DNA of 64,000 nucleotides from Sphaerodactylus townsendi (Eukaryota): positions 24,428,001 through 24,492,000 of the forward strand of contig NC_059438.1 of assembly GCF_021028975.2 (NCBI RefSeq). Reading direction: 5' to 3'. Position numbers and translations under genes: made by a program. The notes beneath the pieces are model-generated. The model saw only the letters and a program-made list of their open reading frames with translations, did not search any database and had not been told where the DNA came from. Positions 1 to 64,000 of the stretch are shown one piece after another; position 1 is the first letter of the stretch; every line of letters begins with the position of its first letter.

Positions 1-104
1 CCTCCGAATTTCCCCAGGTTCTCTCTTTAAATCCACCTCCTTTGGAGTGGGGTTTAGAAGGGAAGAGAATATCTAGACCCCCTAGATAAAAAAAACTTAT
101 TGAA

Positions 105-408
105 AGTGTTGAAGGCTTTCAAGAAACCAAGATTCAACTGGTAGTTGTGAAGGTTTTACAGGCTGTGTGGCAGAGTGGTCTGAGTAGGAGTCTTGTTCCT
201 GGCGTTTAGCTGCTAGAATCTGTGGCTGGCATCTTCAGAGGTGTATCCACAGAGAGAAGTCTGTTGTACATAAAGGTTGGACCACGGTGTATAATAGACT
301 TCTCTCCTTGTGATACCTCTTCAACCACAGATGCACGAAATGGCTGATAAGGCTAAGATACACCAGGCTCCGCGACCCACGCTTCTGAAAACTACCAGCA
401 ACCAACAT
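105..408. mobile_element. Degenerate Penelope-like element terminus with inverted arrangement
   Basis: gaaggctttc...tctgtggctggcatcttcagagg resembles the copies at 24564, 28778, 44367 and 48185, but is much noisier. Confidence 0.55.
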
Positions 409-2309
409 TGAGAAATAATGATGCTTTGTTTGGGGTGAGGGAATCTACCACCTGAAACAGCATCGCTCCAATGTTGTTTTAAGCACAGGAGCAGAGTATC
501 CCTTAAGGTGGATTTAAAAAGGAGATCTGGGCTCCATATGGTTTAAACAGCATTAACAGTGATGCTGTTTCAGGAACGTGAGTTCCAGTGTTTACAGAAA
601 TGGCATTGCACTTTCAATGTTGATTTAAACTAAAGGAAACCTAAGGTGATGTTCAGATTTGTGTGTGTTGGGCCATGTTCTACAGCGAATGGTGGGCTTT
701 AGATTGACCTGGTACAAAAAAAAATATTTGTTTGAGTGGTGGTGGGAGGAATGCTGCCCAAATGGAAGCGGCGTGAAACAAAGCTCAGATTTTGCGAGAC
801 TCCATTTACTCCATTACCACGAGCTACACCCCTGGGTCCAGGCATATTTATGAAAACTGTATGGTCCTTGTGGCCAGCCTGGTTTCACTTGTGCTTCTTA
901 TTTGCCACATGCATCACCCCAGAAAAGCCTGTAAGAGCCTCACATTGTGAAAGGCCTCGGGCTGTCCTGCAGTTTGTAAATCTTTAAATTGTATACGCCA
1001 CAGCAGCCGGCCTTTTTTTAGATGCAAGTCTAGATTCTATTAGCGGCTAGCTTCACAGTGCACTAACTGTTTCATGTATTAGAATTCATATTTCTCTGAT
1101 GGGTAGTGCTTCTAATGACTTAGTACCATTTGGGGGGGACCATAATAGCTGTGCCCTGGCTGTGTTATTATGGTGCTGTTCAGCTTCAAATCACAAAATT
1201 ATTAAGCCAGAAAGAACTAGATATATTACGAGGTGAAAGAACAGGAGGAGGAGGAAGACCCTGACCCGAAGCATTTCCTGGAGGAGAAAAGGATGCCAAA
1301 ATTACTATCTCCCCACAAGCCAGGAATGGGTTTGGACAGGGAAAATTGCCACCCTCAGGGGTATTTACAGGTACAAACTGGAATGCACAGGAAGCAATCG
1401 GCTCCCCTCCCTCCCATGCACAAAACTTACCCTGCAAGTGCTTTCTTGCCCGTTCCTGTTAACTCGACAAATGCTTGGTGCAGACAATACGTTTGCTGCA
1501 GTCATGTCTCCTTTTACCCTTAGACTTATGTCAGAGCTTTAACATTCCTGGCATAAGTCAAATCCCATCCAAGTGAGGCTCATTGTGTGCACCTAATCCT
1601 GGACTTAACATTGGAAATACTTCTAGTTTTGCAGAAATCTTAGGTGTTTCCCTCTAAATAAATTGGGGGGGGGGAGGGGTGCTAGTGTCCCCTGCACTAC
1701 AAAGCCTGTGTAGACTGTTCTGCCGTAGAAACTGGTTCATTGAGCCAACTATTAAAAATTCATGAATAATGGCTAAAAATATTACGACAAACAATGAGCC
1801 TTTCTTCAGATGTATCAGGAGCAGGAGAGACCAGCTAGGGAAGCAGTTGGCATGTCAGATAGCAAAGGAATAAAAGAATTGCTGAAGGAACACTGGGAGA
1901 CAGAAGGCAGACTGAATGCTCTGTGTCTGTTTTAACGGTGGGAAAAGTAAGGCTGAACTTGGAAGGAGCTGCTGTTTGGGGTGAGGGGATCGGAAGAAGA
2001 ATTGGGTCAAACTGAGGTGATGCGAGAGAAAGTTCCAGGGCTCTGTGGACAAATGAAAGCTAGTTGGTCTCCAGGTCTAGATTGCCGCCCTGGACCCAGG
2101 GGTCCTTCAGGGACAAACACATACACTTTCAGTCCATTTCTAGTGCACTTTGCCGCTGGATTTTACTGTGTGAAACAGCAAACTCCGCTTGCAAATTATC
2201 CCTAAGTTGGACTGAAATTTGATTGTGCAGCATGTGTGAAAGTGTCCTCAGTTAACAAATTGTTGATCTGCTAACCAGTACATGCAACTCGTCACTAAAA
2301 TCAGCTTCT

Positions 2310-3830
2310 GTGCCAAAGGACTGGAAGGAGGCAGCTGTTGCACCAATTTTTAAACAGGTGTCCGGAGAGAATTCAGAGCATTTTACAAGCCAGTTATGCC
2401 GGCATCTGTTCTAGGTAAATTAGTAGAAGCTGTTATTAAAGATAGAATTATTAAGCATATCAAGGAACAAAACCTGCTGGGAGAAAATCAACCTGGCTTC
2501 TGCAAAGAGAAGCCCTTCCCCATCAAGGGTTTGGGTTCTTTGTGCAGATACACAGTGACCTAGTCGACATTATATACTTGGACTTCCAAAAAGGTTTATG
2601 GCACAGTACCTCCCTAAATATTCTTAAGTAAGCTTAGCGGTCATGGGATAAGAGGACAAGTCAGGAAACAGAGAGCAAGAATAAACGAGCGGTCTCACAA
2701 TCAAGGGGTATAAGCAGTGGAGTCCAGTGCTGCTTAATTTGCGCATAAATTGGGTGGAATTGGGGCAGAGCTGTGTAGTGACCCGTTTGCTGATACCAAA
2801 TCAGTCAGGATGGTAAAAGCCAAGTAGATTGCAAAGAGCTCCAGGAGGATCTCTCTAAATTGAGCACGTGGCCAGCAGCATGGGAACCGAAATTCAGCAT
2901 GGGTAAGAAGTGTGAGATAATGTACACTGAAACAAAACATCCTAACTTTGAATATGTGCGGATGGGGTCTGAATTGGCTGATACTGACAGAGTAGTAGGC
3001 AACTTGATGAAAATGGCAACTCAGTATGCTGCAGTGGCGAAAAAGGTAAGCTTCACGCTGAGGATTATCAGGAAATCAATTGAGAATACAATGCTAATAT
3101 TATGGTACCCTTGTCCAGAGCCCTGATGTCCCTGCTTTTGAATACCATGTACAGTTCTGGCTGCCATATCTCAAGGAAAACGTGGCAGAGGCTGGAAAAG
3201 TAAAGAGGAGGGCAGCCAATATGACCAGGGGATTGGAACATCTTTCCTGTGAGGTGAGGTAAGACTGAAGTCTGGGATGTTTTAATTTAGGGGGAAAAGC
3301 TGAGGGGATTCATGGGCACTAAATGTAGGAGAAACAAAAAGATATACGACTTTACTCAGCAAGTAATTAAACGGTGGAATTCGCTGTCAGTGGAGGTGGG
3401 GATGTCCAGGAACGTAGAAGGCATTCATTAACAGGGGCTCCGATTCATGATGGATAGGTCCATCAATGGCTACTGTACTATTTTCCACCAAAAGGTGACA
3501 GTAGAACTGTATATTAATCCATCATTTTCCAGACCTTTGTTCTAGAATGTTCTGCTTGGGTCCTAGTGCCTGCCTAGTTCTGTCTCCAAGACACTAGAAC
3601 CCAAGCGGAGCATTCTAGAACAAAGCAGGTTCAGGAAATGGTGGCTTAATATACATATTTTGGTGCAAAAGAGTATAGCCAGGGTGAGTAACAGGGACCT
3701 TTGTTCTAGGAGGCGATATCAGGGGACTCCCACTGTGCCCTATTGGTTGGCTTCTAGGGCCACCATGGGCCACTGTGTGGAACAGGATGTTGGACTAGGT
3801 GGAACACTGATCTAATAGGACTCTTATGTA
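2310..3830 (+). mobile_element. Old, decayed CR1 LINE (ORF2 RT remnant plus 3' end)
   Basis: CR1 motifs gacattatatacttggacttccaaaaa (DIIYLDFQK), tttgctgat, ctccaggaggatctc, cagttctgg; ends ctcttatgt. Confidence 0.8.
3476..3675. mobile_element. Fold-back (palindromic) MITE-like insert within the CR1 3' end
   Basis: Long inverted repeats: tactattttccaccaaaa / ttttggtgcaaaagagta and ttgttctagaatgttctgcttggg / cccaagcggagcattctagaacaa. Confidence 0.7.
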
Positions 3831-6800
3831 ATGTCTCCTTATGAATCCAAGTCTGTATGTAGTCGGGGGAGCAGATGATTAAGAGAACAATCTCCACATC
3901 CCTCATTAGGATACTGCAAAGCCCTGCAACACTGGAAGAACACTAGAAAATTGAGAGGAAACTGGTAAAAAATTCCAAAACTGAAAACTGGGACACATTT
4001 TTATTAACCACCTGAAGAGTGGTCTAGATTGAGAACATCTGGCCTCATGTTCCACCACACTCCAGGGAAGGGGAGCATCTATCTTAGGAGGGTTATTTTC
4101 CCTGATCTGCCATATCCACCTATAGAAGGCATACCTATAAGCATGCTGGCAATTCAAGCCCTCATTTCAGTTGGGGGAAGGCATATGCGAGTTACCCTTA
4201 ACCACCTCTTGCCAAAACAAGCGTCCAGGGACGCCCAAATATTCTCTAAATAGTGCTAGGTATAAAGTTGCAACTGAACCTAGTGAACTATGCTAATATT
4301 CCTGAATGTGTACTCATGGGACGACTTCACTCATTAGGCCGTAGGAATGCTGCTGCATTCGCCCCAGTGGGTTTTTTAAAAGAAGGGCACTGAAGCAGTT
4401 GATCCTGGCAATTCTAGTCATGCATGTTTTTTGGCCACCAGCACACGCCTTTGTCCAAAGGTATTATAGTGATGGTTTCGAACACAGGAGAATGCTCTGC
4501 AATGAACATTCATAAAACTTGTTTTCTTTCACCCTTGTGCGAGCGCATTAATCTCGTTCTAAGTAGCGTAGCTGTTTTTAACAGAAAGCGCATCACCAGA
4601 ACCTGAACTTTGACACAGACCAACTCACTGAAGACACATGCCCATTTTGTGATGCACAATTTGTCCTATTTTACTCGCTATGACTGATAAGAACTGAAGA
4701 GTTCCTCTCATTTTATTCCCGGGGGGCGGGGTGGGGGGGGGGGCACACATTTGTGAGTGCTTTGCTTAGCACAGCAGCTATTTCTGTGGCTTCCTATTGG
4801 TAATTCTCACCAAGATCCTATGTGAACCTGTGTGCATAAACGTGCTTTCCTATTTGTTTTACTGTTTGTAGTCCACTCACTCCCACCCGCACAAAGGAGG
4901 CCCAAAGCAGCTCAAAATAAAATTCATCAGAAACCAAGAAAATCCAGTACACGTTTAAAAACCATCAATAAGGTTCCTGTATACCAGTCACCAGTCAGAG
5001 GAAGCAAATCTTGAAGGCCAAATGGGTGTAGCTCTTGATCAGCCCTTCCCTGCGGGCGGCCGGGGTCACTGCTGAGGGTAGGCAGCTTAGTTGTTGTTCC
5101 TGGTGTGTGTGTGGGGGGAAGGGGGGCACTAAAGCTGCTAATCGGAGAAGTGAGGGTGACTCACAAGTTTAAATAGGGTTCATTGCATAGGCTTTGCAAT
5201 CAGGGCAAAGTGAGAGTAAAGTGCGTTTAACTCACGCTGGGTTAACCATTGACAGAATGTACTTTGGTGCCAGGTATTTGTTCTCCTTCCTCATGATGTA
5301 CCAGAGCAGATAATGAAATGAATTTGCTCCCTTTGTGGGCCCATGAAGCTGGTATTAGTCCTGTTGCCTGGGAACTGAGTGGGACCAGGCTGCCTCCGGG
5401 GTCTGTGTTTGCACAGCCAGCTGGGGGGCAGCAGTTGTGCTATCATTTGCAAACAGTGCCTGCGAGAGGAAATGTATCTAGAATCATCAGAGAGGCTCTT
5501 TTCAAAGGTAGCGTCGAGTGCACAGGTGGACACCACAGATTATGTAGAGTTCTCACTTTCTTTCAGTGTAGGCAACCTGTTGTTAAGGATACCTAAATAG
5601 CCCGAGTCTAGCTATGGCCACTGTGCCATACCTGTGACTATCCAACCCAGGCATCTGTCTGACCACCGCCATTAGACTGCCAGAAAGACAAAAGGTCAGT
5701 GAACTTTTGTTGGCTCACTGTGGTCATTCTTAATTACAGAAGACCTGAGGATCTTCCTGCAGAGAGTCGAATTGCGAACCCTCTTGGATATTCTGAATAC
5801 AGAAGTAAGAAGAACGTTGTTCCCAGAGTTGGCAGAAGCCACGTTATGTGATTGGAGGAGACTTTAGTGCTCCGTTTTTCCTGTAGCAACTTAGTAATTC
5901 CTCCTCCCTCTCAGTCATGGTGCATTGAAGCATCGGCTGTCTGAAGGTTAGCTGAGGTGAGCATGAACGTATTGCCGTGATAAGTTTAGCACATGACAAC
6001 TCCCGGCTTACTTTGGCTCAGAGCTCCCTGCCCCATCATCTCCGCAAACAAGGAATCGTGCTGATTGCTTATGGATAAGCAGCAGCAGAACACCAGGCCT
6101 TGTGTGAGAGCCTTGATGGCCGGGGTGGTTGGTGCGTAGCCAGAGACACGTTCAGAAGTCAGCACAACGGTGCTCCAAAGTGGCAGGCCAGGACAGTCAC
6201 GAGGGGGGCCTGGACGAGCTTCCCTCACGTTTTCTCACTGTCTTTGGCTCCTCTCTGGAGAAGGCTGCCACTACTGGTGCATTCCCTTCAATAGACACTG
6301 CCCGGGGAGCAGAAGAAGAGAGGGTGGCCATTGCTTCAGCTGTTCCAGAGATGTGTGGAGAGCCCCCTGAGCCCCTGCAAGCTTGCTGGAAAGTACACCG
6401 GGCTTGTGCTGGGATGTGTCTTCAAGGCAACGCTCGGGACATTTGCCAGAGGATTCTAACAGTGGGCTGGTTAACTCAGGCTGTGCAGCTCCTGGCCCAC
6501 CAAACGGCACACCTGCTACGCATGCTGAGCCCCCTGGTTTTTCACCAGCCTGTGCATTCCAGCACTGGGAAGGGGGAGTGCCAGGCACTGGGAAGGCCAT
6601 GGCTGCATCTGGTGGGGGAGTAGCAGGCTGCAGAGGCCTGAGTTATTCATGGAAGGACTAGTGGAACGGCCTGCCCCAGGAAGTCAGGAAGCCCGTGACA
6701 TTTCTCTCTTATTCTGCAGGCTGTGTGCCAAAACAGGTGGGCTCGTGGAAGCATTTTGGTGAAGGGGATGGAGGCTGCAGTATAACAGAATGGTTCAGGA

Positions 6801-7486
6801 GGGTGGTTTTGTGGACAGGACAGGCCTGCAGCCTGTTTCACCCATGAGGGTACGTACTCCCTTATTGCACTGGCTTCAACTTTTGTAGTTCCGTTTTCTG
6901 CCGTTGCTTATTATAGGCAGACACTGTTTTTTACATCCTTTCTTATTTTTGTAACCCAAGTCCTATTGCATTGTTTGTCAGATGCCCCATGCTATTTCAC
7001 TGCAACGTTTCATACTGCGTTATCTGCCTGCAGTCTCAGCAAGAAAGGCGGGTTGTATATAAAGTAAATAAATGATTGCAAGTTGACCGGGTTCTGTTAT
7101 CTAGTAGAAAAATAAGGTACAGTTCTTACCCCAACTGCAACAAATGTAATAAACATAAGTCCAGTTGTTCGTACCAGTTGGAAGAAGGAACTGGTTTGGA
7201 GGAGTCTTGTGTTCAGATTCTGCTGCTCTGTGAAGCTCTCTGGATCAGCCAAATGCTTTCTGCTTAATTCAGCTTTCCCATACTCCAAGAAATAAGTTGG
7301 CCTGGTTGGGATTTGTCCAGTACATTAAAGGAATCATGGGAAGGAGGACTGTGATACGATATTTATTTTGCTTTTAGGAGGACCCAGGTTTGACCCTGAC
7401 TCTTCTAGTTAAAGGAATCACTACCATTCTAAGCTGCTACCATTCAGTGTAGACAGTCCTAAGCTGGATAGACTCATGGTCTGACT

Positions 7487-7727
7487 CAGCAGCAGGAGGA
7501 GGAGGAGGAGCAGGAGCAGGAGTTGGAGGAGGAGGAGTTTGAATTTATACCCCTGCCATTTTCTCTCCTGTAGGACACACAAAGGGGCTTACAATCTCCT
7601 CTCCCACCCAACAGACACCCCGTGAGGTGGGTGGGGCTGAGAGAGCTCCATCGAGCTGTGACTAGCCCCAGGTCACCCAGCTGGCATGTGTTGGAGTGCA
7701 CAGGCCAATCTAGTTCCCCAGATAAGT
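7487..7727 (-). mobile_element. Squam3-like SINE, 5'-truncated, with (GGA/GCA) repeat tail
   Basis: Reverse complement of the SINE body seen at 12701 and 27031. Confidence 0.85.
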
Positions 7728-7984
7728 ACAGGACTGCTTGATGTGTTCAGGTATGTGAGGTACTCTCCGGTCTTTCTGTCACATTTTTATCCTTCCCTGT
7801 CATGATTTTCTCCTGCACTTTATATTCCTACCAGCCCTGCATGGTAGGTTAGCCTGAAAAGCAACAGACTGGCACCAGGTCGCCTCGTGAGCTTCCCAGC
7901 AGCACAAGGATTTCAGTCCTCTACTCTCTCCCTCTGACCACTTCCTCTCTCTGACTCATGTGATTGATTAGGGCTTCCCCCTGG

Positions 7985-8920
7985 TGTTTTTGAAACTGTT
8001 GGTTAATCCGGTTTATATTCACATTGTTTCTGTCCCACCTTTTCCTAAACCAGCCTGATGGGTCTTACAAAAAATTTAATCCATCAAATGCCGGGGGGAG
8101 GGGGTTTCCCACATCAGACATAAACAGTGAATTCAACTTCCCCTTTAAATGGCAGCCGGCTGTCGGAAAAGTCCTCCTTAAAAGTTCAACCTTGAACAAG
8201 GTCTTGAAATGTCCCGTGAACCCCTTCCTTGTGTGGTCTGGAAGGGGCAGCTGTAGAAAGGCCATGAATGGGCAGGGGCTGGTTGCACTCGCCCTGGCAA
8301 GCCCAGATCAGAACAGTCCATTGGTCACTTACTGTGGGCGACGTGGGCCCCAAGTCACCTCCAGGAGAAGAGGGGTGCAGCATTCCCACGGTGAGAGCCC
8401 CAGGGGGCTGGCTGTGCGAGTCCTCAGCAGCAGAATAGGACAGGATCCGGTGGCCCCTTACAGAGGAGCCAGAGCAGTTTTTGTCAGATTAGCTCTGGCT
8501 CAGGCAGGCTCATGCTGGAATGTGTCATTAGTCTTTGAGGTGTTGCTGGACTTGTGCTTCAAGCCAAGAAGGGCTTGCAACGTGAGCTCCAGTCCCTGGA
8601 ATTGAATCCAGATGCACACTAGTCACTAGTGACATGTTCTCAGCTCAGGCGCAGTATATGTGTTGCAACCGACACCAACCAACTGTGCCAGTTGCAGTTG
8701 CTGGGTGTGGTTTTTTTTTTCAAGAGCAGGCCCACGTAGAGCACATTCCCGTTGCCTTAGCCTTGAGGTTTCCGTAGCGTGGATTAGCGTGGCCAAGTCC
8801 CAAAGGGAGCCAATTTCCGTTCGAGATGAAGCTGGGAAGAGGCGCTCTTAGCAACTGACACCTCTTGTTTTTCCGCTAGAAAGGCACGAGCTCAGCGCCC
8901 CAACTCTTAATTAATTCTGC
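7985..8920 (-). mobile_element. Old L2 LINE remnant
   Basis: Minus-strand peptide LPDHTRK..HFKTLFKVELLRRTF resembles the L2 ORF2 C-terminus; LATLIHA..TSRL-like segment near 8750-8800. Confidence 0.5.
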
Positions 8921-9897
8921 CCATCAGTTGTAGCCCACGCATTTTGTGGTGCTATCAATTTGACAGTCGGTTCATTCTGCAAGCCGTGTTTCCTTGGTCT
9001 AGCTGCCTTCCGCAGATCAGTGTTGTAGTAGTGTAGTGCGAGGGTTTGGATGAATGGCGCTGCTGGGGAGGGAAGGGACCTTTCTGAACTCCCCCCCCCC
9101 CCAACACTCACCCACATAACCACAGCAAGATATTGCTAAGGTCCTTGAAAGTGAAACCAGGACCATCAAGTAGAGGCCCAGATTAGATTTTACCTCTACT
9201 GCGCACTAGCAGAATTTGGATTGCATGACTGAGTCTTTCTTTCTGCTGCTCAGTGGTTGTGTGCAAGAGAGCGAGGCCCCGTTGTGATGGGTGGGGGTGT
9301 TTATGAGTCCAAATGAGAAGAGATCAGCTCCTGGGAAGGTCAGTAGGATGATCCACTGGCTGGGAAATCAAGATTATGACATAAGACTTTTAAGGAGCTC
9401 CGCTCAGGAATCCAAGCTGCAATTAGATTTAAAAGTTCCTATCTGAAGAACATTTGTGTAATTTCTTTTCAAGGAATCATCCATAATTTGTAAAAGAAAA
9501 TGGAGTAAACTTAGATTGCAATTAGTGTAAGTCTCTTTCTGTTACAATTCTGCTAAATAAATGCTTTTGCTATGGGACTGTCAGTTGATAGATGACTGGT
9601 CAAATGGTGCAGCCGACGTGAACCAGTGTGCCTTGGAATCTTTATGCTGATTCCATGTTATAGTTTGCATCACTCTTTTGGTGCAGTCAGTGTGGATCCC
9701 TGTGTGCAAGAGACAGGTTAACTCTGTCTCCAGTGTCCGGCACAGGCATCCCTTTCGCTGAATCCTGTTATATGAGGAAGCTCAGAAAAGTAAACGGCTG
9801 GGCCAGACAGAACTCTGGGTGTGTGCATGCTCAAACCCAGGCAAATGCTGTGTCGGAGCCCAGACCACAGGCCTTCGAGTCAGCCATTAACTTAGAT

Positions 9898-10082
9898 CAG
9901 GGGTCTGCAACCTGCAGCTCTCCAGATGTTCAAGGACTACAATTCCCACCAGCCCCTGCCAGCATGGCCAATTGGCTCAGCATTGGCCAATTGGCTCAGC
10001 ATGGCCAATTGGCCATGCTGGCAGGGGCTGATGGGAATTGTAGTCCTTGAACATCTGGAGAGCCGCAGGTTGCAGACCCCTG
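9898..10082. mobile_element. Palindromic hAT MITE (TIR CAGGGGTCTGCAACC) with internal duplication
   Basis: Whole-element inverted repeat; 8-bp TSD ACTTAGAT at 9890-9897 and 10083-10090. Confidence 0.92.
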
Positions 10083-10891
10083 ACTTAGATGAACTTCTCC
10101 ATTCTGTGCAGCACACTTTTTTTTCCCTCCCAGAGGCTGGATTGTGAGGAGAAAAGTGTGGACCTCCAAATGGGGAGTGCTTTCCCAGGAGGGAGATTCG
10201 AGTGCATCATTCCTGCATCATTCTGTGTATCTGTGTTTGCTTTTCTTAAGACATTTCCTGTTTTGCTGCAGGAAATATAACAAACATTTTCTGAAGCTGC
10301 TGTTTTTGGTGGTGGATGGATACTAGAAAAAAACAGAGACCTTCAGGGTTCTTACATTTGTAAGAACTCAGTGGTAGTGTTCATGCTTCAAATAGACAAA
10401 GTTGTAGGTTTCAGTCTCTGCCATCTCCACTGATACAGATCTTGGGAAAGACCTCTTATCCATGGTTTTGGATGAGCTACGTGGTCCAGTGCACTGGCTT
10501 CATTGGGGGGTTTTAAGTTCCGGTCCCCCCCCCCCCTTATTTAGTTTGGGGCACGCCAGGAGATGGAGAACATCAAGAGCATCCGAGCCCTTGTTTTGAA
10601 CTGAGAGCACGTAGGGAAAGTCAAGAGATGGCTGTCCATTGACCCTGGGGAGGAAGGAGGTCGGATTGATGTGTGACGCTCTGCTGTCCATAAGCCCAAT
10701 TTGAATTGTGTGTGAGGGGAATGTTTGTGCTTTGCTGTGGTGGTTCCTGGAATGGGGGGCAGCCCAGCAGTGCCGTCTCGGTGACCCTGCGCTTTGGTAT
10801 TAACTTCCATATTAGTGATCTGTCAAGCACCTCATGCTCCAGACATGTGGAGGTGGAGGGAGAGCGAGGTATGGAGGGGAATGGCCTAGAA

Positions 10892-11325
10892 CAGGGGTAG
10901 GGAACCTTTAACACTCAAAGAGCCATTTGGACCCGTTTTCCACAGGAAAAGAAAACACTTGGAGCCGCAAATAATTTTTGACATGTAAAATAAAGATAAC
11001 ACTATATATATATGGGTTTTTTTCCCTTTTACTCCGCTCATTCTGAGAAGCGCATGGATGCGCCCGCCCTGCTGCCTGCAGGGCGGGCAAGGATGAAGCC
11101 AGCGGCTCGGCCTCACTGGCCGCCAGGAAAGCACCCGCCCCGCTCCAACGGGGCAGGCAAGAGAGGAAGCCCGTGGCGCGGCCCAGCCGACCGTGGGCAG
11201 TTGGTCTGCCCACCCTGCTGCCTGCAGAGCGGGCAAGGATGGGGCCGGCAGCTCGACTCATGGAGCCACAGTGCAAGGGCAGAAGAGCCGCATGCGGCTC
11301 TTGAGCCGCAGGTTCCCTACCCCTG
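10892..11325. mobile_element. Non-autonomous hAT (Charlie/Buster-type) element, TIR CAGGGGTAGGGAACCT
   Basis: Perfect TIRs; TSD GCCTAGAA at 10884-10891 and 11326-11333. Confidence 0.9.
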
Positions 11326-11333
11326 GCCTAGAA

Positions 11334-11468
11334 CATAGGTGTCAAACTCGCGGCCCTCCAGATGTTATGGACTACAGTTCCCATCATCCCCTGCCAGCAT
11401 GATGCTGGCAGGGGATGATGGGAACTGTAGTCCATAACATCTGGAGGGCCGCGGGTTTGACACCTGTG
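11334..11468. mobile_element. Palindromic hAT MITE (TIR CAYAGGTGTCAAAC)
   Basis: Near-perfect hairpin; TSD GCCTAGAA at 11326-11333 and 11469-11476. Confidence 0.92.
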
Positions 11469-11871
11469 GCCTAGAATGTGTGCAGTTTCATGAACGAGAA
11501 GCATGTGAACATTTCAGAACAGGCCCTGAGACTGAAATCTGTTAACCCCTGATGCACAAGCCAGGAATGCTGCGCAGAATGGGTGTAAACCTGGAGTTTT
11601 GGACAAAGCGTCGCCTCTACCCTTGGATATTCTGTGCTGTTTCATTGTGACGCTTGGGAAGCTTTATCCTTGTGAGTTCCCTTCGGTCTTTGGGAAGAAG
11701 CCATTTAAATGTTTAAAAAGGTTGAACTTGAGAGTTCTGATTATTGTCTCTTGGAGACAGTAATTTGGCAAACATAAGGTTGGGGTGGAGTGGAGGCACC
11801 CTAAACTACATGTGGCAGATCCATGATGAGAGCACACAAACCTACAGTTTTCTTTAAAAACATTCGTGCTT

Positions 11872-11931
<60 letters not shown>
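11872..11931. repeat. Compound (TG)n(AG)n microsatellite
   Basis: Directly visible. Confidence 0.97.
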
Positions 11932-11938
<7 letters not shown>

Positions 11939-12700
11939 GGCATGAGAAAGTTAACTGTTTCTCCTTGTACCATTTCCTGAGTAGGGTCCCCTGCACAGAC
12001 ACCCACAGTGTGGCTTCTGGTAGGGAAGAAACTGGCTGGCTGGCTTCCTTTTCTGCCTCACCTACCAGGGTTCATAGTGTGGTCTGAAGGGTTCCTTGGG
12101 GGAGCAGTAACGTGGGAAAGAGTTGGCCCCCTCATCTTCTGGCATTTCAGCTCTGATTCAGATCTCTCTGACCCACCCCCACCCCACCCCACCCACCCCT
12201 CCCTGTAACTACTTCGAAATAAATTCTTAATTCACAGAGAGATTCCTTGCATTGCATCTGATCTGGCTGTGCCTTCTGCCTGTCTCATCTGGGGGCTGCT
12301 GCATGCCACCCCTGGCAGTGGCTGTTGTCCCAGGCCACAAACATGCTCTTGAAAGAGGATGCAGAGCAGCAGTGGGAATCTGGCTGCATTTTTAGGAGAA
12401 TTAATGGGGAAGGGGGCAGTGGAATTTAGGTGGGGGGGGGGGTGTGTGTGTTTCCGCTACACCCATTGCCAAAGCACAGTGGTGCCAGCAGGCTTTTTGC
12501 CGTCTCATTGCCTAGTTAAGCATGATGACGACCGTCCTTCGTCTCTTGCTCGGCTGCTGCTCGGCAGAGCTGTGTATCCCATGCTTGGGGATGAAACAAG
12601 CTCATTCAGGTTCCAAGCTCCCTTTCAGAATGTTTCAGGCGATACGTGAGCCTTCTTATGTTCCCCAGTAATATAAAAACCAGCTTTTTAAAATATTACT

Positions 12701-13022
12701 GGAGCAGCAGTGGCGTAGTGGCTAAGAGCAGGTGCATTCTGATCTGGAGGAACCGGGTTTGATTCCCAGCTCTGCCGCTTGAGTTGTGGAGGCTTCTCTG
12801 GGGAAATCATATTAGCCTGTGCACTCCCACACATGCCAGCTGGGTGACCTTGGGCTAGTCACAGCTTTTTGGAGTTCTCTCAGCCCCACCCACCTCACAG
12901 GGTGTTTGTTGTGAGGGGGGAAGGGCAAGGGGATTGTAAGCCCCTGTGAGTCTCCTACAGGAGAGAAAGGGGGGTATAAATCCAAACTCCTCCTCCTCCT
13001 CCTCCTCCTCTTCTTCTTCTTC
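12701..13022 (+). mobile_element. Full-length Squam3-like tRNA-derived SINE
   Basis: A box TGGCGTAGTGG, B-box-like GGTTTGATTCC, CORE-like gctgggtgaccttgggc, (CCT/CTT)n tail. Confidence 0.9.
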
Positions 13023-15409
13023 TTTTTTCTAGGTGTGTGTGCTAGGAAAGAAAAGTATTGGGGGGGGGGAGGTGCTAATACCAGTCATATAAATGTGCGG
13101 GGCTTTCGTGTGGCTGCTGTGAATAGATTTCCCAGGCCTTGTAGTCTGTTCAACAAGATAATCTTTTTCTGGTATTGGCTTGTTTCCATAATTGTTGCAT
13201 GACATCTCCGTTATGTGTGCATAAAATCTTTGTTCCCATAAACACAAACAACCATTCAGTATATAGTGCTGGAGTTAATGTTGAAAAGCTAACAAAAGGA
13301 AGTTTCTTATGCTGGCAGTTTTGCTGTATGCTTCTTCCAGGCCTGTCTGTCTCAGAGAGTGGCAGGAAGCAAATGAACAGGTCACATTCTCTTCTCTCTA
13401 GCTTGCAATATTGCTAATTTTCCGTGGGTTGGGTGATCTGGTTCAGATTTGGGTTGCTGTTTTATATCTAGAACTATCTAAACCCAGAGGATGAGCTTGT
13501 AGTCAGTGAAGTGCTAGGTTTCTTCACCTTGCATACTCACATACGGCCCCAAGCTAAGCCCCTTTCTACCTCCTCTGGTGCAGGGTAGTGAGATTGAAGA
13601 AGGATGTCCACAGCATGACTCTGGTGATCAGAGGAGGCCTGAGTGGGGGGGCCCGTTGCTAATTGAGAGGTTTGCTTCTGTCCCAATTATTGGGATTCTT
13701 AGCTGAGATTAAACTGTGTTCTGTCTTCAATCTTGGCATGTTGTGTGCTGAGGAGGAGGAAGTAACACAGCCCTGGCGGTTAACCAAGCTGGTGCCCATT
13801 ACGAAGTCACTCTGGTTCATTTGATGCCTAAATTGAGAAAGAGGACTCCTTTTCCTTGCCCCCTGTTATAGGAAAAGGTCTTTTAATCTTTCAGTTCTTG
13901 AGCCAAAAGACCTACCCAGCTGAACCATGAACAGCCAATTCCTTCTGCAGTGGTTACAGGCTGTCATTTGCTCAGTTTGAACAAACTATTAGCCTTGAAG
14001 CGGGTGTGGGCAGCTAGATTCCTGCCTCACAGGGTCCATGCAAATATCCAGGAGGTCAAACTGGCCTTTGGGTCAGTGGTTTTCTGCTGCCAAGCATCTG
14101 TATTCCTGGTTCCCAAAAATCAGGAGCAAAAAATGCCCGCTGAGATCCAGCACTCTCTGTCATGACTCATTTTGTGCTAAATGTGGGCCAGCCTCCTGCT
14201 GCGGCAGTTCTGATGCTATTGTGTTTGCTAGCAGGATTACCTTTGCACTGTGCTTTCCTCTTTGCCTTCCTTTCTTCTCTGGCCCCGACTTGTAGGCATG
14301 TTGTGTTGTGGTGGGAGAATCCTGCCCTGCCCTGCCCTGCCCTGCGCCCAGGCAAATTCGGCAAGGCGAGGCTTAACAAGCGAAGCTTTCAGGCTGGTGC
14401 GGAGAAGGCTCCATGGGATAGGAGAAGGCGGCAGTGGAGTTCATTTGCAGGACTGTGCTTACAAACTGCTTGAACTGCACTTTCCATGGCTGGTGTCAGC
14501 AGAACCTCTGGGGTGAATTTACGGCTCCAGAGGTGGCCGGCAGACTGGATATTGCTTGTTGGATTTGTCTTTCTATTAAAAATGCTCAGATAAAAGCCTT
14601 AAAAATGGCAGCTGCAGTGGCCTATTTTTAATAAACAGCATTCTTATTTAAAAACTAGCGGGCCGGGCCACACTTTGCTGTGGCTTTGTGTGGTAAGCTC
14701 GGGGGGGAAGGGAGGAGGAAGGGGAGAGGTGTTACAGCTGTTTTTACTGGGTGTCTGGGAGCGCTCCTCCTTCCTCTTCCTGTGCGGGCAAGTCCGGCAG
14801 CCTTCAGTTTAGGCCAACGTTCACGTACACGACGCAACGAAGGCGGGCAAGCCACGCCCCCCAGCACGGCGGCCCCTGATTGGTCCGCCATGGGTTTTGC
14901 AGAAACGTGCAGTTTACCAGGTTCAGGTATGGACTTTCGGCAATTTGAAGGTATGATTACCTGCCCACAATGGGGAGGTATGTCGTGGGAAAATTTGGTA
15001 GCATTCGGTCCAGGCGTTTCCGCGTTAAGGCATGAGGAACAAACGCACGGTTAGCTTTTTATATAGATAGATATAGATAAGTTGGCCTTTGGTATCTTAA
15101 ATTAGTCTTGATCAGAGATGAGTAGCATATCATACTTTTCTGGAGTTCCTTTCAGATGCCTTCAGTGCTTCTCCAGGGGCAGTGTTGCCTTAAACCAGAT
15201 TTCCTTCAGAGAAGTAGCTGGCATGCTCAGGGGTCTCCTTTCCCAGAAGAGCCAAATCATGTCCCAGGTGCTACATCTTTGTCACCTGAGAATAACTAGA
15301 TGCATAACGGAAGTGTGTCAACTTACTAGCCAGTACCTGAGACAGTTCTCTACTATTCCTTTCACGTTGAGAGCGTCATCTTGTATATGCAAGTGCTCTC
15401 AAGTTGCAA

Positions 15410-15532
15410 ACCACAACAAGGGTTTTTCAAGGCACGGGAGAAGCAGAGATGGTTTGCCATTGCCTTCCTCTGGAGAGTCTTCCTTGGTGGTCTGCCACCC
15501 AAGTACCAACCCTGCTCAGCTTCTGAGATCAG
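15410..15532 (-). mobile_element. 5S-rRNA-headed Sauria-type SINE fragment
   Basis: ccaagtaccaaccctgctcagcttctgagatcag is the reverse complement of the 5S internal region; ggtttgccattgcc is a BovB/Sauria-like tail. Confidence 0.65.
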
Positions 15533-15648
15533 CCTGTAACTGGCTATATTGGTTCATCAGCTGTTAGGGTCATAGCAGCTGTTTACAAAACTAACCATAT
15601 GAAATCCATGCCCTGTCATTGAGGGCCAACGGGGTGTAGAGGTTAGAG

Positions 15649-15772
15649 CCTTTGGCACTCCAGTTGTTATGGACTGCAATTCCCATCAGCCCCTGCCAAT
15701 TGACCATGCTGGCAGGGGCTGATGGGAATTGTAGTCCATAACATCTGGAGTGCCAAAGGTTTGCCACCACTG
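15649..15772. mobile_element. Palindromic hAT MITE lacking its left TIR, inserted in the head of an older SINE (about 15625-15900)
   Basis: TSD GGTTAGAG at 15641-15648 and 15773-15780; right end ggtttgccaccactg. Confidence 0.85.
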
Positions 15773-16956
15773 GGTTAGAGTGTTGGATTAGGATTGGGGG
15801 GACCAGTTTTGAATCATCACTCTGGGTCACCTTGGGCCCTGTCATACCCTCTCAGCCTAACTTACCCCGCAGGGTTGTTGTGAGAATACAATGGAGGAAG
15901 GGTGGGATAAATGCTAAGTACTTTTTATGGTGTATCCTTCAAAATTCGATTCTTTACAATAGAGAGTTCTATGGTAAACAGAATATTTCTGAGAAGGCAG
16001 TAGTTTCCGATTCTTACCTTTCACGGATCTCCAAGAAGTCCAAAGAACTGAAGACCTGTGTCAGTTGAAACAAGCTTCTTGACCTTTCCACACGTCAGCT
16101 GTTGCAGGTGGTTGCGGCAGAAAGTGCTGCCAGGCCAGGGCAACTTGTGGCAATCCTGTAGGGTTTTCAAGGCCAGAGTTGTTCAGAGTTGATTTGCCAC
16201 TACCTGCCTCTTTGGAGCAGCCCTGGATTTCCTTAGCAGTTTCCCATCCAACCTTGCTTATCTTGCTGCATTCTTAGTAGAAAACATTTTAAGGAAACTA
16301 AAAGCTCCCGAAAGTATTTTGAAACTTCAGCTTAAAAGAAAACTCCTCATTCCAAAAGAAAAAAACCGTTGAAGTGTAAGTTTCGGTATTTCCTAAATTT
16401 TCTACATTTTCCACCAGGAAATGAAACCTGGTGGCAGGAAAGAAAAGATCCCCCCATCCCCACCCTGGCAACACTCCTAGACCTTCCTACCTCTGTTACT
16501 TGCTGAAGTATTGAAATCTGGTTGAACAAAGAGTCCAAATAGCTACAGAGCACTCCTGGTTCCCGCGTAATTCTGTCTCCAGTGAGCTTATGCTGGAAGA
16601 AAGGCTGGAGTAAAGAGACTTAGGGCTGTTTATTGAGTTGTAGAGAAATATTTTGTGGTTGCTGGTCAAAAGTACCTACAGGGTTTTTTGTGGCAATGAG
16701 TTTCTGTGGCACACCATGCATTGCCGGTTCCCCCTACAGGTGGCTGCATGCGGCATCAGTAAGACTTTTAAGTTCAGATGTTGAAGCCTGAGTGCTGCTT
16801 TCTAAAGGAGATGCTTGGTGGGAAGGGATTGAGGGCTTGGTCAGATGAACGAGAACAATCGCTGCTGGTCTTCCTCTTGACTTTTTTTTTTAAAAAGTCT
16901 TTATTGTTAATTAGGAAAGACAGGGACAGAACTGACTTACGCATGACAGGTTAGAG

Positions 16957-17142
16957 CAGTGGTTCTCAACCTGTGGGTCGTGACCCCTTTGGGGGTCGAA
17001 TTACCCTTTCACAGGGATCACATAAGACTCTCTGCATCAGTGTTCTCCATCTGTAAAATGGATAAATGTTAGGGTTGGGGGTCACCACAACATGAGGAAC
17101 TGTATTAAAGGGTCACAGCATTAGGAAGGTTGAGAACCACTG
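16957..17142. mobile_element. SPIN (Space Invader / URR1-like) non-autonomous hAT element
   Basis: Ends CAGTGGTTCTCAACCTGTGGGTCG...GGTCACCACAACATGAGGAACTGTATTAAAGGGTC...GGTTGAGAACCACTG match the recalled SPIN/URR1 consensus; TSD GGTTAGAG/GGTTAGAT. Confidence 0.88.
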
Positions 17143-18430
17143 GGTTAGATGTTAGTCCCACATCTGCCTTTACATGTATGAGCCTACTATAGGATGGCAT
17201 CACAAATTAGCAGTCGTGTACAGGACTGTTGTTTCTCACTCGAGCCTCTTAGCCTTTTCTTACCAATAGGTGGGGGACCTCATTGAATCCACATATAGAA
17301 ATGATGTATAAATTGATGCATGGCCATTTCAGGTTGAAACAGTGTGGAACATGCATTTGTGCACAGCCTGGTAAATGCCAGTCCCCACATGTGTGCTTGG
17401 CTACTGACCACATGGAAGCAGTTTCTGTTTTTGTTCTAGAGATGTTCCGGAGGATTATATTGTGCGGCAGAGCCTGCCTGGTCTCCTACGTCCTTACTTT
17501 GTGACAGACATGAAGTCATTGGTTTGAGAAGCTCGTTTAACTGTTTACAAAACAGAAATGTTGAGGACAGTCTCCTAGCCCAGGAAACAAAGCTCGAAAA
17601 ATGAGTAGTAAAAACAGCTGCTAGCCCAGTTGTCGGGTTAGAGGGGATTCAGACCAGGTCCCATATCACATGGAGTCCCAGGGCTCTTAGTAGGAGTGTA
17701 TTTGGTACAAAAGGGGCATTTGTGTTTTCCTAGCTCCCCCACCCCACCCCCAGACTCCTTAACAATGTGCTGTGAAACAAAACAGGGATTGCCGGTCCTG
17801 CTGGTAATTGTTGTGCAAATATAATACTCCCTCCAAGCTGCTAAATAGGCCAGTGCTCTGTTTACATGAGGACGCAGCCAGCTTTCCAAGTGTAATGAGT
17901 CAGCTCCATGAACAGAAGGGGTGCGGAATTAATCTGGCATCCGTCTGGCTTTCTCTCTGCGAAACAGGTTTTCAAAACTCTTTGTAGAGTAGGTATGTTC
18001 CCTGGTTACAAATGGCCACATTGACATCCAGAGCAAACAGATTTTTTCATCAATAATTGAACTGCATGCATGGGCACATGGCTGCCATGGACTCCTTTGG
18101 ATCAGCCACTCTCAGTGGGATGGCACTGCTGGTGCTGGAGAATGCTGGCTGGTAAAATGTCTTGGCTGTCATTTACCTCATGCTACTTTTCCTACGAACC
18201 TGACTGTGTGTCCAAAAGGTCCCTTGTGTGCATGCCACTGTCCTGTGTATGCGGCATCCCACTTGGCACCAGTTGAGGACAAACTATTTGGGGCAATTGT
18301 TATGTTCTTGTATTATTCCCATGTGACTAGGAAGGTGGCCGGGGATATAACTCTCTTCCCATGCTTCCCAGCACTCTTGCTGTCTTCTTAGGTTGCAGCT
18401 AAGTTGATGAAGGTAAAGATTAAGGAAACA

Positions 18431-18880
18431 TTTATTTTATTTATTTATTTCTAAGGCTTTTATACCGCCCCATCCCCGAAGGGCTCTGGGCGGTGCACAA
18501 CAAACAAAAGCAACAGTATAGAATAGTTAAAACATTAAAAGCAGCAGTAATTAATAATTATCAGGAAAATGAAATAAGAGTGGGTCCAACATCCTAATTT
18601 CAAAATTCCCTCCCCCCCCCCAGAGGGAGGCATGGGGGCCTCGGTAGGTGACCAGTGACCCAGATGTCAGGGTCAAACGAGGACCAAACAAGGAGCCAGA
18701 CGGGGGGGCATCACATCAGCGGCCGGTACCTCCAAAGACCCGGCGGAACAGCTCCGTCTTACAGGCCCTTCGGAACTCACCAAGGTCCCGCAGGGCCCGG
18801 ACAGCCGGAGGGAGAGCTTTCCACCAGGCCGGGGCCAGAGCCGTAAAGGCCCTGGCCCGCGTGGAGGCCAGCCACATCAT
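18431..18880 (-). mobile_element. L2 LINE 3' end
   Basis: Minus ORF RARAFTALAPAWWKALPPAVRALRDLGEFRRACKTELFRRVF is an L2 ORF2 C-terminus; (TTTA)n tail. Confidence 0.85.
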
Positions 18881-20330
18881 TGCTAGGAAGCGGGTGTGTG
18901 GGTTCTCCTTTGGGGTTAGAAATGGGATTTGAAGAGAGATCTTTGAAAGATGGGCAGCTGAGCTTCTTGGAATGAGGAAGGCATAGCCGTCATTCTCTTT
19001 CCTGGGTGTTTCAAACACCAGAGGAAGGTGATTGTGAAAAACTTCCAAAGATGCCTCAACTTGATGACTTTGAGTGAAGAGCAGAATGTGGCCAGCCATC
19101 TCTGTGTGACCCAGCAGCTGGTGTCTCAGTAATGGTGCCTGTTGTGGTGCCATGTGCAGCCATTACTGGTGGAAAGTATGGCGTAGAGAGCAGACCAGAT
19201 TTCTAACCTTCTTCTGTGTGATGAACTTGGTAAAAACTACAACTTGTCCTCACTTCATCCTAGCCCCTACGTACACCCCCCCCCCCACACACACACACAC
19301 ACCCAGAAGTCACAATTTCACTTCAGCCATTAAGCTCTCAGATCTTTGAGAGGGACTGGTGAGATTTCTGATTTTTGTTGTCTCTCCCCATCCTCCGCTG
19401 GCTGTGGAATCAGGAGTCTCCGTGTTCCTGGACAATTTCCTGCCATTGTTTCAGGGGGGAAAGGCTTGCTGTGAAGCCAAGTTGCTGGACACAAGAGTGT
19501 TCCCCTCATCCAGTGGCAGTCAGCAAAGGAAATATTATTTTCCAGGGCCCGTCCAATCCTGCTTTTCACGACAGAGTAAGATCTTTCTGTTAGTTGCGGT
19601 TGATTTACTGGTTCGTACAGGTGTGTTGATGGATTGTGCCTCGTTGGAGGTGATGTATTCTCTTAAAGTAATCAAAGAAGATGGCTGCGCACCCTGTTGC
19701 TGATCTGTTCCAACACATGTTGCTGCGACGGTGTATTACAGATGTCAGTTGTCTTTTCAACCCTGTAACCAAGCAACTCGTGGCATGGGCAACACAGCTC
19801 TGCCGCTCTGCTTCAGAAGTATGCCTTACCTAGACCCTGGTACAAAGGCAGCCGCAAACTGAATGGGGAAGGCTGCTGGAGGCACTGTGCTGGGAACATT
19901 AGGTGCTGACGCTGTGCTTTGCCATCTCTGCTTTCTCCTGGAAACAGCCCTGAGTAAGAGGGATATTTCATAGCCAGATCAAAGTTTACTACCCATTACT
20001 TGATGTGAGAGTCTTGGGATCATCCAGATAATTCACAAGACATCAAGGTTTGGCAGAGGCTGATCACTTCAGGAACCTGGAGAATACCGGATACTCTTGG
20101 GGTGCCTTGGGAGGCGTCATATCTACCTTCCGCTCGTGCTCGTGAAAGAGTGGGCTTCATGACGTGACTCTTTCTTCCAAGCTGCTTTCTTCTGCTGCTT
20201 TTGTTTTGGGCAGGTGTATGCAGATTTTTGGGTTGCAAACTAAGTATTTCCATTTATTCAAGCAGCCACTAGTGTTACCTTTTTCTTGTGAGAGCCTTGA
20301 TGGTGATCTCTGTGTTTTCTCTCCTTACAG

Positions 20331-20388
20331 ACCGTTGATGATGAAGCAATGGCAGCATAAATGAAGGCCAAGTAAGGAAGGCAGAACG
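20331..20388 (+). other. ANKRD11: ANKRD11 5'UTR portion of the first coding exon
   Basis: Pyrimidine tract and acceptor tgtgttttctctccttacAG ending 20330; 58 nt to the ATG at 20389. Confidence 0.85.
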
Positions 20389-20475
20389 ATGCCCAAGGGT
20401 GGGTGTTCTAAAACACCACAGTCTGAAGATTTCTCTCTCAGCAACGACATGGTGGAGAAACAAACTGGGAAAAAG
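20389..20475 (+). CDS. ANKRD11: Ankyrin repeat domain-containing protein 11, coding exon 1 (MPKGGCSKTPQSEDFSLSNDMVEKQTGKK)
   Basis: Translation matches the recalled vertebrate ANKRD11 N-terminus (MPKGGC...DMVEKQTGKK); 87 nt, phase-0 donor AAG|gtagtg. Confidence 0.96.
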
Positions 20476-20831
20476 GTAGTGGGTCTTTCTAACGTTTGTC
20501 TTGCTTCAGCCGTTGTTTTTGTTCTTCGGGGAGGGGGAGGGGACTGGCTTGGGCCTTCTGACCTCTGGGGAAAAGGAGAGGTCACTGAATACCACAATTT
20601 GAAAATCGAGGTCCAGCGACTCTGGCACAATCCATCCAAGGCCATGCCAGTGGTGATCGGCATCCTGGGCACCATTCTGAAAACACCAGGGCAGTGCTTG
20701 AAACATCTTACAATGGACAGTATCAACATCTTTCAGATTCAGAAGGCAGCTAAAATCAGTGATTCAGTTTTCTTATAACAATGCACTGTATCTCACACCC
20801 ACATAGTGATACTGATAGACTATACCTTCCC

Positions 20832-21148
20832 CAGCAGTGGCGTAGAGGGAGCAACAGTAGCATTGTGGTTAAGAGCAGGTGCGCTCTAATCTGGAGGAAC
20901 CGGGTTTGATTCCCTGCTCTGCTGCTTGAGCTGTGGAGGCTTCTCTGTGGAATTCAGATTAGCTTGTGCACTCCCACACATGCCAGCTGGGTGGCCTTGG
21001 GCCAATCACAGTTCTCTCAGCACTGTCTCAGCACCACCTACCTAACAGGGTGTTTGCTGTGAGGGGGAAAGGGAAAGGAGTTTGTAACCCCCTTTGAGTC
21101 TCCTTAGAGGAGAGAAAGGGGGGATATAAATCCAACTCTTCTTCTTTT
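20832..21148 (+). mobile_element. Squam3-like SINE inserted in the R4 remnant, with a duplicated head
   Basis: Same body as 12701; extra cagcagtggcgtag before the head. Confidence 0.88.
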
Positions 21149-21699
21149 TCAGAGTTCCAGTTGTTTACCACAGCCAGGTCTTTTAATTGTCCACCTTGAC
21201 CTTGATCTTCTCCAGAAATTGGTCATGCAATGCTTCATTGTTCCAGCTTTCAATCCTCGTTTTAATCACATTTTTTTTCTGTTTGGTTCTCTGGGCTTTC
21301 AGTAAATGTCTGTTCTTCACTTCAATCAATGCCTGTTCTTGACTTTCATTCACATAATCAGCCAGTGCATGTTTCTCCTCCTCTACTGCTTGCATTAAGC
21401 CTCTGCCACCAGATCTCCAGGGAAGGTATAGTCTATCAGTATTGCTATGTGGGTGTTAGATGTAGTTCATTGTTATAAGCTTCTGAGTTTTTCTATCCAG
21501 TGCATCCGAATCAGCCTGTCTCTGGCTGATGTACCTGATGATGGGTATGGCCCAGGTGTTGATGGCCTTGATGGTGTACCCACCATTTAATTTGGATTTC
21601 AAAATTTTCCTGACCATCTGGGTGTATTCACTGCTGGCCACAGTGAATGCACTTGCCCTTGCTTGATGTTATCCAGCTGGGTGGAGGAAGGGGAAAGTG

Positions 21700-21843
21700 A
21701 GGATGGGGTATGAGTCTGAAATTGTATGAGTATGATGTATTGTATGAAATTGTATGAGTATGATGTATGAGTCTGAAATTGTGTGCATTGAGGAATGCTG
21801 CTGTAAATTTCGTTGTGCGTGCACAATGACAATTTTTAAAAAA
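21700..21843 (+). mobile_element. Probable Rex1/Babar LINE 3' tail with short tandem repeats, nested in the R4 remnant
   Basis: aaatttcgttgtgcgtgcacaatgacaat terminal motif; repeated gtatgagt/gaaattgt units. Confidence 0.5.
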
Positions 21844-23974
21844 TGCTTATGCAAAATGCCCAGGTACGTATAGGCTTCCTTTTGGTTGCACTTGATTAGT
21901 TGGTCATCAGGCATTTCTGTGCTGTCACTCTCAGTGATCTTGCCCCTCTTTACCACCACAGTGGGGCACTTTTCCAGACCAAACTCCATCGGAATATCTG
22001 TGCTGAATATTCGGTCTGCGTTCACTAGAGACTGGATTTCTATTGTTGTTGTTGTTACTTGCCATCTAGTCACAACTGCCTAATGGCAAACCCCTTATTA
22101 TTTACTAAAATATGTATACCTGCCTTTCCTTTTGGCTCAAGGCTCACCTTTCTATATAGGTTTGCATCTCTGGGGAATTCCGGTCTGCATCTATTTGTAA
22201 TGTTAGTATCCACCCCAAGCCTTTGGAATGAAGCAGGCTTAAAAAACAAAGTCTAAGACTGCCTGAGAAGACGAATGTGCTAGGCTGGAATGTTTGCTGG
22301 GATCGTTGCCAGATTTCACACAAGAAGGCCTAGATGTTGAGGCCTGACTGCAGAGTGCTGCTGCTGATGGGCCTGGCGAGAAATTATCAGCATGTCCTTG
22401 ACTGCTTCATGGCATATAAGGCTGCAATTCAGAAATGCTGATTGCTGGAAATTGCAGAGAGGGAGCTGCTAGTTTCACCTGCAAGGAATGCTTCATGTGA
22501 GGAAAGGATACCGAAGGGTCAAGTTGCGCGGTTGGGGGGGGTGGCATTTTTGGAACAGTGGTGTCAGTCTTTGTTTTATTGCTCATGTTGGCTTTTGTGT
22601 TTTGTGTATAAGCACAATGCCACTGAGGATGGATTAGCGGGGATGGCTGCACCCCTGGATGTAGGAGGGAGAGTGCGTTCTGTAGTGGATGAAGGTTGTA
22701 CATTTGTCTGTTCTACTATATACACTCTTTGTACAGCTTGCACTTTTCTGGTATGCTTGTTAAAAATGGGGGTCTGTGAACTCTTCCTACAAGTGTGCCT
22801 GCTTCCCCCTGTCGTCATGTAAATAAAGACCGTGCATTGAGGAAGGTCCATCTTCCGGGCAGTGGATGCCAGCAACAGGGGCCCAGAGCGCCGCTGCTTC
22901 CCCCACTATATGCAGCAGGGCAGGCTGGCTCCAGCATGGTCAGAAAAGTGGGTCTTTGATGGCCTAGCCTTGATCTTCCCAACCTGTCAAGAAATGCACA
23001 GTCTCTTGTTCACAAGAGGGCAGGCGTGGGAGCCCAGTTAATTGGCTGTAGGAGACTGTGCCAATGTATCATTGCTCTCGAGTTAGCTTTTCTGCTGTGT
23101 GCTGAAACAGTGACTAAGGGGAAAGGCACTTGGTCATTAGACCTTTGCTTTCAGGGATTGCTGTGTACACACTTCTGGGAGCACAGCTTTTAATTTATCT
23201 TGTGTTTGTCAACACTCCACAAGGGCCTCTGCCTGCATGCCTTTGGCTGTCTTGGGTTCATTGGCTTGGGAGGGGCATGTCAGAAACACTCTGCTATAGA
23301 GGCTATTCCGAGACACCATTTGCTAACCCGCTGGGCCCGCAAGTGGGAACAGACAGGGCTGTGGAGTTATCATTTTTTGAATGAGCAGCTCTTGGAAGCC
23401 TGAGCTGGCACCGTAGCCAATTGATAGACACCTGCTTTGCACTGCCCAGTAGCTCCAGGGAGAGGGAGACGGGAAAGACCTTGTTGACCGTAGTCCCTGG
23501 GGAGCCACTGTGGGTCGGAGCAGACAACGTTAACCTGATCTGACTCACCTTCAGATGTGCGGCTGCATTAGCGGACACTAGTTCTAGTCACAATTGATTA
23601 GTCTGTTCAGACCATGCTGCTGACCAATTATCTTGCCTTGGCATCCCATTGGAATAAGCATATTAAAATTGTTTTGACCTGCTGTAATTGCTGTTTCTTA
23701 AAATTACAAGTTTAAAAAAAAAGGGACAGTTTGGGATTCAGGAAGTATTCAGAAAATGGAAGCGTTCTTTTCAGGAGAAACAAAGAACACGAGGAATTTT
23801 CACCCACTGAAATCTGTTTTCGGATAGTAAACAATGCTGGAATTGTCGTGTTTGGTGTGTATATTCCACACAATTGACCCCTTGTTGTTGGCATTCTCTG
23901 GTTCTCAGCATGGAGCTTTTTGCATAAGTGCTTATTGTTTGGGAAATCCAAGTTTCAAGGGTTTAACTGGGACT

Positions 23975-24031
23975 CTGGCTTTTATCTTGCACTTTTGAAA
24001 GCTGGCTTTTATCTTGCACTTTTGAAAGCTG
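23975..24031. repeat. Perfect 27-bp tandem duplication
   Basis: ctggcttttatcttgcacttttgaaag x2. Confidence 0.95.
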
Positions 24032-24563
24032 TGTGAACTACCTTGCCGTGCTCTGGTAACAAGGAATGGGGCAGCTTCTGTTGCCAGGCTGTAAATGTTA
24101 TATCCATGTATTCAGAAGAATTACCTCTCTTCCTCAAACACCTGCTCAGGGGGACTTCCCAAACAAATCTAATAAATATTATTAAAACATCCATTATAAA
24201 TATCTGTAAAAAGCAGCGTTAAGCAGACTAAATTTTTAGCTATAAAACAGCTCTCAAATTTAGACCATAAATTAGTTGAAAAGCAATTAATAACTCAAGT
24301 TAAAAGCTTGGGGATACCTATAATACCAAACAAAATGCCAGGTGCTCACCCTGTCTCTCGTTGCCACCCACCTTCACTCTGCGGGGGTGGGGGGCACACA
24401 GAGGCCAGGGCTTAGAAGGAATTATCCCAGTTGGCAAACTGGAAAGTATAGAAGGAGGTACTCCTTTAAATAACCTGGCCTCAAACTTTTTAGAGTCAAA
24501 GAACCGGCACTTTGAATTGTGTTCAGAAACAAATGGGCTGCCAATGCAAGCTTTTACCACAGT

Positions 24564-24690
24564 ATATTGTCAAAGGCTTTCATGGCCGGATTCAACTGGT
24601 TGTGGTGGGTTTTCCGGGCTATGTGGCCGTGGTCTGGTGGACCAGATCCACCAGACCACAGCCACACACCCGGAAAACCCCCACAGCCAG
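24564..24690 (-). mobile_element. Short Penelope-like insert with inverted 5' end (no ribozyme core retained)
   Basis: Terminus tattgtcaaaggctttcatggccgg; internal inverted repeat; 12-bp TSD TTTTACCACAGT at 24552 and 24691. Confidence 0.8.
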
Positions 24691-25098
24691 TTTTACCACA
24701 GTGCGGATGGAATCCTTTCGTCCAGCCTTCAACAATAACCCGGCTGTTACATTTTGAACCAGCAGAAGTTTCCAAAGAGTTTTCAAGGGCAGCCCCATGT
24801 AAAGCACACCTAACCTGAATGTGATCAGAGCATTCAACACTGTGGCTGGATCTTACTTTTCAAGAAATAGCTGTAGTTGCTGGGCCAGCCAGAGCTGATA
24901 CAAGATGCTGTGTGCATCCTGCTCTAGGACAGGCCGTCTTCTCAGTCCTGGATATGGCCTTATTAATTCCCATTTTAATGAAGCTGTCTTTGGGCAGGAA
25001 GGTACCAGTTGTGTTGTTCTAAATCTGCAAGTCTTTGGTACCACTGGGGAGCGAGTTCATGAACTTCGGTTGCTGAGATAGGATTAGAAACGTTAGGC

Positions 25099-25177
25099 CA
25101 GGAGTGTCCAACTCTGACGCTTCAGATGTTCATGGACTACAATTCCCATCAGCCCCTGCTGATGTTGGACATCTCTG
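25099..25177. mobile_element. Internally deleted hairpin hAT MITE (TIR CAGGRGTGTCCAAC)
   Basis: One arm of the shared core; TSD CGTTAGGC/CATTAGGC. Confidence 0.8.
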
Positions 25178-25948
25178 CATTAGGCAGTGGCAGAGAAACT
25201 TATTAGAGGAGCTAGGCAGGCCCCTTCCCAGTTCTTCTGCATTCTTCCATTGCATGCTGTCAGTCTTCCACATTCTTCCACCCATCCCCAGTCCCCAGAC
25301 ATTGCAACCAGAATACGTTATGATTATGAACATTTATCCAACATGCACATTTCTGTCCACCCCAGCACCCGTATCTATAATCTGCCTCTTTGTCACCTAC
25401 AGCTTCAGTTCACAAGTCAAGAAATAAGATAAGTATTTCCATGTGGAGAAGCCAAACAGAATGGTAGTATGTTTATTTTGGCTCTTCCAAGTATATTCTG
25501 GCACCTTAATACCTTCTACAGTGAGGAAAATCCTTCCCCCCCCCCCTACTTTGAGCTGTTAACAGCATGTCCCTCTTTCTAAATATTAGTTAATTCCTAG
25601 TTTGACCTCTTCAGGCAACAGAGGCTGACTATTACTCCAGAGCAAGAGCTCACTGTGCAGGGCTCTTTTTCGGAGGAATTGCCTGAAACAGACACCTGGC
25701 CCCTGCTGCACAGGACTCCTTAATTTATTTCCCTGTTCTGAATTTTAGAAAGTAATATATACGCTAGAAGCAGGAGACTGGACAGATAAGCTGTTGGGCT
25801 GCGAGATGACACAAGATTGAAAGGATTGCCAGTGGAGGATATGAAAACTGTGGAGACACACATTTTCAAATTAAAAAGAAAGAAGCCATTGGGTCTGATT
25901 AACATACCACGCATTGGTTCTTTTTTTTAAATATAAAAGGTAAATTTT

Positions 25949-26528
25949 ATTATTTATTTTATTTATTTATTAATTAGGTTTATAGACCGCCCTCCCCCGG
26001 AGGGCTCAGGGCGGTGAACAATATAAAGAGCACAATCAATTAAAATACAATATAAATATAAATTAGGATGGCTCTGATAAAAATAAACCTTACTCTATTA
26101 AAATGCAGCATTAATAATTTAATTCCAGATGGCGCCTACTATCATTCCCACAGAAGCCCCAGAGTGGGGGTTTATAGGTCTTCATGATGTCAAAGAAGAA
26201 GGGAGGGAGGGAGGGAGGGGGCCCCTATCAACGGCTAGTCTCCCCAAAGGCCCGGTGGAACAGCTCAGTCTTGCAGGCCCTGCGGAACTCAGTGAGGTCC
26301 CGCAGGGCCCGGACAGCTGGAGGAAGAAGCTGCTCCCACCAGGCTGGGGGGCCAGAGGCTGTGCAAAGGCTCTGGCCCGAGTGGAAGGCTACAATGCACA
26401 TTATCATGGAGGGGCCAGGGATCACCAGTAAATTGGCCTCTGCCGAACGCAGAGACCAGTTCGGGACATATGGGGTAAGACGGTCCCGTAGGTACGGAGG
26501 CCCCAGGCCGCGTAAGGCCTTAAAGGTT
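25949..26528 (-). mobile_element. L2 LINE 3' end, same subfamily as 18431
   Basis: LPPAVRALRDLTEFRRACKTELFHRAF; (TTTA)n tail. Confidence 0.85.
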
Positions 26529-26599
26529 AATTAAAGAAAAAAAGGATACAATTGATACTGATACAATACAAACATCGTGTTGAAAAGAAAAGAATAGAC

Positions 26600-26749
26600 C
26601 AGGGGTAGGGAACCTGCGGCTCTCCAGATGTTCAGGAACTACAATTCCCATCAGCCCCTGCCAGCATGGCCAATTGGCCAATGGCTGACAGAGGCTGATG
26701 GGAATTGTAGTTCCTGAACATCTGGAGAGCCGCAGGTTCCCTACCCCTG
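26600..26749. mobile_element. Palindromic hAT MITE (TIR CAGGGGTAGGGAACCT)
   Basis: Hairpin; TSD GAATAGAC at 26592-26599 and 26750-26757. Confidence 0.92.
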
Positions 26750-27030
26750 GAATAGACAGAAGTAAAACAATACCATATTGTTACAAAGCCCCCTTAATTG
26801 GAACGGTCGATAAATACTAACTTTCTCTATTGGTTACTTCACCATCCATGGAACTTTTGTAATATTTCAATTCAGTTACCATCTACCTTCTTAATAAAGT
26901 AAATCTTATCAGTACTGTATCTATCTGTTTATCTCAGATGTAAGGAGAGAAGAAATATCTCTGAATACATCACATTATGTTAAGTTTATTCCAGAAGAAA
27001 TTTTTCAAAGGTGTCCAAGTGTCTTCCTTG

Positions 27031-27332
27031 GACAGCAGTGGTGTAGGAGGTTAAGAGCTCGTGTATCTAATCTGGAGGAACCGGGTTTGATTCCCAGCTC
27101 TGCCGCCTGAGCTGTGGAGGCTTATCTGGGGAATTCAGATTAGCCTGTATACTCCCACACACGCCAGCTGGGTGACCTTGGGCTAGTCACAGCTTCTCGG
27201 AGCTCTCTCAGCCCCACCCACCTCACAGGGTGTTTGTTGTGAGGGGGGAAGGGCAAGGAGGTTGTAAGCCCCTTTGAGCCTCCTGCAGGAGAGAAAGGGG
27301 GGGATATAAATCCAAACTCTTCTTCTTCTTCT
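27031..27332 (+). mobile_element. Young full-length Squam3-like SINE
   Basis: A/B boxes, (CTT)n tail; TSD TCTTCCTTG at 27022-27030 and 27333-27341. Confidence 0.9.
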
Positions 27333-27619
27333 TCTTCCTTGTTCCGAGACGCATTTGCCTGTATGGAAAATGTTAAAAGGTCTAAATCCATATAGGCCCA
27401 AATTTTTGCATCCCAGTCACTCAGCGAGGGTATCTGAGCTGTATTCCAAAGTTTTGCCACTTCGATTCGAGGTGCTGCAGTTAAACCAGTCCATGGTTCT
27501 TAACTCATACATGAAATTGCTGTTCTCCTACCAAATATATGAAGCATGTCAAAATGAATCGGCCTCTGTATCCCACCCCCATAATGGAAAGCAGTTAGTT
27601 TTATTTTTTAAGGGGCCCA

Positions 27620-28590
27620 GAATTCAGCAAGGAAATGACACACCCATTAGCCCGATGTCCTTCTCAGATGAATTGGTAGAAAGCATTATTAAAGAGAACA
27701 GTCAATAAGTACATAGAAGATCAAGCCCTTCTAACCAGCATGGCGTCTGCAAACAGAAGTCTTTCTTAACCAATTTTTGGAGTTCTATGAGAATAGTCAC
27801 CAGCGTGATGGTCTAGTGTGGTTGGTGGCCAGAGTCCTGGATTAGACCAGGAATATTTTGAGCAGTTAATTCCTCTCAGAGTAGGAGGTGGGGCAGAGTC
27901 TGTGGGTGCTCCCAACATGTACTGAACCAACATATCTAGATTTCTAAACCTTTCTGCTGAAGTCTCTCATCAGATGCTCCTGAAGTCAGGGCACTAGAGT
28001 GCTGTTTCTCTTGCAGATTCGTAAACAGTTAAACAAGAAGCAGAGGGCAGGAGCAGATGGACGGTTTTCACAAGGGTGGAACTGTTTGTAAATGATCCAG
28101 GCCCCGAGTGAGCAGCAAAGTGTCCAGGAAGTGGGCAACAAAGAACTTCACCTTTGGAGTGCAGGCAGCAGCATAGCAAATGCACACTGGAAGGCGAAAA
28201 AAATCTTAACCTTAAATATATGGTGATGGAGTCAGAGAGGGAAAGAGCTCCTTGTAGAAATGGATAGCTCAATTCAAATGTTAATTCAGTTTGTGGCGGG
28301 AGTGAGAAAAACAAGATGGCCCATATTTTGATGCCCTTGAATCATCAGCCTGGGGAGTTAACTGCCCTGGGAATACCATATACCTTTGTAGTCCCTCTAC
28401 CCCAGGAAAGGTGCCGACGACAGCAGCCTTCATGCGAGGAGAGGCTAAAGAGCTTTTAAAGGGAAAATGGCACGATTGAAGCTCATAAGATTCTGCATAG
28501 TGGAGAGAAGGACCTTCCTTTTTCATACATAAAACTAGAGCTGGTGGTCCCAGAATTAATGGGCAGTAGATTTTGGACAGACAGATTCAG
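27620..28590 (+). mobile_element. Highly decayed CR1 LINE (further fragments to about 29895)
   Basis: ttggtagaaagcattattaaaga, accaatttttggagttctatga, tatctagatttc and gggcagtagatt CR1-like motifs. Confidence 0.55.
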
Positions 28591-28777
28591 ATTTAGAGAC
28601 CTTTTATTAGGCATATACAGCATGAGGACAAAAAGGAAGAAGGAAAGAGTAAATCCAGTAGAGAACAGTGAAAACAGTGTGAACAGAAGCCAAGGGAACC
28701 TAGTTCAAAGTGCGCAGCAAAAATCTGGCCATGATCTCTGTTATTTCAGCCTCGAGATTATTGAGCAGAAGAATCTT

Positions 28778-29019
28778 GTATTGTCGAAGGCTTTCACGGC
28801 CGGAATTACTGGGGTGCTGTGTGGTTTCCGGGTTGTATGGTTCTAGCAGCATTCTCTCCTGATGTTTCGCCTGCATCTGTGGCTGGCATCTTCAGAGGAT
28901 CTGAATCTTCAGCTTTTAGCTTCAGATCCTCTGAAGATGCCAGCCACAGATGCAGGCGAAACGTCAGGAAAGAATGCTGCTAGAACACGGCCATACAACC
29001 TGGAAACCACACAGCACCC
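28778..29019. mobile_element. Penelope-like insert with inverted-duplicated pseudo-LTR
   Basis: About 100-bp inverted repeat; terminus gtattgtcgaaggctttc; 12-bp TSD CAGAAGAATCTT at 28766 and 29020. Confidence 0.85.
28927..28969 (+). ncRNA. Minimal type I hammerhead ribozyme motif (Penelope-associated)
   Basis: UCCU-CUGAAGA-U-GCC(loop)GGC-GAAA-CG-UC^AGGA: intact CUGANGA and GAAA core, stem I UCCU/AGGA, stem II GCC/GGC, palindromic ACGU stem III. Confidence 0.7.
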
Positions 29020-29199
29020 CAGAAGAATCTTCTTTGCATTGGTAGAAAGATCCAAGAACCCAGCTGAGGTTGAGGCAGAGAATTGGACAGACAGAAGAAA
29101 GTACTTCTTGAAGGATTCTCACCTACGCCATTGGTTGTCTCTCAGTGCAGGGCTGGCTACAAGCTTCAGTTTTGTTTTTTCATGATGAAGAGCTGGATG

Positions 29200-29400
29200 G
29201 CCTCAGCTGGCCCAGGGTCTTCAGATCTCAGAAGCTAAACAAGGTCACCTCCTGCTTAGTATTTTGATGGGAAGCCACTGAGAATGTCCAGATTTGCAAT
29301 GCAGAGAAAAGCACTGGCAAACTACCTCAGTTTCTTGCCTTGAAAACCATACGGGGTCTCCATGAGTTGGTTGCAACTTGATGATACTTTACACATACAA
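29200..29400 (+). mobile_element. 5S-Sauria-type SINE
   Basis: cagatctcagaagctaaacaagg...ttagtattttgatggga (5S-like) followed by ggcaaac...cttgccttgaaaacc tail. Confidence 0.7.
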
Positions 29401-29549
29401 AAGAATATGACCTATTGAAAAGAAACAAGTCATAAAATGGAACGTCCATGTTTGCAGATTAGAGCACCTCTGAACACTGTGAGGCTAGACCTGCCAAACT
29501 TGCTTGTGGGCACCCTGGAAGCATCTGTGAGAAACAGGATACTGAACTA

Positions 29550-29851
29550 GAAGAGGAGAATAGGAGTTTGGATTTCTACCCCACCTTTCTCTCCTGTAAG
29601 GAGGCTTAAGGTGGCTTACAATCTCATTTCCCTTCTCTCCCCACAGCAGACACCTGTGAGGCAGGTGGGGCTGAGAGAGTTCAGAGAGAACTGTGACTAG
29701 CCCAAGGTCACCCAGCAGGAATGCAGGAGTGCGGAAACACATCTGGTTCAGCAGATAAGCTTCTGCCATTCAGGTGGAGGAGTGGGGAATCAAACCCGGT
29801 TCTCCAGATTAGAATCCACCTGCTCTTAACCACGACACCACGCTTGCTCTC
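29550..29851 (-). mobile_element. Squam3-like SINE
   Basis: Reverse-complement SINE with ggaatcaaacccggttctccagattag head. Confidence 0.88.
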
Positions 29852-30377
29852 GATAGGCCTTGTCTGATGCAGCAGGGCTTGTGCTATGTTCTAATGGGCT
29901 AGATATCAAACCAAGGCCTGATGGCTGGAAGACACCTTTGCAATGCTTTCCTTCCAATTGGGGGAACTAAAAGCTAAAAGCTCTAGGAACAAGGAAATGG
30001 AGTGAATCAGTGGAGTTGTAAATATCTTTTTTTTTAAAATCTGTCTGTGGGGCTCATACCAGAGAGGAACCAAGAAAGAGGAAGGAGTGTTGTGGACACA
30101 GACATGGCATAGTCTTGTGACTGTGCTGCACTCTGAGCAGCCCGCCACAATCTTGTGAGTGATGCAGGCATTGTGTTTTCCTTCCAGCAAACAAGGGGAT
30201 TTTTGTCAGAGGGAGTAGTGAGTTTCTAGTAATAGTCTTGCATGAACTAGTATTCAATTTCCTTGACGTGCTCTCAGTAGGTAGGGTTGAATCCCAGAAC
30301 TATTACATAGTTATGAGCAAAACTATATAGTGCTCTGGGAAAGCAAGCATACTGATTTGTAATAAAATGGTGTTTTG

Positions 30378-30378
<1 letters not shown>

Positions 30379-30425
<47 letters not shown>
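30379..30425. repeat. (CA)n microsatellite
   Basis: Directly visible. Confidence 0.97.
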
Positions 30426-30427
<2 letters not shown>

Positions 30428-30914
30428 ATGTTTGTTCAGGCACAGGCATGTGCTCTGCTTCAGAAAGAACGAACGAACGAACGAATGAACATCTATGGAA
30501 AGTGAAATCTTGGGGGAAGATGATTGCTTGCTGTAATCTTTCATTAATACCTCTCATATTGCTCCTCTAGTTATTGTTTCTAACAGTGCCTTTCCTATTC
30601 TGGTTCTGGTCGTTATTTTCACTCTATTCTGTTCCTTCCCATCCTTGAATTCCTTAACTGGCCTGAGGTGTCTCCCACCTGGGAGGCAGGAAGTTGTTAA
30701 ACTTGGTTCTGCCTCCCTGAGCAATTGTTGGGAATCACCCATATCAAGATGCCCTCCTCAGAGTAGAAAGAATCCTCTCAGTGAGTCTCCAGGGTTCCGT
30801 TTGGAAAGAACAGCACTGACCACCTATTTCCAAGCTTGCTTCGAAGTGCCGGTTGTTATCTTTAAATGCTCTCCTTCTGGGCCATTCTGCAGGGCTTTCA
30901 TATGTATACATGTA

Positions 30915-31158
30915 CAGTGGAACCTCGGTTTTTGCTGGTAATCTCTGGCGATACTTGGCGAAAACTGAAGCCGGCAAAAACCAAACCTATGCCGTCTGTG
31001 CATGCGCTACGCAAACAGCGTAGCAAATTTATGCAAAAAGCGTAAATTTTCGCAAACGGTGTAGCCGAAAACAGAGGCACCTGGCGAAAACTGAGGCAAA
31101 AAAAACGGCCGGAGGCAACCGGCGAAAACAGAAGGCGATGGTTACCGAGGTTCCACTG
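30915..31158. mobile_element. Tc1/mariner-superfamily Tigger/pogo-type MITE
   Basis: TIR CAGTGGAACCTCGGT / ACCGAGGTTCCACTG flanked by a TA duplication; internal GCGAAAACNGA repeats. Confidence 0.88.
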
Positions 31159-31270
31159 TATAAGATCTCCTGCAGGACTCCTGTTTCTGGCTAGGAGGGC
31201 ATGGTCCTCAGGAACTGGGCCTCTGCACATGGGTGCATCTGTTTTGGGATTTGTCTAAGAGCAGCTAGCC

Positions 31271-31771
31271 CAGTGGTGGCGAACCTATGGCACGGGTGCC
31301 AGAGGTGGCACTCAGAGCCTTCTCTGTGGGCATGCACACACACACACACACATCTAGGCTGGCCTGGGCCACCTGGGCTTGATTATTAGCATTAAACCTA
31401 AGACCTAATTTTGGGGAAGCAGTGTAGGTTACCCTGTTAAGTGCTGTTAAACCCCTACAGGTGATGTGAAGAACTAAAGTGCAATCCTTTATTCTGGGAG
31501 TAAGCTCAGCTGCTGGCAATGGGGCTTGCTTCTGAGTAAACCCTCCTAGGGTCGTGATTCACCCGTTGGGAGAGTTGCACAGTTTTTTCAAAGCAAAGCC
31601 ACCGACAACCACCAAGCTTGCTCCCGAGTAACGCATGCCTCTGATCCAACCGTTTTTTAAAGCAAAAACCTCAGTATTCAGGTTAAATGGCCGTGTTGGC
31701 ACTTTGCAATAAATAAGTAGGTTTTAGGTGGCAGTTTGGGCACTCGGCCTCAAAAAGGTTCGCCACCACTG
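31271..31771. mobile_element. Non-autonomous hAT element, TIR CAGTGGTGGCGAACCT
   Basis: Perfect TIRs; TSD AGCTAGCC at 31263-31270 and 31772-31779. Confidence 0.92.
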
Positions 31772-33091
31772 AGCTAGCCTGACATCTGGCCTAAACAGTT
31801 GTAGGCAGCAGGTGAAGATTTTTCTGTTTGATCAGGCTTTTTGCATTGATTGGACTGTGTCCTTATTTTTTCTCGTCTCCTCTTTCGTATGTTTTATGCT
31901 TGCTTTCATGCACCAGTGATATTTTCTGTGTGATTTTATGTTGTTAGCAAGTTGTGTTATTCTTTTGAGGATTGTATTAGCTGTGAGCCACCTTGGAAGC
32001 CAGTAGGTTGAGAGCTTGCAGGATATTAACTCGCTTAATTAAATTCCCTAGAATCCTCCACAGACTGCCGTGACACCGTTCACATTTGTTCTGAACTGGC
32101 TGGTGCGCCTCATGCAGTTAATTACTGGATGAAATTGGAGTACCACATTGTCATGCTTGCTGCGGTGACAGAGTTGGTGCTGCTTGAGGATCGGAGGTCC
32201 ATCCCACACCTTGCCTGCTCAACTCTTGCCCTCAGCTTATGAAAAAAAACCCCATCCCAATATGGGAGGGAAGGACTGGCTCTGAGGGATGGTGAATCCT
32301 TCCTTGAAGGAGGTGGCACTAGACCAGTCTTTGTACCAAATCTCCTTACAAGGTTTTCAGAGCCATCCACCATATCTTCTGAACCGTCTTCCGAAACGTG
32401 GAAACCCCGTTCCTGCCTGGAAAACAATTCCAGAAAATGGTATTGAGTCTTTATCTCTAACCCTTGGTAATTTTGCCTTGGGATTTTATCAGACTCAGTC
32501 TTTTCAGCAATTGCATGAAACCCAATGAAGACATTGGGTTCTCCTCTAATTTGTGTCCAAAGGAATGGTGGATTAGTTGAAATGCTGACTGAAAGCAGTA
32601 ACAGGATGGACGGGGGAGGTCCTGTTGGTTTGGCGGGGGGGGGCGGGGGGGGAGAGGTTCTTGCTCTGCATGGTGACAAGTTTTCATTTGGCTCCACCTC
32701 AGTTGCTCAATGTCCAAGCTCAGTGATCCATGCTCTCTGCCAGCTGGTCCAAAGTGTGGCTGTAAAGATCTAAACAGTGGCATGCAGCAGCGGTCGTATT
32801 ACCCCCATCATGGTAGAGATGCTCTGCTTGTTGCTGGTTTGTCACTCAACACAGTTCACAGTACTGATTTTGACCTGTAAATTGTTCCACCTGGCCATTC
32901 GGGTTATCTGGACTCCCCTACCGAAGTGTGGCGGCAGAAGCTAGTAGCAGGACCTTCTCAGTGGTTGCAGCACATCTGTGGGAGTCTTCTCTCCCAGAGA
33001 CTGCCTGCTGCCTGCTGTGTGAGCATGCCGCTTCTTGGGGGAAAACCTTGTTTCTTTTCATTTTTGCTTGGCTTCAGTTAGACAAGTAGGA

Positions 33092-33375
33092 GCAGCAGTG
33101 GCGTAGTGGTTAAGAGCAGGTGTACTCTAATCTGGAGGAACCGGGTTTGATTCCCCGCTCTGCCACTTGAGCTGTGGAAGCTTATCTGGGAATTCACTGT
33201 ACAGTCCAACAGACGCCAGCCGGGTGACCTTGGGCTAGTCACAGTTCTTCTAAGCTCTTTCAGCCCCACCTACCTCACAGGGTGTTTGTTGTGAGGGGGG
33301 AAGGGAAAGGAGTTTGTAAGCCCCTTTGAGTCTCCTCTAGGAGAGAAAGGGGGATATACATCAACTCTTCTTCTT
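33092..33375 (+). mobile_element. Squam3-like SINE
   Basis: A/B boxes, (CTT)n tail; direct repeat CAAGTAGGA at 33083 and 33376. Confidence 0.9.
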
Positions 33376-34666
33376 CAAGTAGGATTTAGTGCATGACTAG
33401 TTTGTTGCCCAGATTTGCCATAAAAAATAGAGGATTATATTGGCATACTCGTGGTGGTATGTCCAGTAAATACATTTTGTGTATGTAATGGTAACAAGGT
33501 TGTCTTACATTCAGAGTCGTCTCCCTTTTGAGTCAACACAGAGTTTCCCTCTGGGTGGTTTAGTTTTCCTCCTGTTGATTTCTAGCTTGTTCCGTTTCAT
33601 CTGAATGTCTCATAGCACTTTTTAAATAGCACTGTTTTTCCCCTTAATGATGGCTTTGGTGGTTGTGTGTTGTAGACCACTTTGACTGCTTGCTCTAAGT
33701 CCTAAGGGAAGAAGAGGCTGTGGGGTGGTTCATCTGTTCCGGTTCTCTCTCCAAAGCCTTTTGTTCAAGGAGAGGTCAACCGCAGGGTCAGGGCGCTCCC
33801 TCCTGTTTCTGCCTGAGCCGTTTCCCATTAAATGCTCCCAGTGACCGCACTTTGCCGAGCAGCAGCTGAAGACCACAGCGGGTGAATCTAACAGATGGGG
33901 GCTAAGGAGATGGCCTCCTTCCTTTCTGAGGACCCCTTTCTCAAAGAGCTGCCTCCTTCCCAGCCAGAGGCAGAGCCAGGTGGCCTTGGGATTTGCCCTT
34001 CTCAGCTGGGATGCCGCAGTGATTGTGGCGAGTCTGAAATATCCAGGGAAGGGAGGTTGAATGTCTGTGGTTAGGCAAAGGGCCAAGAGCTGCCCGTTGT
34101 ACTTCTCTCCTCATGACAGGGCGGAGGGGGGGAGCAGTGTAACTTCAGCCCTCCTGCTCCCCCTCCGCCCTCACCCATCCTGCATGCAGAGGGGAGGTTA
34201 CATGCTGATGTGGACAGCACATGTGTGTTAAGTACTTTTTTCCCCTGACTGGAGTGCTGATCCAGTTAATGGCTTCACCACTGATCAGCTTCCAGAATAT
34301 TTTCCTGGTTGGAGTTCACAGTTGTTTGCCACGAGGAAAATCTTCCTACCACTTTGGAAGCAGAGATTTCTTTTGCAGTGTAAACCTCTCAAGTATGTTT
34401 TCAAGAGATGAGAAAGAGGAGCCTATATAGTTTTTGGGAAACCAAAGTGGACCAGCGAGGTCCAGTGTTGGACCAGGAAGTGGGAGACCCAGGTCTGAAT
34501 TCCCGCTCTGCCGTGGAAACTAGCTGGATGGTATTGCGCCAGCATGTCCCACTCATTTAAGTTTTTTGGGGGGTGGGGGTGGGGGAGGTATTTTTCATAA
34601 CAACCTTTGCTTGTTGGGCAAATACTGTGTTTCTTCTGAGCCACATCATTTTTCTTTTCTTTCCAG

Positions 34667-34805
34667 GATAAAGATAAAGTTTCTCTAACCAAGACTCCCA
34701 AGTTGGACCGGAGTGATGGCGGCAAAGAGGTGAAAGAGAGAGCTACAAAGCGGAAGTTGCCTTTCACTGTTGGAACAAATGGAGATCAGAAGGATTCGGA
34801 CACAG
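34667..34805 (+). CDS. ANKRD11: ANKRD11 coding exon 2 (DKDKVSLTKTPKLDRSDGGKEVKERATKRKLPFTVGTNGDQKDSDT)
   Basis: Acceptor ttttcttttctttccAG, donor CAG|gtaac; 139 nt; in frame with the previous exon; matches ANKRD11. Confidence 0.96.
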
Positions 34806-35171
34806 GTAACAGAACTGAGGCCTCACTTGGAAGAGTGGTGTTGCAAGGAGAGATTGGCCCAGCTGGTTGGCCCAGCTGAGTTAGTAGAGCTTTTCGGCAT
34901 CACAGGAGTTTCTTGCTTGTCTTAAAAGGCGTGTGTTGGGTCCCACTGAACTCTGCATCTCCTTTTATCCTTGGCAAGCTGGTTTTAGCTTCCTATTGTT
35001 CTGCCACTTCTGCTTAGACCGTTTGTCATCTGGGTAGGATCCCTGTGTGATCTATATCATTGCAGAACTCTTGCACTACATTCAAGGACCGAACATTTGT
35101 GAGAGGTAATATCAGCCGGGTGATTGGCAATTGGAACCCGAGATGCCGTTGGAAAGGTGACAGCTGTCACG

Positions 35172-35232
35172 GAGACAAATTCCTTGTGTGTCCAATCACA
35201 CTTGGCCAATAAAGATTCTATTCTATTCTATT
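35172..35232 (+). mobile_element. Probable Rex1/Babar LINE extreme 3' tail
   Basis: aaattccttgtgtgtccaatcacacttggccaataaagattctattctattctatt; (TTCTA)n tail. Confidence 0.55.
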
Positions 35233-35589
35233 TTGAGGGAAGTAGCTGACAGTTTACCAGAGAAGGAGTGGTGCAGATGGTGCCTTTTAATGTATTCTGT
35301 AATGGCACATTTCAGCATCTTCTTTTTGTAAGCTCTGTGATGGTACCTGTTGCTAGGGAGGAAGAGAGAATGAAGTTGTTGATGCAAAGTCTTGTCTTTG
35401 ACACCACAGTACAACAGCAATTTTCAGGACCAACACAGATGTGAGGAAGTGCACAGTCTCGGCTCTCCTCTCCTCCTATTACCCTCCATCTGCAGCCTCT
35501 TATTGGGAACCTTGAAGAAATTGTGGCCTTTCACATATAAGACCACCTGTTTTGATTGAATGTTAAGGTGCTTTATGTTGTTCTCTGTG

Positions 35590-35690
35590 GCAATTCTGGA
35601 CTTCCTTGGTGGTCTCCCATCAAATACTAACCAAGGCTGAACCTGTTTACCTTCCAAGATCTGACAAGGTCAGGCTAGCCTGGGCTGTCA
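35590..35690 (-). mobile_element. 5S-derived SINE head fragment
   Basis: ggtctcccatcaaatactaaccaaggc...ttccaagatctgac is the reverse complement of 5S rRNA. Confidence 0.65.
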
Positions 35691-35900
35691 ATGTCAGGAC
35701 CTGATTTCAGGACACAATGTCAGGACACTTCTTTACACTGATTTCTTTACACTTGTGAATAGGGATAGATGTCAGTTGCAGAGGTCAGCAACCCTTAGCC
35801 GTGCAGTGATAGGATGCTTGAGTTGTCTCTCTTGCCTTCTAGAAAGGGCAGTTGCCGCAGAGTTCTCATCTTGGGGGGCTGTAGTGTAGTCACTGAGGAT

Positions 35901-36565
35901 TTTTTTTAAACATAAACCTCCTTTATTAATATAATAAGTTTTTCATACAGTTGCAATATAAATGATGCAACACATACAACATATATTACATGATGATACT
36001 GCTATCCAACATTACTAATATGAAAAGCTCAATAAAAAAAACTAACATTAAATTCTACTTCCAGTTACCTTCACCACAATCTTCTATATCAGGGGTCTGC
36101 AACCTGCGGCTCTCCAGATGTTCATGGACTACAATTCCCATCAGCTCCTGCCAGCATGGCCAGTTGGCCATGCTGGCAGGGGCTGATGGGAATTGTAGTC
36201 CATGAACATCTGAAGAGCTGCAGGTTGCAGACCCCTTATATTTATAACTATTTATACCATCACACATCCAACTACAATATTATCATTCTTATAATGATAC
36301 AATATAATCTACCCATACTTTCCACTCTAATTTGTATTCCATATCAGACTTACATAGAATATAACCTGTCAGTTTAGCCAATCTTAGAAGCCGCACGACT
36401 TTTAGTTGCCATTCTTGCACCGTTGGAATCTTTGATGTTTTCCAATTCTTGGCCCAAATTATTCTTGCAGCAGCAGAGAAGTATTTAAACAGGTCATCCT
36501 ATCTCTTATCTTGCTTTGCATCTGAAATGCCTAGCAAATACATTTCAGGCTTCATGTCAGTCTTA
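35901..36565 (-). mobile_element. 5'-truncated L1 LINE
   Basis: Poly-T end; minus peptide KPEMYLLG...LFKYFSAAARIIWAKNWKTSKIPTVQEW (L1 ORF2 C-terminus); 11-bp TSD TCACTGAGGAT at 35890 and 36566. Confidence 0.85.
36090..36236. mobile_element. Palindromic hAT MITE (TIR CAGGGGTCTGCAACC) nested in L1
   Basis: Hairpin with the shared core; right TSD damaged. Confidence 0.88.
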
Positions 36566-38273
36566 TCACTGAGGATCTTAATCTTCTGTAAAATGGATCT
36601 GTGTGAGAATCGGCTCCAATGTGTGGAAAGTGTGGGATCGGGCGTGGAAATGGCCCAGGTGTCCTTTATTTCTCGTGGCAGGTAACAGCAGGCTTCTTGT
36701 GCCTCGATTCCCCTACAGGTTCCCTCCTCCATGAATGCTGAAAATGGCAACAACCTGTGCAGCCTTTTCAGATGCTTTCAGTGGGCAGGTGTGGCATGTG
36801 GGCATCCATTTGTTCACCAGAGATGTTTTCAAAGCCTCTCTCACTCTTCCATTAGAGCTGGAAGTTCACATTTCTCCTGGCAGGAAGGCTCGTGTGTTGA
36901 GGAGGGGGAATAAGCAGCTTTCTTATTGATCTGCATTATTTGCAACTCAGTGTGATGTTTTGTTTTAAAAGCAAGTGCTTGGAATACTAAATGGAGGCAT
37001 TTTTCCCTCTTAAATGTTTCTTAGCATGATATGCAGTGGAGACAGCTTGGATACAGGAGGCTTGTGCAAAACCAATTACAGTCTCTCTGTCGAATGTAGT
37101 ACAAAAATCACGTTTGCAGGAGCCTCTTCAGTTTGCCGAGTAAAATGTCTTCCATTCACCAGTTTCTTAACCTTTCTGAAATGTGTGTCGCCTGCTCAGG
37201 ACTGGGTGTTTGTGTTCATTTGGAAGACAGGCAGATATCCAGAATTGGGCCGGGTGCGCCCAGAGCTCGTCTTAGACTGTTTCCTGGGATATGTTTCAGC
37301 TTTCTGTCACGAGAGAAAGCAGGCTGCCTCTGATTTCCCTCTCCTGACCGCCCCCTCATCCTCCCTTTCAGTTTGCGTTCCCTGCGCTGCCCCCAGCAGC
37401 CTCCCAAATGTGCTAGAAACACTGGCATATTTTCCCCCATTTTTTGCAAGCATATTCTGCATATAATTAGGTATGTTGCATCCAAGGCGGAATGGAACAA
37501 GAAAGCAGAGGCCAAGAACATATTTTAGAAATCCATTCTCACTAATGCCGCCTCAGGCAGATCCTCGGTGCTGTGTTGAGACAAGGGCTTGGAGCTTTTC
37601 CAAAACTCTTCACTTCTTTGAATCTTGCAAAGGGATGTATCATCAGCAAAAGATGCAGCCGCAGCGGAGAGACTTTGAAGAGCCTTGAGTGGTGGCAAAG
37701 TTTTTCCGCTGGTCAGCCAGAGGAGCTTCCAAAACCTGTCGTCGCTCGCCTCCGGTTGACAGGACCTCCGGGGCACTTTTCCCTGACCTGCTGCCTGAGT
37801 TGTGGAGATGACTGGAAGGTGTCAAGCTGCGTGCTTTCCTTCGGTGTCTAAATTGTGTCATGGGGTTGGCCTGTTGTTTTTCTGCCTTACCACTGCAGGG
37901 ATGCCCCAGGCCCATCATTTCTGATGGCCTTTTCAGAGCTTAACTGAGAAAGAGGTCAGTGGGTCATGTATAATAAAACCTTGGACAACTGGACATCCAT
38001 TTTTAGTGCTTAGTGGCCTAGGTATGAGTACGTAACCGGTTCTCAAATGAGAATTGGACAGATTGGCATGATAGAGCAGTCTGCTGAGGACCAGGATGAC
38101 ATGCTTAGCTCTGTCTTCATGGCGGTGGTCAGACCCGCCCCCTGCCCCGCCCCCCAGTGAACAGCAGATGCACCTGTGAGGCAGGGCACAGGACAGCCAG
38201 GGTTGGGTCATTTGGGTAGCGTGCAGGACATTCCCCCGGCATTCTCTGCTTTTGCCTCTCAGAGGGACAAGGA

Positions 38274-38561
38274 AGCTGCCACAGGAGGTGGTGATGGCCA
38301 CTAACCTGGATAGCTTTAAAAGGGGCTTGGACAGATTTATGGAGGAGAAGTGGATTTATGGCTACCAATCTTGATCCTCTTTGTTCTGAGATTGCAAATG
38401 CCTTAACAGACCAGGTGATCGGGAGCAACAGCCGCAGAAGGCCATTGCTTTCACATCCTGCATGTGATCTCCCAATGGCACCTGGTGGGCCGCTGCGAGT
38501 AGCAGAGAGCTGGACTAAATGGACTCTGGTCTGATCCAGCTGGCTTGTTCTTATGTTCTTA
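38274..38561 (+). mobile_element. CR1 LINE 3' end
   Basis: Near-identical to 57010-57297; ends gttcttatgttctta. Confidence 0.88.
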
Positions 38562-39532
38562 AGCCTTTTGTAGTGTTGCTTCTAGTTAAGATGGGGGGAA
38601 ATGACAACCAGTGACCCCATTTTTGAAAGCTTCTGCAAAAGCCTGGTAGAATGAAAGACCTGCAAACAGTAGATAAAGCAAGGATCCCTCCCCTGCCTTT
38701 TTTCACCCAAGGGTCTAGGGAGCCCTTCCAAATATGAGCTCGCTCTGTGTCTCTCTGCAGATGTAAGCGGGCAAAATTTCCAGGGCAGCCTTTGGGTCAG
38801 GCTCTCTTGGCTATCTTTGGAGTGGAATGCAGCAGTTGTTTATCAGCACAGTGCAAGATTTCACAGTTGGCTGCCACGGGAAGGAAGGGAGAATCCCACA
38901 TTCAATTGCAACCGTGGAGGAAATCTTCAGATGGAAGAATGCAATTTAAACCCAGTGTGCGGTAATCTGAAAACTGCTGCCCTTAGATCCGTCAATGGAA
39001 GATTGCTCATTAACCTGTCTCTTTGGCTGTCATTCTAGCAGCTGCAGATTCTGCCCTGTCATTATGCCTCTGTCTTTTAAGCTGCCTGGGTGGTGGTTTG
39101 CCCCCCCCCTCTCTCGCTCCCTCCTTTCTTTCTTCTTTCCCTCCCCCCCTTTTCATTATTCTGCCTTAACCTGCAGTCTACAGTTGTGTTTTAAAGGAGT
39201 GGAAGGAGGAGCCGGTGCCTTATTGTGGTTGATAATAGTGTCTTATGGAGTCCATTAGAGAGGCACAGTCTGTGCAGGGGTAAAGGGATGCTGAATGTGA
39301 TTGCTGGTGTTCTGGACTCTGGCCAATGTGTGCACCCATGTTCATGTTCAGCTTGTGCTTCAGAGAGCCAAGTTCAAGCCTCCCAAAGTCCTCTTTGGCT
39401 CCCAGGAATAAACACACCCTGAACACAAGGCGGGATTGACTAAGCAGTCTGCTGGTGTCTGGGCTGTGCCGCTTTGACCCAGGTAGCGGAATTCTTCTCT
39501 TAGGCAGTGACTTCCTCCTCTTAGGTCTACAC

Positions 39533-40059
39533 CAGAGGTCTGCAACCTGCGGCTCTGGAGCCCCATGCGGCTCTTTCAGCCTTATACTGCGGTTCCTTGT
39601 GGCCTGGAGGTTGGAGGGTAGCGTGGACGTGTCCCTCCAGCCCGACAGAGCAGCGCTGGAAGGAAAGGTGAGGGGCCGAACCAGAGGCAGCGCCATGCAT
39701 GAGGGTGCCGCTAACTGCAAATCGCTTTTCGCATCCCCTCCACTCACCTCTCTTTCCAGCACTGCTCTGGAGGGCTGGAGGGACATGTCCACGCTGCCCT
39801 CTGACCCCTGGAGGTAGGAGCGTAGCGTGGGCATGTTCCTTCAGAGCAGCTGCCATCCCCCCTCTGCCGCCTGCTCCATTGGGCAGAGGGGGTTTCCCTG
39901 CCCGGCACCACTGCCTCCCAGCACTGGAAGGAAAGCTGAATGGAGGGGACGAACCAGAGGCGGTTCCATGCGGAGCTGCCTCTCCTGCTCGGTAGATCTT
40001 TGGAGTCATGGAAGACGGGTCCAAATGGCTCTTTGGGTGAAAAAGGTTGCCGACCCCTG
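39533..40059. mobile_element. Non-autonomous hAT element with internal inverted repeats
   Basis: Ends CAGAGGTCTGCAACCT / AGGTTGCCGACCCCTG; TSD GTCTACAC at 39525 and 40060; subterminal sequence related to 10892-11325 in opposite orientation. Confidence 0.9.
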
Positions 40060-40404
40060 GTCTACACAGAAGTGAGTTTAGTGTTACTTAGCTGGGCTTG
40101 GTTCTAGAGAAGTATCCTTAGGGTTGTAACATTAGAAAACTAGATTCCAGAGAGAAGGATTTGAGCTGCAAAAACTGCTCTCCCCAAACATGGCAGTTGT
40201 CTACGTGGAGGCATTTTTTAAATGGAGGAACATACAGAAATCACATGTATTCCTGCCATTAGTCTGAAGTGATATAGCTATAGGTGTAGCTTTTTCCTGT
40301 CCATGGAAAAGCTTTGATTACTTGCCCAGCCATGCTGTAAGGGTAAGTTCTGGTTTAAAAAAATGAGATGGTATGTAGATCAGCCCACTGTGTATGTACG
40401 TTGT

Positions 40405-40570
40405 TCGACAGTAGAATGCACTACCTTGAAGGGTAGTGGGGTCTCCTTCTTTGGAGGTTTTTGAAGAGAGGCTGGATGGCCATCTGTCAGGGGTGCTTTG
40501 ATTGTGTGTTCCTGGATTGCAGGGGGTTGGACTTGATGGCCTCTTCCAACTCTATGACTCTGTGATTCTA
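40405..40570 (+). mobile_element. CR1 LINE 3' end
   Basis: ggaggtttttgaagagaggctggatggccatctgtc...ttccaactctatgactctgtgattcta tail. Confidence 0.85.
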
Positions 40571-42509
40571 CAGAAATTGTGGGATGGAGCCTTAGCCTTT
40601 AAGAGACTAGGAAAGTGTATTTGCTATTTGGAAAATATATTTTTAAAGAAAATTTCTTTGCCACCTCTCCAGGGACCTGTTCAGTGCAGCTCACAAAATA
40701 AAAACAACACAGTAGGATCATAACAATACTAACATAGTAATTGATAATACTAAAGTAAGCCATAAAATAAGCGACATTTGTAACCTGAAATAATATCCAC
40801 GAAATAGTCCTTAGCCTACAAACAACCCATTCAAGCTGTTTTTAAAAGGAGTAACTCAGTCAAAGCCCAGGTAAAAAGAAACATTTTGGCCCAGCAAAGA
40901 GTATAATAGGCTGTTTATGAGCCTCAAAGGGGGGGGGAGTATTCCAAAGGTTGGGTGCCACCACCAAAATGGCCCTGCATCTGGCCACCTGTCCCTTTCC
41001 TGCTTTTGGAAGTGCGGGCCCAGAAACAGAATTTTAACCTTTTCTGGTTTATTCAATACAGGATCTTATGTTCTCAAATGGATGCTAGCACGTTCTTGGT
41101 TAAAATTCTGTAGATTCTTTTTGCATTAGAGTTGCTCTTCATTCTTCTCTTCCCCTTTTCTCCAAAGTTCTTTCTCATAATGAGAATTACGGTGAGAGAG
41201 ATGGGGGCGCTGTTCATAATATTTATATAGTGCTTTTGCGAAGTGCTGAAGGCATTTCACATGCATATATTCCCTCAGTTAGTAGTGGAGAGAAAGTTGC
41301 TTGCCTGAAGCAAACTGCTGATTTAATCACTGAGCTGTATTTTGGGCTGATACCAACATGAGAGGTATAGCAGGCATATTTAGGGAGTCCATAATAAAGG
41401 GACAGGCTGCTGTCTAGAATTGAGAACATTGGAGATCTGCCAATGGCTGGAAACGTGCAGGCGGGAGTTGGGGCACTTTTGAAGGTCAGTGAAAATTTTC
41501 ACTTTGACAGCAACTTTCAAATCCCAGGCCTGGAATTGTTTTTCCCATTATTACCCAGGTGGCAGCACCAAGTTCTTGGAGGATTTTCCCCATGCCTAAC
41601 AGATCCCATGGAAACCAGCTGCCATGGTGGGGGGGCGGGGGGCGGGATGTGATAAAGCTTCTTCAAGGCCCCCCCATAGCACCTGCAGCCACGAGGGCAG
41701 GGCTGCTTGACCCTGGCTCCACTTGTGTGCAGCAAAAACCTGGCAATGTATTTGAAAAAACTAGGTCAGGTTGTATGCCAGCCTGTACCACTCACCTGTG
41801 CTGCTGTCCCTTTTGTGGCTTGGAGAAGGTGGCTGGCGTTGACTGGGGTCCCTTTTCAAAATGCTTCTGCGCTCCCGCCTCCCCTGTGCTAATCGTTCAA
41901 CGTGTTTGTGATGCTAATTAGTAGGTTAGCGATGCCTGATGAATCAGATGAACTGTCAGCTATTATTTCCCCCCCTCCTGGAATATGAGCATTGTTGGTT
42001 GCTTGACTGGCTGCTGCTGCTGCTGCTGCTGCTGAGCTGGCTTCCATGGGAACAGGCTTGTTAGTCACAAGTTGCTTAATTGGCTGGAGAATCCGTGAGA
42101 AGCAAGTTGCTGGCTGGTTGAGAAATGCCTCTGTGGATGAAACTGGGACTTGTACGCTTTTCTGTTGCTGGCGCTGGTGTCATCCGTGCAGCTGTGGACT
42201 CAGATGGGCTTCTCTGCCTGGGCCTTTCTTTGCTTGTGTCATTTCAATCCTTTTATTTAGAGAGGGGGGGAGCCAGGGGGCAGTTTTCACCTAGCAACCA
42301 GAGAGAGGATGAATATCCGAGCCTCTTCCTTCCGAGCCGCACCCTATAATGCCAGTACAGTGTGCTTAGATTAGCATGCATCATCCTTAGAAACTGCATC
42401 ACAAGTTGCTCAGCCATCTGTGGGATTTGGCACTGAGCAGCTGGCTATGGGGAGGGGCACCGAGGTGCCCACTTCTCCTGGTCCCAGCAGTCTTCTTTTT
42501 GAAAGGCAG

Positions 42510-42788
42510 TAGAGGAAGAAGAAGAGTTTTGGATTTGTACCCCTCCCACTTTTTTTCTCTTCTGTAAGGACGCTCAAAGGGGCTTACGAACTCCCTTTCT
42601 TCTCCCCACAACAGACACCTTGTGAGGTAGGTGGTGTTGAAAGAGTTCCAAGAACTGTGACTGGCCCAAGATCACGCATGTGGAGGAGCAGGGAAACAAA
42701 TCTGGTTCACCAGATAAGACTCCGCCTCTCATGCAAAGGAGTGGGGAATCAAACCCAGTTCTCCAGATTAGAGTCTCCAGATTAGAGT
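42510..42788 (-). mobile_element. Squam3-like SINE
   Basis: (GAA)n tail and reverse-complement body. Confidence 0.85.
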
Positions 42789-42829
42789 TGCTAAGCCTTT
42801 CCTTGTTTACTACAGTTAGTGCAGTGCTA

Positions 42830-43661
42830 TAAGATGAAGTGCAGTGGTATAAGATGGGTGACACCTGACTTAACAACAGTACATGTGAAAGGGATCTGGG
42901 AGTGTTAGTAGACCCCAAACTGAACATGAGTCAGCAGTGTGATGTGGTAGCCAAGAAAGCCAATGCAATTCTGGGGTGCATCAATAGGAGTCCAGTGTCT
43001 AGATTGAGGGATGTAATAGTGCCTTTCTACTGGAGGGGGAGGACGTCTGGATGGGTGTTACCCAGCTCGTTCTCAGGGAGACAGGATGTAGTTTTTCGTC
43101 ACTTCCTGGGAACCGGCTGGGCGCCCATTTTGGCTCCAGTTTAAATCCTGTCTCTGCAGGGAGAACTCACCTGGAATACTGTGTCCAGTTCTGGGCACCA
43201 CAATTCAAGAAGGATATAGCCAAGTTGAAACGGGTCCAGAGGAGGGTGGCCAAAGGTCTGGAATCCATTCCCTACAAGGAGAAACTTTGGGAGCTGGGCA
43301 TGTTTTGTCTGGAGAAAAGAAGGTGAAAGGGTGACATGATAGTGCCATGTTTAAATATTGGAAGGGATGTCATGTTGAAGACGGAACAAACTTGTTTTAT
43401 GCTGCTCCAGAGACTAGGACAAGGAGTAACAGATTCAAGGTGCAGGAAAAAAGATTCTACCTAAACACTAAGAAGAACTGCCTGATTGTCATGGCCATCT
43501 GACACTGGAACCCACTGCCTGAGAGTGTGGTCGAGTCTCCTTCTTTGGAGGTTTTTTAACAGGCTGGATGGCCATCTGTCAGGAGTGCTTTGATTGTGTC
43601 TTCCTGCATGGCAGGGGTTGGACTGGATGGCCCTTGGGGTCTCTCCCAACTATGATTCTAT
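42830..43661 (+). mobile_element. CR1 LINE 3' portion with ORF2 remnants and an approximately 130-bp insert at 43030-43160
   Basis: DLGVLVDPKLNMSQQCDVVAKKANAILGCINRS; [17 protein letters not shown]; CR1 tail atgattcta. Confidence 0.92.
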
Positions 43662-44366
43662 TACTGCTGCTTTTATTAATAGTGTCATACTTCCCAACCT
43701 CTAGTTTTTGGTTATAGAGATGAGAGAAGCATCTTCGTTTCATTTCTTGATAGTCTGTGGTTAGCCGTAGAGAAATCTGTCCCCCTGCTTGGCATCAGGA
43801 TAATTTATAAGTGCCCGAGCAGAGACAGGAAATCTTAATGTGACCAAGTACCTCAGAATTTTTTCTAGCTAACAGACTGGAGTTGGTTTTGTGCAGGTAG
43901 TCAGAACCCGCTCTGTGCAATGGGTCTGTTTGTAAAGTCTGACACGTGATTCAGTCTCCTTGTTGCCAATTTCCACAAGTGTGAAGGAGCACTTTCTAGC
44001 TGCCACATTCAGAGGTAATTTTTAGGAAATGGCCTCCACATTGGCCGGAACGCCTTGCCTTGGACACTTGATCCCATCACATTTTGAATGGCTGAACCAT
44101 CGGACCATTTGGATAAAAGCTTGAAGATCCTCCTTTAGGGAAGTGCAAATGACCACAGCAGGAAAGGGTTAACTTTTCCTGAGATGCCTCTCAAAAGTCC
44201 AGTGGTTAATTGTGTTGGATATTTTTTTCCCTTTTCGCCCTTAATTTGCTGAAGACCTAAGGAGGGAATAGGGTTAGAACCTTTTTTTCTTCAGGGCCAT
44301 CTTTGGGTTTTGCATGTGTCCCGATGTTTGCAGAGGAAGAGGCACTTGAACAAGTAACATTCGTAT

Positions 44367-44497
44367 GCTCTGAAGATGCCAGCCACAGATGCGGGCGGAA
44401 CGTTAGGAGAAAATGCCACTGGAACACGGCCATACAGCCCGGAAAACCCCACAACACCCCACTGATTCTGGCCATGAAAGCCTTCGACAATACATTG
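44367..44497 (+). mobile_element. Short Penelope-like insert starting at a mutated hammerhead motif
   Basis: ctctgaagatgccagccacagatgcgggcggaacgttagga...gaaagccttcgacaatac; 11-bp TSD AACATTCGTAT at 44356 and 44498. Confidence 0.85.
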
Positions 44498-47369
44498 AAC
44501 ATTCGTATCCACGGCTGTCCATTTGGTTGGAGGAAGGGGCCATTCTTTTGGTGAGAGAAAGAGCATACCCAGACTCCTCTTGGTTTCTCTTGGGACTGAG
44601 GCTTTCAGCTTCCTGGTTCAGTCTTCATTCTAGCTCAGCCATTTCCCTCTAGTTGCTGACCTGTGTGGCTTCGGTCCGGTCTGTCCTCCCTCACTCCCTG
44701 TCTGTCAGGTCTTTCATTGTCCTGGCCTGTTCCTTTGGCGCTCAGCCCATTTGCCTGCTGCTGCCGCCGCCTTTTGTCTGTCCTGGCCATGCATCTGTGC
44801 ACTTTACATGAACGGGCTTCACTGCTCTGTGCTGGGGCCACTCCACGGCCAGACACGGCCTGCCTTTCCCTCTTGCTTGCCAAATGCTTTCTCCCGGTGG
44901 GCCTGGCTGTCTGCAGGTGCTGGGCCTCCGTCCCTCGCTGCCATCCTTGCTGTTGCTCCTTCCAACCCTCCGCCGTGCTCAGGTGAAGCCCACTTCCTGC
45001 AGTCTGAAAGCACCAGCGTTGTTCTTGTGTGCTGCAGAGCCCATGGTAAGAATGAGTCACCCTCCGCTCGTGAGGCTGTGAGTAAGAAAAGCGGGGCCTG
45101 TTCTGTGCTTCCTCCCAGGGGCATCATCCATCCTCTAGAACCGTCTGTGCAGTTCTAATTTATTCTTATTGATCCCTTGTTTGGCTGTGTGCTGGGGAAT
45201 AGACGCCTGAAAACGAAAGCCTTTAACAGGACCAGGAAGTGGCCCCTCCCACCCCCACCCCCCAACAGCACCCGTGGAAGTCTCGGGATTGTTTAATGCA
45301 CCCCCCGCATGTGCTCGTGGGTTCTCATCTGCGTGTCGATGCTGGCAGTTAGCAGGGAACTCGCTAGGGGAGGAAAGCCCTGTCCCTCTCATGAGTGGGA
45401 CGCTGCTCAGTCTGATGAACCTTTCGGCCTTGGGATGCCAACAGCAACCTTTCCCCCCAATGCCAGGCCCATAAGTTCCTCTCCTCCTGCCCCCAGGTCT
45501 GTTTCACATTATGCTGACTGTGAAGCAGCATGTGGAGAGGGGAACCTCTAGAACAGGGACGTTGGACTCATTCCTTATGCGGGCCGGATATGACATAAAT
45601 GTGGATTGGCTAGGCTGGGCGGCCAAAGGCTACCTCGGCTGGCCCCAGGACAGCACGGGGGGGGGGGGGGGATGCCTCGGCTGGTGAACCTGCAGCAGGG
45701 TGGGATGGCTGCCTTCAGAGGGCTTATCAGGCCCGCAAGTCAGCTGAGGCAACTTCCCTCCCTTGCTGGCTGGCTAGGCCAGATCGGGAGTGAAGGGGGG
45801 AAGGCCTCAGGTGACTCCCCCTCAGGGAGCTCCACCCAGCCCCTGCTCGAGAAAGCTCTTGATGTCCAGAGATGCATGTTCCAAAGTGAAGCTGCTGAAG
45901 TCTGCGTATTAGATGGCTTTAGATCTTGTTGTCGGTCCAAACAGCGTACGCAAGAAAATGTGCAGGACTTCGCTGTCCTCCAAACGTGCCCCTGCTTCAC
46001 TTGGAGGATTCACAAACGTGCAAAAAAAAGCCACTCTCTGCTTCTCTTGGAGCAGAAGCCGAGTCCAGGTGTTGAATTCTCCGCTGTTATCCATTTTTCA
46101 TGCTAGTGGTGACCCAGATTCGAGATAGCCGGGTTGTATCAAGGGAAGAAGGAAGCCAGTGAGCTGAACATAATAAACAGCCATCCAGGGGATATGTGCA
46201 GAGCAGGAAAAATGAAATCCCAAGTCGCCGGCTTCTCTGTTCCTAGAAATTTGATGCTGGTGCCTAATTTGATCTTTTGCTTCAGGAAAACAGATCTTGG
46301 TGCCTTGGAATAAAAAATGTGGTTTCAGCAACTCTGACTCTGCCTGGGTGGGAACGCTGCTCCATATCTGATTCCCATAGTCTGTACGCCGAGGATTCTG
46401 GGCCATTTCCTCACTTCCCTCCCTCCCCCAAACCCCTCCCCCCTTAAGACTGAAGAAGTCTACGTTTGTAGGATTAGCTTGGGCTATGCAATCTGTGTAG
46501 CTGGTTTTTGCACTGCCTGGAATATGCAGGACATTTAGAAGATCAAAATGTGCTTCAGAAGGGGGAAACTGCCTAGCTTGGCTGTTCTTTGGTAACTGAA
46601 TGCCTTCATGATGTTTCTAGAGGTACAGGAAGTATGCTTTTTGCTATGTGACAATCCACAGGCATTGAATGAAGTGTCTCTGGTCCTCTTCCACATTGGG
46701 ATCTGTCCCCGGTTGTGTTCCTTGCAAATATGTAAAGCAGACTTTGGTGTCTTGAGGGTTTCTGAATTGCATGATAGCGAGGAGCAGAGGTGAAGGTAAA
46801 GTTTCCCGAGAGTTCTCACTGCCTCAGCATTTCCTTGCAAGGAGATGTTTGACTAAATTATTCGGGCTGCTTGTTTATGAAAATAGGGTCCAAGTCACGA
46901 ACATTGCTGTTGGAAATTATGCAACCAAACTTCTCAAAAACATCTGCTGTTTCCAGTTCTGCAAAAGGTGAACAAGCCAGCCAAGATACGAAGTGAGGAT
47001 TTCAACCCAGGATTCTGGTGTCTCCCATGAAAAGTTGGACCCTGTTCAGACTCTCATTTTTTGTGGAAAGAGGTTACCCAGTGTTTACTGCCCTGCTCTC
47101 CTTCAAGTCCACATTTTTGCTCTGTAGTGTAACCCCTTCCTGGTATTTCCTGTCCTAGGCTGTATGGGGTTAGGCTCCTCGCAGGGAAGCCCTGCCTTTG
47201 AAGGGCAGAGGGCAGCAGCACATCCTGCGCCATTTTTCTGGTCTGCACCCTCGAGCCCCCCACCCCCACCCCGGTCTTCCTGTTGACACTCAGACTTGCT
47301 TCCAGACCAGCGATGGGTCTTCCTTGCCAACCTGGGCAGCTGACAGCCTTCAGTAAACAGGACGGGGTG

Positions 47370-47845
47370 CAGAGGTGGGATCCAGCAGGTTCTCACAGGT
47401 TCCCGAGAGTAGGTTACTAATTATTTGTGTGTGCCGAGAGGGGGCTACTAATTGGTGATTTTGCCACGTGATTTTTGCCTTAGTTACGCCCCACCTTGGC
47501 TCCTCAGCAGTAGTGCGCAGAACTGGAAGCAGTCTAGCAGGAGGTGTGACAGTAAAGTGCGTAAAGTTTGCGCTCTTTATGTGTATTCGCTTCACCCAAG
47601 CGACCAAAGCAGCGTAGCTGTGGCAAGGACGCGAAAGCGCCAAGGCTGGTCTTTGGGTGGGAAACGAATAATAATATAGGCAGGCCGCCAACGTACCAGG
47701 AATGCCCCTCGCCTCGAATGCCTACACTATACCCACGCCTCTATCATGCCCCAGCTCCAGCCCTGCATTGGCGCTTACGCCATTGAAGTTTGAATCCCAC
47801 CGCCATGGGAACCTTGTTACTGGCTGCCTTTGGATCCCACCACTG
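47370..47845 (+). mobile_element. Non-autonomous hAT element, TIR CAGWGGTGGGATCCA
   Basis: TIRs at both ends; homologous to 50484-50874 in inverted orientation; TSD unclear. Confidence 0.85.
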
Positions 47846-48184
47846 GACGGCAGGGTGGTGTTTCTGGGTCATCATTTTCTGTGCTCTCCGCAGAGGGGGA
47901 GTAAAAATCAGTTATCTGAAATTTTAGAAGTATAAAATGAGATTCTTCTGATTGCTTAAGAAAACAGATTTTAATTGTAATTCTGTCTTTCCTACAGTGC
48001 TCTGGTTTTAAAGGGCCAGCTCCAAGTCAAGCAGCACTGTGGTCTTTAAAGGCTTCGTACAAATGTGCAGATCAAAGTTTTGGGTTTTGTCAGCTTTTCT
48101 GCATAAAAGTGTCACGAAGGGAAATATCTGAGGTTGGTGACGCAGCCAGGGGCATTTTTTTCTGTTTATTATTGTGTTGTTCTG

Positions 48185-48338
48185 GAGAGTTGTGGGGTTT
48201 CCGGGCTGTATGGCCGTGTTCCAGTAGCATTTTCTCCTGATGTTTCACCTGCCTCTGCGGCTGGCATCTTCAGAGGATCATCCTCTGGAAACCCCACAAC
48301 ACTCCAGTGATTCTGGCCGTGAAAGCCTTCGACAACAC
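48185..48338. mobile_element. Short Penelope-like insert with inverted 5' part
   Basis: Same terminus gaaagccttcgacaacac; 14-bp TSD ATTGTGTTGTTCTG at 48171 and 48339; CpG-decayed hammerhead on the - strand at 48235-48277. Confidence 0.85.
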
Positions 48339-48611
48339 ATTGTGTTGTTCTGTTTATTACTAGACTTGAGAATTGGTAACCACCGCAGGTGCTGAGATCC
48401 TGGACATCCCATTTGGGATCCCACCTGGATCATCCCCTCAGCCTTCCTGAAGAAGCTGCTGTTTTCATCTGCTGCTCTGCAGCCACTGAGTTCTGCAACT
48501 GTCCCAGTCTTAAAGCTGTTAAAAGTTTTGATTCTGTCCGCCAACCAGCGGGGACATTTGCTTCCCATCTCATGGAGAAATGCTGTTTTCCTCAGTAGGT
48601 GCCAGTTCTTG

Positions 48612-48684
48612 CTTCTGGTAGCCGGATCCTAGCCATGCTTTCCCACTTCTGATAGCCGGATCCTAGCCATGCTTTCCCACTTCT
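48612..48684. repeat. 34-bp tandem duplication
   Basis: cttctgRtagccggatcctagccatgctttccca x2, bounded by CTTCT microhomology. Confidence 0.93.
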
Positions 48685-49544
48685 TTCGGTGGACTGGCTT
48701 CCAGCTGAGAGTGCCCCAGCTCTTGAGTAAGTGGTCTTGCTTTGGTCTCCTCGCATGTGGACCGAGACTTCTGTTTGTCTGGTCGAATTCCGCAGGGCGA
48801 AGGCATGGGAGTTGTGTGACCAGAGGTTGTGGGTGACGTCCCTAGGCAGTATGTTGTTGCATGTTTGTTATAAGCAGTCAGTTTGTGTGCACCTCCTTGT
48901 TCACAGATTTTAAACTCCCTGCTCCCTGATCTCATGGTAGACAGGATCTGGACTGTGGGTTTTCACATTGGGAGGGGTTTGTGTGTGTGAGAGAGGAGCT
49001 GCTGAAATCCGTGTCCTTGAAAAGCAGTGCGAGGGTTTAATTTATTTATGCTCAGATTTCAGTATATTTAGACTCTTCTGTGCATTTCAGATGTGCACCT
49101 CTGGCTGCTAGTTAAAATCTTCTGGCTTTCAGGCCTTTACTTTTGACAAGTGCCTGAAGAATCTCTTTCCGAGTTGCTCTTTGAGAGACGAGTATTTGAA
49201 GTCTCCTCTGTTCTGCGCCCTCTTGTTCCTTCATAGACTCATTGTGCTTTGAGCAGCAACCCAAATGTATTGAAGTTGAGAGCTGGACGCTGAAGCAGAG
49301 GGCTGTCGATGCATGGCTGTAACTCTTTCTCTCTTCCTGGCTCTGCTTGTGGCTGCTTGTGTTTGTCCAGAGGGCAACAGCGCAGCATCTGAGCACTGGG
49401 CCTCCCTTAAGATGGAGGGGCTGTGGCAGAGGCTCTTGGAGACCCTTCTCTTCTCTGCAGAATTCCAGCATCAGGCCAGTTGACAAGCTGAGGGCTCAAC
49501 CTGTGCAGTGCACCCAACTTTGCCCTATGTCCCTTTTCCTGAGC

Positions 49545-49765
49545 CAGAGGTGTATCAGGGGGAAATGGCGCCTGGAGACAACTCCTTCTCTGGGCAACCC
49601 GCACCCCCGCCTCCATGCTGGCCAGCTTTTAAAAGCCAACCTGTAAGGGGGGGGGGGTGCGACTTGGTGGCATGCGGCTGAGGTGCACACCATTTGGTCA
49701 TGTGCCGGGGGGGTGCCTGCCCAGGGACACGAGTGTTCCCATGTCCCTAGGGTGGTACGCCCCTG
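49545..49765. mobile_element. Possible GC-rich DNA-transposon MITE
   Basis: Imperfect TIR CAGAGGTGTATCA / TGGTACGCCCCTG; no TSD seen. Confidence 0.4.
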
Positions 49766-50274
49766 GTGCCATTGCTTGCGGGGCAACCCTTGGATTCACG
49801 TGCAAGTCACTGTCCCAAAGGCTGCTCCTAGGGGAGTTAAAGCAGGTCCATAACTCTGGAGGCAGTTAATTTGCAGAGGTTTATTGCACGGGAAACCTCC
49901 TCTGAGCTGGAAAGTTTTCTCCAAGTGAAAAACAAACTCTGGCAACTGAACGTGCTGCGCAGTGAGCTGCGTGACAGTTTATTTGGTCTTGGGAAGGCTC
50001 CTCTTCTGCTTGGAAAATACTGTGTGTGTAGAATTTGGGAATTTTCGTGGAAAAGGGGAGGAGGGGTGCTGGAGAGGCTGCTGCTGGCCACCGGCATGGT
50101 GCCGTGCTCCAACTCGTGAGTGTCTGCAACGAGCAGGCCAAAGGCCACCATTCGTGGTTCAGCCTTGTGGGTTTTTGGAAATCCCTTTGCTACTCTGCTG
50201 CTTCTGCTGAGCTGCAACAGCCCTGCCCCTCTCCGTGTCTCTGACCTCTCCCATACTACCTCCGTGCCCTCACC

Positions 50275-50448
50275 CAAATGGCCCAGGCTAGCCCAACCTC
50301 ATCAGATCCGCGGTCAGCCCTGGTTAGTACTTGCGTGAAGTCCAGGCTGGCTGCACGGGGGCAGGCTGTGGCAAAGCACCTCTGCACCTCCCTTGCCTAG
50401 AAAGCCCTCTGGGGTCTCCATAAGTCGGCTGTGACTTGGCGCCACTTT
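50275..50448 (+). mobile_element. 5S-Sauria-type SINE, degraded
   Basis: ccctggttagtacttg (5S) plus ggggtctccataagtcggctgtgacttg tail. Confidence 0.65.
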
Positions 50449-50483
50449 CCCCTCTGCCCCACGCTGCTTGAGAGCCAGCGTGG

Positions 50484-50874
50484 CAGTGGTGGGATCCAAA
50501 AATTTTAGTAACAGGTTCCCATGGTGGTGGGATTCAAACAGTGGCATAGCGCCAATGGGCGGGGCGGGGCACGATGGGGACGTGGCCGGGCATTCCAGGG
50601 GTGGGGCATTCCTGGGCTGGGCTGTGGCAAGGACGCAACCGCTGCACCGTTCCTTGGGCGGGAAACGAATGCACGCAGGTGCAGGCTGCCACACATGCTA
50701 GTGCACCTCCTGCTAGACTGCTTCAAGTTCTGAGCTCTACTGCTGAGAGGAGGGGCATAACTAAGGCAAAAATCACGTGGCAAAATCACCAATTAGTAAC
50801 CCCCTCTCGGCACACACAAATAATTAGTAACCTACTCTCGGGAACCTGTGAGAACCTGCTGGATCCCACCTCTG
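50484..50874 (-). mobile_element. Non-autonomous hAT element inserted in a SINE head
   Basis: TIR CAGTGGTGGGATCCA / TGGATCCCACCTCTG; TSD CAGCGTGG at 50476 and 50875. Confidence 0.9.
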
Positions 50875-51175
50875 CAGCGTGGTGTAGTGGTTAAGAGCAG
50901 GTGCACTGTTATCTGGAGAACCGGGTTTGATTCCCCACTCTGCGACTTGAGCTGTGGAGGCTTATCTGGGGAACCGGATGAGCTTGTGCACTCCAACACA
51001 TGCCAGCTGGGTGACCTTGGGCTCTTCACAGCTCTTTGGAGCGCTCTCAGCCCCACCCACCTCACAGGGTGTTTGTTGTGGAGGGGGGGCAGGGGGGAGG
51101 ACATTGTGAGCCCCGTTGAGTTTCCTTCAGGAGAGAAAGGGGGACATAAATCCAACTCTCCTCCTCCTCCTCTTC
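50875..51175 (+). mobile_element. Squam3-like SINE (first bases at 50470-50483, split by the hAT insertion)
   Basis: gagagccagcgtgg|tgtagtggttaagagcagg head; (CCT)n tail. Confidence 0.88.
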
Positions 51176-51932
51176 TGCTGCTGCTTTTTCCTCTGGCGTG
51201 GGCCCTGACCTGCCAGAAACCAGTAGCTTCTTTGCTCAGAATTCCCAAGAAAGGGCTTAACCCATCTGCTGATCCTGCAGCTGCAGTGAGGTGAAAATTC
51301 TGGCCCTTTTCTGCTCACCTTGTGCCTGGGGATCTTGGGCATTTCACGTTCACGGTTAGCAGCGCGCCCTCTGGGTTCCGTGTTCGTGCCCACGTTTTGT
51401 AGGCACACAAGGTTGGGCGCCAAAGGAGACGAGAAGCCGTCCCAAATCTCTCAGCAGGTAAATAACCACGAGATTCTTTCCTGTGAAGGATGTGAACCGA
51501 GCGTCTCCCCAGGCCTGCATTTGCCTCCGTCAGGCCCATCTGTCTAAAGCGAGAGCGCGGAAGTCTCTCTTCGGTTTATTTTTATCCCTATCGATTGCGG
51601 GCTTCTGCTGTTAAGTGTGCCATGGAGGAGGAATTTTCTGCAGTGGCAGAGCTGGTGAGATTAAAAATTTAGCATTCTCAGTCCAACTTTATAGGTTATT
51701 CCCCCCTCCCCAGCTGTGGACTCTTCCTCACAGCCCTGTATGATCTGAGAAGTATTAATGAAAGCATCCCTGTTCTAATTATAAGCTTGCTTTGAAGGCA
51801 CACGCGGAAAACAGCCCTTGAGCTCCTCTCAGCCTTCCGCTTCTCTTGGGCTCTGTGCTCTGGGAACGGCTCCGCTCTGGGGCCTTGCTGCAAACCCCAG
51901 TTGCCTTCCATGAGGACATTTGTGTTACCAAA

Positions 51933-52017
51933 GGGGTGGGTGTGGGTGTGGGTGTGGGTGTGGGTGTGGGTGTGGGTGTGTGTGTGTGGGTGTGTGTGTG
52001 TGTGTGGGTGTGTGTGT
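51933..52017. repeat. (GGGTGT)n / (GT)n microsatellite
   Basis: Directly visible. Confidence 0.95.
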
Positions 52018-52433
52018 AAGTGAAGGGGGGGTATGTCCCATGACTTGTTTTAAATTTTGTTTTTATATTCTTACGTTGTTTTAATTGAAAACTTCCTTGA
52101 GCAGCACGGTTGTACCCTGAATAAATGAAATAAATAGCATTCGTCTGGGTTATTGACAACCTTGGTAAACCGTGGTTTAGATCAAGCCTTTTCCTACCCT
52201 GGCCTTAATTTTGAAAGGAGTGAGCAACTGTTTTTGCCAGGTTGATCTTGTTGCTGTTGACTTTAATGCCTATAAATGGTTATTGAACTGCCCGCAGCAC
52301 GGCGTGTGCGTGTCTGGGGGGTGGGGGTGTTTTCTGGTGCAAAACAGCCCTGTACAATTGTGAGAGCATTAAAGGAAATGTGTATAAGCAAGAAGTCATT
52401 ACCTGAGCTTCCTCCTTCTTTCGTTGCAGTGTG

Positions 52434-52436
<3 letters not shown>

Positions 52437-52490
<54 letters not shown>
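52437..52490. repeat. (TG)n microsatellite
   Basis: Directly visible. Confidence 0.97.
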
Positions 52491-52491
<1 letters not shown>

Positions 52492-54590
52492 TTTGCAGTC
52501 TTTTCTCATCGCAATACTCTTTGCCTGCATTCAGCACTGACTAAGTAGATGCAAAGAAAAGAGGGAAATGGCCAGAGAAGGGGATGGATAGTAAGTAGTA
52601 CCACTCCAGGGATTATTGCAAGGGCAGCATTTGGTGACAGGCAGAGCTGGATGTTGCAGGCTCCGTTTTGCTGACTGGCAGATTGTGGTGCTTCAGAGTT
52701 AAGAGCAAGGCACAACTGAGCACAGAAAGCAGAGAGTCCTGAAGGGAATGGGGGGGGGGGTGTGTGCGGTGCATGGTGATCTTGCTTTGTTTTGAACCAG
52801 CGGCAGCATGTTTTGTGGGTTCAAATCAGGAAGGCCGCATTCAGTGCACAAGAGTGGTGTTGCTATGTACTGGCCGCTACTTTATGGGTACAGAAGCAGA
52901 GCCCCCCGCCACCACCTTCTGTAGCCGTGAACTGAAGCCGAGGATGATCGGAGCAGAATCTCAGCTCGGCCGCTCAGTTTGTTTTTGCAAGAAGGCCCTG
53001 AAGCCTGGAACTGTGTGGAATGGATCCTTCTGCAGCGCCCACGCAGCCGTCACAGGCAGCACTCAGAAAGCACTCCCCGGGACACGTGACTTCCAAACAA
53101 GGCCCAAGCCCGTGTGTTGAGCCAGATCGCCTGCCGTTTCTGAGGCAAGACATCGATCAGAGATGCATCTTGGCAGGGTGCTCAGACCACCTTCCCGTGC
53201 CCTTCCACATAGCCGGGTTTAATCTTTGTAGTTGTTGTAGACTTACCAATTAAAAAAAAATACTCTGCAGAAGGCCTGGGAGTGGACAGCAGTGAGCTGG
53301 GAGGATGGACTGAGGTGTCCTTTGAGCAAAGTTGCCGTGGGTTTCTGCAAAACTGCAGGTGATAATCAGCATTCTTTTCACCTTTTGTAAGGAGCTCAAA
53401 TGGAAGTGATCAAGGAAATTCTCCTTGCTTTGTTGCCTTGATTTGTAATGGTAATTTCCACTGGGGGCTGAAATTTTAAGCTAGGGGCTGAAAAGCACCT
53501 CCACGTGTGAAATGGGAAGGCACTTCTAAGGTCCTGCACAAAGGAACTGGGGTTTCTGCCGTCACTCTCTGCCAAGCGACAAAAGGGGTGGAACCCACAA
53601 TTTCCGCCCTCTTGGACTTGGATGAGAGGAGTCTCCTATCCGCGTTTACGTTCCACTTATGTTCCACTTGGGAGTTTATGCTCAAGTAAATGTGCACAGC
53701 ATCTCCATTTTATTCTGTGTCAGTCCATTGGGGTCCGTCCAGGAGCTGGAAGGTTTTGTCCACAGATAGTTCCCTGCCTGGCTGCCAGAGGTCCTTTGAG
53801 CTGAAGATGCTGGCACCTGAATGCAAGGGCCTTTTGAATGCAAGGCAGTCAGGATGTGAAACACGGCATGTGTAAATGGTTAAACAAGGAGAACTATTTA
53901 ACATTTATCTATTGCTGTAAATTATTACATATTTTTCCAAGGCCTGGAAAACTGGCAGAGCATTACCTGTGCATTTCAGGGTTGTCTCTGCCTGCAGAAT
54001 ATGTAAGATTTCCAATGCTAGTCTTACTGGCCGTAATCTGCATGCCTCATTTCTCACAAAACACCTTCTCGATTTTACTTAATCTGATGGCTACCTTATT
54101 AATGTTCAGATAATAAGAATGCGGTAGTTTAAATGGTTAGTTTGTTGAATTAAATTTACATTCTTGTTTTACCACTCAGCTACCCGCCCCTTAACGTTCA
54201 AAAATTATTGGCAAAAGTGTCTTGTACAAACTTTGCTGTCTGCAAAGGTGCCTCAGGACACCTTGTCCTTGAAAACGGTCTTTAGGGACCAATTGTTGGC
54301 AGCAATTTAAGCCTCATGCTGCACAGGACTGGTTCTTTTAACAGCAAATATGGTTTTTGTTTTATGTATAATAATATACAGCATCTATCTGTTGGTGAAT
54401 AAACAACTCCCCCCAGTTGCAAAATGTTATGTATTTCCCCAAATTTCTTCACATTTTAGGAAAGATATTTCCTTCACTAGAACATGCACATGTTGTACAA
54501 CGCTTGAGTTAGTCGTGGATGCGTTTGCTGATAAAAAGTGAGGAATTTGGAATGGCAGATGGCTCAGAGTTACAAAATGACAGTTTAAAG

Positions 54591-54728
54591 CAGGGGTCTT
54601 CAAACTATGGCCCTCCAGATGTTCATGGACTACAATTCCCATCAGCCCCTGCCAGCATGGCCAAGTGGTTGGGCTCATGGGAATTGTAATCTATGAACAT
54701 CTGGAGGGCCATAGTTTGAAGACCCCTG
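54591..54728. mobile_element. Palindromic hAT MITE (TIR CAGGGGTCTTCAAACT)
   Basis: Hairpin; TSD GTTTAAAG at 54583 and 54729. Confidence 0.92.
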
Positions 54729-55819
54729 GTTTAAAGGTAAAAATCATGTCATGTATTAATTAATTTACATAAGATTGAGAACAGCAAACGTTTAAGAGGA
54801 TGAGTGAGATTCTTTTGAGTTGAAAGAGTTATTTTTCTGCTATCGATATAGCATAAAGGCCGTCCTAGTCTAGAAATCATTGTATTGTTGTAAGGATTGG
54901 GATTGAGTTTTGCATCTGACTTGTGGAGAACAAAAGCCAGCTACCAGGGAGTTCATTCACAACCCCTGGCTGTCTGCCACCGATGCCCGCCGTGGGCCGG
55001 GGGCTCTACTGCATGCGAGTGGAAAGGCTTTGCTGGCAAAGGGTTGATAGCTGAGCCATAGAAAGAGGCCGAGGACTGGGGGTGAGCCGGCATCTCACCG
55101 CAGCCTGGTTGTGGAAAGCGGTGATTGGTTTTGTTCGGAGCATTTGTTAGCAGCAGATGAAGAGGGGAAGAGGCTCCGGTTTGCTCGCCCCGTGTGTCTG
55201 CTGTGTGGAGAATGCAAAATGATGGTTGGTAGCCATCTAAATGGTCTTCAGCAGCAGGAATGGGAATCATATTTTCCAGTTCCCTGCCAGCGATTGTTGT
55301 TTCATTCTCTACAAATGCATCTGCTTTGAACGCTGGCCGGATTGTATCGGCTGCAGTGTGATGAGTACTTCTGAGGTGGTGGGGCCGTTGTCATCACTGC
55401 AGTGAGTAATGTGAAGCCCCCAACCCTGCCCAGGATGTGTGTTAAATGCCGTCAAGTTGCTTCCAACTCCTGGCGACTCTATGAATAAATGACTCGAAAC
55501 GCCCTATTCTTCGCAAGCCTTGTGCGGGTCCTGCAGACGGCGGGCCGCGGCTTAGATTATATTTTGGAACTGTGAGTGTTCTGGTGCTTTTGTTCTGTTT
55601 TATTCTAAATTTTGATATTAACCATTTATGATCTATACCGCAGTCAGCCCTTGGAAGCCAGCGTGGCTAAGAGTGGCAGCTCAGATCTGGAAAACTGGGC
55701 TTGAGAACGGGGTTCCACATGAAGCCTGCTGGGTGACTTTGGGCAGTCGTAGCCCCCTCAGAACTCCCTCAGTCCCACTCCCTCACAAGGATTAAGAGTC
55801 TGCCCTCGTAGCCTTACAC

Positions 55820-55965
55820 CAGGGGTGTCCAACTCTGGGGCTTCAGATGTTCATGGACTACAATTCCCATCAGCCCCTCCTGCAATTCCCAATTGGCCAT
55901 GCCAGCAGGGGCTGATGGGAATTGTAGTCCATGAACATCTGAAGCCCCAGAGTTGGACACCCCTG
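55820..55965. mobile_element. Palindromic hAT MITE (TIR CAGGGGTGTCCAACT)
   Basis: Hairpin; TSD CCTTACAC/CCCTACAC. Confidence 0.9.
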
Positions 55966-56017
55966 CCCTACACCATGGTGGCTCTTGGTCCCAGGTTCAG
56001 TCCGTGGCAGAGGAAGC

Positions 56018-56150
56018 CAGGGGTGGCCAACCTATGGCACTACAGATGTTCATGGACTACAATTCCCATCAGCCAAGTGGCCATGCTGGCAGGGGCTGAT
56101 GGGAATTGCAGTCCATGAACATCTGGAGTGCCATAGGTTGGCCACCCCTG
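56018..56150. mobile_element. Palindromic hAT MITE (TIR CAGGGGTGGCCAACCT)
   Basis: Hairpin with the shared core; TSD degenerate. Confidence 0.88.
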
Positions 56151-56864
56151 TAGTAGGCCGTCCTGACCTTAACGGGCCGGTGGTCTGATCCAGCAGAGGG
56201 CAGCTTTGCATGTTCACGTGTTCTCCTCCGGGGCCTCCTTCTCAGGACAGAGGAGGCGAGGGGCGCGTCCTTAGCTGAAAACATTATTTTTCCTGAATCT
56301 TAGATTTCAGAGTTGTGTTCCTCAGTAAATAATTAGCCTTCCCTTTCTCATGTGAAATGCAGGCTCCTAGGCAAGGTTCTGGTTATTAGCAGGCCAAAAA
56401 CATAAGATGCGTGTTGAGTTCAGGACCTCCGAGGCAGCTCATCTGCCCAGTTTCTCCATATCCCTTAGTGAGCGCCTGTGTGGCATTGGAGGCAAGTGCT
56501 TACAGGGGCCCCTGCTCATGTCGAACTCCACCTTCTGGGGCAGGAGAGCAGGTTGCATCCTATGCTTAAGCCACACAGTCTCGTCAGCCATGCAGAATAG
56601 GCCAACCCCAATGCGTCTGCCGTGAAAGTGATGCAGCGTTTGGTGCGGCCGTGTGGCTCTCTTCCCTTGCATGTGAAGCTCCCGGGGCTCTCCCAACATA
56701 TTCTGGCTTTACTGGAGCATGTTTAGGCTTGTCAGGATGAGGTTTCTGCCTGGCATGGAAAAATAGTTCTAAGAAAATCTCTATGAAAAATGGGAATATT
56801 GGCCAATAGAGTCTCAATAGAGGATGTACACAGCAGCCACTCCAACACTTTACATGTACCGAAT

Positions 56865-57297
56865 GAGGCTTGTCCACAAATAAGATTTTTTCTCTCTTTC
56901 TCACAATACTAGAACCAGGGGGCATCCATTGAAAATGCTGGGGGGGAAGAATTAGGACTAATAAAAGGAAACACTTCTTCACGCAACATGTGATTGGTGT
57001 TTGGAATATGCTACCACAGGAGGTGGTGATGGCCACTAACCTGGATAGCTTTAAAAGGGGCTTGGACAGATTTATGGAGGAGAAGTCGATCTATGGCTAC
57101 CAATCTTGATCCTCTTTGATCTGAGATTGCAAATGCCTTAACAGTCCAGGTGCTCAGGAGCAACAGCCGCAGAAGGCCATTGCTTTCACCTCCTGCACGT
57201 GAGCTCCCCAAGGCACCTGGTGGGCCGCTGCGAGTAGCAGAGAGCTGGACTAGATGGACTCTGGTCTGATCCAGCTAGCTTGTTCTTATGTTCTTAA
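56865..57297 (+). mobile_element. CR1 LINE 3' end
   Basis: TRTRGHPLKM..RIRTNKRKHFFTQHVIGVWNMLPQEVV (CR1 ORF2 C-terminus); ends ttcttatgttctta. Confidence 0.9.
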
Positions 57298-57419
57298 GAT
57301 CTCTTAATCTTTTTCTCTTTTTTGGGGCGGGGGGGACAGTTATTTTGAAAAAAAAATCTTTGCTTTATTTATAGTCTGCTTTTCTCAGTCTCAAGACATG
57401 GTGTAAAACAAGGTAATCA

Positions 57420-57502
57420 GGTGGCCAATTGGCCATGCTGGCAGGGGCTGATGGGAATTGTAGTTCATGAACATCTGGAATGCCATAGGTTCGCCACCAC
57501 TG
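57420..57502. mobile_element. Half (right arm) of a hairpin hAT MITE
   Basis: ggccaattggccatgctggcagggg...ggttcgccaccactg. Confidence 0.8.
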
Positions 57503-58399
57503 GCCTAAGCTGTATTAAACAGTGCATTGGGACTAACATAAGAAAAATTAGAAATGGTGGCAGAAAAATCAGACATGATACATCAAAAAACAATGCAGTG
57601 AGAGCATTATACAGCATACAACAAATATGTAATATGTGGCCTACACAGCAGCAAAGGCTACAGCCCTGTTCCCTTTCTGAATAATTCTATTCCATTAATG
57701 TCATGTTGCCTTTATTAAAAATGCCCTCCTGAACAGGTCTGTTCATACATAGTTTGCAGAATGACTGAACTATGGAATCCTTCTTCACTTCATTTTAGAT
57801 TTCTATCTCTCCCTGCGCAGGCAAAGCCGGTCTTAGTGTGGTGAACAATAATATCATACCGTGTAATAAAATAATACAATGAAATCCAATCCGACAATCC
57901 AACCTACCCTAATTCAGTTTTAAACAGTAGTAACATATAGCACCTGTTATTAAAACAGTCAACAAATTTGCATCATAGGACTTCCCAGCAGTTAAGGAAA
58001 AAAGGAGATGTCCTCCATGGGGTCTTCTAAAATAGTGTCCCCTCCCCAAACTCCCCCCCCCCATCCCCTTAATTATAAGAATTTTTTTCTAATACAACAG
58101 AGAGGATGAGGGGAAAGCAAGGGAGGAAAGGGCAGGGCAGGGCATGCTATTCCACAAAGTGGGGGGCTACAGCAGGGAATTCTTGCCTGCCTGCTAGGAT
58201 GGCACTGTCAGAAAGCTTTGGTCAGCAGAGTGATGTTGTCATGGCGGAGCAGAGGAGGGGAGGCGGTCCTAAATATATGTTAGAGATTGTAAAGGGCTCT
58301 GTATTCCATAACCAGTATTTTAATTGAACCCACTAGCTGATAAGTAACCAGTGGAGTGGCTACAGAAAGGATGCCTACTCAGTTGGGCTAACGGGGGGC

Positions 58400-58900
58400 A
58401 TCATTCTGCATTAACTGAAACTTCCTGCTTGACCTCAAGGGCAGACCCAGGAAGAATACATTGCAGTAGTCTATGCTTGAGGTCACCATGGCATGGATCC
58501 AAATGGCAAGATGAGCCACGAAGGTGGGGGCCATCTTCTGGGCTAACTGGAGATGGAAGAAACTTTTTTTTTTTGCAGTTGCATTGCCTTGACTTTTCCA
58601 ACAATATTTACGGGGGCAGCAGAACCCCCCCCCCCCCCCCCGTTCTTAGCTGAGTCAGCAAAGGACAGTCGACCCCTTTGAACGTGGGAAGGGCAGCCTC
58701 CTTCGGTACCCAGCACGACCACTGTCTTGTCAGGATTCAGCTTCTCCACGTTCGCTCTTTGCCGCTTGACCACATGTATGGGTTGACTTGGGCCGTTCTT
58801 ATTTGGAGAGGCCACAATGAGAGCGCCGATGTCCGTGATTGCCCACCTCTGCTGAGAAATAGCTCTCTGACTTTGCAGCTGTCCTCGCATCAAAATAACA
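58400..58900 (-). mobile_element. Old L2 LINE RT remnant
   Basis: Minus-strand LAIWIHAMVTSSIDYCN and KLNPDKT motifs typical of L2 ORF2. Confidence 0.65.
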
Positions 58901-60437
58901 CGTTTTCTCCTTCTGTGGGACTTCTGTTCATTCTCTCAACAGAGTTCTTTCTTTTTTAAAAAAAAACATTTCCTTTGATCCAGTTTGGGGGGCATTTTGC
59001 TGAGGCTGGCAATCCTTATGCTGCTGCAGACTCGAGACCAGAGAGGAGTCTGCAGATCTTGGGCTTCTGCACTCTCCTGTAGCAAGCCAGCGCCCGAACA
59101 AGGGAGGAAACGGAAAATGACCACATTAATTTCCAGGGGGCTTGGTGCAGATAACGATTCTGGTGCGGAGGAAATTAGAAAGCTGCTGAGGAGAAAATAT
59201 GAACTCCAGCTCCTCCCTGAGCTCTGCAGGTTGGGAGCTTGCTCAGGAGAGGAAATGGGGTAGCAAATCACTTTGTGAGGTCTTTCTGTAGCGTCGTGGG
59301 GGAGGGCTAGTCTCAGCCACTAATTCTGTCTCCGAGACATCCGCTGAGGTTGTCCAGCTCCTGGAAGGAGAAATCAAGAGTGCCACCAACCCTTCCCAAG
59401 ACTTCAGAGACAAAAACACAAGCCATCGGAAGAGCCACCTTGCTGGGCGGGGCAGGGGGCGCTTAGGGGGTGTCTTGCAATGTGCATGGTGAAGAGCCGA
59501 CTAAGAGCACCTTTTGCAGTTGCATTGCCCATGCTAAACAGCACGGTGAAAGTGGAGTGTTTGAGAAGGCCCGCCCTTTGCCCCAGAATCCTCAGCCAGG
59601 AGGCCCCTGTTGCCTTTTGCTCTTGAACTGGAATCAAGGCACCTGCTGGTGTTTGGCTCTCCTGTCTTCAGTGCAGCAGCTGCGAGTGCCAAATGGCAAA
59701 TGTGTAACTGTGCAATTTTCTTATCTTGGTCGGCTGGTCTGGCCAGCTCTCAACCGCACCAGTGTTGTTTCTTAACTCCCTGGGATTTGCCACCAGACTG
59801 TTGTAATGGAATAGCCTGGAAGGGACTTTGAGAAGGCGGAATGGGTGGCTGCCCCCCCCCCTTTTGTACACTCTTCCAAGGAGCTTCGGACAGCAGACGT
59901 TCCCCTCCCCTCCTCAGCTTTCTCCTCCGCAACAACTGTGTGAGGTAGGTGAGGGTGAAAAGGAGACCAGGCTAAGTTCATTCTCTGGGTTGCATGGATG
60001 AGTAGGGATTTGAATCCAGGTCCTCCCAGTGTTAGTCCAATATTCTCACCGCTGCCCCACGCTGGTTCCACACAGCAAAGCCCAAATGTGACTGGAGATT
60101 TACACCGTAGCGTCACTGAGCGTGTTTCGTTTAATCTGGACTCGGTTCATCCCTTTAGATTTCAAGTCTGAAACAAAATACTTCTCTTGGAGGTGGTGGG
60201 CATCTTGGTGGATGATTTCCACCCCATATCAGGCCCTCCAGCCTACCAAGAGAAGGCCCTTCATGGTAAGTGAACCAATGGACCATTTTCTCTCAAAAAC
60301 GTGTGTCACCAGACAGTTAACCCAAACCAGAAGGGATGGGATGGGCTGTCTGTCTTTGTGCGCTTCTTCATGGTGTGAGGAGCCCCTGTCCACTGGCAGA
60401 TGTCCTATCCAGAAACTCTCCTGGCAAGGTCTTAGAC

Positions 60438-60583
60438 CAGTGGTGGCGAACCTTTGGCACTCCAGATGTTATGGACTACAATTCCCATCAGCCTCTGCCA
60501 GCATGGCCAATTGGCCATGCTGGCAGGGTCTGATGGGAATTGTAGTCCATAACATCTGGAGTGCCAAAGGTTCGCCACCACGG
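60438..60583. mobile_element. Palindromic hAT MITE (TIR CAGTGGTGGCGAACCT), 180 bp upstream of an ANKRD11 exon
   Basis: Near-perfect hairpin; TSD TCTTAGAC at 60430 and 60584. Confidence 0.92.
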
Positions 60584-60693
60584 TCTTAGACTGAGGACTC
60601 CTGTGTTCAAAGGCTGGCTCAGGAGCAAAGCTTCCCAGCCCTGTTTTCTGCTCTCTGGAAGATTAATCCTCTGCAAAGGATGCTTTAACCTGA

Positions 60694-60993
<300 letters not shown>

Positions 60994-61308
60994 TGAGGGG
61001 TTTTGTGGGTGCTCCTTGGGGGTCTCAGAAACATCCAGTGAGGTATTGAGTTGTCATGGCTGAAGGCTGAGCGGGAAGCTGAGTTGGTGGGGTCTCCCTG
61101 GACTGGCGAACTTGCAGCTCCTGTGAAGGGAGGCTTTGCTCCCTCCCCTGGGTCTGGGGCGCTTCCCTCCTCCAGAGAAGCCACAAGGGCTGCTTGCCCC
61201 AGTCGATGCTTAATCGCGGCCCTCCATTACCGTCTCCATTGTGTGTGTAGAGGCATTCCTGTGCCCCTCCCCCACGCAGCCACGGCCTCCACCTGATGGC
61301 AGGATTGA

Positions 61309-61617
<309 letters not shown>

Positions 61618-62529
61618 TGATTGGACTGTGGGGGAGCAAGAGTGGAGGGTTCAGCTTGAACAGCAAACGTGGCAAACGTGATGGGCCAGTTGAGTTTCCC
61701 GACTGGGCAGGAAACAATGATGCTCCTAATCCTTGTCTTTCTATCAGACCCCAAAATGTTCTCCATATAGAATTAGCTGCGTCGGCTGCATGGGGCAGAG
61801 CATTTCATTGGTCATCTTAGTTTTGTCTTCAGAAGGAGCAGCGGAGTGAAGAGGCTGAGCTCTGTTGTGGATAGGCCTCAGTTTGGAGCACTGGCGTAGC
61901 AAGCCAAAGGTGCCCAGCTGTATGCCCAAAGTGCCCCTAACAGTGATTCTCAGCCCAAACGTATTCCTGGCTCATGTGATTTCCTTTTGGGAACTGTGGC
62001 TCCCTCAGAAGGTCTGCCCAAAGAACAGCTTGCCTTTCCAACCTGGTAGCAGCCTGTCTCTCTATTTTCTTTCCGGATCTTTGTCCGAGACGAGCGCTTT
62101 CTGTTATTGCGCTGCAACGTTTCCTGCCTGCGGGGCCACCCGACCGTCGGAAACGCAGGCAGTCTGGTCAGGTGGCCTGTTTGTGGGTGTCTCACCCATT
62201 CCCGCTCAGGGCAGGATGGCAATTCTGCCACCTGCAGATACATTTCTATCTTTCAGATATGAAGAGAGACAAATATGTACCTCAATTTAGGGGGTGGGTT
62301 CCACCTATTCAGTTAACTGAACATCTATTCTTTACTTATTTGTAGTGGAGAGCTGGAGTGTGTGTGCACGTGCACATATGTATATGTACTGCATAATCAT
62401 ATACAAAATATATGTGGACAAAACACCAGGCACGCACCTGCTGTCTCGTGCAGCACAGGGCAAGAGAGTGGATCTGTAGCCGAGCCTCAGTGTTGGCAAC
62501 TGGCAGCATCCATTGAGGCGCCATTATGA

Positions 62530-62742
<213 letters not shown>

Positions 62743-63210
62743 TGAAAGAGTGGCTCTGGAGTCATCTCAAACAGTCTTCCCCCAGGTTTCAGCCTGTTAG
62801 GCCACCTCCTGCCCCCAGCCACAAAAGGACCCTTTGTAAGCTGCCCTGGATATTTCCCTCTGGCTGTCAGCTAGTGCCTGCTCTGCTTGTCTTTGTCCCT
62901 CATAAGAAGAACCTACTGAGATTAACTTAACCACCCAACAGCTGTGTAAGCCAGTACCTTGTCCTTCTTGACGTGTGCCACGGGGTCCTTTTCTTCAGAT
63001 GTCTGAACTGTAGCTGCCCTGTTTAGTCCTAGAGGCAAGCAGGCTAATGGAGAGTGTTTGTGGAAAGAAAGGGAACTCTCCCTGGATTTGGAGTCATAGC
63101 CATGGTCCATCCAGCCTTGCATGGTCTCAGCAGGGTGGGGGCGGCTCTTCCAGATCTCTGGCAGACTTCTTTCGCTGCCCTGCTGTTTGGCCCTCTTTCT
63201 GTTCCTGGAT

Positions 63211-63277
63211 GGCCCTCCAGATGTTATGGACTACAGTTCCCATCATCCCCTGCCAGCATGATTCAAGTTTGACACCT
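63211..63277. mobile_element. Partial hairpin hAT MITE (same variant as 11334)
   Basis: ggccctccagatgttatggactacagttcccatcatcccctgccagcatga...tttgacacc. Confidence 0.75.
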
Positions 63278-63457
63278 AGTTGGATCCTTGTACGTGCAAA
63301 GTCTGTTTCCTCCCACTGAGCCATACTGGAATACACAACTTAGCTGCCTGACCGCTGGCTGGTGATAAAGTCAGACTGTTCATTTTTGCTTTCTCTGATA
63401 TGCCGGATATAAGCATCTAATTCTGATGCAGTTTACTCAGACTTTATTTTCCTATAG

Positions 63458-63605
63458 GTGGTGAAATTATTGCTACATTATGGAGGAAATCCTCATCAGC
63501 TCAACAGGAGAGGAGAGACACCATTAAAAGTAGCGAATTCCCCCACCATGGTGAACCTGCTGCTTGGGAAGGCCACGTATCCTTCTAGTGAAGAGAGTTC
63601 CACAG
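63458..63605 (+). CDS. ANKRD11: ANKRD11 coding exon 6 (VVKLLLHYGGNPHQLNRRGETPLKVANSPTMVNLLLGKATYPSSEESST); gene continues beyond the window
   Basis: Acceptor ttattttcctatAG, donor CAG|gtaagg; 148 nt; in frame. Confidence 0.96.
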
Positions 63606-64000
63606 GTAAGGCTATGGGGTGAAGGACCCAGCGTAAGTGTGGCTCAGGCAAGGATGTCACTGGAAAGGGCACCCTCTCCAAAGTGTGTTGTTGCATCTAA
63701 TTAGCCAAAATCCAGAGGGCATGCACTTACTCATACTCAAGCCTAGATGCACTCTTTGCCACTGGTCCACAAATGCACAGGGAATACACTGCAAGCATCT
63801 GTGTGGCATATGTTGTGCTCCTGAGCTGTGCTCCTGAGCTTCCTGCTGTGACGTTTCCTGACAACGTCTGCCCCTTGACTTCTGCATGTATGCTCTGTTA
63901 TTGTGTGCTTGTGACAGCCCTTCGTCAGAGGTCAGCTCCACAGTTGTTCGTCCTAGAGTTGGCAGCCCAGGAGGTGAATGCGACTGCACGGTTCGTGCTT

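Follow-up and report, generated by a model that had tools for sequence, protein, structure and literature searches.

Does an intron of ANKRD11 in the gecko Sphaerodactylus townsendi carry a ribozyme able to cut its own transcript, and is the inverted copy of this ribozyme just upstream the reason why the gene tolerates it? The question arises from a 64,000-nt stretch of contig NC_059438.1, referred to here as the window. An earlier note, made from the letters alone, had recognized an intact hammerhead core on the sense strand of the gene and proposed that the upstream arm base-pairs over the core and switches it off. ANKRD11 is known from human genetics to be dosage-sensitive. A literature search found no paper on a ribozyme in this gene.

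ANKRD11 is encoded on the + strand, where ten of its coding stretches were mapped between 20389 and 76787 in window coordinates; named gecko ANKRD11 proteins match the large downstream exon at 96-100%, and a Pfam search with this exon returned no family. The hammerhead motif is located inside a 14,191-nt GT-AG intron (20476-34666), which is bounded upstream by the first coding exon (20389-20475, +) and downstream by the second (34667-34805, +). We infer that CpG islands at about -110/-104 kb represent the ANKRD11 promoter.

Re-reading of the sequence confirmed the letters and coordinates given for the sense motif at 28927-28969 (+). This minimal type I hammerhead motif consists of a 4-bp stem I (28927-30/28966-69), a CUGANGA core (28931-37) followed by one extra U (28938), GAAA at 28958-61 and the triplet GUC at 28963-65, with the predicted cut after 28965. 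The inverted copy at 28857-28899 (-) differs, as had been reported, at a single base: the G in the CG of stem III is replaced (CG>CA), which amounts to a CpG transition within the palindrome. Two parts of the described structure had to be revised. Stem II does contain the 3-bp GCC/GGC pairing, but its fuller form had been missed: the 3 bp are followed by an A.A mismatch, 2 further bp and a 7-nt loop. Stem III is indeed a self-complementary palindrome, but it has no loop; only two bases lie between A15.1 and U16.1, and nothing separates 15.2 from 16.2, so that helix III can only form between two molecules. A role of the twin as a further ribozyme, or as the partner in a dimer, was also considered and was rejected, as in the pre-mRNA the twin is present only as the complement.

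The core boxes, a NUH triplet, the 4-bp helix I, the extra 9/10.1 base, the G10.1-C11.1 pair and the palindromic helix III are all present, and the proposed minimal type I architecture that requires dimers agrees with published descriptions (PMC4209133, in part). Helix I, the extra base and G10.1-C11.1 are common features of the minimal hammerheads of metazoan Penelope-like elements (PLE), which have been reported in reptiles and which share with the gecko motif the palindromic 15.2-16.2 bases, the thousands of dispersed copies and the pairing of motifs on opposite strands (excerpts of PMC4209133). Helix II of the gecko motif is shorter, with 5 bp and an A.A mismatch compared to 7-8 bp in the Schistosoma families described there, and the gecko copies are very uniform. 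A generic type I descriptor matched the window at four places, namely 28927 (+), 28899 (-), 48277 (-) and 37650 (-), the last of which is unrelated to the other three. Two checks had been suggested, a search with hammerhead models and a search for a Penelope match. The former yielded no Rfam hammerhead match, neither in the whole window at E<=5 nor in 28915-28990 at E<=10, as is to be expected when helix III is missing, and this does not refute the motif; the latter led to a parental open reading frame (ORF) with reverse transcriptase (RT).

The exact 43-mer has 8,991 copies (4,479 + 4,512) in the genome of 1.81 Gb. The reversed 43-mer, used as a control, is absent (0 copies), so the motif is more frequent than chance would give; with one exact copy per about 200 kb, it is at the same time far from rare. 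At one locus, an RT/endonuclease-like frame was found upstream of the motif, and a genome search with this frame gave 152 matches in the 150 of 6,363 candidates that were scored. At L094 (L094:3799-6255), the same 43-mer opens an uninterrupted ORF of 819 amino acids, which contains an RVT_1 domain (E 1.1e-12, above the Pfam cut-off). Around residue 700, this protein shows a pair of GIY-YIG-like motifs; Pfam gave no GIY-YIG match, and a GIY-YIG label or PF01541 is attached to 2 of the 120 homologues listed. Its best homologue is an Anolis carolinensis protein labelled 'uncharacterized', with 690 of 816 residues identical (85%). The Penelope origin suggested previously is thus supported by an intact parent with an RT ORF and an Anolis carolinensis homologue, and the window insertion adds one more copy to an element that, like its motif, was known already. 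The next named matches of the L094 protein are from insects, with at most 57% identity. The 85% identity to the Anolis protein possibly reflects horizontal transfer or strong constraint.

A Pfam search with a 228-amino acid fragment returned no family, and a 2028-amino acid frame in L095 was discarded, as it is a fusion of low-complexity sequence and a Poseidon fragment. Kilobase-long, G-rich tracts of short period adjoin Poseidon copies at L047, L050, L095:4340-9490 and L096:4760-7501; these are possibly assembly artefacts at hairpin-forming inserts. The literature search found no paper on Poseidon Penelope elements of geckos.

Alignment to the L094 parent also defines the anatomy of the locus. 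The motif coordinates stand, but the whole unit is larger than had been described and spans 28766-29031 including a 12-bp target-site duplication, whose left (28766-28777, +) and right (29020-29031, +) copies are the only occurrences of this 12-mer in the window. The left arm (28778-28904, -) is a 5'-truncated Poseidon pLTR that extends, counted from the start codon at 28937, from -15 to about +118, has a 5-nt deletion and carries a tail of ~33 nt at its outer end. It is joined head-to-head, via a short patchwork of arm-end bases at 28905-28921 that resembles the junctions of many other loci, to the right arm (28922-29019, +), a 5'-truncated, tail-less pLTR, which extends from -15 to +83, or to +86 if the 3 nt common to the duplication are counted. 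Since the left arm ends at +118 and the right arm at +83 to +86, only the left arm possesses the ~33-nt tail. The right arm carries the first ~28 codons of the element ORF, whose start codon (28937-28939, +) overlaps core position A9 and lies 26 nt ahead of the predicted cut. Both 3' ends point outward within the duplication, the arms are 96-97% complementary over 69 + 32 nt, and they disagree at one subfamily site. Judged by these features of the sequence, 28778-29019 is one insertion of a Penelope-like retrotransposon of the Poseidon clade, which comprises both arms.

A similar organization has been described for PAc, the Poseidon element of Anolis carolinensis (PMC11167929, in part). In both, the hammerhead overlaps the start of the ORF, C3 and G8 precede the start codon and the cut lies 26 nt behind it. 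The RT start of PAc at +111-118 fits the tailed end of the gecko copy at +118; both have a tail of ~33 nt, which in PAc lies between two RT start sites. The gecko copy is, in contrast to PAc, a non-coding head-to-head fragment of 240 nt, the comparison being based on the published description of PAc. The covered portion of PMC11167929 does not treat inverted insertions.

Further repeats are found in and around the window. Four additional insertions of this or a related Poseidon family, all of them older, are located at 44368-44494 (+), 24565-24635 (-), 107-241 (-) and 48191-48277 (-), the latter together with 48287-48339 (+). Two SINE-like copies in inverted orientation (27049-27329 and 29554-29831), 2.2-2.7 kb apart, flank the insertion and could form a second intronic duplex. 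Short palindromic repeats that match the mir-5408 model below its gathering score are present at 9925-10055, 11360-11442, 15662-15746, 26627-26722, 36117-36210, 55846-55939 and 60464-60557 and are probably MITE-like elements. About 5-8.5 kb upstream of the window, L034 contains RT-like and recombinase-like frames, which we take to resemble a DIRS-type retroelement.

Is the inverted twin a peculiarity of ANKRD11? The first 100 exact 43-mer matches within the first 15 Mb of contig C1 were inspected, six of which turned out to be second views of the same insertion and were removed; the remaining 94 insertions were thus chosen on the exact 43-mer, and two of them (L133 and L134) possibly represent a single segment that was duplicated. 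An inverted piece is located within 700 nt upstream of the motif in 68 of the 94 insertions, and truncation occurred at most 25 nt from the start codon in 72. When arm ends were classified as short (+79 to +95) or long (+112 to +130), 13 of the 68 inverted cases had an end that belonged to neither class and do not enter the 2x2 table. The 55 classifiable pairs comprise 30 short-long, 24 long-short, one long-long and no short-short combination (Fisher p 1e-14), so that a tailed and a tail-less end are joined in 54 of 55, as in the window insertion. A duplication of 8-15 bp surrounds 40 of the 54 opposite-end pairs, compared to 15 of 500 random pairs. Subfamily variants, none of them at CpG sites, are concordant between paired arms in 24/27, 44/50 and 48/51 cases, which argues that both arms derive from one source lineage. 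The frequency of inverted pieces together with the alternation of ends identifies the twin as standard insertion anatomy. Inverted, 5'-truncated Penelope copies with a tail at one end and a duplication are a published layout (excerpts of PMC3846280 and PMC8557442). The inverted-pLTR insertions of these reports are likewise head-to-head with a one-end tail and a duplication of ~8-15 bp, whereas the gecko copy is reduced to two bare pLTR ends, and the alternation of ends was counted here.

Such strict alternation is consistent with priming from two ends, one at each of the two known RT start sites. According to this model of two-ended priming, the element protein, for which a dimer has been predicted in print, would make a nick in each strand, the two being offset by about 12 bp; from one of them reverse transcription would be primed at the +118 site, from the other at the +85 site. 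The two cDNAs would end close to the hammerhead's 5' edge and be linked via a short patchwork, and fill-in of the staggered nicks would yield the target-site duplication. Alternatively, the element may prime itself on an antisense template, a model that has been published (PMC3846280, in part). The literature search, whose scope mostly excluded subscription journals, found no paper that makes the link to two-ended priming.

Comparison with relatives suggests that the insertion is recent. Two relatives, B and D, differ from the window by about 2% in the flank (19/985 and 17/985 places), and their contigs align from exactly 29020, the first base of the right duplication copy, whereas the 27 and 60 letters preceding this point are unlike the arm. 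Judged from the alignment ends in 15 of 617 rows, the site is probably empty in both. The alignment of X2, which has the same organism label as D, breaks at 29042 and has no bearing on the presence of the insertion. The window insertion therefore looks young and lineage-specific, as far as alignments can tell.

The single base by which the twin differs from the motif can be explained in the same context. Among 36 partner arms that span the motif, seven are identical to it, and the base altered in the twin is the most frequently mutated site (10/36, eight of which are G>A), which identifies CG>CA as the commonest CpG decay at the sequence level and led us to dismiss a designed change. Non-CpG core sites are changed in 11 of 396 cells compared to 42 of 998 for non-core sites, and the 36 partner arms give no sign of preferential core breakage.

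How would the two arms behave in a transcript? The computed fold bears out the claimed pairing of the upstream arm with the core: the transcript with both arms has an MFE of -199.5 kcal/mol, and a hammerhead-like fold lies 77 kcal/mol above the ensemble, or 73 kcal/mol just after the core has emerged. Since the pair is head-to-head, the complementary arm is transcribed first in either direction and masking is automatic. The further idea that the arm acts as a switch, or is the reason why the motif is tolerated, is not supported, as the same masked layout, in which at least 35 of the 43 motif bases are covered by the inverted arm, is found in 45 of the 94 sampled insertions regardless of place. 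When the arm is omitted, predicted pair probabilities are 0.85-0.96 for helix II (0.96 for the closing 3 bp) and 0.02-0.08 for helix I; ViennaRNA leaves out core contacts, and the computed fold is thus understated.

It could still be argued that arm and ribozyme form a two-state element, which the host uses to tune the ANKRD11 pre-mRNA. An intact core is present in the sense strand of an intron, as it is in RECK and C10orf118 of amniotes. The hammerheads of these two genes have a full helix III and are widely conserved, whereas the gecko motif lacks helix III as well as an Rfam match and resides in a young repeat. Cleavage has been confirmed for RECK and C10orf118 (PMC10761166, in part), showing that intronic hammerheads of amniotes can be active. 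However, switching across a gap of 77 kcal/mol would take a helicase or editing, helix III is missing and close relatives probably lack the insertion. Moreover, the motif is the same as in all 8,991 copies and thus shows no locus-specific change, and about 0.45 exact sense copies are expected by chance in a gene of 180 kb. We therefore regard a regulatory switch as extremely improbable.

Another scenario, to which we give somewhat more but still very little credence, is that not the ribozyme but the duplex matters: as with inverted Alu pairs, it might undergo ADAR editing or dicing, which would affect the intron slightly. The high complementarity of the arms (96-97%) and the MFE of -199.5 kcal/mol favor such an effect, and there are weak matches to miRNA-precursor models, which are, however, far below the gathering scores; with less than half of these scores, a miRNA precursor over the hairpin was rejected. 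Family-wide RNA of relative D shows A>G/T>C changes at 9 and 12 places compared to 12 and 16 in a DNA run of the same organism, which is no surplus, and this relative, the source of the counts, probably lacks the window insertion.

Masking is probably not even needed, given that one copy has no helix III and that such ribozymes are reported not to cut alone. In the available parts of two studies, a single minimal hammerhead motif did not cleave and dimers cleaved little (PMC4209133), and the PAc ribozyme cut only together with the protein of the element, while no RNA-seq reads ended at its cut site (PMC11167929). By analogy, the hammerhead motif of the window is likely inactive in ANKRD11. The left arm of the pre-mRNA would be made first and pair with the right arm to a hairpin of ~100 bp, which would leave with the spliced intron, and nothing would be cut; an unpaired core without an intramolecular helix III would need a partner copy as well as the element protein.

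RNA reads of relative D, which are family-wide and not locus-specific, show no pile-up of ends. They stem from run X14, of which about 6 in 100 reads were taken; the unique flanks are covered at no depth and 83% of the reads continue unlike the window locus, so that the run says nothing about the window insertion. About 1,000 X14 reads contain the hammerhead core with other flanks and have loose ends at 28928 and 28970. They represent a second, expressed hammerhead-bearing family, which the copy at 107-241 resembles.

A further explanation starts from the opposite premise, namely that the ribozyme can cut pre-mRNA, in trans-dimers or together with the element protein, and that intronic sense copies persist mainly if they are masked or broken; the twin would then be accidental in origin and filtered by selection. 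About a dozen insertions of the Poseidon family are found in the ANKRD11 region between the CpG islands and the last exon. One of them, L036:6227-6441, is a second exact sense copy, ~52 kb upstream of the first and probably in a 5' intron of ANKRD11; it has an upstream inverted arm with the same CpG change. Masking is thermodynamically complete, an inverted arm lies upstream of each of the two exact sense copies of the region (-23.7 kb and 28927), and GAAA is broken in each of the two unmasked sense copies (-12.8 kb and 44368), a change found in only one of 85 divergent copies elsewhere. In addition, the PAc ribozyme does cut when the protein is present (PMC11167929, in part), and the introns of Xenopus contain fewer related retrozymes than expected (bioRxiv 10.64898/2026.07.22.740005, in part). 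However, the pattern comprises only four ANKRD11 copies and was noticed post hoc. The two unmasked sense copies are old (86-89% identity), and the core is damaged in 18 of 32 old copies elsewhere; antisense copies in ANKRD11 are core-damaged as well. About half of the sampled insertions are masked anyway, with no excess of core mutations. Tolerance by masking is thus very unlikely, though slightly less so than an effect of the hairpin. Taken together, the locus is, with high confidence, one young, 5'-truncated Poseidon insertion, whose motif is likely an inert passenger and whose twin is likely a product of the very event that brought the motif here.

The locus itself is of little weight, as it is one among about 9,000 identical motifs. 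Its broader relevance would change if head-to-head insertion acted as a safety catch of Poseidon, with two-ended priming masking the ribozyme in whichever direction a host gene is transcribed through it, and with selection removing or breaking unmasked intronic sense copies. We consider this very unlikely too. If it were true, thousands of protein-activatable hammerheads would shape which insertions lizard genes keep, and ANKRD11, with two exact copies masked and two unmasked copies broken in GAAA, would be one example. With the inert insertion as the preferred reading, the window provides a clean fossil of Penelope transposition. The 54/55 alternation of +85 and +118 ends ties two RT start sites known from in vitro work to the two ends of single insertions, and it bears on how Penelope elements make inverted ends with a one-sided tail. 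Furthermore, the genome of this gecko contains an intact ORF, and its copies are numerous enough to test by their orientation whether the ribozyme is harmful in introns.
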